A stretch of 64,000 bases of DNA from Acidimicrobiia bacterium (lineage in GTDB: Bacteria > Actinomycetota > Acidimicrobiia > Acidimicrobiales > Aldehydirespiratoraceae), in assembly GCA_024421095.1 (NCBI GenBank), contig JAHQYM010000001.1:14089-78088 (forward strand), in the 5' to 3' direction. The position numbers and the translations under genes are program-made. The stretch's first letter is position 1. Every line of letters starts with the position of its first letter. The notes under the pieces are model-generated. The model was not told where the DNA came from and ran no database searches. It saw only the letters and a program-made list of their open reading frames with translations. This document shows, one piece after another, positions 1-64,000 of this stretch.

Positions 1-1391
1 GCCAACAACGAACGGTAAAAAGCGGTCTCAAAATTGGCCAGCGTGTGAGCGTTACCAAGAAAATGATCACCGTGAGGGTTAGTGCGAAACGCCTGCATAG
101 CTTGGCCGTTCTCGCTCATATCTATACCACGGGCATACACACCCATCATCCCCAGTTGGTCGGCATCCATCACCAACTTCTCAAACCCAAGAGCCAACCC
201 ACCTTCGAGCCAACCCGCCGCATGCAACACGAAGTTCACGCCAGCTTCAATAGTTGGAAGGATCGTGGAAGCCGACTCGTAAGCCGCTTGAGCATCAGCG
301 GTTTTAGATGAAGTGAACTGCCCACCAGAACGAAACGGAACCCCCACCCGCCGAGCCAAAGCAGCCATAACATTGATCGCTTGGCCAGCCTCGGGTGTGC
401 CAAAAGTGGGCGCGCCCGTGGCCATCGACATAGAAGAAGCAAAAGTGCCGAAGATCACTGGCGCGCCGGGTCGCACAAGCTGGTAATAAGCCATACCCGA
501 CAGCGCTTCAGCGAGTGCTTGAGTACACAAACCGGCAACCGTCACCGGCGACATCGCCCCGGCAAGAATAAACGGTGAAATGATCGCTGCCTGATTAGCA
601 CGCGCATACTCAGTAGCAGCGCCCAGCATCGTTGCATCCCAACGCAGCGGTGACGAAGCGTTGATCAAAGAAGTCATCACGGTTCGGTCACCCAGATCGC
701 CACCAAACGCGATACGGGAAAGCTCAATCGAATCGGCAGCCCGCTCAGCCGCGGTTACCGAACCCATATAAGGCTTGTCGCTGTATTTGATATGTGCGTA
801 AACCATATCAAGATGCCTTTTGTTGACCGGCACATCCACCGGCTCACAGACAGTCCCACCTGAATGATGCAAATGGGGGAGCATAAACGTCAACTTCACG
901 GCATTTTGGAAATCCTGCAGCGTTGCATAACGCCGCCCCTGGTCTAAATCGCTCACGAAGGGAGACCCGTAACTCGGTGCGAAAACGGTGGTATTAGCAC
1001 CGATTTTGACGCTGCGCTCAGGGTTGCGAGCGTGTTGGATGTAGACGGCCGGGGCGTGAGCAGAGATGATCTCGCGGCACATACCCCGGGGAAACTTGAC
1101 TAGGTCGCCATCAACATCGGCACCCGCATCACGCCAAAGGTCAAGCGCGGAAGGGAACTCCTGAAATGCCACCCCGACTTCAGCCAAGATCGTGTCGGCA
1201 TTCTCTTCGATCTGCGCCAGGGCCGCTTCGTCCAACATCTCCACAGGAGGAAGCTTGCGTTCAAGGTAAGCAACAGTTTCAGCGGTCGCGGCGGCTCGCG
1301 CGGCTTGACGGCTGGCTCGGCCTCCAGCACGGCGGGCGCGCCGCGCAGTGGGTTCAGCGTTTGCATCAGAGTTGCGCTTTGTGGCAGTCAT
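1..1391 (-). CDS. MttB-superfamily (COG5598-type) corrinoid-dependent methyltransferase, non-pyrrolysine form; C-terminal end lies beyond the window start
   Basis: Absent from the ORF track because it runs off the left edge. Hand translation of the minus strand from ATG at 1391 (GAGGAG upstream) gives MTATKRNSDA...LDEAALAQIEENADTILAEVGV...NPERSVKIGANTTVFAPSYGSPFVSDL...LHHSGGTVCEPVDVPVNKRHLDM...LINASSPLRWDATML...SPFILAGAMSPVTVAG...GAPTFGTPE...AGWLEGGL. The frame is open for all 463 visible codons with no in-frame TAG. Confidence 0.85.
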   Translation of the reverse strand, partial: MTATKRNSDANAEPTARRARRAGGRASRQAARAAATAETVAYLERKLPPVEMLDEAALAQIEENADTILAEVGVAFQEFPSALDLWRDAGADVDGDLVKFPRGMCREIISAHAPAVYIQHARNPERSVKIGANTTVFAPSYGSPFVSDLDQGRRYATLQDFQNAVKLTFMLPHLHHSGGTVCEPVDVPVNKRHLDMVYAHIKYSDKPYMGSVTAAERAADSIELSRIAFGGDLGDRTVMTSLINASSPLRWDATMLGAATEYARANQAAIISPFILAGAMSPVTVAGLCTQALAEALSGMAYYQLVRPGAPVIFGTFASSMSMATGAPTFGTPEAGQAINVMAALARRVGVPFRSGGQFTSSKTADAQAAYESASTILPTIEAGVNFVLHAAGWLEGGLALGFEKLVMDADQLGMMGVYARGIDMSENGQAMQAFRTNPHGDHFLGNAHTLANFETAFYRSLL

Positions 1392-1407
1392 AAGTACTCC
1401 TCGGGTG

Positions 1408-3474
1408 TCACCGGGTAGGGGCTGGGGCGTTGGTGGTGCGACCGCGCCGCTTACGCGCTGCGCTGGTCGTTTGCGGCTGGCGCAAAGGAAGGTCAACCAC
1501 CTGAGACAATTCAGGGGAAGCTGCGGTTTGGTGAGGAAACGCCATCGCGTTCACAAAAAGTTCTTGGAAACGTGGTTCGGTGGCAGTCTCAATTTTGACG
1601 ATGTGGTTCACGTCTTCAGCAATCTCTTTGCGTTGCGCCGCCGACACCAGCATGCGCACCGCACCGGCGCCCGACGCGTTGCCAACAGCGCGCACCGCAT
1701 GCACCGGACAATCAGGCACTAACCCCAACACCAACGCATAAAGCGGATCAATGTGGGTGCCAAACGCGCCAGCCAAGCGAATGTCAGACACCGTGTCAAG
1801 CCCAGCATGTTCCATTAGCAAATCTATACCCGCCCGTAAAGCCGCGCTAGCGAGTTGAATTTGGCGCACATCGTTCTGGGTGACGTAAAGCGGAGCGGGG
1901 CCCGCACGAACCACGTAACGAAACGTGCGCCCCTCGGGTTCCACAAAAGCTGAACGCTGCGCGCAGGACCCCTGAATAACCCCGTTGTGATCACACACAC
2001 CCGCCAAAAACATTTCCCCGATCGCCTCAATGATCGCTGAACCACACAACCCGGTTATGTCAAGATGCGCGGTGTCGGCAGCAAAGTTGGGATCGTCGCT
2101 CCAAAGCTCCGAACCAATCACCTTGAAGCGCGCCGCCAGCGTTGCACGGTCGATGCGCACCCGTTCGATAGCGCCAGCGGTAGCCCTCATCCCACTCGAG
2201 GTTTGCGCCCCTTCAAACGCCGGACCGGTCGGAGAAGAAGCAGCAAAAGTAGCAGTTGGTGTGCCCAGCACGATCTCCGCATTGGTACCGATGTCAACTA
2301 GCAATTGCGGCACCTCAGCTAAGTGGGTGCTCTCATTAAGCACCGCCGCCGCGGCATCCGCGCCCACATGCCCAGCTATACAAGGGCCAACAAGGGCTCG
2401 GGCGAAACGCAGCGAAAGGTCAAGTTCAGTTGCTCTCAAATCGACCGGGGAGCTAACCGCTAAAGTAAACGGTGCAGCACCCAAAGGAGTCGGATCAATC
2501 CCCAACAACAGATGATGCATGATTGGATTGCCGACCAGAACCAAATCATGGATGCGCCCGCGCAAATCCCCGCTAGGAAACGGCACCTCGGCGTTAGCCC
2601 CAAGATCATCAATAAGCGCGTCTAGGGCCTTGCGAACAGCCTTGGTGAGTTCTTTGTCGCCCCCCGGGTTCATCATCACATAACTGACCCGGCTCATCAA
2701 ATCTTCACCAAAACGAATCTGCGGGTTCATCGCACCACTGTGGGCGACCACCTCTCCCGAAGCCAGATCCACCAAATACGCGGCGATAGTTGTACTGCCA
2801 ACATCAACCGCTAACCCATAAGTCGCCTCATCGAAACCAGGTCTGACTGCCAACACGGTACCGTCGGTATGCACAATCGCGGTGACCCGCCGGTTGCCTT
2901 CGCTAATCGCCGGACCGAGTTCGGGGAGCACCCGAGCATCAACCTTGGCAGCACCGACACCCCAATCAGTTTCAAGTGCTTGTGCTAGCAACTCACTTTG
3001 TGAAGTCTCGTCGCCAAGTACCTGCTCAGGCAACTCCACGTAACGGGCAAAAACCAAAGGGTCGACAGTGAGCCCCGCTAGATTGATTTTCTTGCGAACA
3101 ACCGGACGGTGAACCGCGCTGTCAACAGGCACATCAATGACCGCTGCGGCACACACAACTGCTTGACACCCCAAGCGATTACCGGGCTGGATGGGACGGC
3201 GACCCCGGTAGTTTTCTTCGCTTGCAGTCCAAGGACTCAACGCCGCCGAGGTGGACGAAATACGCCATTTGGCGAACTCCCCGATAGAAGGTGTTACTTG
3301 GCAACGACCGCACAACCCCCGCCCACCACATGTCGAATCCAGATCAATGCCCCCAAGCCGTGCCGCGTCAAGCAGGCTCGTTCCGACCGCGACGGTCGCC
3401 TTCACCCCAGAGGGCGTGAAAACCACCGTTACCGTATCCTCGGCATTCAACGGTGTAGCCATCGCAAGATTCAA
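1408..3474 (-). CDS. Corrinoid reductive activase-type protein (N-terminal 2Fe-2S ferredoxin plus ASKHA/DUF4445-like ATPase; RACo-like)
   Basis: 688-aa ORF. Has a plant-type ferredoxin Cys pattern (DSTCGGRGLCGRCQV ... GCQAVV) followed by ASKHA-like phosphate motifs (GLAVDVGSTTIAAYLVD, LLVDIGTNAEIVLG). The start is TTG 3474 (4-nt overlap with the upstream stop) or ATG 3462. Confidence 0.8.
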   Translation of the reverse strand: MNLAMATPLNAEDTVTVVFTPSGVKATVAVGTSLLDAARLGGIDLDSTCGGRGLCGRCQVTPSIGEFAKWRISSTSAALSPWTASEENYRGRRPIQPGNRLGCQAVVCAAAVIDVPVDSAVHRPVVRKKINLAGLTVDPLVFARYVELPEQVLGDETSQSELLAQALETDWGVGAAKVDARVLPELGPAISEGNRRVTAIVHTDGTVLAVRPGFDEATYGLAVDVGSTTIAAYLVDLASGEVVAHSGAMNPQIRFGEDLMSRVSYVMMNPGGDKELTKAVRKALDALIDDLGANAEVPFPSGDLRGRIHDLVLVGNPIMHHLLLGIDPTPLGAAPFTLAVSSPVDLRATELDLSLRFARALVGPCIAGHVGADAAAAVLNESTHLAEVPQLLVDIGTNAEIVLGTPTATFAASSPTGPAFEGAQTSSGMRATAGAIERVRIDRATLAARFKVIGSELWSDDPNFAADTAHLDITGLCGSAIIEAIGEMFLAGVCDHNGVIQGSCAQRSAFVEPEGRTFRYVVRAGPAPLYVTQNDVRQIQLASAALRAGIDLLMEHAGLDTVSDIRLAGAFGTHIDPLYALVLGLVPDCPVHAVRAVGNASGAGAVRMLVSAAQRKEIAEDVNHIVKIETATEPRFQELFVNAMAFPHQTAASPELSQVVDLPLRQPQTTSAARKRRGRTTNAPAPTR

Positions 3475-4370
3475 GCGATCCTGCGACGGTTACCACGCCG
3501 CCGAGCGCGGCCTTCGCCTTCGCCTAAAGGTACTCGGTATTCACGAATCCAGGCTGCACAATCGCGGTCTTGGCCGGCCAACACATCGGCTGCCATGACC
3601 GCGGTTTTCACCTCCGGGTGCATCGGGTTCATGATCGCTGAACTCATCCCCGCGCCAATAGCCATCGCCAAAAACGTGCCAGTAATCGCTTGGCGGTTCG
3701 GCAAACCGAAACTCACGTTGGATGCACCGCAGGTAGTATTGACCCCCAACTCATCACGGAGGCGGCGCACCAGCGCAAAAACCTGTTTGCCAGCAGTACC
3801 CATAGCGCCAATCGGCATAACCAGCGGATCAACTATCACATCAGCGGCGGGAATACCGTAATCGGCGGCAGCGTGAACAATCTTGCGGGCAACCTCAAAA
3901 CGCACATTAGGGTCTTCGCTGATTCCGGTTTCGTCGTTGGAGATCGCAACCACCGCCGCCTCCGCCTTAGCAACCAACGGCAAAACCCGTTCCAAGACCT
4001 CGTTTTCACCAGTGACGGAATTGATTAACGGCTTCCCCTCATAAACAGCTATGCCAGCCTCAAGCGCCTCAATGATCGACGAATCTATCGAAAGCGGCAC
4101 GTCGGTCACTGATTGCACCAGCTTGATAGCTTGGCTCAAAAGAGCCGGCTCATCGGCCAAAGGAATACCAGCGTTGACATCGAGCATATGTGCGCCCGCT
4201 TCCACTTGCGCGATGGCATCGGCTTCCACACGACTAAAATCGCCGCTCTTCATCTCCTCGGCGAGCATCTTGCGACCAGTCGGGTTGATGCGCTCACCGA
4301 TCATCACGAACGGTCGATCAAAACCAATAACCACTTCCTTTGTGGCCGAACTGATAACGGTCTTAGTCAT
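3471..4370 (-). CDS. Methyl-corrinoid:tetrahydrofolate methyltransferase (pterin-binding domain; MtgA/AcsE/MetH-module-like)
   Basis: Pterin-binding barrel motifs VMIGERINPTGRK, MLDVNAG, PLSIDSS, LINSV, GASNVSFGLP. ATG at 4370 (MTKTVISS...) is preferred over the ORF-track start 4412 because it overlaps the upstream stop by 8 nt. Confidence 0.8.
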   Translation of the reverse strand: MTKTVISSATKEVVIGFDRPFVMIGERINPTGRKMLAEEMKSGDFSRVEADAIAQVEAGAHMLDVNAGIPLADEPALLSQAIKLVQSVTDVPLSIDSSIIEALEAGIAVYEGKPLINSVTGENEVLERVLPLVAKAEAAVVAISNDETGISEDPNVRFEVARKIVHAAADYGIPAADVIVDPLVMPIGAMGTAGKQVFALVRRLRDELGVNTTCGASNVSFGLPNRQAITGTFLAMAIGAGMSSAIMNPMHPEVKTAVMAADVLAGQDRDCAAWIREYRVPLGEGEGRARRRGNRRRIA

Positions 4371-4713
4371 AGTGCAGGTCTTCTTTCTCGTCTTGGGGTT
4401 CGAGGCCACCATTTTTGACTATGGCTTCGAGCCGGGTCTTGTGGAATTGCTGTTCGAGTTGTTGAGCGGCAGCACGCGCGGCGGTCGCGGCATCGTCTAA
4501 TACTGTTGTCGTTTCACGGCGCCATTGCTCAACGTATAGCTGAGTTTCGGTTAGCCCCGCAACATGAGCCGCGCGGTCAATGGCGTGTTGAAAACGCGGC
4601 TCTAACATAATCTTCTCACCGCGGCCCGAAGGTGTAGTGGCGGTTATCTGCGCGGGGATGTCACGCCAGTAAATAACTTCGTAGCCGCGCTTGCGGTTGC
4701 GTCTCCCGCTCAT
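4363..4713 (-). CDS. Small conserved hypothetical protein (116 aa) embedded in the corrinoid operon
   Basis: ORF MSGRRNRKRGYEVIYWRDIPAQITA... The YWRDIPAQ motif resembles, from memory only, a small family annotated as virulence factor that travels with DUF1638. ATGA overlap with the upstream gene at 4710-4713. Confidence 0.6.
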   Translation of the reverse strand: MSGRRNRKRGYEVIYWRDIPAQITATTPSGRGEKIMLEPRFQHAIDRAAHVAGLTETQLYVEQWRRETTTVLDDAATAARAAAQQLEQQFHKTRLEAIVKNGGLEPQDEKEDLHYD

Positions 4714-5384
4714 GCGAGTGCGGGCTCCTTACGGGAAATTTGCAGGACCTCCTGCTCAAGTTCACCGTAACCGGTGCCGAGTCGTTCGAAAGCCAAACCG
4801 AGCCGTGCGGCTGCGGCGCGGGCTTTGTCGTCAAGGGCGGGATCGTTAGTCTGCGCCAGATAGATCATCTTGGTGTAGTTGCCAAAATACATCTCACGCA
4901 GTTCAGGGTGAGCAGCAATTCCCAACCCTTCAATAATGATCCGTTGAAAATGTTTCACCAGGAAATCAGTGAGATAAAAAACCGTTGGGTCGTCATCATG
5001 CATTGCAGTGAAACGCTGCTGGCCTGCGAAGAACTGATAGCAGTGAGCGCCAGGCAGCATCTCAATAGTTGTGCCAAGTTGTTGGAACTCAGCACAGACA
5101 TCTTTGATTTCACCAGCGGTTCCACAGTCGGCATAGCCAATAAGAATGCGTTGGTACCTATGGTGGCAACGATGCAACCGCTGACGTAACGCAGCAGCGA
5201 TCTTTTCTGGGCGGTTATGAAACGAAGCCGGCAGGCAATCAAGGGTGACGTTGCTGAGATTGTTCAACATCGCGATGTCACGGATTTCTCTGGCTAAGGC
5301 ACCACAGGCGAGTATCAACACGGCCGGCGTTTTTGCGCCGACTTTCGCTGGTTCAAATTCCAAGGCGGTACCCACCTGTATCAT
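4710..5384 (-). CDS. DUF1638-like protein of unknown function
   Basis: ORF with VLILACGALAREIRD...LPASFHNRPEKI...LIGYADCGTAG, which I recognise as DUF1638-like. ATG 5384 (MIQVGTA...) forms an ATGA overlap with the corrinoid-protein stop, so it is preferred over the ORF-track start 5450. Confidence 0.65.
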   Translation of the reverse strand: MIQVGTALEFEPAKVGAKTPAVLILACGALAREIRDIAMLNNLSNVTLDCLPASFHNRPEKIAAALRQRLHRCHHRYQRILIGYADCGTAGEIKDVCAEFQQLGTTIEMLPGAHCYQFFAGQQRFTAMHDDDPTVFYLTDFLVKHFQRIIIEGLGIAAHPELREMYFGNYTKMIYLAQTNDPALDDKARAAAARLGLAFERLGTGYGELEQEVLQISRKEPALA

Positions 5385-6106
5385 GCGGCGGCGCGGCGTT
5401 CTTGCACTAACTGTGAGGCAACTTCGGAAGCGACTGCGGCATCGCGGCAATAAGCATCCGCACCGATAGCCTCACCGAACTCTTCGTTGAGGGGTGCGCC
5501 ACCCACAATGATGATGAAGTCGTCGCGCATACCCTTTTCGATGAGCGTGTCTATCACTACTTTCATATAAGGCATGGTGGTGGTAAGCAGAGCCGACATC
5601 CCCAAAATATCTGGTTTGTGTTCTTCAAGAGCAGCTAGAAACTCATCAACATCAGTGTTGATACCGAGGTCGAACACTTCGAAACCGGCACCTTCAAGCA
5701 TCATCCCAACAAGGTTCTTACCAATGTCGTGGATGTCACCCTTGACCGTACCGATCACGATGCTACCAATAGGTTCAGCACCAGTTTCAGCTAGCAACGG
5801 ACGCAGAATCGTCATCCCCGCTTTCATAGCCTTAGCGGCAAGCAGCACTTCAGGCACGAACAAGATGCCGTCACGGAAGTCGATGCCCACGATGCGCATA
5901 CCCTCAACTAGCGCATCGTTGAGGACCTTGTCGGCGGGCCAACCCCGTTTCAATAAAATACGGGTGCCTTCATCGATCTCGTCATCTAATCCGTCATAAA
6001 GATCGTCATGCATCTGCGCGGTTAGGTCTTCATCATCTAGCGCGTTCAGATCAATATCGTCTAAGTCTTCGTCAACGGCAAGATCGTTATCGGGTTGGTT
6101 GGTCAT
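5381..6106 (-). CDS. Corrinoid (cobalamin)-binding protein, methyl carrier
   Basis: B12-binding Rossmann domain with the DxHxxG signature (GTVKGDIHDIGKNLV) and GMSALLTTTM. ATG 6106 (MTNQPDN..., GGAG upstream) is preferred over the long ORF-track start 6376. Acidic N-terminal cap region. Confidence 0.85.
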   Translation of the reverse strand: MTNQPDNDLAVDEDLDDIDLNALDDEDLTAQMHDDLYDGLDDEIDEGTRILLKRGWPADKVLNDALVEGMRIVGIDFRDGILFVPEVLLAAKAMKAGMTILRPLLAETGAEPIGSIVIGTVKGDIHDIGKNLVGMMLEGAGFEVFDLGINTDVDEFLAALEEHKPDILGMSALLTTTMPYMKVVIDTLIEKGMRDDFIIIVGGAPLNEEFGEAIGADAYCRDAAVASEVASQLVQERRAAA

Positions 6107-6327
6107 AGGACGGCTCCAAGAATTGTGGTGGTCTGGAACATCCGCGGAACTGCTGTCCCGCATTGTGGAACCGTACCGTATCATGAAACACGCAACCCCA
6201 AATCGATTTTTTGCAAATCTTTTTGAAGGAATTTTTGCGAAAGTGTTGGCGAGGCTTGGCTTGGCCACCAACGTTAGCCTTTGGCTATGACAAACCCTGA
6301 AAAACTGCCGCCAGCGAAGGGCATTTG

Positions 6328-7530
6328 ATGGCACACATTGGCCAAAAACAGGCAAGTCTGTCGAGCACTCAAGCAAGACGGATTTGTCTAGCTGCCCAAG
6401 GCTTTAAAGGGCTCCGCCCAAACGGACGAGTTGACCGCCGCCACCTGCGTGCGGTCATGTCGAAGATCGGTTTGTTGCAGCTTGATTCGGTGCCGGTGGT
6501 GACGCGCACGCAATACATGTCATTGTTCTCACGCCTCGGCCCATACAGACCCGAACTGCTAGATGAGATTGCTTACCGTGACGACGAATGGTTCGAAGCT
6601 TGGAGCCATGAAGCGTCACTACTAGCGGTTCGTGACGAACCGTTGTTGCGTTGGCAAAAGCAACGGGCGCGCCGCGGGGAAACGTGGAGTCACCTCGCAG
6701 CGCTGGCCCGAAAAGACCCAAACTTCGTTGACGAAGTACTTGCACAGGTGCGTCACAAACCACTCACCGCAAAGGAGTTAGTTGACCCCCGCCAGCAAAG
6801 CGGCCAATGGTGGGGTGGCCGCTCGGAGGGATCGATTGCTTTGGACTGGCTCTTCCGAATCGGTGAGTTGGGTGTGCGTCGCCGTGCCGGTTTTCAAAAA
6901 GAATTCGACCTGTTAGAACGGATCGTCCCCAAAGACATATTGGCCATGCCGACACATTCTGAACCAGACGCGCAGCGCAGGTTGCTAATGCGTGCGGCAG
7001 CAAGCTTCGGAGTTGCCACAGCTTCTGACTTGATCGACTATTACCGCTTACCGAAAGTGCCCTGCAAAACTCGAATCGCTGAACTCGTGGAAGACGGTCG
7101 GCTTATTGAGGTTAACGTGCAGGGTTGGAACCGACCCGGGTTGCTTCACCCGCAAGCAGTTGCGGCTCGCTCAATCGATGTATGCACATTGTTGTCTCCG
7201 TTCGACCCGGTGGTGTGGTGCCGCCCGAGAGGATTGCGCCTCTTCGATTTCGATTACAAAATTGAGATCTACACGCCGGCTGCCAAACGGGTTTACGGCT
7301 ACTATGTTTTGCCTTTCTTGTTGGGCGATTCGATCGTTGCACGGGTTGATCTCAAGACCGACCGGCGTGCCGGTGTGTTGCTCGTACAGGGAGCCTTCAA
7401 AGAACCAGGCCACCCCCAAACCCAAGTGGCTGCAGGGTTACGTCACGCGCTCAACGACTTGACTCGGTTCGTCGGTTGCGAAACTTGGAAGGTCACCGGC
7501 ACCGCAGGCGACCTAATCAACGCACTCTAA
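6328..7530 (+). CDS. Winged-helix DNA glycosylase-like protein (YcaQ/AlkZ, DUF1006-type)
   Basis: About 400-aa ORF. The N-terminal QARRICLAAQGF...LLQLDSVPVV (Q-hydrophobic-D motif as in YcaQ) and the C-terminal YGYYVLPFL...VDLKTDR are typical of the family as I remember it. Confidence 0.7.
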   Translation: MAHIGQKQASLSSTQARRICLAAQGFKGLRPNGRVDRRHLRAVMSKIGLLQLDSVPVVTRTQYMSLFSRLGPYRPELLDEIAYRDDEWFEAWSHEASLLAVRDEPLLRWQKQRARRGETWSHLAALARKDPNFVDEVLAQVRHKPLTAKELVDPRQQSGQWWGGRSEGSIALDWLFRIGELGVRRRAGFQKEFDLLERIVPKDILAMPTHSEPDAQRRLLMRAAASFGVATASDLIDYYRLPKVPCKTRIAELVEDGRLIEVNVQGWNRPGLLHPQAVAARSIDVCTLLSPFDPVVWCRPRGLRLFDFDYKIEIYTPAAKRVYGYYVLPFLLGDSIVARVDLKTDRRAGVLLVQGAFKEPGHPQTQVAAGLRHALNDLTRFVGCETWKVTGTAGDLINAL

Positions 7531-9083
7531 AGCCGTTCGGTTTGCGCGCAGGCTCCAATACTATTGAGGTGCCAGTAACCGATTCGGGTAGTTTGCTTGA
7601 TGTGAATAACCAATCAATCGGGTACCACTGGCAACCGATCACCGACCTGTCTGAAGCCGACCTCGAAGCTGCGAGCACGGAACTGCCGGCATTGCAGAGC
7701 ACTTGGGAAGATGTCCGTGGACAGTTCGACAGCAGGCAACTTGACCGTTTCAATGAACGCTTGAAAAGGGAATGGGCCATCGAAACAGGGATAATCGAGC
7801 GCATCTACACACTCGACCATGGCACCACGCAACTATTGATAAAGCAAGGTATTGATGCGTCACTAATCGCCACGAATGCATCGGACCAACCCCCCGAGTT
7901 AGTGGCCGCAATGATCCAAGATCACGCCGCCACGGTGGACTGGCTATTCGATACCGTCACCGAGCAACGTCCCCTTAGCACTTCGTTTGTGAAACAACTG
8001 CACGCGTTGATGACACGTCAACAAAAGACTGCTAGCGGATTCGATTCACTTGGTCAACAACAAGGCATCAAGTTGCTGCATGGCACCTACAAAGAGTGGC
8101 CCAACAACCCCGTGCGCACCGACGGGAAGTTGCACCAATACTGTCCGCCTGAGCAGGTGACCGCCGAGATGGACCGCCTAATCGAATTGCACCAGAAGCA
8201 CCAGGCCACCAATGTAGCAACAGATGTGAGTGCTGCTTGGTTGCACCACCGTTTCACGCAGATTCATCCGTTCCAAGACGGTAACGGCAGGGTCGCCCGT
8301 GCCATCGCCTCAATTGTACTCATCCGCGCTCGATGGTTTCCGCTTGTTGTCACCCGAGACGACCGAGTGCGATACATAGAGGCACTTGTGCAGGCCGACG
8401 AAGGCAACTTGGCATCGCTCACACGCCTTGTAGCCAAACTCCAACGGAAACAACTTGTTCGTGCCCTGAGCATCGCCGAAGAGGTACAGACCCAAGATCA
8501 ACAACTCGAACAGATGCTAGAAATCATTGGCGACATGTTCAACGGCGAACCCAACCCAGCGCACACCGATCGCTTGGCGGCCCTAGATACCGCCAAACAT
8601 CTAAGAGAAATCTGCGGCACCTACTTTGAAGAAACTGCCACGAAACTCCAGTCGAGGCTTGGAGATTCGACCTCTCGTAAGGCTTGGAGCGAATTCGGTG
8701 TGGATGCCGATATCGAACGCCGTAGATGGAACCGTTACCAGATTGTACATACCGCCCAAGCGCTGGATTACTTTGCCAACACTCGAGACCATCACGAGTG
8801 GGTGCGACTCGCGATTATTACCGAGAACGGCCGTTCCGAAATCCTCACATCATTTCACGTCATAGGCACGCAATACCGTGGGTTGGTAGGAGCGTCAATG
8901 TGTTTCTACCGTCGCCAACAAGCCGACAACTTCGAACAACAAGTCATCGAATTGCAACCCGTGAGCAACGAACTCTTCCAAATCAACTACCGCGAATCTG
9001 CTGATTCCGTTAAACGCCGATTCATGGACTGGTTGGAGCAAAACCTAGTGTTAGGTCTCGATCAATGGCGCCGCGGCGAGTGA
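7476..9083 (+). CDS. Fic-domain protein with a roughly 200-aa uncharacterised C-terminal region
   Basis: HPFQDGNGRVARAIASIVL matches the Fic core HxFx(D/E)GNGRxxR. The first start, 7476, overlaps the upstream gene by 55 nt; GTG 7569 is an alternative start. Confidence 0.8.
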   Translation: MRNLEGHRHRRRPNQRTLKPFGLRAGSNTIEVPVTDSGSLLDVNNQSIGYHWQPITDLSEADLEAASTELPALQSTWEDVRGQFDSRQLDRFNERLKREWAIETGIIERIYTLDHGTTQLLIKQGIDASLIATNASDQPPELVAAMIQDHAATVDWLFDTVTEQRPLSTSFVKQLHALMTRQQKTASGFDSLGQQQGIKLLHGTYKEWPNNPVRTDGKLHQYCPPEQVTAEMDRLIELHQKHQATNVATDVSAAWLHHRFTQIHPFQDGNGRVARAIASIVLIRARWFPLVVTRDDRVRYIEALVQADEGNLASLTRLVAKLQRKQLVRALSIAEEVQTQDQQLEQMLEIIGDMFNGEPNPAHTDRLAALDTAKHLREICGTYFEETATKLQSRLGDSTSRKAWSEFGVDADIERRRWNRYQIVHTAQALDYFANTRDHHEWVRLAIITENGRSEILTSFHVIGTQYRGLVGASMCFYRRQQADNFEQQVIELQPVSNELFQINYRESADSVKRRFMDWLEQNLVLGLDQWRRGE

Positions 9084-9329
9084 TCAAGCCCACTGCGCGT
9101 ACGATGCTGGCGGAGGCGGGTTGTTGGGGCATTCGAGCACGGCCTACGGTAGCGGTTCGCCACCAACAATCTCAACGATGCCGGTAGTGTTGTCGCGTAG
9201 TAACCCTTCAATCTCAGCAATGGCGACGAAGTGTGTACGGGTGGTGCCGAGCCCGTGGCGAGTCGCGTCTGCCAACAACGCGTCGGACATGCGTTGCGGG
9301 ACTGTGCGGATGTCGTCGGGTCTGCGGTT

Positions 9330-9600
9330 GGGTTGCGTCTAACTTCGCGCGACAGATCTTGAGTTTTTTCAAGCAGCATCTGGCAGGGTGTGCGGTACTA
9401 GTTCAGGAGGGGAAACTCTATTCGTGGTTGCGACAGAGTGTGGTGTAGATGTGTTGTGCTGGTTTCCAGTTGTGGAGTTTGCGGGGCATTTGGTTGAGGG
9501 CATCTTGGATGAGCGCGAGGTGTGTGGAGTTTATGTTGAGGTTGGTGTCTTTGGGTAGTCAGCGTAGTCGCAGCCCGTTGGTTTGTTCGTTGATGGGTCG
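9330..9600 (-). mobile_element. IS30-family end remnant (terminal repeat plus last ~50 codons of the transposase, with an in-frame stop)
   Basis: Minus-strand translation ...RPINEQTNGLRLR*LPKDTNLN...MPRKLHNWKPAQHIY parallels the IS30-type C-terminus at 51947-52165. The terminal sequence GGGTTGCGTCTAACTTCGCGCGACAG at 9330 recurs inverted at 54363. Confidence 0.65.
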
Positions 9601-9653
9601 CAGGGCCCGCCTCAGAAATCGACTGGGCGACGCTCCGTATTCGAAGCGGCCCG

Positions 9654-10073
9654 CTACTCCGCGGGGTCGCGGAGCGCGATCAGGCGTGTCCGTGACGCCC
9701 AGTCTTGGATCGCGCCGTCGAAGGTCGCCAGTTTCATTCCAGTCCGCATGGCCGTGGCGACGATCAGTTGCTCCGCGGGGTCGCGATGAAACCCCGAATT
9801 CATCAGGAGGACCGACTCGACGGCAAGCTCACCGTCGATGGGTATCTCCAGCAGTCCAGACATCAGGCGTTCAACACGCCAGGTTGCTGGGTGGCAGCCG
9901 AGATCGATCCGTCTTTGGTGATGCAGCCGGGTCGTCTCCATGAATGTCACGGCTGAGACGGCGACCTCGCCGTTAACTAGGCCGGTCTCGATAGCCTGTT
10001 TGAACGACTCACCGATGTGTGGGTTGTCGGTCACCAACCGCAGCAGAACGTTGGTGTCCAAGAGAATGCTCAC
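9654..10073 (-). CDS. vapC: PIN-domain toxin, VapC family
   Basis: MSILLDTNVLLRL... and HRDPAEQLIVATA fit PIN acidic-residue motifs. 4-nt overlap with the upstream antitoxin ORF. Confidence 0.8.
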   Translation of the reverse strand: MSILLDTNVLLRLVTDNPHIGESFKQAIETGLVNGEVAVSAVTFMETTRLHHQRRIDLGCHPATWRVERLMSGLLEIPIDGELAVESVLLMNSGFHRDPAEQLIVATAMRTGMKLATFDGAIQDWASRTRLIALRDPAE

Positions 10074-10384
10074 TGATATCGCTCTGGGTTGAGCAGGTTG
10101 TCAGGGCGTTCGATCACGTCCCAGTCCTCCATTGGTATGGCGGGGTCGCTGTCGATGTCTGCCAGTATCTGAAGCTGGTCGACGCACGAACCGACGAGAT
10201 TGGGACGTTCCGTTCGTACTGGGCTGATTCGCACCACCGGGCGGCGGTGCTTCGTCACGATGATCTCGGTGCCGGTCTCATGCACCTCGTCCATCAGGCG
10301 CAGACAGTGCGTCTTGAACTCGCCCGCCGCCAAGACCCGCCCGTCAGGCCGGGAGTGTGTACTTTTTTTCGGTTCAGTGTCCAT
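10070..10384 (-). CDS. Phd/YefM-type antitoxin partner of VapC
   Basis: 104-aa ORF with AGEFKTHCLRLMDEVHETGTEIIVTKHRRPVVRISPV, typical of prevent-host-death antitoxins. Overlaps the vapC start. Confidence 0.7.
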   Translation of the reverse strand: MDTEPKKSTHSRPDGRVLAAGEFKTHCLRLMDEVHETGTEIIVTKHRRPVVRISPVRTERPNLVGSCVDQLQILADIDSDPAIPMEDWDVIERPDNLLNPERYQ

Positions 10385-10659
10385 CTCCGAATTATAGTCA
10401 TATTTTTGTTGCCATAGTAATTTTTCACAAGGCCGTCAATCCTGATGCCTGCAGCGATGTCGCGGGTAGTGTTGGCGAGCTTGGGGTCATACTCGGGGTA
10501 GAGCCGATTCTGCCGCGCTAGAGGTCGGGAACTGTGACAAACACACGCGTGAGTCTCATGATTCCTGTGGGCCTGTTCACGTTCGCGACCTCGATCGGGA
10601 TGGTGTTCGCGCTGCTGCATGAACTGCGTGAGTACCCTAACGCCCGTATACTCCAAGCC

Positions 10660-11367
10660 ATGCCAACAACAACAGACCATGCAATAGCGGGCGTGACCGG
10701 TGACATCCCCGCAATCCTGTGCACACCCGAGGGCGGCAGCGGCCCCGGTGTCGTGCTGATCCAAGAGATCTTCGGAATCAACGACTACATCCTCAGCGTT
10801 GCCGAGCGACTGGCCCACGAGGGCTATGTCGTGCTGGCGCCCCACATGTATTGGCGGATCCAGCACCCGTTCCGTGTCGACGCACGGGGCCCCGAAGACT
10901 TGGGGCCGGCTTTCGAGATCGCCAACCAGCACCCGCCCGAAGACGGTGTCGCCGACATCGGCACCGCGCTCGACCACCTCCGAGGCCGTTCCGATGTGCA
11001 GGGCGGCGTTGCTGTGATGGGGTTCTGCTTCGGCGGCTCGATGACCTATCTCGCAGCGGCTGCCCATGAGCCGACCTGCGCGGTGTCGTACTACGGTTCG
11101 ATGATCGGTGAGAACCTCGACAAGGCGCCCGCAGTCACCTGCCCGATCCTGTTCCACTTCGGCGACGATGACCCGTTCCTGCCCAACGAACACGTCGACG
11201 GCCTGCGGGCAGCCACCGAGGGTATGTCAAACGTCGAGATCCTGGTGCAGCCGGGGGCGGGTCACGCTTTCGACAACGACAAGAACCCGATGTTCGCGAA
11301 CCCCCCTGCCGCCGCTGCCTCTTGGGCGCGCACCTCAGAGTTCCTCAGAACCCACCTGAATGCCTGA
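10660..11367 (+). CDS. Dienelactone hydrolase family protein
   Basis: GPGVVLIQEIFGIN, nucleophile elbow GFCFGGS, HFGDDDPFLP, GAGHAFDN. ATG 10660 gives a family-typical ~235 aa, whereas the ORF-track start is 10534. Confidence 0.8.
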   Translation: MPTTTDHAIAGVTGDIPAILCTPEGGSGPGVVLIQEIFGINDYILSVAERLAHEGYVVLAPHMYWRIQHPFRVDARGPEDLGPAFEIANQHPPEDGVADIGTALDHLRGRSDVQGGVAVMGFCFGGSMTYLAAAAHEPTCAVSYYGSMIGENLDKAPAVTCPILFHFGDDDPFLPNEHVDGLRAATEGMSNVEILVQPGAGHAFDNDKNPMFANPPAAAASWARTSEFLRTHLNA

Positions 11368-11393
11368 GCTGAACCACCGAGGTCCGTTACTGG

Positions 11394-11461
11394 CCTAATA
11401 TGTTAGTCACCTAATATGTTAGTTAGCTAGTATAGTAGTCACCTAGTATAGTAGGTGACTA
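11394..11461. promoter_or_regulatory. AT-rich array of four ~16-bp direct repeats plus a 10-bp inverted repeat, immediately upstream of the ATPase gene
   Basis: CCTAATATGTTAGT occurs at 11394 and 11410. CTAGTATAGTAG occurs at 11427 and 11443. TAGTCACCTA occurs at 11404 and 11436, with its inverted partner TAGGTGACTA at 11452-11461. Confidence 0.6.
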
Positions 11462-11487
11462 GCTGCAAGGATCATTCGAGGGGGCTC

Positions 11488-12963
11488 ATGGCGCGCAGAC
11501 AACTGATCGACCGAGAGACGGAAGCGGCCAAGTTGAGGAGCCTGCTCGACAGCGGTAAACCCTCAATGGCCCTCGTCCACGGACGCCGACGAGTGGGCAA
11601 GACCTTCCTGCTGTCTCAACTCTGGCCCCCGAACCAGGTTCTGTTCTACTCAGCTTCGTCCACCACCCCGGCCATCAACCGGCGGGCGATTGTCGAAGAA
11701 GCCGCCCGATGGTCAGGCCAAGAACTCCGCTCACAGGACCATCCCACATGGCGCACGGTGTTTCGCACTCTGCTCGGCCTCCACCCCGACAAGCCGATCG
11801 TGATCGTGTTGGACGAGTTCCAATATCTTGCCGAAGGCGAGCGCGGGTTGCGAGAGGTCGCCTCGGAACTGAACGCGGTATGGGAATCGCCGCCGCCTCG
11901 CTCGGCGGGCCTTGTGTTGGTGCTCTGCGGATCGGCAGTGCGCACGATGGAGGCTCTGGCCAAGGGAGGTTCGCCGCTCTACGGTCGGCTGGACGCACAA
12001 CTTCAGCTCAACCCATTCGACTATTTCGATGCCGGCCAGATGGTTGCCCGCTATTCGCTGACCGACCGGGTACGCGCCTACGCCGCGTTCGGAGGGCTCC
12101 CTGCCAACCTCGCAGCAGTCGACGACACCCGGAGTCTCGGAGACAACATCGCCGAACTGCTGTTGTCTCCACACGGCGTGGTGCGCGCCCGCATGCTGAC
12201 CGAGATCGACCAGGAGGAGGGGCTGCGCCAGACCTCCCTGTACCGGGCTGTCTTGGCCGGCATCGGACTCGGCGCCCGATCCACCGGTGAGATCGCCGCA
12301 AGGATGGGCAGGAAATCCGACAGCTCCCTCAAGCGGCTCATAGACCAACTCGAAGACATGGCCTATCTGGAACGCGAGGTGAACTTCGGTGCTTCCCCGC
12401 AGCGGGGAACGCGCTACCGGCTGGCCGACCCGGCGGCGCGCTTCCACTACGGGATCGGGCTGCAAGCCGAGTCCGTGGTGGCCACCCTGGGCCCGAAAGC
12501 CGCTTGGGAAACCTGGATCGAGCCTGAGGCGTTTCCTGCCTATGCAGGACGTCAGGTCTTCGAGGACGTGGCCCGACAGGCCTGCCGTCGCTGGGGTCCG
12601 GGGCAAGGGCTTCCAATGGTCGCCCAATGGGGCAGGTGGGCTGGCGCCGACCGAGCTCGAAACGAGGTGGAGATCGATCTGGTCGGACGAACCCTCGCCG
12701 GCGAAATGGTCACCGGTTCGGTCAAGTTCCGCAGCCGCCAAGCCAATGCCAAGACCTACCTCGACCATGTCGGCGCACTGCAGCGACTCGCCGACAGCGG
12801 CCTCGGCTGGGCCAAAGAAGCACTGGCACCGCATTCACCGTTCTGGTTCGTCTCCGCGGCAGGCTACGCGCCGTCATTCTACGAAGTGATGCAGCGGGGC
12901 CGCCCCACCATCACCTGGACCATCGAAGACCTGTTCCCAACCGAAGCCGCCAGCACCGACTAG
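11488..12963 (+). CDS. AAA-type ATPase with DUF234-like C-terminal domain (archaeal-ATPase family)
   Basis: Walker A HGRRRVGKTFLL and Walker B IVIVLDEFQYL. The C-terminal NEVEIDLVG...GSVKF resembles a PD-(D/E)xK-like core. ATG 11488 with GAGGGGG upstream is preferred over GTG 11455. Confidence 0.75.
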   Translation: MARRQLIDRETEAAKLRSLLDSGKPSMALVHGRRRVGKTFLLSQLWPPNQVLFYSASSTTPAINRRAIVEEAARWSGQELRSQDHPTWRTVFRTLLGLHPDKPIVIVLDEFQYLAEGERGLREVASELNAVWESPPPRSAGLVLVLCGSAVRTMEALAKGGSPLYGRLDAQLQLNPFDYFDAGQMVARYSLTDRVRAYAAFGGLPANLAAVDDTRSLGDNIAELLLSPHGVVRARMLTEIDQEEGLRQTSLYRAVLAGIGLGARSTGEIAARMGRKSDSSLKRLIDQLEDMAYLEREVNFGASPQRGTRYRLADPAARFHYGIGLQAESVVATLGPKAAWETWIEPEAFPAYAGRQVFEDVARQACRRWGPGQGLPMVAQWGRWAGADRARNEVEIDLVGRTLAGEMVTGSVKFRSRQANAKTYLDHVGALQRLADSGLGWAKEALAPHSPFWFVSAAGYAPSFYEVMQRGRPTITWTIEDLFPTEAASTD

Positions 12964-13070
12964 CTCCACCTACGCAGCAACCCGGACCCACCAAAGCACC
13001 CCAATACCCACACACCAACACAATCTAACATCAGCTACCTCGGCGGGCGGAGAGTCAATCGTCGAAGCTC

Positions 13071-13316
13071 TCATCCAGACTCCTCCGACTCGGCTCGTAA
13101 CGGGAAACGGTCACGGCCCCAGTGTTGCCAAGTATACGAAACCACAAGCGTACACGGGAACATTAGCGCAAGAAAAACCAACTGCCATATCAGGGACACA
13201 CCAAAAAAGATTATGGGTGCTGTAATGGCAGCACAATAGGTAACGGTGATACACGCAATCGAGATCATCTCTCGTTTGCTTCGGTACCCCTTCATTATAT
13301 TCGGTATAAGTTTCAT
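13071..13316 (-). CDS. Small hypothetical membrane protein (81 aa)
   Basis: Two hydrophobic segments (ISIACITVTYCAAITAPIIFFGV, LVFLALMFPCTLVV). Locally lower GC. No recognisable motif. Confidence 0.4.
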   Translation of the reverse strand: MKLIPNIMKGYRSKREMISIACITVTYCAAITAPIIFFGVSLIWQLVFLALMFPCTLVVSYTWQHWGRDRFPLRAESEESG

Positions 13317-13462
13317 ATCAGCCTCTTATCCTGCTGGGTCAGTGGTTTCGGTGAGCACTGTGTAGACCGCGCTGCAAAATGTCGCGGCCGTCGGCGCGGC
13401 TAAAGTCCCGCCCGACTGGCTCGAGCTGTTGATACCGACGGCTCTAGCGCCTGAAACCGTTC

Positions 13463-13542
13463 GGTTTACGTTTCTTGGGTGTTGGGTTCGTAAACGTAAA
13501 CCTTGTGTGGGTTTTGGCCTGTGTGGTTTACGTTTCTTGGGT
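13463..13542. repeat. Three-copy repeat (direct-inverted-direct) able to form alternative hairpins
   Basis: GGTTTACGTTTCTTGGGT occurs at 13463-13480 and 13525-13542. The inverted core AAACGTAAACC lies at 13492-13502. Confidence 0.7.
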
Positions 13543-13549
13543 ATGGCTT

Positions 13550-14905
13550 CTAGAACAATGTAAGGTACTGGTCGATTTCGGATTGGGTGACTTGGTGATG
13601 GTGATCCAAAAACTCAGCTTTTTTGGTCTTCACGAAATAGTCCCTATAGGGGCCGTCTGGGGTCATCCCGAGACCCTTCTCAAGCACGTCGCAGTGAGCA
13701 AGGTGTTCCACTGCGTGCAGCAACGTCGGAGGCAGAGTGACGATTCCCCGGTCTGCGATTTCTTCAGCGGAGAGTCTGAACAAATTGTCTACGTTTGGTT
13801 GACCCGGGTCGATGCCCCTGTCGATGCCATCAAGTCCACAAGCAAGCATCGCCGCGAACATCAGGTACGGATTCGCTGCTCCATCAGCGAGGCGGAGTTC
13901 CAATCGGTCTGGCTCGGGTACCCGAATCATCTGGGTGCGGTTGTTGCCCCCGTAGGCCGCGTATGCCGGTGCCCAAGTCGCCCCCGAGGTTGGGGCACCC
14001 ACCCCCATGCGCTTATAAGAGTTGACGATCGGGCAAAGAATCGCCACCAGCGACGGCGCATGCTCAATCAACCCGGCCGCGAACTGGTAGGCCATCGCGG
14101 AAAGACCCAAGCCCTTGGGGTCATCATTTCTTCCAACAAAGAGCGGTTCGTTGTCAAGAGACCAGAGGCTTGAATGGGCATGCAGTCCGTTGCCGGTCTT
14201 ATCAGCGAAGGGCTTGGGCATAAACGTTGCGTAACGTCCGTCGCGGGCGGCCATGGTGTGGATCATCAACCGGAACAGCACTAGCCGGTCTGCGGTGGTG
14301 AGGGCATCGGAGTACACCCAGTTCTGTTCGAATTGACCGTTGGCATCCTCGTGGTCGTTGGCGTAGTTGCCCCAACCCATGAAGTTGAGATTGCGCGAAA
14401 CTTCAGTGAGGTGGGCCAGCATGCGGGTTAGCCCCTTGGCATCATAACAGGGTTGGTTGTCCACATCACGTTCGTCCGCGACCTCTATCGTGCCGTCGGG
14501 GTTCCTGTTGACCAATGAATACTCGGCTTCGACACCGGTGTTGAACACCAAGCCCCGTGACTTTAGGCCTTCAAGCGCTCGCCGCAGGATCACTCGAGGG
14601 GCATACGGCCACAGCTCACCTTCCACGGTCGGGTCGCATTGCATTGCGGCCACATTGGGCTGCCAAGGTAATTGTGTGTAGGAGGCGGGATCGGGTATGG
14701 CTAAAATGTCTGGGCTTGATGGGTCTTGACCGATGGGGCCCGCCGCAAAACCAGCGAAACCGGCACCGCTGTTCATCAAAGTTTCGAGGGCGTTGACCGG
14801 CACTAGTTTGGCGCACGGCTTGCCATGCATCTCCACAAACATGGCATAGATGAACTCAACACCGTCAGCTTCGACTCGTACTTGGATATCTTCGTAAGCG
14901 CCCAT
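13550..14905 (-). CDS. Glutamine synthetase family protein (GS-like gamma-glutamyl ligase, GlnA2/3/4- or GlnT-like size class)
   Basis: 451 aa. Has the GS ATP-binding signature KPFADKTGNGLHAHSSLW. AAAGGAG lies upstream of ATG 14905. Confidence 0.8.
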   Translation of the reverse strand: MGAYEDIQVRVEADGVEFIYAMFVEMHGKPCAKLVPVNALETLMNSGAGFAGFAAGPIGQDPSSPDILAIPDPASYTQLPWQPNVAAMQCDPTVEGELWPYAPRVILRRALEGLKSRGLVFNTGVEAEYSLVNRNPDGTIEVADERDVDNQPCYDAKGLTRMLAHLTEVSRNLNFMGWGNYANDHEDANGQFEQNWVYSDALTTADRLVLFRLMIHTMAARDGRYATFMPKPFADKTGNGLHAHSSLWSLDNEPLFVGRNDDPKGLGLSAMAYQFAAGLIEHAPSLVAILCPIVNSYKRMGVGAPTSGATWAPAYAAYGGNNRTQMIRVPEPDRLELRLADGAANPYLMFAAMLACGLDGIDRGIDPGQPNVDNLFRLSAEEIADRGIVTLPPTLLHAVEHLAHCDVLEKGLGMTPDGPYRDYFVKTKKAEFLDHHHQVTQSEIDQYLTLF

Positions 14906-15293
14906 TGGCCACTCCTTTCACCTGGACAGGATCTCAAGCGACCCCTGTGCGGAATCTATACTGTATGCGATTTTTTCTGTATTCGGTATTTCTTCACCAA
15001 CCATCGTGGGTGTTGCGCGTTGAAGGGGAGTGAGACGGTCCAGTGGGTCTGATCGGGTTTGTCGACCCACCAAGAAGTGATGTGGCAACCCCGAGTTGCG
15101 ACCCAGAAATATCCATAAAATCCTATCCTGCAACGCGACATTGAAGGATTGTATTCCTGTAACGCTCCAAGGAAGGGTAACCCGCTGATCTCCTACAGCG
15201 TCATCGGAATTGTTCTGGCCATCTGGAGTTGGCCCCCAGCACAACACCGTTATATACGAACCCGCCAAGCATCACCAGAGTTCTTCTGGCAAC

Positions 15294-16538
15294 CTAACCT
15301 GGTTCTTCGGTTGGTTGGGGTGGGTATGGGAGCGGGTTGGTGTTGGCTTGTTTTAGTTTTATGGCTTGTTGGCATTGGTTTTGGTGTCTTGGTGGTGTGT
15401 TGTTCGTGCAATAATGTTCAACGGTTTGGATATCGACAACTTGAACTTTCGCGTTCGCACCGCAACCGCCGATCAATTTTTCATAATATTCTTTGTGGTC
15501 ACCGTAGGAACGGGCAGCGTAATAGTTGGGTTGGCTTATCGGGTCGATGATTACACGGTCACCGGCTTTTATCGGGCCGATTTCACCATTCCAAAGCGTT
15601 TTGGTGGTTTGGTCGTAGCGAACTTGGGGGAACGGCAAGCGAAGCATCACCGAGAGTGGATAACCGTTAGGTTCGGTTGCTTGCCAGGTGTCTCCCCAGA
15701 GCGCAGTTTGTTGCGTTGACGATGCTGTGGGAAACACCGTTACGCAAGGTTGTCTGCCGTCGTCGGCAGGATGAAACTCTCGAAAATGTATTACGCCTAT
15801 CAGTCGTGTCAATTCTAACTCCAAGTCGGGATGGTAGGGAAACATGTCGTGCAACTCAGGAAGCGGAAGCGAATCTGTCGGTGGCGGCACTCCACGATCC
15901 TGGATTCGGGTAGCGTCCTCGATCTGTTGACACAACCCACTTAGTTCATCAGAAGCCGGGTACTCGCAATCCGAAAAGCTGAGACCCTCGAAAAACTCTT
16001 CATGGAATTCACAATAGCTTCTCTCCCATTTCGTACCCGGTTGTTCGCAATTTAACGGAGTCAAACCATTCACATAGTTCCAATTCTGGGCGGTGCAACG
16101 ATTCCAAAACAAATAATCGTCATTTGCTGGTGAGGGCCCGTTGGTGATTACGCGGTCTCCAGTAACCAGAGCGATGTCGTTGTACCAAAGCGTTTCAGTC
16201 AAATGATCAAGACGAAACTCTGGATAAGTCAGTTCCAAAGCCGCACGTTCTACCTCGCCGTCACCAGCAACTTCCACCACATACACACAAGGCGGTTCTA
16301 TCACCACAACCCCAGGCACCGCATCCGCATTCCAATCCGTATTCGGATGGCCTATCCACATACCTGGCATCGAAGGCACCAACCAACTTTGGTTATCTGA
16401 GGTGTCAGGCAACGAAGGCTCCGTTACCTCGACTGGTGCAGGTGCAACCACATCCTGCGTGTCATACTCACAACCCACAGCAACCAAACCTAAACACACA
16501 AGAACCGCAACACCGAAAACAACTTGACGGTGCCGCAT
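15294..16538 (-). CDS. Cys-rich secreted lipoprotein of unknown function with an internal duplication
   Basis: Signal peptide plus lipobox (MRHRQVVFGVAVLVCLGLVAVGC). Two related modules share ...T(E/K)TLW(Y)N..I....GDRVI. ATG 16538 is preferred over 16565. Confidence 0.6.
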   Translation of the reverse strand: MRHRQVVFGVAVLVCLGLVAVGCEYDTQDVVAPAPVEVTEPSLPDTSDNQSWLVPSMPGMWIGHPNTDWNADAVPGVVVIEPPCVYVVEVAGDGEVERAALELTYPEFRLDHLTETLWYNDIALVTGDRVITNGPSPANDDYLFWNRCTAQNWNYVNGLTPLNCEQPGTKWERSYCEFHEEFFEGLSFSDCEYPASDELSGLCQQIEDATRIQDRGVPPPTDSLPLPELHDMFPYHPDLELELTRLIGVIHFREFHPADDGRQPCVTVFPTASSTQQTALWGDTWQATEPNGYPLSVMLRLPFPQVRYDQTTKTLWNGEIGPIKAGDRVIIDPISQPNYYAARSYGDHKEYYEKLIGGCGANAKVQVVDIQTVEHYCTNNTPPRHQNQCQQAIKLKQANTNPLPYPPQPTEEPG

Positions 16539-17077
16539 ACAGTTCGAGACGGGATACTCGACCATGCTAGTTTGGCCTCAAAGCGACCGAAGAGCCACGA
16601 CAATCAACGAAGCCAACGCCACTAGTTGTTTCGGTTTCTTGATCATTCTAGATGCTCCTAGCACTCGGGGACAGTTACCAAACCAAGCATTACCGAACAA
16701 TCCGACGATTGTCAAGACAAAATCAGGATTCTCGAAAGTTTGTTCTAATCTGCCAATCGGGGCTGTGGTGTTTTTGTGCGCGAGCGCGAAAAAGACGAGC
16801 CTGAGCGGTCGGGTTACCATCCACCTGTCGGCGGGTGTGCCGCGTGGACTTCGGGATGCATCAAACAACGACGACCAGTGATCACGCGTTGGTCTTGTCG
16901 CTGCTACATGGTTGGATGATGGGTCAACTGCCCACCAATAGAGCTTGCCGTGGATACTCTTGGTGTGCGGCTTCGGTTCGGTTGCTGACTATTCGGCGGC
17001 CATTGTGGCCGATTTCTTAGAGCGCCGACGGAGCCCGCCGACCCTTGCCATCGGTGTCGGTCTCAATTTGCGACTAT

Positions 17078-18559
17078 CTACGCAGATGAGACGGCGTAGC
17101 GTCGGCGGGTTCGGTGAAGGTGCAGGGCTGAGGGAATGGTGGCTGCGGCGCTGAGCGCAGCCGCCGTTGCAGCCCACGCGTAGCCTTCGCTCAACGCGTT
17201 CAGCAACCCGCGTGGAACGCCTGATGGGTCGTTGCTGAGCAAACCACGCACCGCCTCAACGTCACCCACCTGCCGATCAACGACCGCGAACGTGATTGCC
17301 GCCACCACGGCTATCCCGATGGTGAGCGAGATCGTCCTCAGGAATTGGTGAGCGCCGTTGAGTCGTCCCATCTCCGTTAGGGCGGTACGGTTTTGGAGAA
17401 GTGCAGCACCAGTGGAGGTGATAGTCCCAACACCAACCCCAAGCCAGACAAACGTCAAGTACACGATCGGCAGAACCGCGTTGAGGTGAATGACCAACGC
17501 GACCGCCGTTGCGGCCGGAAAAGCGATCAGCGAACCCAGCAAGTTGACCGTCTCCCCCCGCCAACGATCCTGAAGCCGACTTGAGAACCACGCCCCTGCG
17601 GTCCAGCCGACCGTCAAGTACAGCACCGAAAAGGCCGCGACCGTGGTGCTTTGCTGGCGTACCGCACGCACATACAACGGCAACAACGAGTTGACCCCGA
17701 CCCCAGCGGCGAGGACCGCCATAGACGTGAGGTGGACACTGCGATACTTCGCATCGCTCAAGTGTGGTAGCCGCAGGATGGGTTCAGGGGCACGCCGCGC
17801 CCAGAAACGATAGAGTAGCACGCCCAGCGGTGTTGTCACCGCGCCAACAATAATGATCCAAGGTGCTGAGGCGGTCAGGCTTAGAACGGCTGCCGTAATA
17901 ACCGCGACGAGCACGAGACCCACTCCATCGATCCGGATCTTGCCTACTCGATGGTTGCCAATGAAGGTATCGGCTGCGGTGCTTTGACTGTCGGGCAAGA
18001 CGTTCCAGCCAATCCACAGAGCAACAGCGGTAACGGGTATGTTGACCACGAAAATTGCACGCCAGTTGGCGACCGCCACCAGCGCAGCAGCCACAGCAGG
18101 CCCAGCCACACCCATCAATCCCCACACAGTTGAAATAGCAGCGAACGCTCGGGGACGAAGTTCGGTCGGCAGTGCGACACCGATCCCTGCGGTAGCCGCC
18201 GTCAATACTCCACCCGCGAACACTCCTTGAGCGGCTCGGGCCACTATCAGAGCGGGCATAGACGGAGCCGCGGCAACGACAACTGACGTAATCATGAACG
18301 CAACCGCAGCGAAACGGAACGTCTTGCGAACCCCGACACTGTCGACCATCGGCCCGGAGCCAAGCACAGCAACCGCGGCTGTCAATAACTCAATCGTGAT
18401 GACCCAAGGGAGCAAGTTGATGCGGCCGAGGTCGCCGCCTATGTCGGGGAGGACCGCGGTCGCGGCGAGATTGTTGTAGGAGACGATGGCGATGATCGCA
18501 AGCAGCGCCAACATAATTGGGCGATGGCGAGACCCCCAAAGTTTCGGTGGCTCGTTCAT
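17078..18559 (-). CDS. MFS transporter (multi-TMS, DHA2-like length)
   Basis: Highly hydrophobic ~490-aa ORF with repeated TM segments and MFS-like loops (MVDSVGVRKTF). ATG 18559 (MNEPPKLW) is preferred over 18643. Confidence 0.75.
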   Translation of the reverse strand: MNEPPKLWGSRHRPIMLALLAIIAIVSYNNLAATAVLPDIGGDLGRINLLPWVITIELLTAAVAVLGSGPMVDSVGVRKTFRFAAVAFMITSVVVAAAPSMPALIVARAAQGVFAGGVLTAATAGIGVALPTELRPRAFAAISTVWGLMGVAGPAVAAALVAVANWRAIFVVNIPVTAVALWIGWNVLPDSQSTAADTFIGNHRVGKIRIDGVGLVLVAVITAAVLSLTASAPWIIIVGAVTTPLGVLLYRFWARRAPEPILRLPHLSDAKYRSVHLTSMAVLAAGVGVNSLLPLYVRAVRQQSTTVAAFSVLYLTVGWTAGAWFSSRLQDRWRGETVNLLGSLIAFPAATAVALVIHLNAVLPIVYLTFVWLGVGVGTITSTGAALLQNRTALTEMGRLNGAHQFLRTISLTIGIAVVAAITFAVVDRQVGDVEAVRGLLSNDPSGVPRGLLNALSEGYAWAATAAALSAAATIPSALHLHRTRRRYAVSSA

Positions 18560-18625
18560 TGATGATCTAACAAAACATCGACGAGTGGTTTGATAACGGC
18601 AGGAGGGGGTGGCTTCCACATCATT

Positions 18626-18669
18626 GGCGCACGCTATCGGCAAAATCGGCGCACGCTATCGGCAAAATC
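18626..18669. repeat. Perfect 22-bp tandem duplication in the MFS upstream region
   Basis: GGCGCACGCTATCGGCAAAATC occurs at 18626-18647 and again at 18648-18669. Confidence 0.9.
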
Positions 18670-18707
18670 TACGAGCCCTACGGCCGCTACGGACCGCAGA
18701 GGTTCCG

Positions 18708-20087
18708 CTAACGGGTTTGTGAGATCGCTTGCTGGTATGCCGCGATGGTTTGCTTTCGGGCCTCGGCATGGTCAACTATCGGTGACGGGTATTCGCAATC
18801 TAAAGTAACGCCGGCTGCTGCCAAATCCAAAGGTGTTGCTTGCCAAGGAGCGTGAATATCGTGATCAGTCAATCTTGTCAACTCAGGTAACCAACGACGC
18901 AAGTGGTTGCCTTGCGGGTCGAACCGCCGACTCTGCACAACTGGATTGAAGATGCGAAAATATGGCGCTGCATCTGGCCCAGTGCCTGCCACCCACTGCC
19001 AGTTACCAGCGTTTTGGGCTAGGTCACCATCGGCCAGCATGCGCCGAAACCAACGTTCTCCCCAGCGCCAATCAACAAGCAGATCTTTGACAAGAAATGA
19101 AGCTGCAATCATTCTCAAGCGGTTGTGCATCCACCCGGTTGCTGCTAGCTCGCGCATTGCACAATCAACAATCGGATAACCAGTCATCCCGTCACGCCAA
19201 GCACAGAAACGCGCTTCGGCTTCAGGCCCCGAAGTCCATTCAATGCGTTCAAATTGGGGGCGTAGGCTCACTCGGTCAATGTCGGGGTGTTCTGCGGTGA
19301 GATGTGTGTACCAATCGCGCCACGCTAGTTGCCGAACGAAACTCGCGCCACCGTCGTTTTCGGTGTCTAAAACCTCGGCGAGGTAACGGGGTGAGACAAG
19401 ACCAAAATGTAGCGCAACTGAGAGTCGGGAAGTGCCGGCTTCAGCGAATTGGTCACGGCGGTCATGGTAGGTGTTCACACGGTTCAACCAACCTGTCACT
19501 TGATCGAGCGCCTGGCGTTCATTCCAAGAATCTGATGTTAGATCCTTAAGGGTTGCTGCGATTGTGAACTCCTGCGGGGGGTCAAGAATTTTTGCGGAAC
19601 CCGAGTAGGCAGCAGGAGGCAAAGTGGCCTGGACCCAGCGTTTGTAGAACGGAGTGAACACTCGCGACAACGTTTTGGCGGTTGTGAGCACGCTACCAGG
19701 GGGATGCACCACAGTTCCCCAATGACCGACCATTGGCACCGCGAGAGCTTGGCTTACCTTTCGATCTCGAGCCGTCGACCAACGGGTGACATCCGCGTTG
19801 ACAACGACCCTTGCGGCACCGATTTGTTCAGCAACCCGGGGGACCACCTCGGCTGGGTCTCCCACCGCAACCCAAAGCGCCGCTCCTGATTCCCGAAGTG
19901 ACTGATCCAACCCGTCCAACGCCGCTAGGTAAGCCTGTCTACGCCAACGGCCAGCCGCTGCCAACAAGGGTGGTTCAACAACCACCAACGCAGCTACAGC
20001 GTCAGCCGAGGAGGTGGCATCTGCCCAGGCGGGGTTGTCACCCAACCGCAAGTCTCGCCGAAACCACGCCAAAACCGCAGACCGCAT
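18708..20087 (-). CDS. Deoxyribodipyrimidine photolyase / cryptochrome family protein
   Basis: MRSAVLAWFRRDLRLGDNPAW N-terminus and the C-terminal FAD-binding motifs GWMHNRLRMIAASFLVKDL, NAGNWQWVAGTG. Confidence 0.85.
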   Translation of the reverse strand: MRSAVLAWFRRDLRLGDNPAWADATSSADAVAALVVVEPPLLAAAGRWRRQAYLAALDGLDQSLRESGAALWVAVGDPAEVVPRVAEQIGAARVVVNADVTRWSTARDRKVSQALAVPMVGHWGTVVHPPGSVLTTAKTLSRVFTPFYKRWVQATLPPAAYSGSAKILDPPQEFTIAATLKDLTSDSWNERQALDQVTGWLNRVNTYHDRRDQFAEAGTSRLSVALHFGLVSPRYLAEVLDTENDGGASFVRQLAWRDWYTHLTAEHPDIDRVSLRPQFERIEWTSGPEAEARFCAWRDGMTGYPIVDCAMRELAATGWMHNRLRMIAASFLVKDLLVDWRWGERWFRRMLADGDLAQNAGNWQWVAGTGPDAAPYFRIFNPVVQSRRFDPQGNHLRRWLPELTRLTDHDIHAPWQATPLDLAAAGVTLDCEYPSPIVDHAEARKQTIAAYQQAISQTR

Positions 20088-20246
20088 AGCACCCAACGAT
20101 AACGCTCGCTGTTCTCAACTTTCGGCGGTACGCAGGTTATATCTAACTGTGTGGCTGGTTCAGAGGTTGCTGAGGTTCCCCGCTCCCGTCCGCTGACCAA
20201 AACCCAAAACGCGGTTCAATGGAGAGAAATCCAATACCAGTTAGAG

Positions 20247-21323
20247 CTAGTTTTCGTGGTTGCGGTGCTGTAGGTAACCGCTGATAAACGCTTGGACGGT
20301 GGCTGCGAAGGGCAGAGCCAACAAGGCCCCAATCACGCCAAGCAACGCAGCACCTACCACCACGGCACCGAACGCTACAGCAACATGAATCTCCATTGTG
20401 TGTGCGGTTATCCGAGGCGACAACAAATAATTCTCAACTTGTTGGTACAGCGCCACCATTATCAAGACCCACAAGGCTTTACGAGGATCGTCAAGCAACG
20501 CAACGAGCACCGGCAACGCACCAGCAAAATACGTACCGATCACCGGAATGAACTGTGAAACTACGCCCACCCAAAGAGCCAACGGGATTGGAAAAGGAAC
20601 TCTAATGATCTCAAACAACACCCCGTGAGCCAAAGCCGATATCAGCGCGAGAATACTCCGCGAAAACACATAACCACCCGTTTTTTCAATCGCCAAATCC
20701 CAAATTGTCAGCAACATTTCTTGACGTTTCGGTGCTAACACACCACCAATCGCACGCCTCAACTTCGGCCCCTCCGCCACCAAGTAAAACGTAAACAACA
20801 AAACTGTAAAGGCATAAAAGATCGCATTAAGTAAAGCAGTGCCGAAGTTGACCAGATCAGCCGCGAAGCGTTCAGCCAAATTATTGATCCCGCCACCTTC
20901 AAGGAATTGCTGTTGGATAGTTTGCAAGTCGATAGTGGAATTGACATTGCGCTGCAGCCAAGCCTCAATGTCGTCGAGGTACCTTGGAGCTTCGTTGACT
21001 AAACTGTTTATCTGGTCTGCGAGTGCCGCGCCAATAGCTGTGGAAAACCCTCCCAAAGCTAGAAAAGAGCACAGATAGACGATCCATACACCCACCCCGC
21101 GAGGTATTTTCCATGCCTCCATCCGATTCACGGCTGGTTCGATAGCGAAACTAATGAAAACCGAAATCAACACCACCAACAAAAAGGAGCGCAGTGATCG
21201 CAGCGCGCCGGTGCCAATGTAAACCACCACCCACCCCAACCAGAAAAGTGCTATCGCTTTGATTACCCAGCGCGGCACTGTGGAAGAGCGCTCCGCTGAG
21301 GCTAACGTTTCGTCGGAAGTCAT
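20247..21323 (-). CDS. AI-2E family transporter (UPF0118/PerM-like)
   Basis: 358-aa polytopic membrane ORF with family-like segments (LLPFAATVQAFISGY, VSQFIPVIGTYFAG). Confidence 0.75.
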   Translation of the reverse strand: MTSDETLASAERSSTVPRWVIKAIALFWLGWVVVYIGTGALRSLRSFLLVVLISVFISFAIEPAVNRMEAWKIPRGVGVWIVYLCSFLALGGFSTAIGAALADQINSLVNEAPRYLDDIEAWLQRNVNSTIDLQTIQQQFLEGGGINNLAERFAADLVNFGTALLNAIFYAFTVLLFTFYLVAEGPKLRRAIGGVLAPKRQEMLLTIWDLAIEKTGGYVFSRSILALISALAHGVLFEIIRVPFPIPLALWVGVVSQFIPVIGTYFAGALPVLVALLDDPRKALWVLIMVALYQQVENYLLSPRITAHTMEIHVAVAFGAVVVGAALLGVIGALLALPFAATVQAFISGYLQHRNHEN

Positions 21324-21571
21324 CGCTGCGAAGAATACCCCGAATTATGAGACAATTAATTTTCAGGTTGGTTAAACGAAAACTGTTGCTAAGCTACGAC
21401 ACCTTGTTCGGCTAAGGTTCCGCTAAGGCACCTAGCCTAAACAACCGATGTCGATGCAGGCCCACGGGAACCGCATCGCAAAACCGATCCAAGCTCCGCC
21501 GGGCTCGCCCGAGCGGAGCCTTCGCGTGAGCGCTAGCTCACACCGAGCACACAACCACACAGGAAACAACT
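21324..21571 (+). promoter_or_regulatory. Non-coding leader of the ribosomal-protein cluster, with GC-rich hairpins (no rpsJ present)
   Basis: No ORF of S10 size lies in this 248-nt gap. Hairpin CTCCGCCGGGCTCGCCCGAGCGGAG at 21494-21518 and hairpin GTGAGCGCTAGCTCAC at 21526-21541. AGGAAA precedes ATG 21572. Confidence 0.35.
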
Positions 21572-22210
21572 ATGGCCAGCAAGGCGATCGTCGGCGAGAA
21601 AGTCGGCATGACCCAGATTTGGGATGACCAAAATCGGGTGATCCCAGTCACCGTTTTGCGCGTTTCGTCTTGCCGTGTTGTGCAGGTCAAAACTCCCGAA
21701 AACGACGGCTACTCCGCTATTCAAGTAACTCTCGGCCAAAAAAATGAAGCCAAACTCTCCAAACCCGAAGCAGGCCATTTCTCCTCAGCCGGCGTTGAAC
21801 CAGGTCGCAAACTTCTCGAATTGCGCCTAGACGATGTTTCGCAATACTCAGTCGGCCAACAAATCGCCGCTGATGTCCTTGAACAAGGCGAACGTGTGGA
21901 TGTGACCGCGATATCTCGCGGCAAAGGATTCTCTGGAGTGATGAAACGCCACGGCTTCAAAGGCGCGCCGGCTTCACACGGGGCTCACAAAGTGCATCGA
22001 AAGCCCGGCGCAATCGGGCAATGCGCTACCCCATCACGAGTCTTCAGGGGACGAAAAATGCCCGGCCGGGCAGGCAACGAAAAGGTCACTACCTTAAACC
22101 TCGAAGTCGTCAAAAGTGACGCCGCTGCTGAAGTGATACTGGTGCGAGGCTCCGTTCCCGGCCCCGCTGGTGGCACAGTGATCGTCCGCAACGCGGTAAA
22201 AGGTGCTTGA
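21572..22210 (+). CDS. rplC: 50S ribosomal protein L3
   Basis: MASKAIVGEKVGMTQIWDD... and the canonical position before L4. Confidence 0.95.
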   Translation: MASKAIVGEKVGMTQIWDDQNRVIPVTVLRVSSCRVVQVKTPENDGYSAIQVTLGQKNEAKLSKPEAGHFSSAGVEPGRKLLELRLDDVSQYSVGQQIAADVLEQGERVDVTAISRGKGFSGVMKRHGFKGAPASHGAHKVHRKPGAIGQCATPSRVFRGRKMPGRAGNEKVTTLNLEVVKSDAAAEVILVRGSVPGPAGGTVIVRNAVKGA

Positions 22211-22211
22211 G

Positions 22212-22847
22212 ATGGCAACAACAGTCACACTCAAGACCCAAGACGGCACCGACGCAGGCGAACTGACACTAGCCTCTTCGCTCTTCGACACCGAACCCAA
22301 CATCGCCGTGATGCACCAAGTGGTGACCGCCCAACTAGCCGCCAAACGAGCCGGCACACACAGCACGAAACGCCGCTCGGAAGTGCGCGGAGGTGGTGCC
22401 AAACCGTGGCGACAAAAAGGCACCGGCCGAGCACGCGCAGGGTCAAGGAACTCCCCGATATGGCGAGGCGGAGGTGTCGCCCACGGCCCCAAACCCCGCG
22501 ATTACAGCCAACGCACACCAAAAAAGATGATCAAATTAGCGTTGGCGGGAGCACTCTCAGACCGAGCCAACGAAGGCAACATCATCGTGGTAGACGAATG
22601 GAACTTTGAGACACCGAAAACCAAAGATGCTGTGGCCGCCCTCGACGCAATCGGTGCGTCAGGCAAGGTTCTTGTAGTGCTTGACGAAACCGACATCAAC
22701 GTCGCCAAAAGTTTTCGCAACCTAACCCACGTATCCTGTTTGCATTTCGCAGAACTCAACACTCACGATGTTTTGGACAGCGAATTTGTGGTGTTCACCG
22801 AAGCAACCCTCAACAAAGTCACCAAACAACGCGGAGAGCAACAATGA
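22212..22847 (+). CDS. rplD: 50S ribosomal protein L4
   Basis: RRSEVRGGGAKPWRQKGTGRARAGS motif. ATG 22212 directly follows the rplC stop. Confidence 0.95.
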   Translation: MATTVTLKTQDGTDAGELTLASSLFDTEPNIAVMHQVVTAQLAAKRAGTHSTKRRSEVRGGGAKPWRQKGTGRARAGSRNSPIWRGGGVAHGPKPRDYSQRTPKKMIKLALAGALSDRANEGNIIVVDEWNFETPKTKDAVAALDAIGASGKVLVVLDETDINVAKSFRNLTHVSCLHFAELNTHDVLDSEFVVFTEATLNKVTKQRGEQQ

Positions 22848-23134
22848 AAGACCATCGCGATGTGATCTTGCGCCCGGTTGTCTCCGAAAAGTCTTACCAA
22901 GAACTTGAGGAAGGTGTCTACACGTTTGTGGTCGCGCCAAGCGCCTCCAAACCTGAAATTCGCGATGCCATAGAGAGAATATTTGATGTGGCGGTTGTGA
23001 GCGTCAACACTTTGAACCGCAAAGGCAAACGTAAACGCGATAGGCGGACTAGACGCTGGGTTCAAGCCAGCAACGAAAAACGTGCCCGCGTTGCCCTCGC
23101 TGAGGGCGACTCGATAGATCTGTTCGAGGCATAA
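22844..23134 (+). CDS. rplW: 50S ribosomal protein L23
   Basis: [13 protein letters not shown]... with conserved order. 4-nt overlap with rplD. Confidence 0.95.
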
Positions 23135-23135
23135 G

Positions 23136-23972
23136 ATGGCCATACGCAAACGCAAACCAACTAGCCCCGGGCGCCGCTTCCAAACATCATCAGACTTCAC
23201 CGAGATCACCACCACCAAACCCGAACGAAGCCTCGTTAGCGGTGCAAGCGCCAGCGGTGGACGCAACAACTACGGACGCAAAACCTCACGGCATCGCGGC
23301 GGCGGACACAAACGCCGCTACCGCTTGATCGACTTCAACCGCAGCAAAGACGGAGTCCCGGCCACCGTCGCGTCAATCGAATACGACCCAAACCGCACCT
23401 GCAACATTGCACTACTGCATTACCACGACGGAGAGAAACGCTACATTCTGGCACCTCGCGGCATGCAAGTAGGCGACAAACTGCAATCTGGCAAGGGGGC
23501 CGACATCGGTATAGGCAACGCGCTACCGTTGCGCTATATCCCAGTCGGCACCGTGATACACAACGTGGAACTAAAAGCCGGTGCCGGCGCCCAACTAGGC
23601 CGTTCAGCCGGTGCTGCGATCAACTTAGTCGCCAAAGAAGGCGAGTTCGCTACCTTACGCTTACCGAGCAGCGAGATGCGCCGCGTGCCCATCGACTGCC
23701 GTGCCACGGTAGGAGAAGTCGGCAATGCCAGCCATGAACTCTTGAAGATTGGCAAAGCGGGACGCAACCGCTGGAAAGGCAAACGCCCACAAACTAGAGG
23801 CGTGGCTATGAACCCGGTCGATCACCCACACGGCGGCGGCGAAGGCAAGACATCTGGTGGCCGCCATCCAGTATCGCCTTGGGGTAAACCAGAAGGTCGT
23901 ACCCGTCACAAGAACCAACCATCCGACAAACTAATCGTGCGCCGCCGCAGAACGCGCGGATCGCGGAGGTAA
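23136..23972 (+). CDS. rplB: 50S ribosomal protein L2
   Basis: [15 protein letters not shown]... and [16 protein letters not shown]. Confidence 0.97.
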
Positions 23973-23977
23973 TCCTT

Positions 23978-24256
23978 ATGCCACGCAGTCTCAAAAAGGG
24001 CCCTTTTGTTGATGAGCATCTTCTTAAGAAAGTGGATGCCTTAAACGAAAGTGGAACCAAGAAGGTCATCAAGACTTGGTCGCGGCGCTCAACCATCATC
24101 CCCGATATGGTGGGGCACACAATCGCCGTGCATGACGGACGCAAACACGTGCCGGTGTATCTAACCGAATCTATGGTCGGTCATAAACTCGGGGAGTTCG
24201 CCCCAACTCGCACTTTCAAGTTCCATGCCGGTCAAGAACGAGGAGCACGCCGCTAA
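23978..24256 (+). CDS. rpsS: 30S ribosomal protein S19
   Basis: [12 protein letters not shown]...[16 protein letters not shown]. Confidence 0.97.
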
Positions 24257-25062
24257 TGACCGGCCCCAAGACCAACGAACGTGCTGGTACCCGAGCGACA
24301 GTCAAACACGTACGAGCCTCGGCTTCCAAAGCCCGAGAAGTACTAAACCTAATCCGCAACCAACCCTTCAGGCAAGCCGAGGAAATATTAGACTTTTCTG
24401 AGCGCGGTGTGAGCCAAGAAATCACCAAAGTACTCAATTCGGCTGTCGCCAACGCATTCCACAACGACCGGTTAGACCCCGAAGAACTATTTGTTTCAGC
24501 CTGCTACGCCGATGAAGGAATCACCTTGAAACGTTCTCGGCCGCGCGCCCGTGGCCGTGCAACGCCAATACTCAAGAGAACCTGCCACATCACGGTGATC
24601 TTAGACCGCTATGACGAAGACACACTTGAAGCGATGCAAAACCGCGCCGCGGCTGGGGGTGGCGCTTCAAGCAACGCGGCACAACAAAGGCGGCGCCGAG
24701 TGCAAAGAAGTCGCCAACGCCAACATGCGAGCGAGCCTGAGGTTGAAACTGCCGCCTCGCCTGAACCTGAGCCCGAGGCTACAGAGCAATCTGTGAACAC
24801 GACCGAGGCTGCGCTAGACAAAACAGCTGAGCCCGAAACGGCAACTGAGTCTGAAATGCCAACAGAGTCTGAAATGCCAACAGAGTCTGAAATGCCAACT
24901 GAGGCGCAGATGCCCACTGAGGCTGAAATGTCACCTGCGGCCGCAACATCCACTGATGCCGAGATGCCAACTGAGTCGGTGGGCGCAACAGCCACAGCCA
25001 CAGATAGCACTGCAACCGAAGACCAACACAAGCCCGCCAAAAGCAGCGGAGAGGAAACCTGA
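24256..25062 (+). CDS. rplV: 50S ribosomal protein L22 with a long acidic, repeat-containing C-terminal extension
   Basis: The L22 core ([21 protein letters not shown]...[23 protein letters not shown]) is followed by about 140 extra residues including ESEMPT repeats. Confidence 0.9.
24847..24972 (+). repeat. In-frame 18-bp tandem repeat (ESEMPT units) inside the rplV tail
   Basis: GAGTCTGAAATGCCAACA repeats perfectly or near-perfectly three times (24847-24900), followed by degenerate units GAGGCGCAGATGCCCACT, GAGGCTGAAATGTCACCT and GATGCCGAGATGCCAACT. Confidence 0.9.
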
Positions 25063-25961
25063 TGGGACAAAAAGTCAACCCCAACGGCTTCCGCCTAGGT
25101 GTCACCACGGAATGGAAAAGCCGCTGGTTCGCCGACCGCCAAGAATACGCCGACAATGTCATTGAAGATTGGCAGATCCGAGACTTCCTGTTTACCGAAC
25201 TACCGCACGCAGCCATCAGCAGAGTAGAAGTTGAACGCACCCGTGACCGTCTGCGAGTGGATGTGCATACGGCTCGCCCAGGTATCGTCATCGGGCGGCG
25301 AGGCACTGAAGCAGACCGACTCCGCAACGGACTCGCGGCTATCACCGGCAATGCCAAAGTCCAACTCAACATCCAAGAAATCAAACAACCAGAATTCGAC
25401 GCGGCGTTAATCGCCCAAGGTATAGCAGACCAACTAGCTGGACGAGTGGCGTTTCGGCGAGCCATGAAACGGGCCGTGCAAAACGCACAGAAGGCGGGCG
25501 CGCTAGGTATCCGAGTGCAATGTTCGGGTCGTCTAGGTGGCTCCGAAATGGCTCGCAGCGAATGGTACCTCGAAGGCCGAGTTCCACTACACACACTCCG
25601 CGCCGATGTTGATTACGGCTTTCGCGAGGCCCCCACCACATATGGGCGAATCGGTGTGAAAGTCTGGCTTTACAAAGGCGACATCTTGCCCTATAAGACC
25701 CAAACCGAAGATAAAGCCACGCTTGAAGCTGCCATGGCCGCAGGCGAAACGTCAGGCCAGTCACGCACCCGTAAAATATTTTCTTCGGCCGCCGCACCCC
25801 GCCGCGAAGTGCTTGAACGCGAACCCGAGTTAGACGAAGAACCAGCACCGCTGATCAAAGAAGCTGATCCCGAATTTGAAAAGCTACTAGACGAAGAGGA
25901 TGCCATTGAAGCGTCCACTCGCGAACACCGCGAGACACCCCACTTCCGCACGAACGATTAA
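25062..25961 (+). CDS. rpsC: 30S ribosomal protein S3 (extended acidic C-terminus)
   Basis: [13 protein letters not shown]...KH domain motifs. The last ~80 residues are beyond the usual S3 core. Confidence 0.95.
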
Positions 25962-25979
25962 AAGTTGAAGGTTGCCGTA

Positions 25980-26396
25980 ATGTTGATGCCAAAGAAAATC
26001 AAACATCGCAAACAACACCGAGGTCGCACCAAAGGCATTGCCAAAGGAGCAACCGAGGTGACCTATGGTGATTACGGCATCCAAGCCCTAGAACCTGGTT
26101 GGATCACAGCCCGCCAAATTGAAGCTGGTCGTATCGCCATGACCCGCCATATCAAACGCGGTGGCAAGGTCTGGATCAACATTTTCCCCGATAAACCAGT
26201 TACCGCTAAACCCGCCGAGACTCGCATGGGTTCAGGTAAAGGCAACCCCGAACATTGGGTAGCGGTAGTCAAACCCGGTCGTATCCTCTATGAACTCACT
26301 TACCACGACGAAACCGTGGCCCGGGCCGCCATTGAACGTGCCATTCAAAAGATGCCGATCAAGGCTCGCTTTGTAACCCGTGAGGAAAGTTTCTGA
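25980..26396 (+). CDS. rplP: 50S ribosomal protein L16
   Basis: [15 protein letters not shown] is the canonical L16 N-terminus. The ORF-track start 25965 (TTG) is less likely. Confidence 0.95.
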
Positions 26397-26623
26397 TGGC
26401 CAAAAAAACTGCCTTGGTTGACTTGGCCGACACAGATCTACTTGAGCGACTAGCTGATTACAAGGAAGAACTGTTTAACTTGCGCTTTCAATTCGCCACC
26501 AACCAACTAGACAACTCGGCTCGTTTAACAGCTGTCAAGAAAGACATTGCTCGGGTGTTAACCGAGTTGCGCATGCGTGAGATTGCCGATGCTGAAGCGC
26601 TCGAAGCGGCTAGGGAGGCCTGA
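26396..26623 (+). CDS. rpmC: 50S ribosomal protein L29
   Basis: 75 aa, ...[17 protein letters not shown]... Confidence 0.93.
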
Positions 26624-26624
26624 A

Positions 26625-26903
26625 ATGACCGAAGACACGCAAACCCGCAAGGCTCGAAAAGCCCGCAAAGTCCGTGAGGGGTTAGTCGTCTCCAACAAGA
26701 TGGACAAGACGGTGGTGGTCAAAGCAGTCGACCGTGTGCAGCACCGCCGCTACGCAAAAACTATCCAACGCACCAAACGCCTAATGGTACACGACGAGGA
26801 AAACACTCTAAATGTTGGCGACCGTGTGCGTGTGCAAGAAACTCGTCCGCTGTCGAAAAGTAAGCGTTGGCGGCTCGTTGAAATCTTGGAGCGTGCTAAG
26901 TGA
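26625..26903 (+). CDS. rpsQ: 30S ribosomal protein S17
   Basis: ATG 26625 ([32 protein letters not shown]...) directly follows the rpmC stop. The ORF-track start 26577 overlaps rpmC. Confidence 0.93.
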
Positions 26904-27268
26904 TCCAGCAAGAATCACGGCTCCGTATCGCTGACAACTCGGGTGCCAAGGAAGTCTTGTGTATCAAGGTTCTTGGTGGCTCTAAGCGCCGTTACGCTTC
27001 GATCGGCGATGTTTTTGTGGCTACTGTGAAAGATGCGATCCCTGGCGCGCAAGTCAAAAAAGGTGACGTTGTGCGCTGCGTGGTGGTGCGTGTCAAAAAA
27101 GAAAAACGCCGTGCAGACGGCAGCTATATCCGTTTCGATGAAAATGCCGCGGTGCTGATCAACGACCAACGGCAACCTCGTGGTACCCGCATATTTGGTC
27201 CAGTTGGGCGCGAGTTGCGAGACAAACAATTTATGCGGATTGTGTCTTTGGCTCCGGAGGTACTCTGA
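26900..27268 (+). CDS. rplN: 50S ribosomal protein L14
   Basis: [17 protein letters not shown]...; GTG start. Confidence 0.97.
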
Positions 27269-27642
27269 TGAGCGCAAAAAATAAACCCAAAAAACAAAAC
27301 CTCAAAAAATATACGTTAACAAAACATAAATCAATGAAAATTCATAAAGGCGACCGCGTTGTGGTCTTGTCCGGTAAAGACAAAGGCGCTGAAGGCGTGG
27401 TGGAACGTGCCATACCCGCACGCAGGAAAGTCATCGTGGAAGGCATCAACGTTGCACGCAAACATCAAGCCCCAACCCGCGGCGACTCACAAGGTGGCAT
27501 TATCGACAAGGCGATGCCAATTGATGTCTCTAATGTGGCGGTTATCAGCCCTGGTGACGGCAAAGCCACGCGAGTTGCTTACCTAATCACTAAAGAAGGT
27601 CGCAAAGTTCGGGTCTGCCGCAGAACTGGAGTGGAACTCTAA
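27268..27642 (+). CDS. rplX: 50S ribosomal protein L24 (possibly with a 22-aa Lys-rich N-terminal extension; alternative start 27334)
   Basis: The core [18 protein letters not shown] begins at 27334. An upstream ATG at 27268 overlaps the rplN TGA (TGATG) and adds [22 protein letters not shown]. Confidence 0.9.
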
Positions 27643-28220
27643 TGGCCAACGCCACCCACACACCGAACTACACACCACGCTTTCGAACCCGTTACGACAA
27701 CGAAATCCGTGCCGCTTTGAAAGCAGAACTCGCTTTGCCAAACCTGATGATGGTTCCCAGACTAGAAAAGATCGTACTGAATATGGGTGTCGGCGAAGCA
27801 GTCGGCTCAGCCAAAATGCTTGAAGCCGCTATTGGCGATATGGCCACGATAGCTGGACAAAAACCGGTAATCACGAGAGCAAAAAAATCATTAGCGAGTT
27901 TCAAACTTCGTGAAGGCCAAGCTATCGGTTGCAAAGTCACCCTGCGTGGCAACCGAATGTACGAGTTTTTCGACCGACTAATCTCGCTAGCGATCCCTCG
28001 CATACGAGACTTCCGCGGGTTGCCCAACAAGTCTTTTGACGGCAACGGCAACTACACATTCGGAGTGACCGAACAACTCATCTTCCCAGAAATCGATTAT
28101 GACAAAGTCAGTGCCACAAGAGGCATGGACATCACAATTGTTACCACCGCGAAAACCGACGAAGCAGGCAAAGCACTGCTCGCTTCATTCGGTTTTCCGT
28201 TCCGACGCGAAGGGCAATGA
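27642..28220 (+). CDS. rplE: 50S ribosomal protein L5
   Basis: [15 protein letters not shown]...FRGL...[10 protein letters not shown]. Confidence 0.96.
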
Positions 28221-28223
28221 CCC

Positions 28224-28409
28224 ATGGCAAAACACGCACTCAAACAAAAGCAAAAACGCACCCCGAAGTTCAAAGTGCGTGCCTACACACGCTGTCGTCG
28301 CTGCGGACGACCCCGCGCCGTGTATCGCCGTTTCGGATTGTGCCGCGTTTGTTTACGAAATATGGCTCACGCAGGCGAACTGCCTGGTGTCAAGAAAGCA
28401 AGTTGGTGA
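28224..28409 (+). CDS. rpsZ: 30S ribosomal protein S14, short zinc-binding type Z
   Basis: 61 aa with CRRCGRP...CRVC. Confidence 0.93.
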
Positions 28410-28424
28410 GGAGGTGACACTGCA

Positions 28425-28829
28425 ATGACCATGACCGACCCGATTTCAGACATGCTCACACGCATCCGCAACGCCAACGTTGCGATGCATGATGAGGTGG
28501 CGATGCCTTCCTCCAAACAAAAACTAGCCTTAGCTGGTTTGCTCAAAAAAGAGGGTTACATCAGTTCTTTCAACGAGATCGACAACACGCAAGGTCCCGG
28601 CCGCACACTAACCATAGAGATGAAATACTCACCGCAAAGAGACCGAGTGATCTCCGGGCTCAAACGCGTTTCGAAACCCGGCCTGCGCATTTATCGTCGC
28701 CGTGACGAGATCCCTCGCGTGCAAGGTGGCCTCGGCGTTGCCGTAGTCTCCACCAACAAAGGTCTAATGTCCGACCGAGAAGCAAGGAAGAACCGCATGG
28801 GCGGCGAGATCCTCTGCTTTGTGTGGTAA
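28425..28829 (+). CDS. rpsH: 30S ribosomal protein S8
   Basis: MTMTDPISDMLTRIRNA... Confidence 0.96.
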   Translation: MTMTDPISDMLTRIRNANVAMHDEVAMPSSKQKLALAGLLKKEGYISSFNEIDNTQGPGRTLTIEMKYSPQRDRVISGLKRVSKPGLRIYRRRDEIPRVQGGLGVAVVSTNKGLMSDREARKNRMGGEILCFVW

Positions 28830-28838
28830 GGAGCGCAT

Positions 28839-29378
28839 ATGAGCCGCGTGGGTAAAACGCCAATCACCGTTCCCTCAGGGGTGGAAATTGATATCAGCAG
28901 AAGTGCAGTAACCGTCACCGGCAGCAAAGGCACTCTCACCCAGCACCTCCCTGGCGGCATCACGGTCAACCAAACCGACGGTGCGTTAATCGTTGCACGC
29001 CCCGACGACAGCAGCGAATCGAAATCATTTCATGGTCTCGTGCGTTCCCTGATCAACAACATGATTGTCGGTGTGACCGAAGGTTTTCGCAAAGAACTAA
29101 AAATTCAAGGTATCGGCTACCGTGCTGTTGCCAAAGGGACGAACCACCTCAGTTTGGCGCTTGGTTTCAGCCACAGCGTCGAAATCGAAGCCCCAGCAGG
29201 CATTGAGTTTGAAGTGCCGCAACAAACCCAAATAGTCGTCAAAGGAATCGACAAACAACTAGTCGGCCAAGTAGCAGCCGATATCCGAAAATGGCGCAAA
29301 CCCGAACCCTACAAAGGAAAAGGCATTCGTTACGCCAATGAACGAGTGATCCGCAAGGCCGGAAAGGCAGCCAAGTAA
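28839..29378 (+). CDS. rplF: 50S ribosomal protein L6
   Basis: [17 protein letters not shown]... Confidence 0.96.
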
Positions 29379-29743
29379 TGACCGATAATGCAAAGAAGCG
29401 CCGCCTAGACCGCACCAAGCGCCATTACCGGATTCGCAAGACCCTGCACGGCACCGCGCAGCGGCCGCGCTTAGCGGTCTACCGCTCCAACCGTCACATA
29501 ACCGCTCAACTCATCGACGACAGCGCTGGTCACACACTCGCCGCAGTCGCCTCAACCGAACAGCCACTACGCCCCCAAAGCAACAGCACCATCGCCACTG
29601 CCACTAAGGTCGGGTACACACTCGCCGAGCGAGCCAATGCCTTAGGTATTGAAACCGCGGTGTTCGACCGTGGGGGTTTCCGCTATCACGGCCAAGTTGC
29701 TGCATTGGCAGATGCAGCCCGCGAGGGAGGACTGAAGTTCTGA
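29378..29743 (+). CDS. rplR: 50S ribosomal protein L18
   Basis: [20 protein letters not shown]...[10 protein letters not shown]. Confidence 0.95.
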
Positions 29744-30369
29744 TGGCCAACCAACGAAGCGATAGAGACCGCAACCCCGACAACCCACGAGACGGAGGCG
29801 ATGGCCTGCGCGAATCTCGCGTGATTCACATCAATCGGGTAGCCAAAGTAGTTAAAGGTGGGCGCAGGTTCTCCTTCACCGCCCTAGTGGTGATAGGTGA
29901 CGGGGCGGGCCGGGTTGGCCTCGGCTACGGCAAAGCTAAAGAAGTTCCCTTAGCCATCCAAAAAGGAACCGAAGAAGCCCGCCGTAACCTGTTTAGTGTG
30001 GCTATGGCTGGTTCAACTATAGTTCATGAAACCACTGGAGAGATGGGCGCTGGCCGTGTCATGCTCAAACCGGCCGCTCCCGGTACTGGGGTGATCGCTG
30101 GGGGTGCAGCCCGCGCCATTTTGGAAGAAGCCGGCATCAACGATGTGCTCTGCAAATCTTTGGGGTCGTCCAACAACATCAACATCGCGCGCGCCACCAT
30201 CAACGCGCTCAAGAGCTTGCGTCGTCCAGATGAGATCGCTCGCCTGCGTGGCCTTGACCCAGAAACCTTTTTGCCCGCGGGTCTTTGGGCGGCCTACCAA
30301 GAAACTCAACGATCAACCGCAGAGGCTGCTTCAGCCCCTCCTTTGAGTAACCAAACCGAGGTATCGTGA
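29743..30369 (+). CDS. rpsE: 30S ribosomal protein S5
   Basis: [19 protein letters not shown]...GYGKAKEVP. Confidence 0.96.
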
Positions 30370-30548
30370 TGCTCAAAATCACCCAAGTTCGTTCCTCAAT
30401 CGGTACTAAACCTAAGCAAAGAGGCACTTTACGTGCGCTCGGCTTACGCAAACTAGGTGCCAGCAAACTACATCGCGATTGCCCTGAGATTCGTGGCATG
30501 ATAGCTCGGGTGCCACACCTAGTAGAAGTCACTGAGGTAGACCAATGA
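30366..30548 (+). CDS. rpmD: 50S ribosomal protein L30
   Basis: [26 protein letters not shown]. Confidence 0.93.
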
Positions 30549-31039
30549 TTCGATTACATGACCTGAAACCCGCAGCAGGCAGCAACCGCCGTGCCAAACG
30601 CAAAGCCAGAGGTATCGGCGGCAAAGCCGGTAAGACCGCGGGGCGGGGCCACAAAGGGCAACGCGCCCGCAACAAAGTTCCTGTATGGTTTGAAGGCGGT
30701 CAAATGCCGCTCATGCAACGCGTCCCCAAACTGCGTGGCTTTACCAACCCTTTCCGGGTTGAATACCAAGCAATCAATCTAGACACCCTTGACGCTTCGG
30801 GCCTTACCGAAATAACCCCACAGTCCCTGCTTGATAACGGCCTAGTCCACAAAGGGGCTTTGGTCAAAGTTCTCGGACGCGGAGAGATTACCCGCCAAAT
30901 CAATGTGCAAGCCCACGCCTTTTCAGCTTCAGCCGAAACGGCAATAATCGCTGCCGGTGGTAGCGTTGAAAGACTAGCCTTGCCTTGGGGTGACCGCCGC
31001 CCCGCACACGGCAGCTACAATCAACACACCAATCGCTAA
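30545..31039 (+). CDS. rplO: 50S ribosomal protein L15
   Basis: [36 protein letters not shown]. Confidence 0.95.
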
Positions 31040-31051
31040 GGGAGTATCGCA

Positions 31052-32380
31052 GTGCTTTCACGGGTTCTGAACGTGTTTCGGGTCGCTGACCTACGAATGA
31101 AGATTCTTTTTTCGCTGTCCATGATTGCGCTGTATCGTCTCGGGTCGTTTATCCCCGCACCTGGTGTCGACATTGAAGCAGTGCAATCACTTCGCGCTAC
31201 CGCTAACCAAGGCGGAATCTTGGCGTATATACAACTCTTTTCGGGTGGCGCGCTTACGCAGTTCGCCATCTTTGCGTTGGGCATCATGCCCTATATCACC
31301 TCGTCGATCATTATGCAGATCCTCGGAGTGGTCATACCCAAAGTGGAACAATGGCAACAACAAGGTGCGGTTGGGCAACGCAAAATCACCCAATGGACTC
31401 GCTATTTGACCATCGCCATTGCTGTGGTTCAATCCACAAGTTTTGCTTTCCTGTTCCACAATGGCGGGTTGGGGGTGACGGTAGACCTGTTGCCGAGGTT
31501 CAACGCTTGGACTGTGTTTGTGGTGGTGCTAACACTCACTAGCGGCACTGCTTTGTTGATGTGGATGGGTGAGTTGATCACTCAACGAGGGGTTGGCAAC
31601 GGTATGTCGCTGTTGATCTTCACTAGTGTAGTGTCAACGCTACCGGCTCAAGGCGGGGCGGTCAAAGCCGAAAACGGCAACCTGGCGTTGGCTGGCCTGA
31701 TTATTGTTGCGATTGCGTTGCTTGTTTGCATCGTGTTCGTTGAGCAGGGGCAAAGACGTATTCCCGTGCAGTTCGCGAAACGGGTTGTGGGACGGCGTAT
31801 GTATGGCGGTGAGTCCACCTACATACCCTTGAAAGTCAACCAATCAGGCGTGATACCTATCATCTTTGCTAGTTCGGTACTGTATGTTCCCACGCTTATC
31901 GCCGTGGCGCTTCCAAGCACCGGGTTCGGTGGGAGCATTCAAAACTGGGTCAACAACAACCTCGCGCAACCCACGGCGATTACCTATCTAGCGTTCTTTG
32001 GTTTGCTGATCGTGGGCTTCGCATATTTTTATACGGCGATCACCTTCGATCCGGCGAAACAAGCCGACACCATTCGTAAACAGGGTGGATTCATCCCAGG
32101 TATCCGCCCCGGCCCACAAACCGAACGTTACCTAGCCCGCATTTTGAGCCGCATCACCTTTCCCGGTGCCCTTTTTATTGCTGCCGTGGCGCTGATCCCC
32201 TCAATTCTCATTCGTATCACGCTCAATAGCGACCCAACCTCCACTGGCACAGCCGCGGGCGCTGGGGGCTTCGCGTTCGGAGGCATCTCTTTGTTGATCG
32301 CTTCGGGTGTGGCGCTTGAAACCATGAAGCAAATCGACAGCCAGTTGACGATGCGAAACTACGAAGGGTTCCTTCGCTAA
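31052..32380 (+). CDS. secY: Preprotein translocase subunit SecY
   Basis: 442 aa, 10-TM pattern, GIMPYITSSIIMQIL. Canonical position after rplO. Confidence 0.96.
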   Translation: MLSRVLNVFRVADLRMKILFSLSMIALYRLGSFIPAPGVDIEAVQSLRATANQGGILAYIQLFSGGALTQFAIFALGIMPYITSSIIMQILGVVIPKVEQWQQQGAVGQRKITQWTRYLTIAIAVVQSTSFAFLFHNGGLGVTVDLLPRFNAWTVFVVVLTLTSGTALLMWMGELITQRGVGNGMSLLIFTSVVSTLPAQGGAVKAENGNLALAGLIIVAIALLVCIVFVEQGQRRIPVQFAKRVVGRRMYGGESTYIPLKVNQSGVIPIIFASSVLYVPTLIAVALPSTGFGGSIQNWVNNNLAQPTAITYLAFFGLLIVGFAYFYTAITFDPAKQADTIRKQGGFIPGIRPGPQTERYLARILSRITFPGALFIAAVALIPSILIRITLNSDPTSTGTAAGAGGFAFGGISLLIASGVALETMKQIDSQLTMRNYEGFLR

Positions 32381-32998
32381 ATGTCAACCCTAAAGATGGT
32401 GATCCTCGGTCGCCAAGGATCAGGCAAGGGCACCCAATCGCTACTAATATGCGAAGCTTACGGTGCGATACACGTTAGCACTGGTGAAATGTTGCGTTCG
32501 GCTGTGGCGCAAGCCAGCACCTTAGGTCTTCAAGCTCAACAAATCATGGAATCGGGCAGTCTGGTTTCGGACGAGATAATGAATGGCCTAGTAGCTGAAC
32601 GCTTCAATCATCGTGACATTACCGAACACGGCGTTTTGCTAGATGGATTTCCGCGCACGGTAGCACAAGCTAACGCCCTAGAGAGCATTCTTGAGGGTCG
32701 TGGCCAAGACCTAGACATTGCTATCAACCTTGATGTCCCGCTGGACATTGTGACCGACCGAATGTTGGCCCGCAGTCGTAAAGACGACACGCCCGAGGCG
32801 ATAAAGCGCCGCCTTGACTTGTACGAAAAAGAAACCGAGCCGCTACTTGACTGGTTCACCTCACGGAACTTACTGCACAGCGTTGACGGTGTGGGTAGCG
32901 AAACAGAGGTGTTTGCCCGCATCAGCGCCAGCATTGCTGACAACACCGAGGCCTCAAGACTGTCGGCGAGTGTCGATACGCGAGAGGCGCAACGATGA
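32381..32998 (+). CDS. adk: Adenylate kinase (short-lid type)
   Basis: P-loop ILGRQGSGKGTQ, VLLDGFPRTVAQA and a short lid without a Cys cluster. Confidence 0.9.
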   Translation: MSTLKMVILGRQGSGKGTQSLLICEAYGAIHVSTGEMLRSAVAQASTLGLQAQQIMESGSLVSDEIMNGLVAERFNHRDITEHGVLLDGFPRTVAQANALESILEGRGQDLDIAINLDVPLDIVTDRMLARSRKDDTPEAIKRRLDLYEKETEPLLDWFTSRNLLHSVDGVGSETEVFARISASIADNTEASRLSASVDTREAQR

Positions 32999-33138
32999 GT
33001 TCGGTAATTGTGAGCAGAACTAAACAGATTTTAGGTTGGTCAACAGCATTAATCCCGCTACCGTTATCGTCTGACCTGGGCAACCGGGTCTTTCCGCGTG
33101 CGAGCAACCGGGCTTGAGCGCGTTTAGGAGGTTGCACC

Positions 33139-33363
33139 CTGCCGAAGTCTAAAGAAGATGCGATCGTTCTTGAGGGCACTGTTATCGAGTCGCTTCCAAA
33201 CGCCATGTTTCGGGTTGATTTGGAGAATGGCCACAAAGTGCTCGCCCACATAAGCGGGAAGATGCGCATGCACTACATCCGTATCCTTCCTGGCGATCGT
33301 GTCCAAGTGGAGCTAACCCCTTACGACCTCAAAAGAGGTCGTATCACCTACCGTTACAAGTAA
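33139..33363 (+). CDS. infA: Translation initiation factor IF-1, apparently initiating at CTG
   Basis: Missing from the ORF track. Hand translation gives (L/M)[73 protein letters not shown]. The frame is closed upstream by TGA 33115-33117. AGGAGG lies at 33126-33131. Confidence 0.85.
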
Positions 33364-33410
33364 CAGCCGACTAACTCGGCTAGAGGCCGCAGTAGCCGGT
33401 CTGGAGAGAA

Positions 33411-33524
33411 ATGAAAGTTCGAACAAGCGTCAAGAAAATCTGTGACAAATGCAAGGTGATCAAACGTCACCGCCGCGTCATGGTGATCTGCGACAATCCC
33501 CGTCACAAGCAGAGGCAGGGCTGA
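33411..33524 (+). CDS. rpmJ: 50S ribosomal protein L36
   Basis: Too short for the ORF track. Hand translation gives [37 protein letters not shown]. Confidence 0.92.
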
Positions 33525-33525
33525 G

Positions 33526-33903
33526 ATGGCACGAATCAACGGAGTAGACATCCCTCGCGAGAAACAGGTGAGCACTTCGCTCACATACATTTATGGGATC
33601 GGCCGTTCCAAAGCGTTAAGGGTGTGTCAAGCAACGGGAATTGATGCGGCAACCAGAGTGCGTGATCTAACAGAAGACGAAGTTGCTAAGATTCGCAGCC
33701 ATATAGACTCCGAACTTCGGGTTGAAGGCGACCTGCGCCGTGAAGTTAGCCAAGACATCAAGCGCAAGATGGAGATCGGCTGTTATCAGGGTCTGCGCCA
33801 TCGCCGAGGCTTACCAGTGCGGGGGCAACGCACCCACACTAACGCCCGCACCCGCAAGGGCCCCAAAAAGACTATCGCCGGCAAGAAGAAGGTCAAAAAG
33901 TAA
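33526..33903 (+). CDS. rpsM: 30S ribosomal protein S13
   Basis: [15 protein letters not shown]... Confidence 0.96.
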
Positions 33904-34301
33904 TGGCAAACAAAGGAGCGCGAGGTCGCAAACCTCGCAAAAGCGAACGCAAAAATATTCCTCACGCGGTGGCGCATATCAAAAGTTCTTTCAACAACAC
34001 GATCATCACTATTAGCGATCAAGCAGGTGATGTGATTGCTTGGGCTTCTGCTGGTAATGTCGGTTTTAGTGGTTCTCGTAAGTCCACCCCGTTTGCTGCC
34101 CAACTCGCCGCCGAACAGGTCGCCCAAAAGGCTATGGAGCACGGCGTTCGTAAGGTTGATGTGCAGGTAAAAGGCCCTGGTTCGGGGCGTGAAACTGCCA
34201 TCCGTTCGATCCAAAACACTGGAATAGAAGTCACTGGCATCACTGATGTCACACCGATTCCCCATAATGGTTGCCGCCTTGTCAAGCGGCGGAGGGCTTA
34301 A
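33903..34301 (+). CDS. rpsK: 30S ribosomal protein S11
   Basis: [16 protein letters not shown]...[11 protein letters not shown]. Confidence 0.96.
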
Positions 34302-34304
34302 CCT

Positions 34305-34919
34305 ATGTCTCGATATACCGGCCCGAAATCGCGCGTCTCAAGGCGTTTGGGCACCAATATTTGGGGAACCAAAGGCGAAACGGTCGCTCTAGATCGGCGG
34401 CCCTACCCACCCGGTGAACATGGTCGTTCGCGGCGACGGGGCAGTGTTTCTGAGTATCTCTTACAGTTGCAAGAGAAGCAGAAAGCTCGCCATACATACG
34501 GTTTGACGGAACGCCAGTTCCGCAACATTTTCAACGAGGCATCTCGGCGCCAAGGTGTAACTGGTGAAAATATGCTGCGGTTCTTGGAGCTGCGGCTCGA
34601 CAACGTGATTTATCGTGCCGGTTGGGGTGCGACCCGCCCGCAATCCCGCCAGTTTGTTAATCATGGGCATGTCAATGTCAACGGTCGCCGGGTCACGATC
34701 CCTAGCTACCGTTTACGTAGAGGCGATGTTGTCGAGTTGCGTGACAAAGCGCGTGGCTTTACCGTTGTGCAATGGAACTCTGATGTTTTAGACCGCACTC
34801 CTCCAGCGTGGCTGGAATCAAGCGGTGAGTTCCAGACCACCGTTCGTGAACTCCCGATCAGGGAGCAAATAGATGTCCCCGTCCGTGAACAGCTCATCGT
34901 TGAGCTTTATTCCAAGTAG
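34305..34919 (+). CDS. rpsD: 30S ribosomal protein S4
   Basis: MSRYTGPKSRVSRRLG...; S4 RNA-binding domain LDNVIYRAGW. Confidence 0.96.
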   Translation: MSRYTGPKSRVSRRLGTNIWGTKGETVALDRRPYPPGEHGRSRRRGSVSEYLLQLQEKQKARHTYGLTERQFRNIFNEASRRQGVTGENMLRFLELRLDNVIYRAGWGATRPQSRQFVNHGHVNVNGRRVTIPSYRLRRGDVVELRDKARGFTVVQWNSDVLDRTPPAWLESSGEFQTTVRELPIREQIDVPVREQLIVELYSK

Positions 34920-34931
34920 CCGAGGTAAACG

Positions 34932-35870
34932 ATGCTCCTTATTCAGCGCCCAACAGTAGAACCTATAGACGAAGTCCAAGGCAACCTGCAACGGTTTGCC
35001 ATTGGTCCGCTTGAACCAGGGTTTGGCCACACGATTGGCAATTCGATTCGCCGCACTCTGCTTTCTTCGATACCTGGGGCTGCAGTCACCCAAGTTCGTT
35101 TCGATGATGCCCGCCATGAGTTCGACACCATTTCTGGCGTGGCCGAAGATGTCACCGACATCATCTTGAACCTAAAAGATTTGGTGCTTGCGGTTCACAG
35201 TGAGGAGCCGGTTACTTTGCGCCTTGATGCGCGTGGCCCGGCTTTGATAACCGCTGCCGATATAACTCCGCACCCCGATGTTGATGTGCTCAACGGTGAA
35301 CTACCTTTGGCGAACGTCAATGAGAAAGGTCGTTTAGCGCTTGATATGACGGTGCAACGGGGACGTGGTTATGTGTCCGCCGAACGCAATACCACGGCCA
35401 CCACGATTGGGGTTATCCCAGTCGACTCGATCTATTCACCGGTGCGGCGGGTGGCGTTCACGGTTGAACCAACGAGGGTTGAACAGTCCACCGATTTCGA
35501 CCGGCTCATTCTGGAGATCGAAACTGACGGTTCTATCTCCCCACGTGAAGCTTTGGCTTCAGCGGGTGCCACCTTGCTTGCTTTGGTGCAACTCATTGCG
35601 GAGATGAGCGACGAACCGCAAGGCTTGCAACTCGACGAATCGATTCAAGTAGCCGCTTCGGGGCCAGACATGGACCTACCGATTGATCACCTTGAGTTGT
35701 CTGAGCGCCCCCGCAACTGTTTGAAACGGGCGCAAATTCACACCGTTCGTGAACTACTTGAAAAGTCTGAAATGGACCTGTTAGCAATCACCAACTTTGG
35801 CCAAAAAAGTTTGGATGAAGTGATAACACGGCTTGACGAGCGGGGCCTGTCGCTCCTGAACTTTGGATGA
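34932..35870 (+). CDS. rpoA: DNA-directed RNA polymerase subunit alpha
   Basis: GFGHTIGNSIRRTLLSSIPGAAVT and C-terminal domain LELSERPRNCLKRAQIHTVRELL. Confidence 0.96.
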   Translation: MLLIQRPTVEPIDEVQGNLQRFAIGPLEPGFGHTIGNSIRRTLLSSIPGAAVTQVRFDDARHEFDTISGVAEDVTDIILNLKDLVLAVHSEEPVTLRLDARGPALITAADITPHPDVDVLNGELPLANVNEKGRLALDMTVQRGRGYVSAERNTTATTIGVIPVDSIYSPVRRVAFTVEPTRVEQSTDFDRLILEIETDGSISPREALASAGATLLALVQLIAEMSDEPQGLQLDESIQVAASGPDMDLPIDHLELSERPRNCLKRAQIHTVRELLEKSEMDLLAITNFGQKSLDEVITRLDERGLSLLNFG

Positions 35871-35873
35871 GTC

Positions 35874-36227
35874 ATGCCTGCTAGACCACGCAAGGGCCGC
35901 CGTTTCGGTGGCAGTTCACAACATCAGAAACTAATGATGGCCAATCTGGTGTCGTCGCTGATCGCGGCTGAAGCCATCACCACTACTCAAGCCAAGGCGA
36001 AGGCCATGCGCCCCATAGCTGAAAAGCTGATAACCAAAGCGAAGGCCGGCGGGGTCCACAATCATCGCCATGTGGTCAAGTTTTTGGGCGATCGTGAAAT
36101 GGCTTCTAAGCTATTTGATGAAATCGGGCCTCGTTACGAGAGCCGCCCTGGTGGTTACACACGAATCATTAAGCTAGATAATCGCTCGGGCGACAACGCG
36201 CCGATGGCCCGTATTGAACTGGTTTGA
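35874..36227 (+). CDS. rplQ: 50S ribosomal protein L17
   Basis: [20 protein letters not shown]...GGYTRIIKL. Confidence 0.95.
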
Positions 36228-36253
36228 TTGCTGTGCGCGGTTAACGTCCGACC

Positions 36254-37027
36254 GTGAGGGTGGTGCCGCCGCCGCCGGGTTTTGTGCGAGCCCGGATGAA
36301 TGTTGCTTATGACGGTGCCCCTTATCGCGGTTTCGCTAGCAATCCGAACGTGGCATCAGTGCAAGAATGCCTTGAGAGGTCGTTAGGTCAAGTTCTGCGG
36401 CACCCGATTGCCGTAACCGGCGCGGGACGCACGGATGCCGGCGTTCATGCCCGTGCTCAGGTTGTTTCCTTTGATGCCGATGAGGCACGCTTTGATCCGG
36501 ATGCCTTGCGGCGAGCACTCAATCGTTTGTTGGCACCGACAATTTCCGTTGACAATATTGAAGCAACGGCGGTGGACTTTGACGCACGACTCAGTTGCAC
36601 AGGACGCAGTTATCGCTACCGCATTTTCAATCGCACGGTGCCAGACCCGTTGCAGCGCCATTTTGCTTGGCACGTTCGTGACCCTCTTGATCTTGAGGCG
36701 ATGTCTCAAGCCACCACGCAGATCCTCGGTACCCACGACTTCAGGTCGTTCTCGAAAATTAACAAGAGCCGTCCACAGCAAAATTTTGAGCGCACTGTGC
36801 GTCGTGCCTGCTGGTATCGCTGCGGCGATCTGGTCTTGTTTGACATTACCGCGAGTGCTTTCACGCATCAGATGGTGCGCTCACTAGTTGGTATGTACGT
36901 GGCGATTGGGCGGGGACGGCGCGCCGTTTCGGCAATGGGTGAGGTGTTGGGTGAGTTGAGTCGTGCCAATGCACCTAGCCCTGCTCCTAGCCACGGTTTG
37001 GTTTTGTGGTGCGCGCATTATGATTGA
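36254..37027 (+). CDS. truA: tRNA pseudouridine(38-40) synthase TruA
   Basis: YDGAPYRGF...GAGRTDAGVHARAQV (catalytic Asp motif). Canonical position after rplQ. Confidence 0.9.
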   Translation: MRVVPPPPGFVRARMNVAYDGAPYRGFASNPNVASVQECLERSLGQVLRHPIAVTGAGRTDAGVHARAQVVSFDADEARFDPDALRRALNRLLAPTISVDNIEATAVDFDARLSCTGRSYRYRIFNRTVPDPLQRHFAWHVRDPLDLEAMSQATTQILGTHDFRSFSKINKSRPQQNFERTVRRACWYRCGDLVLFDITASAFTHQMVRSLVGMYVAIGRGRRAVSAMGEVLGELSRANAPSPAPSHGLVLWCAHYD

Positions 37028-37164
37028 TGGCGCTGCGGCTCGGCGCTGAAATTTGGAGAAGTCAGATTTTGTTGTGTCGTTTTGTTCAAAGTGCCGTAGC
37101 CTAATGTGTTCAACTTGTTGTTTCGCCGGTCGCTAGATGACCGGTCATTATTCGAAAGAGTTCT

Positions 37165-37635
37165 GTGACTACCACCGCTATACGAGCGAGCGAAATCCAG
37201 CGTAAATGGCATGTCGTTGATGCCGACGGCTTGGTTCTCGGACGGCTCGCTACTGAAGTTGCCAACATTTTGCGTGGCAAACACAAGCCCAGTTTCACTC
37301 CCCACCTCGACACTGGCGACCATGTGATTATTGTCAATGCAGACAAAATAGTCCTAACCAGCGGTAAAGCCGACAAGAAGATCGCATACCGGCACTCTGG
37401 TTACCCCGGCGGTATCAAATCCGAAACCTACCGCCACAAGCTAACCCGTAAACCAGAACAAACCCTGCTCGACAGCATCGCCGGCATGATCCCCAAAACT
37501 CGCCTTGGTCGAGCACAAATCAAGAAACTCAAAGTCTACGCCGGTCCAACCCATCCACATCAAGCACAGCAGCCACAACCGCTAACCATTGCTCACGCTG
37601 TGGCGCGTCAACCCGCCAATACTGAACACAACTAA
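37165..37635 (+). CDS. rplM: 50S ribosomal protein L13
   Basis: [30 protein letters not shown]. Confidence 0.96.
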
Positions 37636-37653
37636 GGAACCGAGAAATACCCA

Positions 37654-38046
37654 ATGCCCGCTCCAATCATGCAGTCCACAGGTCGCCGCAAGCGTTCCGT
37701 AGCACGTGTCCGATTCCGTCTTGGCGACGGCCAAGTAACTGTGAATGGAAGAACGCTCGACGATTACTTCCCGTCACGCACCCACCGTATGCTCTCCACC
37801 GATCCATTGCGAGTTACCGACACCAAAACAACGTACGATATTGATGCCAAGATCCACGGTGGCGGGAATAGCGGGCAGGCTGGAGCGTTGCGTCTTGGGA
37901 TCGCCCGAGGTCTGGTGAAAATTGATCTTGAACACCGCGACGCTTTGAAAAAAGCTGGTTTTCTTACCCGTGACCCACGCAAGAAAGAATCCAAGAAATA
38001 CGGCCTCAAGAAGGCCCGCAAAGCTCCGCAGTACAGCAAGCGCTGA
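37654..38046 (+). CDS. rpsI: 30S ribosomal protein S9
   Basis: [12 protein letters not shown]...[17 protein letters not shown]...[12 protein letters not shown]. Confidence 0.96.
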
Positions 38047-38061
38047 TCCGCTGCTGCTCCG

Positions 38062-39459
38062 GTGAGGTTGCGCTTCGGAACCGACGGAGTGCGTGGTGAC
38101 ACACGCACTGTGCTGTCTGCACAAGCAGTGGCGGCCTTGGGGCGTGCCGCAGCCGAAATCCTTGGCGACAACGCTTTTGCGATCGGTCGAGACACTCGCG
38201 TTTCGGGTGCTGCGCTTGTTGGGGCCATGCACGCCGGCGTGGCCGCCGCTGGTGGCAGTTCGGTCGACTTAGGAATTATCACGACCCCAGGGGTTGCGCG
38301 TTGGTGCTGCGACCACCAAGTTGGCGGAGCGGTGGTTTCTGCTTCGCACAATCCTTGGCACGACAACGGTGTGAAGTTTTTTGCCGCTGGTGGTTCGAAA
38401 CTCACAGAAACATCGCAACAGGAAATCCAACGGCGCTTCGACCGCTACCTTACGGCAGGTGATACCTCTCGGGGGTTGGCTGAAGAGTGCCAAAAGTCCG
38501 TTATTGACCGACACTCCCAAGCGCTAAGCAACCATTGTCAGGCGCTAATTGGCAGTATCGATGGTCGCACCTTTGCTGGGTTGAAGATCGTTATCGACTT
38601 AGCTAACGGCGCGGCCACAACGATAGCCAAACGCGTGTTCGCGGCTCTTGATGCAGACCTAACAGTAATCCACGATTCGCCCGATGGGTACAACATCAAC
38701 GCTGGCTGCGGATCAACCGACTTGAAGTCATTGCAGGTCGCCGTAGTCGAAAATTCAGCCGACGTTGGGTTGGCTTTCGATGGTGATGCCGACCGGGTGC
38801 TAGCCGTTGATGCCAACGGCAAACTTGTGGACGGTGACGGAATAATCGCGATTTGTGCCCTCGACCGACACCAACGCGCCATGCTTAGGGCCAACACGGT
38901 AGTAGTTACCACCATGACCAACCTCGGTTTCCGGTTGGCGATGGACGCGGCCGGGATTAAGGTCGTTGAAACCGAAGTCGGTGACCGTTACGTGCTCGAA
39001 ACGCTGAACGCCAACGGCTTGGAGCTTGGCGGCGAACAGTCCGGTCATGTAATCTTTCGTGATTTAGCTACGACTGGTGACGGTTTGCTCACCGCCGTCC
39101 AACTAATCGGTGTGATGGTTCGGCGTTCTAGCAGCCTCGCCGCGCTAGCCAGCAACGCCATGACCGCTTTGCCGCAAGTGTTGACCAATGTTGCCGTACC
39201 CAAGTTGCTGTCCCAAAATGAAACTGTGGCGTTGCGTCAACTTTGTGCGCCGCTTGTTGATGCGGCGGGCGCACGCTTAGCCGGCAAGGGCCGTGTGCTG
39301 ATAAGGCCCTCTGGCACTGAACCACTGATCCGCGTGATGGTTGAAGCGGAGACCATGACCGAAGCGCAAATGGAAGCAGACGCTTTGGCGGAGGCGGTTA
39401 AACTGTTCGCAGAAGGTTCATTAGCTGCAAGCAACCAACGATCCGAACTGGCAGACTGA
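38062..39459 (+). CDS. glmM: Phosphoglucosamine mutase
   Basis: FGTDGVRG, phosphoserine loop SASHNPWHDNG, metal loop FDGDADR, GGEQSGH. Confidence 0.93.
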   Translation: MRLRFGTDGVRGDTRTVLSAQAVAALGRAAAEILGDNAFAIGRDTRVSGAALVGAMHAGVAAAGGSSVDLGIITTPGVARWCCDHQVGGAVVSASHNPWHDNGVKFFAAGGSKLTETSQQEIQRRFDRYLTAGDTSRGLAEECQKSVIDRHSQALSNHCQALIGSIDGRTFAGLKIVIDLANGAATTIAKRVFAALDADLTVIHDSPDGYNINAGCGSTDLKSLQVAVVENSADVGLAFDGDADRVLAVDANGKLVDGDGIIAICALDRHQRAMLRANTVVVTTMTNLGFRLAMDAAGIKVVETEVGDRYVLETLNANGLELGGEQSGHVIFRDLATTGDGLLTAVQLIGVMVRRSSSLAALASNAMTALPQVLTNVAVPKLLSQNETVALRQLCAPLVDAAGARLAGKGRVLIRPSGTEPLIRVMVEAETMTEAQMEADALAEAVKLFAEGSLAASNQRSELAD

Positions 39460-39465
39460 CGGTCT

Positions 39466-42400
39466 ATGTGCGGAATCATCGCAGTTGTGCGGCAACCCAC
39501 AAAGCGGTCAGTTCCCTGTCGCTCCGCAATCACGCGGTCACTTGCGGCGGCAGCGGAATCCTTTGCTCGCTATGCCGCTAACGCGGACTTGCACGGTTTG
39601 CGGGTGGCTGCCGATGAACTAACTCAAATTGATGCGCAGTTGCGGGGAGTTGCCGGGCTGCGTTTAATGTTGGAAGACCCTTCGCTACTTGAAGTGTTGG
39701 CTCAAGGTTGCAACCAATTTTTGGCTCAAATTCAGTTAATTGAGGCATCACTAGAAGCAAACCCGCCGCTCAAATCCGTCGAACTGCAACACGCCAATTT
39801 CGAACTCAACCGCATCCGTGATGCGCTTTGGGCGATCGCGCGGGATCGTTTGCGGGCCGCTCGCAGTGTTAGTCAACTCAGTAATCAGGCTCGCCATCCC
39901 GCTGCGCTTGAGGCGTATTTGTCAGTTCATCAGGCGCTTAGTGCGCTTGACCGCCTTGAAGTTCGAGGGCGTGATTCCGCGGGGTTGCATCTGCTAGTTT
40001 ACGGCCACGCTCTTGACCTGAACGCTGCCTGGGTTGGCGCGGCCATCGCTCAACGTAGTCAAGACGCAACTTTCGCTTCGCGTAGTGTCCGCATCGTCGA
40101 TGGTCATCTGAGCGTGGTTTACAAGGTTGCCAACGAGATCGGCGAGTTGGGCGACAATACTGCGGCGCTCCGCAATGCACTCCGCGAAGACGAACTTCTG
40201 GCCGCAGCGTTGGCCAACGACAGCGCCCAAGCAATGGTTTTGGCGCACACTAGGTGGGCTTCAGTCGGCATCATTTCTGAACCTAACGCGCACCCACTCA
40301 ACAGTGAACTCGCAAGCGCAGATGGTCCCTATGTTGTGGCCGCCTTGAACGGCGATGTAGACAATTACGCCGACCTGATAACCGAAGAAGGTTTGCGAAT
40401 AGCGAAAGGCATTAGCACCGACGCCAAAGTCATTCCCTCGATCATGAGCCGCCGCTTAGCTGAGGGCTACAGCAACGCTGAGGCATTTCGGCGCACGGTG
40501 GCAGCTTTCGAAGGTTCAGTCGCAATCGCCGCCAATACCGCGAACGCCCCCGGGCAGCTGGCATTAGCCTCGCGTGGCAGCGGTCAAGCCCTCTATGTTG
40601 GTTTGGCTGAAGATGCCTACATCGTGGCGAGCGAACCGTACGGCCTCGTTGAAGAAACCGCTCAATATCTACGCATGGATGGCGAAACTCCCGCAAACCT
40701 AGAGAACGCCAACGCTAGCCGAGGCCAGATCATTGAACTCGACAACGAATTCGCAGGCACACTAGCGGGCATAACCCGGCGAGCCTACGACGGCACCGAT
40801 TTGGCGGTTGCTGCGAGTGAAGTGATAACCACTGAGATCACAACTCGTGATATCGACCGTGGCGATAATCCTCACTACTTGCTGAAGGAACTCAAAGAAG
40901 CTCCTCAGTCGTTTCGCAAAACTCTGCGCGGGAAGATAATTTACGGCAGCGACGGACCTCGCGTGTCGCTCGGGCCTGAGACCTTCCCCCCGAAGGTTCG
41001 TCAGGATTTTCAGAACGGCACAGTCAACAGGATCGTGATCATTGGGCAGGGTACCGCGGCGATTGCCGCGCAATGCATCACAGTCACACTCGGGGGACTG
41101 TTGCCGGCGGGCACGATTGTGGTCGAAACGATGCTAGCCACCGAGTTGTCGGGCTTTGGCTTGCGCCCCGATATGTCCGACACGTTGGTTGTGGCGATTA
41201 GTCAGTCGGGCACTACCACCGACACCAACCGTACGGTCGATATTGTGCGTAGTCGCGGCGCTTGCGTGATCGCCATCGTCAACCGTCGTGGCAGCGACCT
41301 CACCGACCGCGCCGATGGCGTGTTTTACACCTCCGATGGGCGCGATGTGGAGATGAGCGTGGCATCAACCAAAGCGTTTTATGCCCAGATCGCTGCTTCT
41401 TTGCTGCTCGCGGTGTGTATCGCCGATGAACTGTCGCCCACGGAGGGTTGCCAAAACCGCCGCAAGTTGTTGGAGGCAATCGAGGATGTGGCACCTGCTC
41501 TTGAGACGGTATTGAGCAACCGCGAGACTATCGCTAGTGCCGCGCAGCAGTTCGCTCCAAGCCGCCGCTATTGGGCGATGGTAGGCAACGGCGCTAACCG
41601 TATCGCCGCGGCTGAGTTGCGCATCAAGCTTTCTGAGCTTTGCTACAAGTCAATGTCGGTTGACGCCACCGAAGACAAAAAACACATAGACCTCTCTGCG
41701 GAGCCTTTAATTGTTGTTTGCGCCGCGGGCTTGTCGGGCTCAACTGCGGACGATGTGGCCAAAGAGGTGGCGATTTTTCGTGCTCATAAGGCCGCCCCGA
41801 TTGTGATAGCTGATCAAGGTGAGGGGCGTTTTGACGCTGCGCTCGCGGTGCTCTACGTGCCAGCAATCGATAGTCGTTTGGCGTTCATCTTGTCGACCAT
41901 GGCCGGTCATTTGTTTGGCTATGAAGCGGCTTTGGCGATAGATGCCCAAGCTCAGCCGCTGCGTGAAGCGCACAGTGCCATTGAGGGCGCAGCGGCTCAA
42001 CCGAACCTTAGCGGCGAAGCTGCCCTCAAGTGTGTTGCTCCGGTTTTGCAGCGAGCAGCCGCGAGTTTCTTTGATGGTTTACGTGCGGGGGATTACAACG
42101 GCCATCTCGAAGCCTCAAACGCAGTTAAGCTGGCTTCGTTGTTTCGTTTCGCTGCGGGTTCCACACGTCTTGAGGCGTATCAACTTGAGTACGGCAAAGT
42201 TGGCACCCCAGCAGTGATCCTCGATGACCTTGCCGCGGCCCTGCGGGTTGGCATTGACCAGTTGACCCGACCGATTGACGCGATCAAGCATCAAGCCAAA
42301 ACAGTGACCGTAGGGATTTCTCGTTCCGATGAGACTTTGTTGCAGGTGCCTCTGGCTTTCGCAGCGTTGGCTGCGGGTGCTCCCCGCGATCGGTTGAGTT

Positions 42401-42924
42401 ACGCGTCTTTACGCACCTTGGCCGACCTTGACCCAGCGGTTGAGAAGGTGCTGGGCCATACCCGATACCGCGTCGAGGGCTTGACCGTTGACGCAGGCGG
42501 CGTTACGCCGGGCGCTAAGGTAAGTCCTACAGCGGTTGTGGTAGACCGCGCCGGGATCTCCTGTCAGATCGCTTCTCGCACCGATCGGTATCCGAGGTTG
42601 CGCGGCACCAAACACCAAGTTGCCCTCGAACGGCGGGTTTTTGTGGCTCGTGGTCGAGCCGATGGCCGTTGCGTAATCATCATTCCCGAACTGAAGGACA
42701 ATCTCACTACGGGGCTCACTTTGCTTCATGTGCGGTTTGTGTCGGCTCTTTCGGTGGCGGCGGCCCGTGGGGTGTTGCGTGGCTACCGTAACCGTTATTC
42801 GGCTTTGTATGACGCGGTTGTGGAGACCGAGGAGGTGTTTCGTGAGGATCGTTTGGCCACGGAGGATGTGGCCGACTTGTTGACAATGCCGATTAATCTG
42901 TTGGCCGATCGGTGGCGCACCTAA
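39466..42924 (+). CDS. GlmS-like glutamine-fructose-6-phosphate aminotransferase homologue of about twice the canonical length (1152 aa)
   Basis: N-terminal nucleophile MCGIIAVV. The motif LDRLEVRGRDSAG appears only at aa 161-173. Also HTRWASVG, two SIS modules (VVAISQSGTTTDT, VASTKAFYAQ, ATEDKKH), and the C-tail-like motif HQAKTVTVG at aa ~942-950 followed by ~200 further residues. Confidence 0.75.
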   Translation: MCGIIAVVRQPTKRSVPCRSAITRSLAAAAESFARYAANADLHGLRVAADELTQIDAQLRGVAGLRLMLEDPSLLEVLAQGCNQFLAQIQLIEASLEANPPLKSVELQHANFELNRIRDALWAIARDRLRAARSVSQLSNQARHPAALEAYLSVHQALSALDRLEVRGRDSAGLHLLVYGHALDLNAAWVGAAIAQRSQDATFASRSVRIVDGHLSVVYKVANEIGELGDNTAALRNALREDELLAAALANDSAQAMVLAHTRWASVGIISEPNAHPLNSELASADGPYVVAALNGDVDNYADLITEEGLRIAKGISTDAKVIPSIMSRRLAEGYSNAEAFRRTVAAFEGSVAIAANTANAPGQLALASRGSGQALYVGLAEDAYIVASEPYGLVEETAQYLRMDGETPANLENANASRGQIIELDNEFAGTLAGITRRAYDGTDLAVAASEVITTEITTRDIDRGDNPHYLLKELKEAPQSFRKTLRGKIIYGSDGPRVSLGPETFPPKVRQDFQNGTVNRIVIIGQGTAAIAAQCITVTLGGLLPAGTIVVETMLATELSGFGLRPDMSDTLVVAISQSGTTTDTNRTVDIVRSRGACVIAIVNRRGSDLTDRADGVFYTSDGRDVEMSVASTKAFYAQIAASLLLAVCIADELSPTEGCQNRRKLLEAIEDVAPALETVLSNRETIASAAQQFAPSRRYWAMVGNGANRIAAAELRIKLSELCYKSMSVDATEDKKHIDLSAEPLIVVCAAGLSGSTADDVAKEVAIFRAHKAAPIVIADQGEGRFDAALAVLYVPAIDSRLAFILSTMAGHLFGYEAALAIDAQAQPLREAHSAIEGAAAQPNLSGEAALKCVAPVLQRAAASFFDGLRAGDYNGHLEASNAVKLASLFRFAAGSTRLEAYQLEYGKVGTPAVILDDLAAALRVGIDQLTRPIDAIKHQAKTVTVGISRSDETLLQVPLAFAALAAGAPRDRLSYASLRTLADLDPAVEKVLGHTRYRVEGLTVDAGGVTPGAKVSPTAVVVDRAGISCQIASRTDRYPRLRGTKHQVALERRVFVARGRADGRCVIIIPELKDNLTTGLTLLHVRFVSALSVAAARGVLRGYRNRYSALYDAVVETEEVFREDRLATEDVADLLTMPINLLADRWRT

Positions 42925-42927
42925 ACT

Positions 42928-43302
42928 GTGCAGGTGCTTGGCATCGGGGTTGACCTTGTTGATATCAATCGATTTCGTTTGGTTTTGCAACGCACCCCCA
43001 CGCTTGTTGAGCGTTTGTTTCGACCTGATGAAGTTGCTTACGCTCATCAGGCTGCCGATCCATTACCGCGTTTAGCGGCGCGTTTTGCTGCTAAGGAGGC
43101 CACGTTAAAGTCGATGAATTGCGGATTAGGGGCCATGAAGATGCGTGACATTGAGGTCTTGCATCTTGCTGACGGCCGCCCTGAATTGTGTTTACACCAT
43201 GGCGCTGCCGAAAAAGCTCTAGCGTTCGGCGCGGGTCGTTTCTTGGTCACGCTGAGCCATACTAAAGATCTGGCTCAAGCTGCGGTCGTGGCTCTGGTTT
43301 GA
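42928..43302 (+). CDS. acpS: Holo-[acyl-carrier-protein] synthase
   Basis: 124 aa, LGIGVDLVDINRF...FAAKEATLK...SLSHT-like LSHTKDLA. Confidence 0.88.
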   Translation: MQVLGIGVDLVDINRFRLVLQRTPTLVERLFRPDEVAYAHQAADPLPRLAARFAAKEATLKSMNCGLGAMKMRDIEVLHLADGRPELCLHHGAAEKALAFGAGRFLVTLSHTKDLAQAAVVALV

Positions 43303-43304
43303 CG

Positions 43305-44636
43305 ATGCTGCCAATTGTTACGCCTGTGGAGATGGCGGCAATTGATGCTGCGGCGTCGGAAAGCCTGGAGACTTTGATTGATCGTGCCGCCCGCGCCGTG
43401 GCGCGTGAAGCTGTCGACTTGCTTGGGGGCACTTATGGACGGCGCGTGATTGTGCTTTGCGGTCCGGGCAATAATGGTGCTGATGGGCGGGTGGCGGCTA
43501 AGCATTTGGCGCGCCGTGGGGTTCGTGTCTCGGTGCTGTCGGTAGCGGCGGCTCCAGATTTGTTGCCCCCCGTGGATTTGCTAATTGACGCGGCGTTCGG
43601 TACGGGTTTGACACGCCCATATCATGCTCCGGAGGTAGCGCAAACCCAGCGCGTGTTGGCGGTAGATATTTGTTCTGGCATCAATGGTTTGACAGGGCAA
43701 CGCCTCGGGGTTCCGCTGCGCGCCCAACGCACGGTGACTTTCGCAGCGCTCAAACCGGGCCACGTGTTGGAGCCCGGGCGCGGGTGGGCCGGTGAGGTAC
43801 GGCTCGCGGACATCGGTTTGGATCTGGGCATTTGCAACACTCACGCGGTGGAGGATCGCGACATCGCGCCTTTGCTGCCGCGGCGATCAGCGGATGCTCA
43901 CAAATGGCGCTCGGGTTTGCGCGTCATTGGTGGGTCTGTGGGAATGACTGGTGCGGCAACATTGGCTGCTGCTGCCGCGCAGCGTGCCGGGGCCGGGATT
44001 GTTCAGCTAGCGATGCCTAACGCACGCGGTAACGAAGGCCCCATTGAAGCGGTCGTGTTACCTTTACCCACCGCTGATTGGGCTGACACAGCCTTAGCTG
44101 GGCTTGACGACCGAGTGCGTGCGGTGTTGGTGGGGCCAGGCTTGGGACGCAACGATCCGCACAGCGTGAAAACCATGCTTAGCGTGCCACTACCGCTAGT
44201 CCTAGATGGTGACGCGCTAACCGCTGATCTGCTTGACGTGCTGTTTGGTCGTAGCGCGCCAACGGTGCTAACGCCTCACGATGGGGAATGGCAACGTTTG
44301 GGTGGCGATTGCGGCCCCGATCGGATTGGGGCGGCCCGAGATTTTGCCACGAAGCATCGGGTGACAGTGATTCGCAAAGGTCCGTCAACGGTGATAGCGG
44401 CAGCCGGCGGCCAAGTTCGGGTGGTCACTTCGGGCACTTCGGCGTTGGCTACTGCGGGTACCGGTGATGTCTTGGCCGGTCTGGTGGTGGCGTTTCTCGC
44501 TCAAGGTGTTGCTGCGTTTGATGCTGCAACCGTCGCCGCGCAGGTGCATGGCGCTGTCGGTGCCGAGTTGGGTACACATTTGATTGCGAGTGACCTTCCC
44601 GCGGCTATCGGGCAGCGCCTGAACAACTTCCGCTAG
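43305..44636 (+). CDS. nnr: Bifunctional NAD(P)H-hydrate repair enzyme (epimerase plus ADP-dependent dehydratase)
   Basis: YjeF-N (VLCGPGNNGADG) and carbohydrate-kinase-like C-terminus (GTGDVLAG). ATG 43305 is preferred over TTG 43299. Confidence 0.85.
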   Translation: MLPIVTPVEMAAIDAAASESLETLIDRAARAVAREAVDLLGGTYGRRVIVLCGPGNNGADGRVAAKHLARRGVRVSVLSVAAAPDLLPPVDLLIDAAFGTGLTRPYHAPEVAQTQRVLAVDICSGINGLTGQRLGVPLRAQRTVTFAALKPGHVLEPGRGWAGEVRLADIGLDLGICNTHAVEDRDIAPLLPRRSADAHKWRSGLRVIGGSVGMTGAATLAAAAAQRAGAGIVQLAMPNARGNEGPIEAVVLPLPTADWADTALAGLDDRVRAVLVGPGLGRNDPHSVKTMLSVPLPLVLDGDALTADLLDVLFGRSAPTVLTPHDGEWQRLGGDCGPDRIGAARDFATKHRVTVIRKGPSTVIAAAGGQVRVVTSGTSALATAGTGDVLAGLVVAFLAQGVAAFDAATVAAQVHGAVGAELGTHLIASDLPAAIGQRLNNFR

Positions 44637-44645
44637 TTGGCATCC

Positions 44646-45500
44646 TCAACGGATTGCCGATTGGAGTTGGGTGACAGGCACGGAGATCGATGCAGAGCGC
44701 CTAATCGGCCCCCACAAATGCCAACTTTGGTTGCTGTTGGTGCGTTGCCAAATGTCCCAATGAACGGTTGCTCTGAGCTTGTATGGTGCTCCCCGATTGT
44801 GTGTGTAGGTGTAAGTGCAGTTGCTTGATTGGGGTTGATTGGTTGTCCGGTCCCAAACCTTGTTGAAGTCACCGAAGCAGCGCAGCGCAGGTGAACCGTC
44901 ACCCAGATCCCAAGTGACACTGCGAAATTGCGCCTTAACGGAAGCCCAAACTGGCCCAGCATTCGCAGACACTGTTGGGTATTGAACACGGCTTGTGATT
45001 GCTAACCAAGTTGGTACCCCCACAATTTGTTGACTCGGTGGAGAGAGAACTATTTTCGGGACTTCTAAGTTGAGATGCTCAACCGCATACTGCGCGGCTT
45101 CGCTCTCCACAACCGCCGCTCCCGGAACGCTGAACCTTTGACCCGTTACTACAGTTATTGGGTACCCCGCATATGGTTCGTCCTGGCGGTCTGTCCAGCA
45201 GTTCACCAAATAGAGTGTGTTTGGTTGTATATGGACCGGCCCCCCAGTGTATAAGGGTTCGACTCCTTCGGGTGTTACCTGGAAGTTGTAAAAGGCACAG
45301 TACAGGGTAGGTCCTCTGCCGGGACGACCCGGTGTGGTAGTCAGCCCTAGCGATCCCTGCGTTCCAGCAGTGACTTGGATGCCTTGCGCAACCTCGGTAA
45401 CTTCGGTGCCGTCAGATCCTTGTCCGTGCGTGGTGGCTTGTGGCCACAACAACGCAGCCGCAAGCACACACGCAAGAATGATTATTGTGCGGTTGCGCAT
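44646..45500 (-). CDS. Secreted hypothetical protein
   Basis: Signal peptide MRNRTIIILACVLAAALLWPQATTHG. The C-terminal region VGVPTWLAITS...VTWDLGDGS...C resembles conserved actinobacterial secreted proteins I cannot name. Confidence 0.6.
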   Translation of the reverse strand: MRNRTIIILACVLAAALLWPQATTHGQGSDGTEVTEVAQGIQVTAGTQGSLGLTTTPGRPGRGPTLYCAFYNFQVTPEGVEPLYTGGPVHIQPNTLYLVNCWTDRQDEPYAGYPITVVTGQRFSVPGAAVVESEAAQYAVEHLNLEVPKIVLSPPSQQIVGVPTWLAITSRVQYPTVSANAGPVWASVKAQFRSVTWDLGDGSPALRCFGDFNKVWDRTTNQPQSSNCTYTYTHNRGAPYKLRATVHWDIWQRTNSNQSWHLWGPIRRSASISVPVTQLQSAIR

Positions 45501-46303
45501 GCTTGTAGCGTTTCGTATCCGTCGGTCACTGGGTCAACATCAAAGGTGCCTTGAGCGAAGGAATCCTGGATCACCCGCCATCGTCCCGAAGCATTGCTTA
45601 GGGTCAGTTGTTGGCTGCGATATGACGCGCTGTCGTCGAGCACCTCGTTGGTTGCGAGGTCGTAATGGACAACATTGTCGAACAGACAGAAGTTCACGAT
45701 GAAGACCGGGCCCTCGCCATATAGCACCCAAGGCAAACGTACCATCGCTTGCCGATCTTCTGGCCAACGAACGCCTCGCTTGGCATCAAGGTTGGCTTGG
45801 ATTTCAGCACTCAATTGCGCTGCGAGCTTTGAACCGACAACATTATCCCAAAGTGGACTATTGGGATTCGGGGGATTGTTAGCTGCTAACCAAACATCGT
45901 AATACTCGACGATCGTTGCGAAAATCTGTTGCTCAACGCTCGCAGAGGCGTAATTCTGGTTTGCAGACGGCGCTGAACCCGGCGGCGAACTCGTAGTCGG
46001 TGTCGCCTCGGTGCTGGCCGGCACGGTTGAAGTTGAAACCTTGCTGCTGGTCGTTGTGGTGGTGCTGGTGGGGTCCGCGCTCATTGTGGTGGTGCTCACG
46101 GCGCTAGTGCTCGGCGCGGTGGGGCGCGTTGTCGCTTCACTGGTGGTTGCTGGCGCGCTAGTTGATGGGGGAGTGGTCGGGGTTGTCGGTGCTACGGTGG
46201 TTGTAGGAACAGTGCCCCCAACTGACTGCGTGATGCCGTTTTCACCGCAGCCAGAAGTCACGAGCACTATGCTCAGCATTCCTACAACACACCGCAACAC
46301 CAA
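45482..46303 (-). CDS. Lipoprotein with a Thr/Pro/Ser-rich linker and a globular C-terminal domain, function unknown
   Basis: Lipobox LVTSGC and a T/P/S-rich stretch (TTVAPTTPTTPPSTSAPATTSEATT...). The start is placed at TTG 46303 or GTG 46300 to give a normal signal peptide; the ORF-track start 46552 adds an implausible 83 aa. Confidence 0.55.
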   Translation of the reverse strand: MVLRCVVGMLSIVLVTSGCGENGITQSVGGTVPTTTVAPTTPTTPPSTSAPATTSEATTRPTAPSTSAVSTTTMSADPTSTTTTTSSKVSTSTVPASTEATPTTSSPPGSAPSANQNYASASVEQQIFATIVEYYDVWLAANNPPNPNSPLWDNVVGSKLAAQLSAEIQANLDAKRGVRWPEDRQAMVRLPWVLYGEGPVFIVNFCLFDNVVHYDLATNEVLDDSASYRSQQLTLSNASGRWRVIQDSFAQGTFDVDPVTDGYETLQACATAQ

Positions 46304-46595
46304 ACCGCCGAAGTTTCCGCTGACACGATGCCTTGAACTACTTGAGGTATCGCTGCCGCGAGGTGAGACATTGCAGCGTGCTAGTCCGCCACTAGACCGC
46401 CTTCGCAACTCTTGCAACGCTGCTCCAATTCGGCAGAGGGAGTGCCCGCCGGTTCGCCTTTGTGGTATTCGCAACATTGTAATCCGCCTTTGAGTTGATG
46501 TCTCAAGAACGAAGATACATGAAATATTTATGAATGCAACCAAAAGTTCCAAAAAATCTTTAAATCTTTTTTCGTCACGAATCCAGCGTCGTTTT

Positions 46596-46628
46596 GCATA
46601 GAGAAATCATAGAGAAAAGGCTCTATGC
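46596..46628. promoter_or_regulatory. CATAGAG repeat set (two direct, one inverted) just upstream of tsaE
   Basis: GCATAGAG at 46596-46603, CATAGAG at 46608-46614, and CTCTATGC at 46621-46628 (the inverse of the first). Lies in an AT-rich divergent intergenic region. Confidence 0.5.
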
Positions 46629-46637
46629 GCCTAACCT

Positions 46638-47147
46638 GTGATGGGTATGGATGCAACGAATATGGCTACTCTCAGGTGCCGAACCTCAAACGTGGAAGGC
46701 ACCGTCGGTCTAGCTGCAGCGCTCGCTCAGCTTGTCGAGGAAGGCGATTTGTTGGTGTTGACTGGCGACCTCGGCGCTGGCAAAACTGCTTTCACGCAGG
46801 GCTTTGCTAAGGCTCTAGGTGTGGCCGCGCCGGTCACGAGCCCCACATTCACACTCGCTAACCGTTACGAAGGCGACCTAGTTGTCAACCATCTTGATGT
46901 CTACCGTCTTGAAGACACCCAAGAAGCTCGTGACTTGGCGATTCCCGAGTTGCTTGAAGACGGGGTTACCCTCATTGAATGGGGTGAGCGGATCGCCGCG
47001 GCGCTCCCAAACGACCACTTGGCGGTGTGCATCAGCTTTGGTGACCGCGATGACGACCGGCTGATTGCGCTCCAACCCACTGGTGAGCGTTGGCGGAGCC
47101 GTCTCAGCGCGCTAGGCGATGCTTTAGAAGATTGGACAAGTCTCTAA
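46638..47147 (+). CDS. tsaE: tRNA t6A37 biosynthesis ATPase TsaE
   Basis: LTGDLGAGKTAFTQG...VTSPTFTL. Exact start uncertain (46638, 46641 or 46662). Confidence 0.88.
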   Translation: MMGMDATNMATLRCRTSNVEGTVGLAAALAQLVEEGDLLVLTGDLGAGKTAFTQGFAKALGVAAPVTSPTFTLANRYEGDLVVNHLDVYRLEDTQEARDLAIPELLEDGVTLIEWGERIAAALPNDHLAVCISFGDRDDDRLIALQPTGERWRSRLSALGDALEDWTSL

Positions 47148-47908
47148 TGTCAACGCAACCGAAGCAACCGAAGCAACCAACGCAACTAATGCAACCAACG
47201 CCACCAACGTACTCGAGCCCGATAATCTTGGGCATTGAAAGTGCTACCTCAAGGGTGGGATGTGCCATTGGCACGCCGCTGGGAATATTGGCAGCACGTG
47301 AGTCGAACAAACCACGCCAGCACGCCGAATCGCTGGTACCCCAAATAGCCGAAATCCTCGACGAGGCGGCGTTGTCGTTCACCGATATTGATGCGCTAGC
47401 AGTCGATGTTGGCCCTGGTTTGTACACCGGTCTGCGGGTCGGCATCACCACGGCAATAACCATGGCGTACGCTTTGGATAAATCACTGGTTGCGCTGACT
47501 TCGCTTGAGTTGGTGGCACACGCAATCCGTTCCCCCGAGCACAGTTACGAACAGATTGACGTAGTCATTGATGCGCGCCGTGGTGAAGTGTTCCACGCCG
47601 CTTTCACATCGGCTCTCAAACCAATCAGCGAAGCAACGGTAGCGAAACCCGAGGATTTGGCCAAGAAACTCGCTCAAGAAGTACCCAACACTTGCCTCGT
47701 GGGAGATGGAGTTGAGGCGTACCAAGCCATCTTTGCACAAGCCGGGCTCAGCACCAACAATGCAACGATTTATCCCAGCGCGGAAACCAGCGTTGAGTTG
47801 GCGGTAGCCGCAGTGCTGGCCAACAAAACCACCGAACCCGCCAAAGTCAGGCCACTGTATTTGCGTGGCCCCGATGCACAACCAATTGTCGTGCCCACAA
47901 GAAGTTAG
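47147..47908 (+). CDS. tsaB: tRNA t6A37 biosynthesis protein TsaB with a short repeat-encoded N-terminal extension
   Basis: ATG 47147 overlaps the tsaE TAA (TAATG). ILGIESATS...VDVGPGLYTGLRVGI. Confidence 0.88.
   Translation: MSTQPKQPKQPTQLMQPTPPTYSSPIILGIESATSRVGCAIGTPLGILAARESNKPRQHAESLVPQIAEILDEAALSFTDIDALAVDVGPGLYTGLRVGITTAITMAYALDKSLVALTSLELVAHAIRSPEHSYEQIDVVIDARRGEVFHAAFTSALKPISEATVAKPEDLAKKLAQEVPNTCLVGDGVEAYQAIFAQAGLSTNNATIYPSAETSVELAVAAVLANKTTEPAKVRPLYLRGPDAQPIVVPTRS
47156..47209 (+). repeat. In-frame 9-bp tandem repeat (six units) at the tsaB 5' end
   Basis: CAACCGAAG x2, then CAACCAACG, CAACTAATG, CAACCAACG, CCACCAACG, encoding QPKQPKQPTQLMQPTPPT. Confidence 0.9.
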
Positions 47909-47917
47909 GGCAGCATA

Positions 47918-48484
47918 GTGGCGCGCCACGAACTCTACCCGATGCTTCAGACCAAGCCCACTAATCTGCACATTGCACCGATGGCTGCCCAACACCTCAG
48001 CGCGGTTGTTGCTATAGATGAGCTGGGTCACGGTCATAGTTGGTGCCTTAACACTTGGTGTCAGGAGCTAGCCGACCCGAAGCGCCTGCATTTGGTGGCC
48101 ATCGCCAGCACCGAGCGAAGTGACGAAGCGGGTAACGGTGAGTTTGTTGTTGGACATGCTGGGCTGATTTTTTACGCCGATGTTGCACATATCAGTAATG
48201 TTGGTGTCGCCGCTGAGTATCAGGGGCAAGGTATCGCTACTCGACTGCTGATTGAGCTCTTGAAACGCGCCCGAAATCTTGGTGCTGGCAGTGCTAGCCT
48301 TGAAGTTCGTGTGGCCAACAAGCGTGCTCATCGTGTCTATTCTCGGGTTGGTTTCCAACCGTTGGGGGTTAGCGAGAGTTTCTATAGCAAGCCGCGAGAG
48401 GATGCTTTGGTGATGTCGATCCGTTATCTTGACCAACCCGAGGTTGCGGAACGGTTCGCTAAGGTTCTAGCTACGTTGCCATGA
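47918..48484 (+). CDS. rimI: Ribosomal-protein-alanine N-acetyltransferase (GNAT)
   Basis: GNAT motif VAAEYQGQGIATRLL and canonical position between tsaB and tsaD. Start uncertain. Confidence 0.82.
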   Translation: MARHELYPMLQTKPTNLHIAPMAAQHLSAVVAIDELGHGHSWCLNTWCQELADPKRLHLVAIASTERSDEAGNGEFVVGHAGLIFYADVAHISNVGVAAEYQGQGIATRLLIELLKRARNLGAGSASLEVRVANKRAHRVYSRVGFQPLGVSESFYSKPREDALVMSIRYLDQPEVAERFAKVLATLP

Positions 48485-49515
48485 CAGTCACCGCTAGCGC
48501 GCCGACCGATGCCCCGAAAGCAACGCAGGTCTTGGGGATTGAGACGAGTTGCGACGAGACCGCCGCTGCGGTTGTGGAATCTGGGTCGGTGTTGCGTTCC
48601 TCTGTTGTTTCTAGTCAGGTGGAGTTGCATGCGCTTTATGGTGGCGTTGTCCCGGAAGTGGCGAGCCGAGCACACCTAGATTTGATTATCCCGGTAGTGT
48701 CAGCGGCGTTGGCCGAGGCCGGACAGCAACTCACAGATATTGATGCGATAGCTGCTACGCACGGCCCTGGGTTGGTTGGCGCGTTGCTGGTGGGGGTGTC
48801 GGCGGCCAAGTCGTTGGCGTTAGTTTGTGATGTGCCTTTCGTTGCGGTGAACCATCTAGAAGCTCATTTGTATGCGGCGTTCTTAGAGGACGCGGATTTG
48901 CAGTTGCCGATGCTGGTTTTGCTTGTGTCTGGGGGGCACACGATGCTCGTTTTGATGCAGGGGCAGCTGCGTTATCGGGTGCTTGGCGCCACGCTTGATG
49001 ATGCGGCTGGTGAGGCGTTTGATAAGGTCGCTCGGGTTATTGGCCTTGGCTATCCGGGTGGGCCGGCCATTGATCGGTTGAGTACGCAAGGCGACCCGTG
49101 CGCGGTTGCTTTTCCTCGGGCGTTAGCCAAACAAGGTTGGGATTTCTCCTTTAGCGGTTTGAAGACGGCGGTAGCTAACCATGTGCGCAAGAACCCGAAT
49201 GTTGCGAGAGCTGATGTTGCTGCGTCTTTTCAGGAGGCCGTGGTGGAGGTGTTGGTGGAGAAGGCGCGCCGTGCGGCGCGTGAATTTGGTGTGGGTGCGA
49301 TTTGTTTGGCGGGTGGTGTTGCTGCGAACTCGCGTTTGCGTGCACGTACGGCTGAGGTGTGCGCTGCTGATGGGTTGCGTGCGGTTATTCCTAGCCGAGC
49401 GATGTGTACTGACAATGCCGCGATGGTTGCTGCTGTTGGCTGGCATCGTCTGCAAGCGTGTGGGTCTGCTTCGCTTAGCACCGGCGCATCCCCGTCGTTA
49501 TCTTTGCTAAATTGA
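48481..49515 (+). CDS. tsaD: tRNA N6-adenosine threonylcarbamoyltransferase TsaD
   Basis: LGIETSCDETAAAV...HLEAHL...SGGHT. ATGA overlap with rimI. Confidence 0.93.
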   Translation: MTVTASAPTDAPKATQVLGIETSCDETAAAVVESGSVLRSSVVSSQVELHALYGGVVPEVASRAHLDLIIPVVSAALAEAGQQLTDIDAIAATHGPGLVGALLVGVSAAKSLALVCDVPFVAVNHLEAHLYAAFLEDADLQLPMLVLLVSGGHTMLVLMQGQLRYRVLGATLDDAAGEAFDKVARVIGLGYPGGPAIDRLSTQGDPCAVAFPRALAKQGWDFSFSGLKTAVANHVRKNPNVARADVAASFQEAVVEVLVEKARRAAREFGVGAICLAGGVAANSRLRARTAEVCAADGLRAVIPSRAMCTDNAAMVAAVGWHRLQACGSASLSTGASPSLSLLN

Positions 49516-49562
49516 AAAAGTTTTTGAGTTGAGGTTGTGGTAGCGCCACGACGCATCTAGCG

Positions 49563-49589
49563 TTAGCACTCTCTGGGTTAGAGTGCTAA
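49563..49589. promoter_or_regulatory. CIRCE operator (HrcA binding site)
   Basis: Perfect TTAGCACTC-N9-GAGTGCTAA, 63 nt upstream of the groES ATG. Confidence 0.92.
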
Positions 49590-49651
49590 CGCACTATACG
49601 TAATCCAGAGACCTAACCATTAGCAAATCAAGACCGATCTCGGAGGATTGA

Positions 49652-51593
<1,942 letters not shown>

Positions 51594-51614
51594 AGCCCTA
51601 ACGGCTTGTGTTGA

Positions 51615-51641
51615 GAGGCTCGGGTCACCAACCCGGGCCTC
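51615..51641 (+). terminator. Candidate stem-loop terminator after groEL
   Basis: GAGGCTCGGGT-cacca-ACCCGGGCCTC (11-bp stem including one G-U pair), 22 nt after the stop. The downstream T tract is weak (CTTG). Confidence 0.45.
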
Positions 51642-51946
51642 TTGCGCGTCTACCCACAATTTTTATTTTCAGAGTCGTTGGCGTTCGCCGCCGATATAGT
51701 TAGAAAGGTTAACAAACAAAAGGAGTGCCCTTTGTTCGTGCGTCATTTCAAAAAGTTAGGAGACTTACTTATGCCTAGTCCAACCGCACTTTCGGTCCAC
51801 AAACTGCGGGCAGAAACGACACAGACATGTCGGTTCGGGTTGTCTCGAGTCGTTGGTTCTGTGACGCTCGTTCTGGCATTGTTCGCATTCCTTTTGTCAC
51901 CGGCGAAGGTGGGCAAGCTCTAGCGGTGGTAACGTCAGAGTGTAGT

Positions 51947-52509
51947 CTAGATGTGTTGTGCTGGTTTCCAGTTGTGGAGTTTGCGGGGCACATGGTTGAG
52001 GGTGTTTTGGATGAGCGCGAGGTGGATAGGGTTGAGGTTGGTGCCTTTGGGTAGCCAGCGTCGTATCAGCCCGATGGTTTGTTCGTTGCTGGGTCGCTGC
52101 CACGGCGATAGCGGTTCGCAGAAGAACACTTCAAATTCGCAGTTGTGTTCGATGTGTGTCCGCAAGCCATTTCTGATCCTTGGTCCCAGGTGAGGGTTTT
52201 GACTAGTTCAGCGGGTCGTTATCGCAGCGCTGCGTTGACCGCGGCGGCTACATTGTTGGCGCTGTATCCGGCGGGTAACGCCACGATCAAGGTGTGGCGG
52301 CTGACGCGTTCAACGCGTCTCGCGACGGCACTAGCGTTTTTGGTGCCGATCACCAAGTCGCCTTCCCAGTAGCCAGCTTCGCTGCGGTAGTCTGCTTTTC
52401 GGGGGCGCAGCGTCAAAGGCTTGTAATCCCCCAGTACGCTGCGTTTAGCGGTATCGCAGCGGCTGCGATGTTTACGGCAGCGGTGACCGCGCCGCACGTT
52501 ACACGCCAC
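51947..52509 (-). pseudogene. IS30-family DDE transposase, C-terminal two-thirds, frameshifted
   Basis: Two ORF fragments in different frames: ...RPRKADYRSEAGYWEGDLVIGTKNASAV...VERVSRHTLIV... and ...FCEPLSPWQRPSNEQTIGLIRRWLPKGTNL...HVPRKLHNWKPAQHI. The WEGDL and SPWQR-NE motifs are IS30 hallmarks. Confidence 0.75.
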
Positions 52510-52528
52510 ATTGAGATACGATTAAAGG

Positions 52529-53926
52529 GTGATTCGCGTGTGTGCGCTTGTTCGGGTATTGAACGAGGTCAAGCGGGCAGTGGTCGGTGGTTCGCGTGGT
52601 TTGCTGGTGGCGTTGCTGGGCTTGGTGGTGGCGTTGGTGACGGCTCAGTCTGTTGGTGCCGAGGGCGGTTTCGTTGACGTTGAACAAGACCGGTACTACG
52701 CCGATGCGGTTGCGTGGTCGGCGGACAACAACATTACGGGGATTATCGGCGACCGTTTCGAGCCCGAGCGTCCCACAACCCGCGGAGAAGCTGCCTTGTG
52801 GTTGTGGCGGATGAACGGCCAGCCAAGGGGAGCACCTCATAGCTTCACTGATGTGGGCGTGATTCACGCGGATGCGGTGGCGTGGCTGTTCAACGGGGGT
52901 ATCACGACAGGCACTTCGACCACCACGTTCTCACCCCGAAAGGTATTGACGCGTGGCGAGATCGCTGCCCTCTTGTGGCGGATTGCCGGGAAGCCAAGCG
53001 CGCAATCCGGGAGTTTCACCGATGTATTTGCGGAGTGGCAGCAGACTCCTGTGGCTTGGCTGGCGGACACGGGCATTTCTACCGGCACATCGCCGACGAC
53101 ATTCTCGCCAGATCAAGACTTGACACGAGCTCAGCTGATCACGTTCCTTTATCGATACGACAAGCGACACCCGATAACAACGGCGATTCCCGAGCAGACT
53201 GCGACGACCGACGAAGAGCCTCCGCCTCCGCCTCCGCCTCCGCCTCCGCCTCCGCCGCCTCCGCCGCCTCCGCCTCCGCCGCCTCCGCCTCCGCCTCCGC
53301 CTCCGCCTCCGCCTCCGCCTCCGCCTCCGCCGTTGCCGTCGGCCGCCGACATCGCCGCTGAAACCGATCGCGCCGCGAGTGCCGCCGAGGCGAGCGCAGC
53401 GGCAGCCGCGGATGCTGCCCGTGCTGCTAGGACGATCGCGGACACACACCCGGCCGCTGTGGCCGATGCAGCCGATGCAGAGGCTGCAGCGGACGAGTCC
53501 AATATCAGCAGCCAGCTCTCTCGCTACCACTCCGACATAGCGGCGGATCATAAGACAGTCGGTTCCGATCGGCATTGTCATCCTCGAGCGAACAATCTGT
53601 GTCACGCCCACTCGAACTCCGAGCCCTATGCACGTTCTGCCGTCGGTGCGCAGAGCGCTGCCGAAGCCCACGCGCACGCTGCGGATGCACATGCCGCGCA
53701 TGCGCGTGCCGCACTGAAGGCGGGAACAATCGACGCAGAGACCACGGATCGCGTTGTGAAGGCAGCGGCATCGGTTCGGACTCATGCCGAGGCCGCAAAA
53801 GCGGCGGCCGAGGCTGCGTGGGATGCGGTCCACCAACTCGACACGCGGGCCAGCGCAGGACACTCTGTCGACGCGCACGCTGCGGCCGCGATGGCCGCGG
53901 CGGCGCGCGCCGCGGCCGTGTTCTAG
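52529..53926 (+). CDS. Secreted protein with three SLH-like domains, a 38-residue poly-proline spacer and an Ala/His-rich C-terminal region
   Basis: Signal-like RGLLVALLGLVVALVTAQSVGA. Three repeats of F(V/T)DV...AV(A)W....GI(T)TG....F.P....TRG(E/A)...L.R. PPP...P x38, then an Ala-rich tail. Start uncertain (GTG 52529 or a downstream TTG). Confidence 0.7.
   Translation: MIRVCALVRVLNEVKRAVVGGSRGLLVALLGLVVALVTAQSVGAEGGFVDVEQDRYYADAVAWSADNNITGIIGDRFEPERPTTRGEAALWLWRMNGQPRGAPHSFTDVGVIHADAVAWLFNGGITTGTSTTTFSPRKVLTRGEIAALLWRIAGKPSAQSGSFTDVFAEWQQTPVAWLADTGISTGTSPTTFSPDQDLTRAQLITFLYRYDKRHPITTAIPEQTATTDEEPPPPPPPPPPPPPPPPPPPPPPPPPPPPPPPPPPPPPPLPSAADIAAETDRAASAAEASAAAAADAARAARTIADTHPAAVADAADAEAAADESNISSQLSRYHSDIAADHKTVGSDRHCHPRANNLCHAHSNSEPYARSAVGAQSAAEAHAHAADAHAAHARAALKAGTIDAETTDRVVKAAASVRTHAEAAKAAAEAAWDAVHQLDTRASAGHSVDAHAAAAMAAAARAAAVF
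53219..53332 (+). repeat. Near-perfect CCTCCG/CCGCCT hexanucleotide tandem repeat encoding 38 consecutive prolines
   Basis: 114 nt composed only of CCT and CCG codons, in frame with the ORF starting at 52529. Confidence 0.95.
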
Positions 53927-54177
53927 GCGAGTCCCCGAAATGCGGCCGTGGTCGAGAGGTTGAGCGACACCGTCGGCTGCGACACGCCACATTGTTCAGA
54001 GTTGTCACCGAGTCATTATTGCCCACATTTCGCCGAAGAGGCTGAACCGGAGGGTTCCAGCGGTTTGATGTGGACGGCCACGATATCGAGGTCGTTGTAC
54101 TACCGATGGAAGACCTCCGAAGTGTGATGTTGCAGCATCCGCAGAGAAATGTCTCGTTCAAGGGGCAGACCGACGGC

Positions 54178-54273
54178 CTAGGCGGAGATCTGCCCACAAA
54201 GGATCCGTACCCAGAAATCGTACTTCTGCTCCTCAGTCAAAAACTTCTTGTAGCTTCTTTGCTGAGAACCCAT
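54178..54273 (-). pseudogene. IS30-family transposase N-terminal (HTH) fragment ending in a premature stop
   Basis: AGGAGG then ATG 54273: MGSQQRSYKKFLTEEQKYDFWVRILCGQISA*. Compare the E. coli IS30 N-terminus MRRTFTAEEKASVFELWKNG (from memory). Lies ~50 nt inside the 54363 terminus. Confidence 0.5.
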
Positions 54274-54363
54274 CGGGTGCAGCCTCCTTTTCTAAGACCA
54301 CCAATCCCGCCCGATATAGCGTAGAAAAACTCAGAATCTGTCGCGCGAAGTCAGACGCAACCC

Positions 54364-54436
54364 ACTCCTTGGCTGTTTCGGCCTGAGACCTGCCCTCTAA
54401 AACAACTGACAAAATAACTGCGCGACGTTTCGACAT
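54364..54436 (-). pseudogene. 25-codon N-terminal HTH fragment of a different (IS481/IS3-like) transposase, cut by the IS30 terminus
   Basis: MSKRRAVILSVVLEGRSQAETAKEW then runs straight into the IS30-type terminal repeat. The N-terminal pattern is typical of actinobacterial integrase-type transposases as I remember them. Confidence 0.4.
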
Positions 54437-54679
54437 GACACCACAATCGTCGCTCCCGAACCTTGCACATGTCCTGACACCCAACACAAACTAATCACCG
54501 ACCATTATGGCAGGCATGTCACAACCACCGATGGCGGCCGCCGACCTTGGGAATGTAGTCAAGTTAATTTCTTGCAGTGGGGTTGTCTTTGTTGCTTATT
54601 TAATGGATAGTGTTACTTCACGCTTCGGCGTAGCCCCTCCCCCCAGAAAACAAAACTGCATTTCAAAGGACAACGCTCG

Positions 54680-55342
54680 GTGGGCATGGGCAGGGCGGAA
54701 CCAATTACACGATGGATCGATTCGGTTGCGGACCGACTCGGGGTTACTATCTGGGGCCTTGTCGCGGGCGTAGCCGCGGTTGCTGCTGCGGCGTTCGGCG
54801 GATGGTGGGCTTTAGCTTCCCCGCAAACCCCGCAAGTTGAAGAACTATTGCCGAGCGTAGCAACCGCCGAAGGCGTGCCAGCGCAACCCACAATAACCTC
54901 CCTCGCGGCACAGCGGATTATTGTTCATGTTGATGGGGCCGTGTTGTTCCCCGGCGTTCACGAACTCGCCCCAGGCGCTCGGGTACACGATGCGATTGAC
55001 GCTGCCGCAGGTCTGGCTGCCGATGCCGACCGCTCACGGCTGAATTTGGCAGCACCGCTAAATGACGGGCAGCGTGTTTGGGTTCCGAGCATTGGTGAGG
55101 CAGAACCGGTACCGCTGAATCCCGGTGACTTCGGCGGCTCAAAAGTTGACGCGTTAGTGAACCTCAACACGGCTGACCTCGCTGCGTTAGAAACTCTGCC
55201 TGGGGTTGGGCCAAGTATTGCTGCGGCGATTATTGGTTACCGCGGCGAACACGGTGCCTTCAGTCGTGTCGAGTCCCTGCTTGAGGTGCCGGGTATTGGT
55301 GAAGCCAAATTGGAGCAGTTAGCTCCCTTGGTGACTGTGTGA
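54680..55342 (+). CDS. comEA: Competence protein ComEA (membrane anchor plus helix-hairpin-helix DNA-binding domain)
   Basis: TM segment then VNLNTADLAALETLPGVGPSIAAAIIGYRGEHGAFSRVESLLEVPGIGEAKLEQL. Start uncertain. Confidence 0.85.
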   Translation: MGMGRAEPITRWIDSVADRLGVTIWGLVAGVAAVAAAAFGGWWALASPQTPQVEELLPSVATAEGVPAQPTITSLAAQRIIVHVDGAVLFPGVHELAPGARVHDAIDAAAGLAADADRSRLNLAAPLNDGQRVWVPSIGEAEPVPLNPGDFGGSKVDALVNLNTADLAALETLPGVGPSIAAAIIGYRGEHGAFSRVESLLEVPGIGEAKLEQLAPLVTV

Positions 55343-57093
55343 ACGCGCATCTAGTGGCTTTGGCTGCGGCTTTGGGGGCTTGGTGGATGGTGGCGGTACC
55401 GCTGCCGGGTTTGGTTGCGTTGGCTTTGCTGGCTGCTTGGCGCAGACACATGGCTATTGTGCTGTTGTTGGTTTTCGTCGTTGTGGGTAGCCGCGGGGAT
55501 GCGTCATTGCGGGCGCTTGACCCACCGGTCGACGAAATGTTTTCTGGTTGGGTGACTTTGCTTGACGACCCTCGGCCAGTGGGTTTGGTGGGCGCGGTCG
55601 TCACCGTGCGTGATGGCTCGCGGCGGCTCACCGCGATAGCACACGGCGCCGTTGCGGCACGACTTGATGATGCGCTGGCCGGAGAACGGTTGTTTTTGCT
55701 CGGTCGATTGAAACCTCTTAGCGCTGACGACACCTATTCGCGTTGGCGTCATGTGGTCGGCAGGTTGACAGTCACGGCTGTTGATGGTCAACAAAGCGGG
55801 TCACCAGTCAACCGATTCGCAAACACGGTTCGCCGCACTTTAGTCAATGGCGCGGATTCGTTGAATCGTGCTGACAAAGCGATCTTTTTGGGCATGGTCA
55901 TCGGCGATGATCGAGGTCAAACTGCTGTTGTTGCCGATAATTTTCGTGCTGCTGGTTTGGGGCATTTGCTGGTGGTCTCGGGTCAAAACGTGGCCTTTGT
56001 GCTTGCGGTTGTGGCACCTCTCGCAGGTCGTTTCCGTCCGGCTTTTAGGGCCTTGTGGCTCTTTGCTACTTTGTTGATTTTTGCTGTCATAACTAGGTTT
56101 GAGCCTTCGGTGTTGCGTGCCGTAGCCATGGCTGGTGCTGGTGTTGGTAGCTCTGTTATGGGTTCCCCGATTGATGGCAAACGTGCCTTGTCTTGTGCTG
56201 TGGCGGCGTTACTGTTGATCGACCCGTTTCTGGTTCGGTTAGTGGCTTTTCAACTTTCGGTGGCCGCAACTGCGGGGATCGTCTGGTGGTCGGCACCTTT
56301 GGGAGAGCGTTTAGTGGGGCCCGCTTGGTTGCGGGTGCCGTTTGCGACTACGGCGGCTGCACAACTAGCGGTGTCGCCATTGTTGTTGGGTTTATTTGGG
56401 GCGTTGCCGTTGGCCTCGCTGCCAGCCAATTTGTTGGCCGGGCCGGTATCGGGGGCGGTGATGGTTTGGGGTTGCACGGGTGGTTTATTCGCTGGGGTGA
56501 TGGGTGGTGTTGTGGCTGAGATTGCACATTTCCCTTCCCGAGCGATGCTCTGGTGGATTGGTGGGGTGGCTTCACGGGCCGCTTTAGGCCCTCAAGCAAC
56601 GTTGGGTCTAGTTTCTTTGTTGTTGCTTGGTAGCGCGGCGTTGTTGGCGATGGTAAGGGTGCGTCCGCTGGCTATTCTGGCCGGGGCGGTTGCCTCACTC
56701 GTGGCAGTCGCGGCGCTGCTTGCGGCACCGACGCTGACTGTGGGGGAACACCGTTTAGTTGGTAAATCGCGGGCGATCGTTGCCCAAAACGGCGATCTTT
56801 TGCTGGTGCTTGACAACCCACCTAAACGGGCGCTGATCGAGTCTTTACGGGTGAGTGGTGCCAAAAAACCGAAGCTAGTTGTGGCACTTGACGGCGACCG
56901 GTTTGATGCTGAAGCTGTTCTGTCTCTCGTTGAGCGCTACGGGCCTCTGGCGATTGCGGCACCGCCGATGCATCGGGTGCCGGGCGCACGAACGGTGCGG
57001 GTTGGGCAGGTGGTTGAGGTGGACGACTTAGTGTTGCGTTTTGAGAAGGTGCAGCCCCGGTTGCGTTTGAGCGTGGAACGCGAACCGCCATGA
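55339..57093 (+). CDS. comEC: ComEC/Rec2 family DNA internalisation channel protein
   Basis: 584-aa polytopic ORF with AAGLGHLLVVSGQNV (competence-domain motif). Overlaps the comEA stop (GTGA). Confidence 0.85.
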   Translation: MNAHLVALAAALGAWWMVAVPLPGLVALALLAAWRRHMAIVLLLVFVVVGSRGDASLRALDPPVDEMFSGWVTLLDDPRPVGLVGAVVTVRDGSRRLTAIAHGAVAARLDDALAGERLFLLGRLKPLSADDTYSRWRHVVGRLTVTAVDGQQSGSPVNRFANTVRRTLVNGADSLNRADKAIFLGMVIGDDRGQTAVVADNFRAAGLGHLLVVSGQNVAFVLAVVAPLAGRFRPAFRALWLFATLLIFAVITRFEPSVLRAVAMAGAGVGSSVMGSPIDGKRALSCAVAALLLIDPFLVRLVAFQLSVAATAGIVWWSAPLGERLVGPAWLRVPFATTAAAQLAVSPLLLGLFGALPLASLPANLLAGPVSGAVMVWGCTGGLFAGVMGGVVAEIAHFPSRAMLWWIGGVASRAALGPQATLGLVSLLLLGSAALLAMVRVRPLAILAGAVASLVAVAALLAAPTLTVGEHRLVGKSRAIVAQNGDLLLVLDNPPKRALIESLRVSGAKKPKLVVALDGDRFDAEAVLSLVERYGPLAIAAPPMHRVPGARTVRVGQVVEVDDLVLRFEKVQPRLRLSVEREPP

Positions 57094-57140
57094 CCTGACG
57101 GTTCGGTATATAGTCGCGTCGGTGGGCTAGATGGTTAACG

Positions 57141-57692
57141 TTAGATTTCGGATGCGCGAGGGCGCGCTGTAGCGAGTGCCACGATTACGACTAAGCCGAG
57201 GAACGAGGCCGAGATCAACGACTCTGAGGCGGTAATCGTGTTGTTGGAATATTGTTCAACGGTGCCGTCTTGCCATTCGATCGGGTCACGGAAATATAAA
57301 AGAGCGACCATCGCCATGACGATCCCTGCCGTCACGACAGCACCAGCAAAAAAGTCGCGTATCAATACCCGCGTTGTTGAGAGTTGATACCAACCGAAGA
57401 ACAGCAAGGCAACTGCCGGAATCCACAACGGCCAAGCAACCACAGAAATCATGGCCGCGGGGATAATGCCCGCACCAGCGGCCATCACGAAATGTCCTCG
57501 GTTAGCCGATTGGGCTATCAGGGCAACCACCGCAGCAACCGCGAACGGCGCAGCCAGAGATAAAGAAATACGCAGACTCCCCGGCTCCCCCTCGGACGCG
57601 GTGTACCTGATAATCACGATCACCAGCGAATAAACAATCGTGACCCCGCAAGCCACCCGCACCCAACGCCTCAAAAACGCCTCGTCTCGCAT
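57141..57692 (-). CDS. Hypothetical integral membrane protein
   Basis: 183 aa with 5-6 hydrophobic segments and no recognisable motif. Confidence 0.5.
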   Translation of the reverse strand: MRDEAFLRRWVRVACGVTIVYSLVIVIIRYTASEGEPGSLRISLSLAAPFAVAAVVALIAQSANRGHFVMAAGAGIIPAAMISVVAWPLWIPAVALLFFGWYQLSTTRVLIRDFFAGAVVTAGIVMAMVALLYFRDPIEWQDGTVEQYSNNTITASESLISASFLGLVVIVALATARPRASEI

Positions 57693-57728
57693 CAGAACCT
57701 CCTATCGACGAAACAACATAACTCAATA

Positions 57729-58238
57729 TTAGTGGCGTTTAGTGCCACCATACTTCATGCGAGTATCGTCCATTGAGGCGGAGCGTTTGGTGTCATCCAC
57801 AATCGCCGCGTCCACCAACTCGCCGATAAACAAGGTGTGGGTACCTAAATCAAGCGCTTGGCGAACCTCGCAATCCATCCAAGCAATAGCCTCAGTGAAA
57901 ATGGGGGCGCCGCTAAGCCCAGCCCGCACTGGACGGCCGTTGAGCGTGTCGCCGTCATCACGAGCGGGCTTTGAAAACTTCACAAAAACTCGCGTGTCTT
58001 GACTGTCCCACAAGTTGACCGTGAACGAACCCCCATCACTAATCAAACGATGGGTAACCGCAGAATTGTCCACCCCGATGCCGATCAACACGGGCTCCAT
58101 CGACAACTGCGTGATCCAACTCGTGGTCATAGCATTGCGTTCATCGCCGGCGCGCGACCCCACCAAAGCCAAAGCATTAGGGATTTTCCAGGTGACGCGG
58201 TTGATGATTTCATTTTCAAGGGACTCATTGACAGGCAT
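57729..58238 (-). CDS. Flavin reductase-like FMN-binding domain protein
   Basis: 169 aa, ALALVGSRAGDERNAMTTSWITQLSMEPVLIGIGV...HTLFIGEV-like HTLFIGELV. Confidence 0.75.
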   Translation of the reverse strand: MPVNESLENEIINRVTWKIPNALALVGSRAGDERNAMTTSWITQLSMEPVLIGIGVDNSAVTHRLISDGGSFTVNLWDSQDTRVFVKFSKPARDDGDTLNGRPVRAGLSGAPIFTEAIAWMDCEVRQALDLGTHTLFIGELVDAAIVDDTKRSASMDDTRMKYGGTKRH

Positions 58239-58262
58239 TCCCTTAGTGTAGGCGCAACTCGC

Positions 58263-60401
58263 TCAATGCGCTTGCGGTGGCCCGATACCAGTGGCTTTGG
58301 CGATTCCCTCCACAAACAACTTGCGGTCGCCAATATCAACCGATTTCTCTTCCCAATGCGTTTCGAGTTCGTATTCGGGCGCGCCGGCAGCAACCATCGC
58401 CTCAGCAATTGCCGAACGAGCCGAAGCCATTGCGGCTTCTTTAGCAGTTTCCAGATCCACGAAAGGTTCAGGTTCGCGTCCCCCATGCACCCGAAAAAGC
58501 CCTCGCCTCGGCGACGAAACCGTCACCCGCCGACTTAACCGCACCCTGCCGACAGCGGCTCCGATCGCGTTTGCCACATCAGCGTGTTCGGGTATCACAA
58601 CCTCAGCGTCAAGCAAGCGGCCAATCGCTGGGTAATAGGTAGCGGCGGGCGCACCAAGGCCCACCAAAGGTACGCCCAAACCAGCCAGCAATCTAGTGGT
58701 GCGCGATTTGGCGGTGTGCGATTTGGCGGTGTGCGATTTGGCGGTGTGCGGATTGGCGGTGCGCATCTGGGCGGTTCGCGACTGGGCATCAAGCGCGGCG
58801 TTCACGATCTCGCTAGACGCAGCACGAGCGGGTAGTCCGTCACTTACCAAGGCCATTGCGAGCAGGTGCTCCGCCGATAACCGAACCAACTTGGCGACCA
58901 CCACCTCAGCAAATTCTTTCGGAGTGGCCGCAATCGGTTTGCCGCGATGGTCGCAACGCCGAGCCCAAACCTTCGCAGCAGCGTGAGCAACGGCGGGGTC
59001 ATGCGTGGTTTGAGTGCCGAGCACATGGGCAGCATCAGTGGGCGTGAATGCCGACAACCGAACCAGCCCACGAGCAGCTAAGCGTCGCATCGCCAACGCT
59101 TCTCGACTGCCGTTGACGACCGTGTCCGCGGCAACGAACCGACGTTCCCCGGCAGACATACTCGCGTCCCCGTGAGCAACATCGGTTGCGGGTTGCGAGT
59201 CGGTGATTTTCGCCAACAACCGCTCCTCGATGGGGTCGACCGGTGCAGGAGCGGCTCGCGTTGTTGGTTGCACGAACACTGCACTCCACTCTTGGGGCAA
59301 GGTGTAAGCATCAAGTTGGCGCTTCAACGCTGCCATCAACGGTTCTTGATGATGCTGCACTGCTACCACCAGCGGAACCACCCGCCTCGGACCGACCAGC
59401 AGATCAGCCCCACGAGCGCGATCCGCTAGCAACACTTCACTGTCGCCACCCAACCCATGAGTGGCCATCGCCACGGCTTCGACCATAGTTTGATGTCCAC
59501 CAACCGTTGCGCCCTTAGCATCGAAATCGAAACTCCCGTCGCGCAGCACGGCGATATCGGTGGTGGTGCCGCCAATATCCGCGATCAGCGCATTTTGGGT
59601 GCCCACGAGATGTGCCGCTCCGATAAGGCTTGCAGCCGGGCCAGACAAGATCGTCTCCACCGGGCGTTCGGTCACAAAGTCTGCCGATACCAGCGAGCCG
59701 TTACCACGCACCACCATTATCGGTGCGGTAATCCCTTGCTTTGCCAACACGTCAGCGGTGGTGGTCACTAACTCATTGATGAGAGCGATCATGCGGGCGT
59801 TCAGCAGGGCCGTGACCGACCGTTTCGGGCCGTTTAATGCGTCTGCGAGTTCGTGGCTGCAAGTGACCGGCAAACCGGTTAGCTCACGAATTATTTCTCG
59901 GGCGGCAAGTTCATGGTCGGCATTGCGCACACTGAACTGAGAGGTTACTGCGAACCCGTCAACGCCGGGAGCTACCTCGGCCACTGCTGCGGCAAGCGCC
60001 TCCCGATCAAGGGGCTCGGCTTCGCTGCCATGGGATGTGTGGCCACCGTTGACCATCACCAAAGAGTTGCCCAGTAAGGCTTCTTGCAAACCGCCTCGGT
60101 CAAGCACTGCCGTCTCGAAACCGATCATCACTAGAGCTGCGGGCCGGCCTTTACCTTCCACTAGGGCGTTGGTTGCCAGGGTCGTCGACAGCGACACGAA
60201 ACGGATCTCTTGCGGGTCGATTGAGGCAGCGGCGAGAACGCTCTTGATTGCCTCGGTGATGCCGACCGCTAGGTCATCGTGGGTTGTTGGTGCTTTGGCT
60301 TTGGTCAACAACATGTTTGGGTGTTCGCTATAGAGAACCGCGTCGGTGTAAGTTCCGCCAGTATCAACACCGAGAACCCACCGCCTATTTGAAGCAGACA
60401 T
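58263..60401 (-). CDS. Hydantoinase/oxoprolinase (HyuA-type, ASKHA) family protein
   Basis: VLGVDTGGTYTDAVLY N-terminus, ADIGGTTTDIAVL. 712 aa, with no adjacent HyuB-type partner. Contains an HTAKS repeat insert. Confidence 0.75.
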   Translation of the reverse strand: MSASNRRWVLGVDTGGTYTDAVLYSEHPNMLLTKAKAPTTHDDLAVGITEAIKSVLAAASIDPQEIRFVSLSTTLATNALVEGKGRPAALVMIGFETAVLDRGGLQEALLGNSLVMVNGGHTSHGSEAEPLDREALAAAVAEVAPGVDGFAVTSQFSVRNADHELAAREIIRELTGLPVTCSHELADALNGPKRSVTALLNARMIALINELVTTTADVLAKQGITAPIMVVRGNGSLVSADFVTERPVETILSGPAASLIGAAHLVGTQNALIADIGGTTTDIAVLRDGSFDFDAKGATVGGHQTMVEAVAMATHGLGGDSEVLLADRARGADLLVGPRRVVPLVVAVQHHQEPLMAALKRQLDAYTLPQEWSAVFVQPTTRAAPAPVDPIEERLLAKITDSQPATDVAHGDASMSAGERRFVAADTVVNGSREALAMRRLAARGLVRLSAFTPTDAAHVLGTQTTHDPAVAHAAAKVWARRCDHRGKPIAATPKEFAEVVVAKLVRLSAEHLLAMALVSDGLPARAASSEIVNAALDAQSRTAQMRTANPHTAKSHTAKSHTAKSRTTRLLAGLGVPLVGLGAPAATYYPAIGRLLDAEVVIPEHADVANAIGAAVGRVRLSRRVTVSSPRRGLFRVHGGREPEPFVDLETAKEAAMASARSAIAEAMVAAGAPEYELETHWEEKSVDIGDRKLFVEGIAKATGIGPPQAH
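58699..58775. repeat. In-frame 15-bp tandem repeat inside the hydantoinase-family gene
   Basis: GTGCGATTTGGCGGT at 58716-58730 and 58731-58745 with degenerate flanking units. Encodes (HTAKS)n on the minus strand. Confidence 0.9.
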
Positions 60402-60438
60402 CGACCGTTATTGTGCCTTATCGCGGCTGCCAACGCGC

Positions 60439-61473
<1,035 letters not shown>

Positions 61474-61528
61474 TTAGCCGTTTCAGGAGCGTCTAGGAAT
61501 TTGTGTTTGACATTTTTGTTTTAGTAAG

Positions 61529-61538
61529 GTAACGTTAC
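61529..61538. promoter_or_regulatory. Perfect 10-bp palindrome GTAACGTTAC, 8 nt upstream of the ROK regulator ATG (candidate operator)
   Basis: Lies in the 81-bp asd/ROK divergent intergenic region. TTGACA at 61507-61512 is a possible -35 element. Confidence 0.4.
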
Positions 61539-61545
61539 TAACAAT

Positions 61546-62739
61546 ATGAATGAAGCGTCTGGTTCTGGTGTTTTGAGGTTGCTTAGCGGCCAACGGATTG
61601 TAGACGCGCTATTCGCAGCCCATCCCCAACAAATGTCACGAGCGGGGATCGCTCGAACCACTGGTCTTTCCAAACCGACCGTGTCGGCACTGATGTCTGA
61701 CATGGAGAACGCAGGTTTGGTGCGGGTCGCTACCGAAAGCCCCAAGTTGGGGTCGCTTGGCCGCCCGGCGGCTCTCTACGAACTAGTCCCCACAGTACGC
61801 CACACCCTAGTTGCCGACGTTGGTGCCACCAAAATGCTGATTGGCATCTCCGACTTGTTCGGCAACCTCGTCACTGAACGCGAGATAGAAACCGGTGCCG
61901 ATGCCCGGTCTGCGTTTACCCGGCTCATTGACACATCTACCGAAATGTTGCGGAGCTTTGATAGTCCGCCTAGTTGCGCTTGCATCGGTGTACCTGGTAT
62001 CTACCGGCGAGCCCAAGACCGAGTTGAGCAAGCACTCAACCTTCCCGGATTTGACGAGCTAGCACCGCACGCCTTCCTCACTGACCGTATGGAGGGTCGT
62101 GTCCACATCGAAAATGACGTTAATCTTGCCGCTTTAGGCGAACTCACGCAAATCAGCGCCGACCAAACCGACCGAGACTTCGCTGCAATCTCGGTGGGTA
62201 CTGGTATCGGCCTCGGCATGGTGGTTGGCGGTGACCTCTATAGGGGCGGAACTGGATCAGCAGGTGAGGTCGGATCATTGTTGTTGTCGTTACCTGCCCC
62301 CAACGCGGTGCCGGTGACGCTTGAAGACGTAGCTTCTGCGCCGTCCATCCGCAAGTTGTTTGGGCAAGCGATAGAAGACGGACAGCGCTCAAACCTCGAC
62401 CCTAGTGCAGATGTACCGGCGATCTTTCAAGCCGCCAAAACAGGTGACCAGGCAGCACAAACGGTTCTCCACAAAACTGCTGGCGCAATGGCGTTAGCAG
62501 TATCGCATCTGTGTCTTATCGCAGACCCCGAGCGGGTGGTCTTCGGCGGTGGCGTGGGCAGCAATCCAGTCTTCGTGGACGCAGTCCGCCAACACCTCGA
62601 AGAACTAATCGACTCACCCCCCGAACTCACCCCTTCCACACTAGGCCGCCGCGCCGCTCTGGTGGGTGCGGTGTCGGTATCGCTGCGGTCCATGCATGAA
62701 ACGCTGGTGCCAGAAATACTCGGAGACCAGCGCAGATGA
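61546..62739 (+). CDS. ROK family transcriptional regulator
   Basis: N-terminal wHTH (MSRAGIARTTGLSKPTVSALMSDMENAGLV) plus ROK sugar-kinase-like fold (LVADVGATKMLIGI, GTGSAGEVG). Confidence 0.85.
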   Translation: MNEASGSGVLRLLSGQRIVDALFAAHPQQMSRAGIARTTGLSKPTVSALMSDMENAGLVRVATESPKLGSLGRPAALYELVPTVRHTLVADVGATKMLIGISDLFGNLVTEREIETGADARSAFTRLIDTSTEMLRSFDSPPSCACIGVPGIYRRAQDRVEQALNLPGFDELAPHAFLTDRMEGRVHIENDVNLAALGELTQISADQTDRDFAAISVGTGIGLGMVVGGDLYRGGTGSAGEVGSLLLSLPAPNAVPVTLEDVASAPSIRKLFGQAIEDGQRSNLDPSADVPAIFQAAKTGDQAAQTVLHKTAGAMALAVSHLCLIADPERVVFGGGVGSNPVFVDAVRQHLEELIDSPPELTPSTLGRRAALVGAVSVSLRSMHETLVPEILGDQRR

Positions 62740-64000
62740 ACGCTTCCGCGAAGGTCGCCAACGCCGTTGACAGCGATGCCCTCGTGGAACTGGTGCGTGA
62801 CGCGGTACGAATACCGAGCGTCACCCCAAACGAAGAAGCCTTCGCTCGCTGGGCGTTAAAGCAACTCAGTCAAACCGCCGTGATCGTGAAATCCGAACTC
62901 GTGGAATGTGCCCCGAAGCGGCCAAATGTGCATGGCGAAACGGCAAGCAGAAACGAAAGTTCCGATCCAAACGCCAACCCAAACGCCAACGAAAACGCCA
63001 ACCCAAACCGTAACCCAAGCGCTGCACCGGCGGGGCGGTCTCTGCTACTCGCCGGGCACCTCGACACCGTAGCTACCGAAGACTGGACCGAACACTGGCA
63101 AGGAACCAAGCGAGCCGACCCATTCGCCGCACCGATAATCGACGGAGCTATCTGGGGTCGCGGCGTGGCGGATCAAAAGGCTGGGATTTGTGCCATCATC
63201 GAAGCACTCCGAGCATTCGGGCGAGCCGGCTTGGCACCCGCTGGAACCGTGTCGACACTATTTGTGTGTGACGAAGAATCGGGGCAACCGGGAAGCGGAA
63301 TATCGGCCGGAATGCGTGCCGCTGTCAACCGCACCGACAATCCACCCAAAGCGGATTTCGCGATATATACCGAACCCACAACATCGGCGATTTACACCGC
63401 TCAAATGGGTTTCTTGATAGCGGACATTAGCTTGATTGGTGTCTCCGCGTACTTCGGGCGGCCCGAACTCGGTATAGACGCACTAAAAGCCGGTCACAAC
63501 CTGCTTGAGAATTTGTGGACATATTCTGAGCAGTTGAGGACCGAAATACCCGCACACGATCTGTTAGGGGAAGCATTTCTGTTAGTGACCTCGGTTGCTT
63601 CAGGGGGGAATATTGCAGTGCCGGGCCGTTTCGAACTGTCGCTAATCCGCAAGGTGCTCGCCACAGAAAACCTTGACATCGCAGCCGAACAGATCGCCGC
63701 TATCGCCCACGAAGTCGCTCAACAACACAGTGTTGAGTGCAACGTGGAGTTCAGCGCGCCGCGAGACCATCGTTTCGGTGGCACACCCGACGAGTTAGAC
63801 GTTGCCCACCCGGGAGTAGCAACGCTCGCCCGTTCCATCACGGAGGTTTCTGGTGCGCCGGCCCGCATTGAAGGTGCTCCTTACTGGTCGGAGAAACCGT
63901 TTCTGCGGGGGCTGGGGATTCCGAGCGTTTATTTCGCTCCCGGTGACATTTCTCATTGTCACACACCTTTCGAACGGCTCAACATTGATGAGCTGGTGAC
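62736..64000 (+). CDS. M20 family metallopeptidase (ArgE/DapE/ACY1-like), 3' end beyond the window
   Basis: Not in the ORF track because it runs off the right edge. ATG 62736 forms an ATGA overlap with the ROK stop. Hand translation shows LLLAGHLDTV, WGRGVADQKAG, CDEESG. Confidence 0.8.
   Translation, partial: MNASAKVANAVDSDALVELVRDAVRIPSVTPNEEAFARWALKQLSQTAVIVKSELVECAPKRPNVHGETASRNESSDPNANPNANENANPNRNPSAAPAGRSLLLAGHLDTVATEDWTEHWQGTKRADPFAAPIIDGAIWGRGVADQKAGICAIIEALRAFGRAGLAPAGTVSTLFVCDEESGQPGSGISAGMRAAVNRTDNPPKADFAIYTEPTTSAIYTAQMGFLIADISLIGVSAYFGRPELGIDALKAGHNLLENLWTYSEQLRTEIPAHDLLGEAFLLVTSVASGGNIAVPGRFELSLIRKVLATENLDIAAEQIAAIAHEVAQQHSVECNVEFSAPRDHRFGGTPDELDVAHPGVATLARSITEVSGAPARIEGAPYWSEKPFLRGLGIPSVYFAPGDISHCHTPFERLNIDELV
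62967..63014 (+). repeat. In-frame 12-bp tandem repeat (PNAN units) inside the M20 peptidase gene
   Basis: CCAAACGCCAAC x2, then GAAAACGCCAAC and CCAAACCGTAAC, encoding PNANPNANENANPNRN. Confidence 0.9.

What the first reader, a model, noticed from the sequence alone, without database searches (positions are those of the whole stretch)
51837..54363. Surface-protein gene nested between the two ends of an IS30-family element
Seen, point 1: minus-strand fragments of an IS30-type transposase lie at both extremities. The N-terminal HTH fragment with its own AGGAGG-ATG is at 54273-54178. The DDE region and C-terminus are at 52509-51947, frameshifted near 52165-52219.

Seen, point 2: outside each fragment is a related terminal sequence in inverted orientation. 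GGGTTGTCTCGAGTCG is at 51837, and the reverse complement of 54324-54363 reads GGGTTGCGTCTGACTTCGCGCGACAGATTCTGAG. The latter is near-identical to the end of the third remnant at 9330 (GGGTTGCGTCTAACTTCGCGCGACAGATCTTGAG).

Seen, point 3: the ~0.5 kb of transposase that should connect the fragments is missing. In its place, on the opposite strand, sits the 1.4-kb SLH/poly-Pro gene, whose start is only 20 nt from the transposase remnant.

Seen, point 4: the outer flank at 54364 is a truncated transposase of a different family.

Inference: one possibility is a single IS30 copy whose interior was replaced by a cargo gene. That would be a non-autonomous, potentially trans-mobilisable unit 2.5 kb long. 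The other possibility is two co-oriented truncated copies flanking the gene. I could not find matching target-site duplications (flanks ...GGTTC and ACTCC...).
Basis: partly seen in the sequence, partly recalled or inferred. Interest (0 to 1): 0.6.

Follow-up and report, generated by a model that had tools for sequence, protein, structure and literature searches.

The report
Surface-protein gene amid insertion-sequence debris
A 2.9-kb lineage-specific insertion between groEL and comEA holds one intact cell-wall-anchored surface-protein gene surrounded by broken pieces of four insertion-sequence copies from three kinds of element; this is ordinary mobile-element wreckage, not a gene packaged inside a single IS30 element.

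Summary
Window 52497-51912 (minus strand) is the last ~590 nt of an IS30-family element, pseudogenised, with its right inverted repeat. The supposed IS30 N-terminus and terminal repeat at 54364-54184 are instead the left end of a different, IS3-like element, which has 45 matching loci in Acidimicrobiia genomes. The sequence at 51837 is a chance match. A genuine IS30 left end of 56 nt lies further out at 54542-54487. It is interrupted by the 5' end of a third transposase gene (54486-54365), which the IS3-like element in turn interrupts.

Sister-lineage contigs, 96-97% identical in the flanks, have groEL and comEA 231 nt apart. The whole block 51684-54542 (2,859 nt) is therefore an insertion. 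The comEA-side junction is a canonical IS30 junction. The groEL-side junction lies 228 nt beyond the IS30 right tip, with no repeat and 4 nt lost. The flanking triplets differ (GTC versus CAC), whereas six of eight intact relatives carry perfect 3-bp duplications.

The two IS30 ends therefore most likely come from two copies. The best reading is a decayed, immobilised IS30-associated insertion, comparable to Tn6330 decay. No second copy of the unit was found. Interest is low.

The parts
51684..51908 (+). Unassigned DNA at the groEL-side end of the inserted block. It carries an SD (AGGAG) and an ATG at 51771 that open an ORF with a signal-peptide-like N-terminus (MPSPTALSVHKLRAETTQTCRFGLSRVVGSVTLVLALFAFLLSPAKV). 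IS30 copy B cuts this ORF.
   Evidence: The segment is absent from the empty-site contigs, and the block boundary is 51683|51684. It has no match in any fetched locus. GC is 0.49 against 0.56 for the window.
51909..51911 (-). Triplet flanking the IS30-B right tip (CAC on the minus strand), the presumed target-site copy of copy B.
   Evidence: Intact relatives carry 3-bp duplications of CAC, GTC or GAC immediately outside the same tip.
51912..52497 (-). IS30-family copy B: the last ~590 nt (element nt ~478-1066). It includes the right inverted repeat 51912-51937 (22/26 to consensus) and the transposase pseudogene codons ~134-325. Defects are a stop at 52219-52221, a frameshift near 52165-52219 and stops in the last 10 codons.
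   Evidence: NCBIfam transpos_IS30 hits. blastn 80-81% over ~590 nt to L001/L002, and tblastn to P0003. Right-end alignment.
52498..52528 (.). Junction DNA between the truncated IS30-B and the SLH gene start. It holds a possible SD, AAAGGGTGA.
   Evidence: No homology to IS30 or to SLH-gene relatives. Homology to P0122's gene starts at 52569.
52529..53926 (+). Intact gene for a secreted, SLH-anchored surface protein. It comprises a signal peptide, three SLH domains, a ~40-residue poly-Pro linker and a 196-aa His/Cys/Ala-rich helical C-terminal module. Alternative starts are at 52538 and 52559.
   Evidence: Pfam SLH E=3.7e-20. The N-terminal half is 65-67% identical to P0121/P0122, and the C-terminal module is 77% identical to P0125 and 60% to P0184. 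AF2 model pLDDT 91.6. The sequence is identical in other assemblies.
53927..54183 (.). Unassigned 257 nt between the SLH stop codon and the IS3-like stub.
   Evidence: No match to IS3-like OrfA/OrfB, to IS30, to any fetched locus or to the native spacer.
54184..54364 (-). Left end (nt 1-181) of an IS3-like element. It comprises the terminal repeat TGGGTTGCGTCTGACTTCGCGCGACAG, the 5'UTR with AGGAGG, and OrfA codons 1-30 followed by a stop.
   Evidence: 45 loci in Acidimicrobiia MAGs. Intact ~1.52-kb copies with OrfA, OrfB in the -1 frame, and an inverted repeat at the far end. 90-92% identity to L022/L018, with homology ending at 54184. OrfB hits transpos_IS3 at 106 bits.
54365..54486 (-). 5' end of a third transposase gene (N-terminal HTH: ...CGVMSKRRAVILSVVLEGRSQAETAKE). 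The IS3-like insertion cuts it.
   Evidence: phmmer against 1.84 billion representatives: P0361 and P0362, 70-73% identity over 33 aa, E=5e-7. P0361 has HTH_28/HTH_23 domains and weak IS630/IS481/IS3 N-terminal hits. No similarity to IS30 N-termini.
54487..54542 (-). IS30-family copy A: the first 56 nt, including the left inverted repeat 54542-54517 (24/26 to consensus).
   Evidence: 89% identity to the L002 left end. The tip was defined from 8 intact copies. The block boundary against the empty site is exactly at this tip.
54543..54545 (-). Target triplet of copy A (GTC on the minus strand). It is part of the native spacer.
   Evidence: It is present in the empty-site contigs (GGCG ACTG GAC CTTGGG). 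GTC is the commonest duplication among intact relatives.
9329..9601 (.). Related remnant elsewhere in the window. An 80-nt IS3-like left-end stub (9329-9408, + strand) abuts the right end and last ~60 codons of another IS30 copy (9409-9601, minus strand).
16973..17015 (-). Scrap of an IS30 left end (5'UTR).
   Evidence: blastn 81-86% to the L001/L002 left ends.

Best explanation
Window 51684-54542 is a 2,859-bp lineage-specific insertion in the groEL-comEA spacer. It is a mosaic of one intact passenger gene and the debris of four insertion-sequence copies. It is not one IS30 with cargo.

Shown:
- An IS30-family copy (A) inserted canonically at a GAC/GTC triplet next to comEA.
- A second IS landed in nt 57 of copy A, and an IS3-like element landed in that one, so three left ends are stacked in the same orientation.
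- The IS30 3' portion on the other side of the SLH gene (copy B) carries its own right repeat, its own flanking triplet (CAC) and 225 nt of foreign flank.
- The groEL-side junction is illegitimate: no IS end, no duplication, and 4 nt of spacer lost (7 nt counting the expected target-site copy).

Inferred:
- The SLH gene arrived as passenger DNA associated with IS30 copies, as an IS30-bounded, compound-transposon-like segment comparable to ISApl1-mcr-1-ISApl1 (Tn6330).
- Ordinary deletions then removed the inner parts of copies A and B, the rest of the two nested IS, and the outermost groEL-side end together with its target duplication. This left an immobilised block.

The gene itself looks functional. 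It has a signal peptide, three SLH domains that would tether it non-covalently to cell-wall polymer, a rigid poly-Pro spacer and a conserved helical His/Cys module displayed outward. Its promoter is unknown; candidates are read-through from groESL or a start within the IS30-B remnant.
For: Empty site. Four contigs from different samples (L062, L072, L073, L074), 96-97.4% identical in the flanks, have groEL-231 nt-comEA. Breakpoints fall at window 51683|54543 with ACTG between them. The filled allele is 99.8-100% identical in at least 6 independent assemblies, so it is not an assembly artefact.

IS30 anatomy. Eight intact relatives define tips, 26-bp repeats and a length of 1065-1068 bp. Six of the eight have perfect 3-bp duplications (CAC, GTC or GAC). 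The window's IRL tip coincides with the block boundary and adjoins GTC. The IRR tip adjoins CAC and lies 228 nt inside the block.

Other elements. The IS3-like identity of 54364-54184 rests. The third transposase N-terminus rests.

The gene. Its intactness and modular homology are shown.

Literature analogue. Decay of an IS30-family compound transposon by IS loss is described in PMC5821093.
Against: No intact compound transposon, donor locus or second copy of the unit was found, so the transposon stage is inferred rather than observed. The model needs at least three separate deletions plus loss of an outer IS30 end, of which no trace remains at 51684. Two of eight intact relatives also lack matching triplets, so the GTC/CAC mismatch alone is not decisive. 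Co-orientation of copies A and B has a 50% chance expectation.
Confidence: 0.5

Rival explanations
1. In-situ substitution. IS30 copy A, with its two nested IS, sat alone in the spacer. Later, one double-illegitimate recombination event replaced everything from IS3-like nt 182 to 4 nt beyond copy A's right end. Possible routes are break repair with captured filler DNA, or homology-facilitated illegitimate recombination of imported DNA. The replacement was a ~2.5-kb fragment from elsewhere that happened to contain the SLH gene next to a truncated IS30 copy B.
For: Both inner junctions (54183|54184 and 51683|51684) lack any IS end or repeat. Copy B carries foreign flank and its own CAC triplet. 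The canonical IRL junction needs only a simple IS30 insertion.
Against: It requires a rare event type and gives no role to the co-orientation of the two IS30 parts. No donor was found. The donor fragment still needs its own earlier deletion to bring IS30-B nt 478 within 32 nt of the gene.
Confidence: 0.25
2. A single IS30 copy inserted here and its interior (nt 57-477) was replaced by the SLH gene. This gave a non-autonomous unit bounded by IRL 54542 and IRR 51912 that an IS30 transposase could move in trans.
For: IRL and IRR are present in the correct inverted orientation, 2.63 kb apart, and match consensus at 24/26 and 22/26. The missing IS30 segment maps exactly to where the gene sits.
Against: The flank triplets differ at 2 of 3 positions (GTC versus CAC). 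The IRR is followed by 225 nt of non-spacer DNA rather than the spacer, so at least one more replacement placed precisely at the IRR tip would be needed. There is no second copy. The nested IS pile shows that copy A was already dead.
Confidence: 0.12
3. The SLH gene is ancestral at this locus, IS copies arrived on either side, and the sister lineage lost the whole region by deletion.
For: Polarity cannot be set with an outgroup, because the next relatives have a different gene upstream of comEA (L063-L065).
Against: One deletion endpoint would have to coincide to the base with the IS30 IRL tip while removing the IS itself. No close orthologue of the gene exists in any relative; the best match is 67% over half the protein.
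Confidence: 0.05

Closest known systems
Tn6330 (ISApl1-mcr-1-ISApl1) and its decayed derivatives; ISApl1 is an IS30-family element (Snesrud, McGann, Chandler 2018, PMC5821093)
   Same: A ~2.6-kb passenger segment is bracketed by co-oriented IS30-family sequences. Decay proceeds by deletions that remove all or part of the flanking IS and sometimes the target duplications. The resulting derivatives are non-transposable. Comparison with empty sites defines the insertion.
   Different: No intact two-IS form and no other insertion sites are known here. The cargo is a surface-protein gene in an uncultured Acidimicrobiia lineage, not a resistance gene. The duplication is 3 bp rather than 2 bp. One outer junction is not an IS end at all. 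One IS30 copy was killed by nested insertions of two other IS.
IS30 family insertion sequences (NCBIfam NF033563; 1.0-1.25 kb, one DDE transposase with N-terminal HTH, 20-30-bp terminal repeats, 2-3-bp duplications, from my knowledge of ISfinder descriptions)
   Same: Intact relatives (L066-L071) are 1065-1068 bp with 26-bp repeats, 3-bp duplications and a 324-325-aa transposase scoring 248 bits. The window fragments are 80-89% identical to them at the DNA level.
   Different: The window holds only a 56-nt left end and a 586-nt pseudogenised right part, most likely from two copies.
IS3-family elements (two ORFs, programmed -1 frameshift, TG...CA ends)
   Same: The element whose left end is at 54364-54184 has a 109-aa OrfA with HTH and leucine-zipper-like tail, OrfB in the -1 frame with rve/rve_3 domains, terminal inverted repeats starting with TG, and a length of ~1.52 kb.
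   Different: OrfB scores 106 bits, below NCBIfam's 160-bit cut-off, and also hits IS481 at 83 bits. Frameshifting and duplications were not tested.
Nested IS 'graveyards' and IS-bounded genomic islets
   Same: Successive insertions of one IS into another, truncations, and lineage-specific presence.
   Different: Nothing essential differs. This is a typical example.

Membership tests
IS30 family (fragments 51912-52497 and 54487-54542) | DDE transposase matching the IS30 profile | tested here: met
   The two ORF pieces hit NF033563 at 56.7 and 62.7 bits (E=2.8e-15 and 4.3e-17). Each is below the 80-bit whole-protein cut-off because it is a fragment. The closest intact relative, P0003, scores 248 bits. 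Identity to relatives is 61-78%.
IS30 family (fragments 51912-52497 and 54487-54542) | Terminal inverted repeats of 20-30 bp at the element tips | tested here: met
   The 26-bp repeats were defined from 8 intact copies. The window IRL matches at 24/26 (54542-54517) and the IRR at 22/26 (51912-51937).
   GTC lies outside the IRL and CAC outside the IRR. Six of eight intact relatives have perfect 3-bp duplications.
   The IRL tip coincides with one boundary (54542|54543). The other boundary is at 51683|51684, 228 nt beyond the IRR tip, with 4 nt of spacer missing.
   A junction-specific scan of JGI metagenome contigs re-found only this locus. All assemblies carrying the unit have it at the same site. 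The genome-contig collection was not scanned for the junction.
Compound (composite) transposon bounded by two IS30 copies (Tn6330-like) | Two IS copies flanking passenger DNA, with outer ends flanked by one target duplication | tested here: inconclusive
   Parts of two co-oriented copies flank the gene. Both are truncated, the outer IRR is not at the block edge, and no duplication is present. This is compatible only as a heavily decayed derivative.
IS3 family (stub 54184-54364) | OrfA/OrfB in the 0/-1 frames and a DDE (rve) OrfB matching the IS3 profile | tested here: inconclusive
   The organisation is seen in L009, L016, L023, L026, L028 and L032. The IS3 profile is the best hit at 106 bits but is below the 160-bit cut-off, and IS481 scores 83 bits. 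rve and rve_3 pass Pfam thresholds.
IS3 family (stub 54184-54364) | Terminal inverted repeats ending 5'-TG...CA-3' and a 3-4-bp duplication | tested here: inconclusive
   The left tip is TG(T/G)GTTGCGTC. A right-end inverted copy lies ~1.52 kb away. The duplications and the exact right tip were not examined.
SLH-domain cell-surface proteins | N-terminal signal peptide followed by three SLH domains | tested here: met
   Pfam PF00395 at 72 bits against a 20.8 cut-off, three stretches. A hydrophobic signal-like N-terminus aligns with those of P0121 and P0122.

The most novel reading that the evidence does not exclude
The block is the immobilised relic of an IS30-family compound transposon that moved a surface-protein gene, not a resistance gene, within an uncultured Acidimicrobiia population. 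The segment between IRL 54542 and IRR 51912 might still be mobilisable in trans by an intact IS30 copy elsewhere in the genome. That would make IS30-driven shuffling of modular SLH surface proteins a source of cell-surface variation between strains.
Probability: 0.12. Interest if true: 0.4.

Novelty: new member of a known kind. Interest (0 to 1): 0.2.

Why it matters
The significance is mostly local. The locus shows how two lineages whose flanking sequence here is 96-97% identical differ by one cell-surface protein, and that the difference arose through insertion-sequence activity. It also gives clean definitions of two IS types common in Acidimicrobiia genomes, a 1,065-bp IS30-family element and a ~1.52-kb IS3-like element. 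It is a cautionary example too: short terminal-repeat look-alikes and generic HTH N-termini cannot assign an IS family without intact reference copies. It opens no new mechanistic question.

Tried and rejected
(1) I treated 51837 as a degenerate terminal repeat. This was rejected by the nhmmer profile and the shuffle test.

(2) I treated 54487-54365 as a diverged IS30 N-terminus. This was rejected. It has no similarity to 120 IS30-family proteins, and it has a significant match to a different HTH transposase N-terminus.

(3) I first placed the IS30 left tip at 54551 (CCCAAGG). The empty site and eight intact copies corrected it to 54542.

(4) A 10-nt repeat, GAGTCGTTGG (51672 and 51847), looked like a duplicated target. 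It is not significant, because 102 of 500 shuffles do as well.

(5) I looked for a cryptic IS30 end at 51684. By eye I saw no convincing similarity to the IRL or IRR, and I ran no formal test.

(6) I searched for the donor of the unassigned segments. Local blast against all fetched loci found nothing. A protein-pattern scan of metagenome contigs with the 51768-51920 peptide also found nothing.

(7) The promoter and terminator scan of 51500-54750 found nothing above shuffle expectation.

(8) P0121's contig could not be retrieved.

(9) A fold search of the C-terminal module against the PDB gave no hit with E<=0.001.
Full report
**Context.** The finding lies between groES-groEL (49652-51593) and comEA-comEC (54680-57093), all on the + strand. 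The closest database relatives of the flanking proteins are annotated as Acidimicrobiia MAGs.

**What is at 51947-52509.** The two minus-strand ORFs match the NCBIfam IS30 transposase profile at positions 96-182 and 206-267 of 267, with E=2.8e-15 and 4.3e-17. A conceptual join of the two retrieves 324-325-aa IS30-family transposases at 73-76% identity. Six-frame translation shows an in-frame stop, a frameshift and further stops near the C-terminus. At the DNA level, 51908-52496 is 80-81% identical to the 3' ~590 nt of intact elements in L001 and L002.

**What is at 54178-54363.** Intact IS30 relatives begin MAQRLCFDERTRIEAM..., not MGSQQRSYKKFLTEEQ....
- A scan of one genome per species for the core of the '54363 terminal sequence' gave 45 loci, nearly all in Acidimicrobiia MAGs. 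Many sit 30-95 nt from contig ends and point outwards, as expected for a repeated element's terminus.
- In complete copies the repeat is followed ~85 nt later by AGGAGG-ATG and a 109-113-aa OrfA with an HTH and a leucine-zipper-like end (LRGKxGWG).
- An OrfB follows in the -1 frame with a DDE domain, and an inverted copy of the terminus lies ~1.52 kb away.
- OrfB scores best against the IS3 profile (106 bits, below the curated cut-off of 160). It scores next against IS481 (83 bits). rve and rve_3 pass Pfam thresholds.
- The window matches this element from its tip (54364) to nt 181 (54184), at 90-92% identity to copies in L018 and L022. Similarity then stops abruptly.

The near-identical sequence at 9330 is another stub of the same element, 80 nt long. 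It abuts the right end of another IS30 remnant at 9409-9601.

**The 51837 sequence.** A profile built from 31 left ends of the IS3-like element finds 9330 (E=2.7e-21) and 54363 (E=1.2e-19), but nothing near 51837 even at E<=10 with filters off. The best local alignment of 51821-51911 to the 84-nt left end is the hexamer GGGTTG, which scores below the mean of 1000 shuffles. It is a chance match.

**The real IS30 ends.** blastn with intact elements showed a 56-57-nt match (89% to L002) at 54487-54543, just outside the IS3-like stub. Eight intact copies (L001, L002, L066-L071) define the element:
- length 1065-1068 bp;
- IRL GGCGGCCTCCATCGGTGGTTGCGACA;
- right end ...TGTCGCAACCACCGATAGAGCTTGCC, whose repeat overlaps the stop codon;
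- in six of the eight, perfect 3-bp duplications (CAC, GTC, GTC, GTC, CAC, GAC).

In the window the IRL tip is 54542 (24/26 to consensus) and the IRR tip is 51912 (22/26 to consensus).

**The segment 54486-54365.** This stretch lies between the IS30 left end and the IS3-like tip, and it is not IS30. It has no similarity to 120 IS30-family proteins. Its translation matches the N-terminus of HTH-type transposase-like proteins (P0361 and P0362, 70-73% identity over 33 aa, E=5e-7; HTH_28/HTH_23; weak IS630/IS481/IS3 N-terminal hits). Reading inward from comEA, three IS left ends are therefore stacked in the same orientation, each cut by the next: IS30 nt 1-56, then a third IS 5' end, then IS3-like nt 1-181.

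**The gene.** 52529-53926 encodes a protein with a signal-like N-terminus and three SLH domains (Pfam 72 bits).
- The SLH region is 65-67% identical to SLH proteins of other Acidimicrobiia, which carry different C-terminal parts.
- A ~40-residue poly-Pro tract follows.
- The 196-aa C-terminal module is 77% identical to the C-terminus of P0125, which is anchored by CW_binding_2 repeats instead. It is 60% identical to the N-terminal part of P0184.
- That module has invariant His and Cys positions (DIAADH...SD.HCHPR....CH.H..SEPYARS). AlphaFold models it with pLDDT 91.6 as five long helices, as called by DSSP, plus a small hairpin. It has no PDB match at E<=0.001.

The gene is uninterrupted while all surrounding IS sequences are broken. 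I infer that it is functional.

**Is the gene native here?** It is not.
- Exact-protein look-ups recovered the same arrangement, 99.8-100% identical over 6.5-8.3 kb, in independent assemblies from several samples (L052, L053, L055, L075; partial in L054, L059, L061, L076, L078, L081).
- A sister lineage (ComEA 96% identical, flanks 96.1-97.9% identical) has groEL and comEA separated by 231 nt in four contigs from different samples (L062, L072, L073, L074).
- Breakpoints are window 51683|51684 and 54542|54543. The empty allele reads ...GTCGTTGGCG ACTG GACCTTGGG....

The 2,859-nt block therefore replaces ACTG. The comEA-side boundary falls exactly at the IS30 IRL tip, next to the triplet GAC (GTC on the element's strand). 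GTC is the commonest duplicated triplet among intact relatives. This is a canonical IS30 junction.

The groEL-side boundary is not canonical. The IS30 IRR tip (51912) is followed by CAC and then 225 nt that are neither spacer nor any known element. That 225-nt stretch contains an SD and an ATG (51771) that open a signal-peptide-like ORF, which the IS30 cuts. The stretch then joins the spacer with no repeat. The expected GAC copy and ACTG are both missing.

**Interpretation.** The IRL and IRR bracket the gene in the correct orientation, but they do not behave as the two ends of one insertion:
- the triplets differ;
- the IRR carries its own foreign flank;
- the block edge is elsewhere.

I conclude that two IS30 copies are involved, A at 54542-54487 and B at 52497-51912.

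The most economical history uses only event types documented for IS30-family compound transposons, namely transposition followed by deletions that remove IS copies and sometimes their duplications (PMC5821093). In that history, an IS30-bounded segment carrying the SLH gene entered the spacer through copy A's IRL. It was then eroded by deletions, and copy A was hit by two further IS. I cannot exclude that copy A sat alone and a foreign fragment later replaced its 3' part by illegitimate recombination (rival, 0.25). The single-IS30-with-cargo model needs an extra replacement placed exactly at the IRR tip, so I rate it at 0.12. An ancestral SLH gene with loss in the sister lineage would need a deletion ending to the base at an IS tip while removing the IS, so I rate it at 0.05.

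**Mobility.** No second site was found. A junction-specific scan of JGI metagenome contigs returned only the same locus. All assemblies with the unit have it between groEL and comEA. There is no intact IS30 in the window. The unit should be regarded as immobilised, and residual trans-mobilisation through the two repeats is untested.

**Verdict.** This is a real, lineage-specific insertion. It is correctly flagged as IS-associated, but its key parts were misassigned. It is an ordinary example of nested IS decay around a passenger gene.

Noticed in passing
window 9329-9601 (and 7476-10384): An 80-nt left-end stub of the IS3-like element abuts the right end of an IS30 remnant, with the junction right after the stub's AGGAGG Shine-Dalgarno box. 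So the two IS types hit each other in both directions in this genome, here and at 54364. The neighbouring ORFs at 7476-10384 looked to me like a Fic-type protein and a toxin-antitoxin pair, but this rests on reading their sequences only and no family search was run.
   Followed up: partly
window 16973-17015: A 43-nt scrap of an IS30 left end (5'UTR), 81-86% identical to L001/L002. This is a fourth IS30 trace in the window.
   Followed up: partly
L004, L015, L029, L031, L035, L045; L040:6600-6650: Many genomes hold solo stubs of the IS3-like left end, 55-90 nt long, followed by unrelated DNA. L040 has a ~60-nt miniature in which the two terminal repeats sit back to back (GTGTTGCGTCTGA...TCAGACGCAACAC), which is MITE-like. 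This may be a non-autonomous family, or the end may be a hotspot for truncation.
   Followed up: no
L001:2919-3000, L002, L066-L071 (IS30 5'UTR): In intact IS30 relatives the IRL contains CCTCCATCGG, and its complement CCGATGGAGG overlaps the Shine-Dalgarno box just before the ATG. This is a potential hairpin that would hide the ribosome-binding site in read-through transcripts. It was not folded or tested.
   Followed up: no
window 53336-53926 (SLH protein C-terminal module): A conserved 196-aa His/Cys/Ala-rich module (HCHPR....CH.H motif) is shared by proteins with different wall anchors (SLH here, CW_binding_2 in P0125) and sits at the N-terminal side in P0184. The confident AlphaFold model (pLDDT 91.6) shows long helices plus a hairpin. 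It has no Pfam family and no PDB fold match.
   Followed up: partly
window 53219-53335: The poly-Pro tract (CCTCCG/CCGCCT repeats, GC 0.80) varies in length. The L052 alignment shows 3 gap openings over 50000-56500, and its product is called at 459 aa against 462 aa in L053 and L055. Contigs L054 and L059 end near or in this tract (at window 53310 and 53250).
   Followed up: partly
L002:3975-4060: Two IS30 copies lie tail to tail, with right ends ~25 nt apart. L001 and L002 are the two intact copies without matching 3-bp flanks, which suggests recombination or insertion next to an existing end.
   Followed up: no
window 24824-24967 and 58688-58762: Tandem repeats of 18 nt (6 copies) and 15 nt (4 copies) were reported by the repeat finder. 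They were not examined.
   Followed up: no
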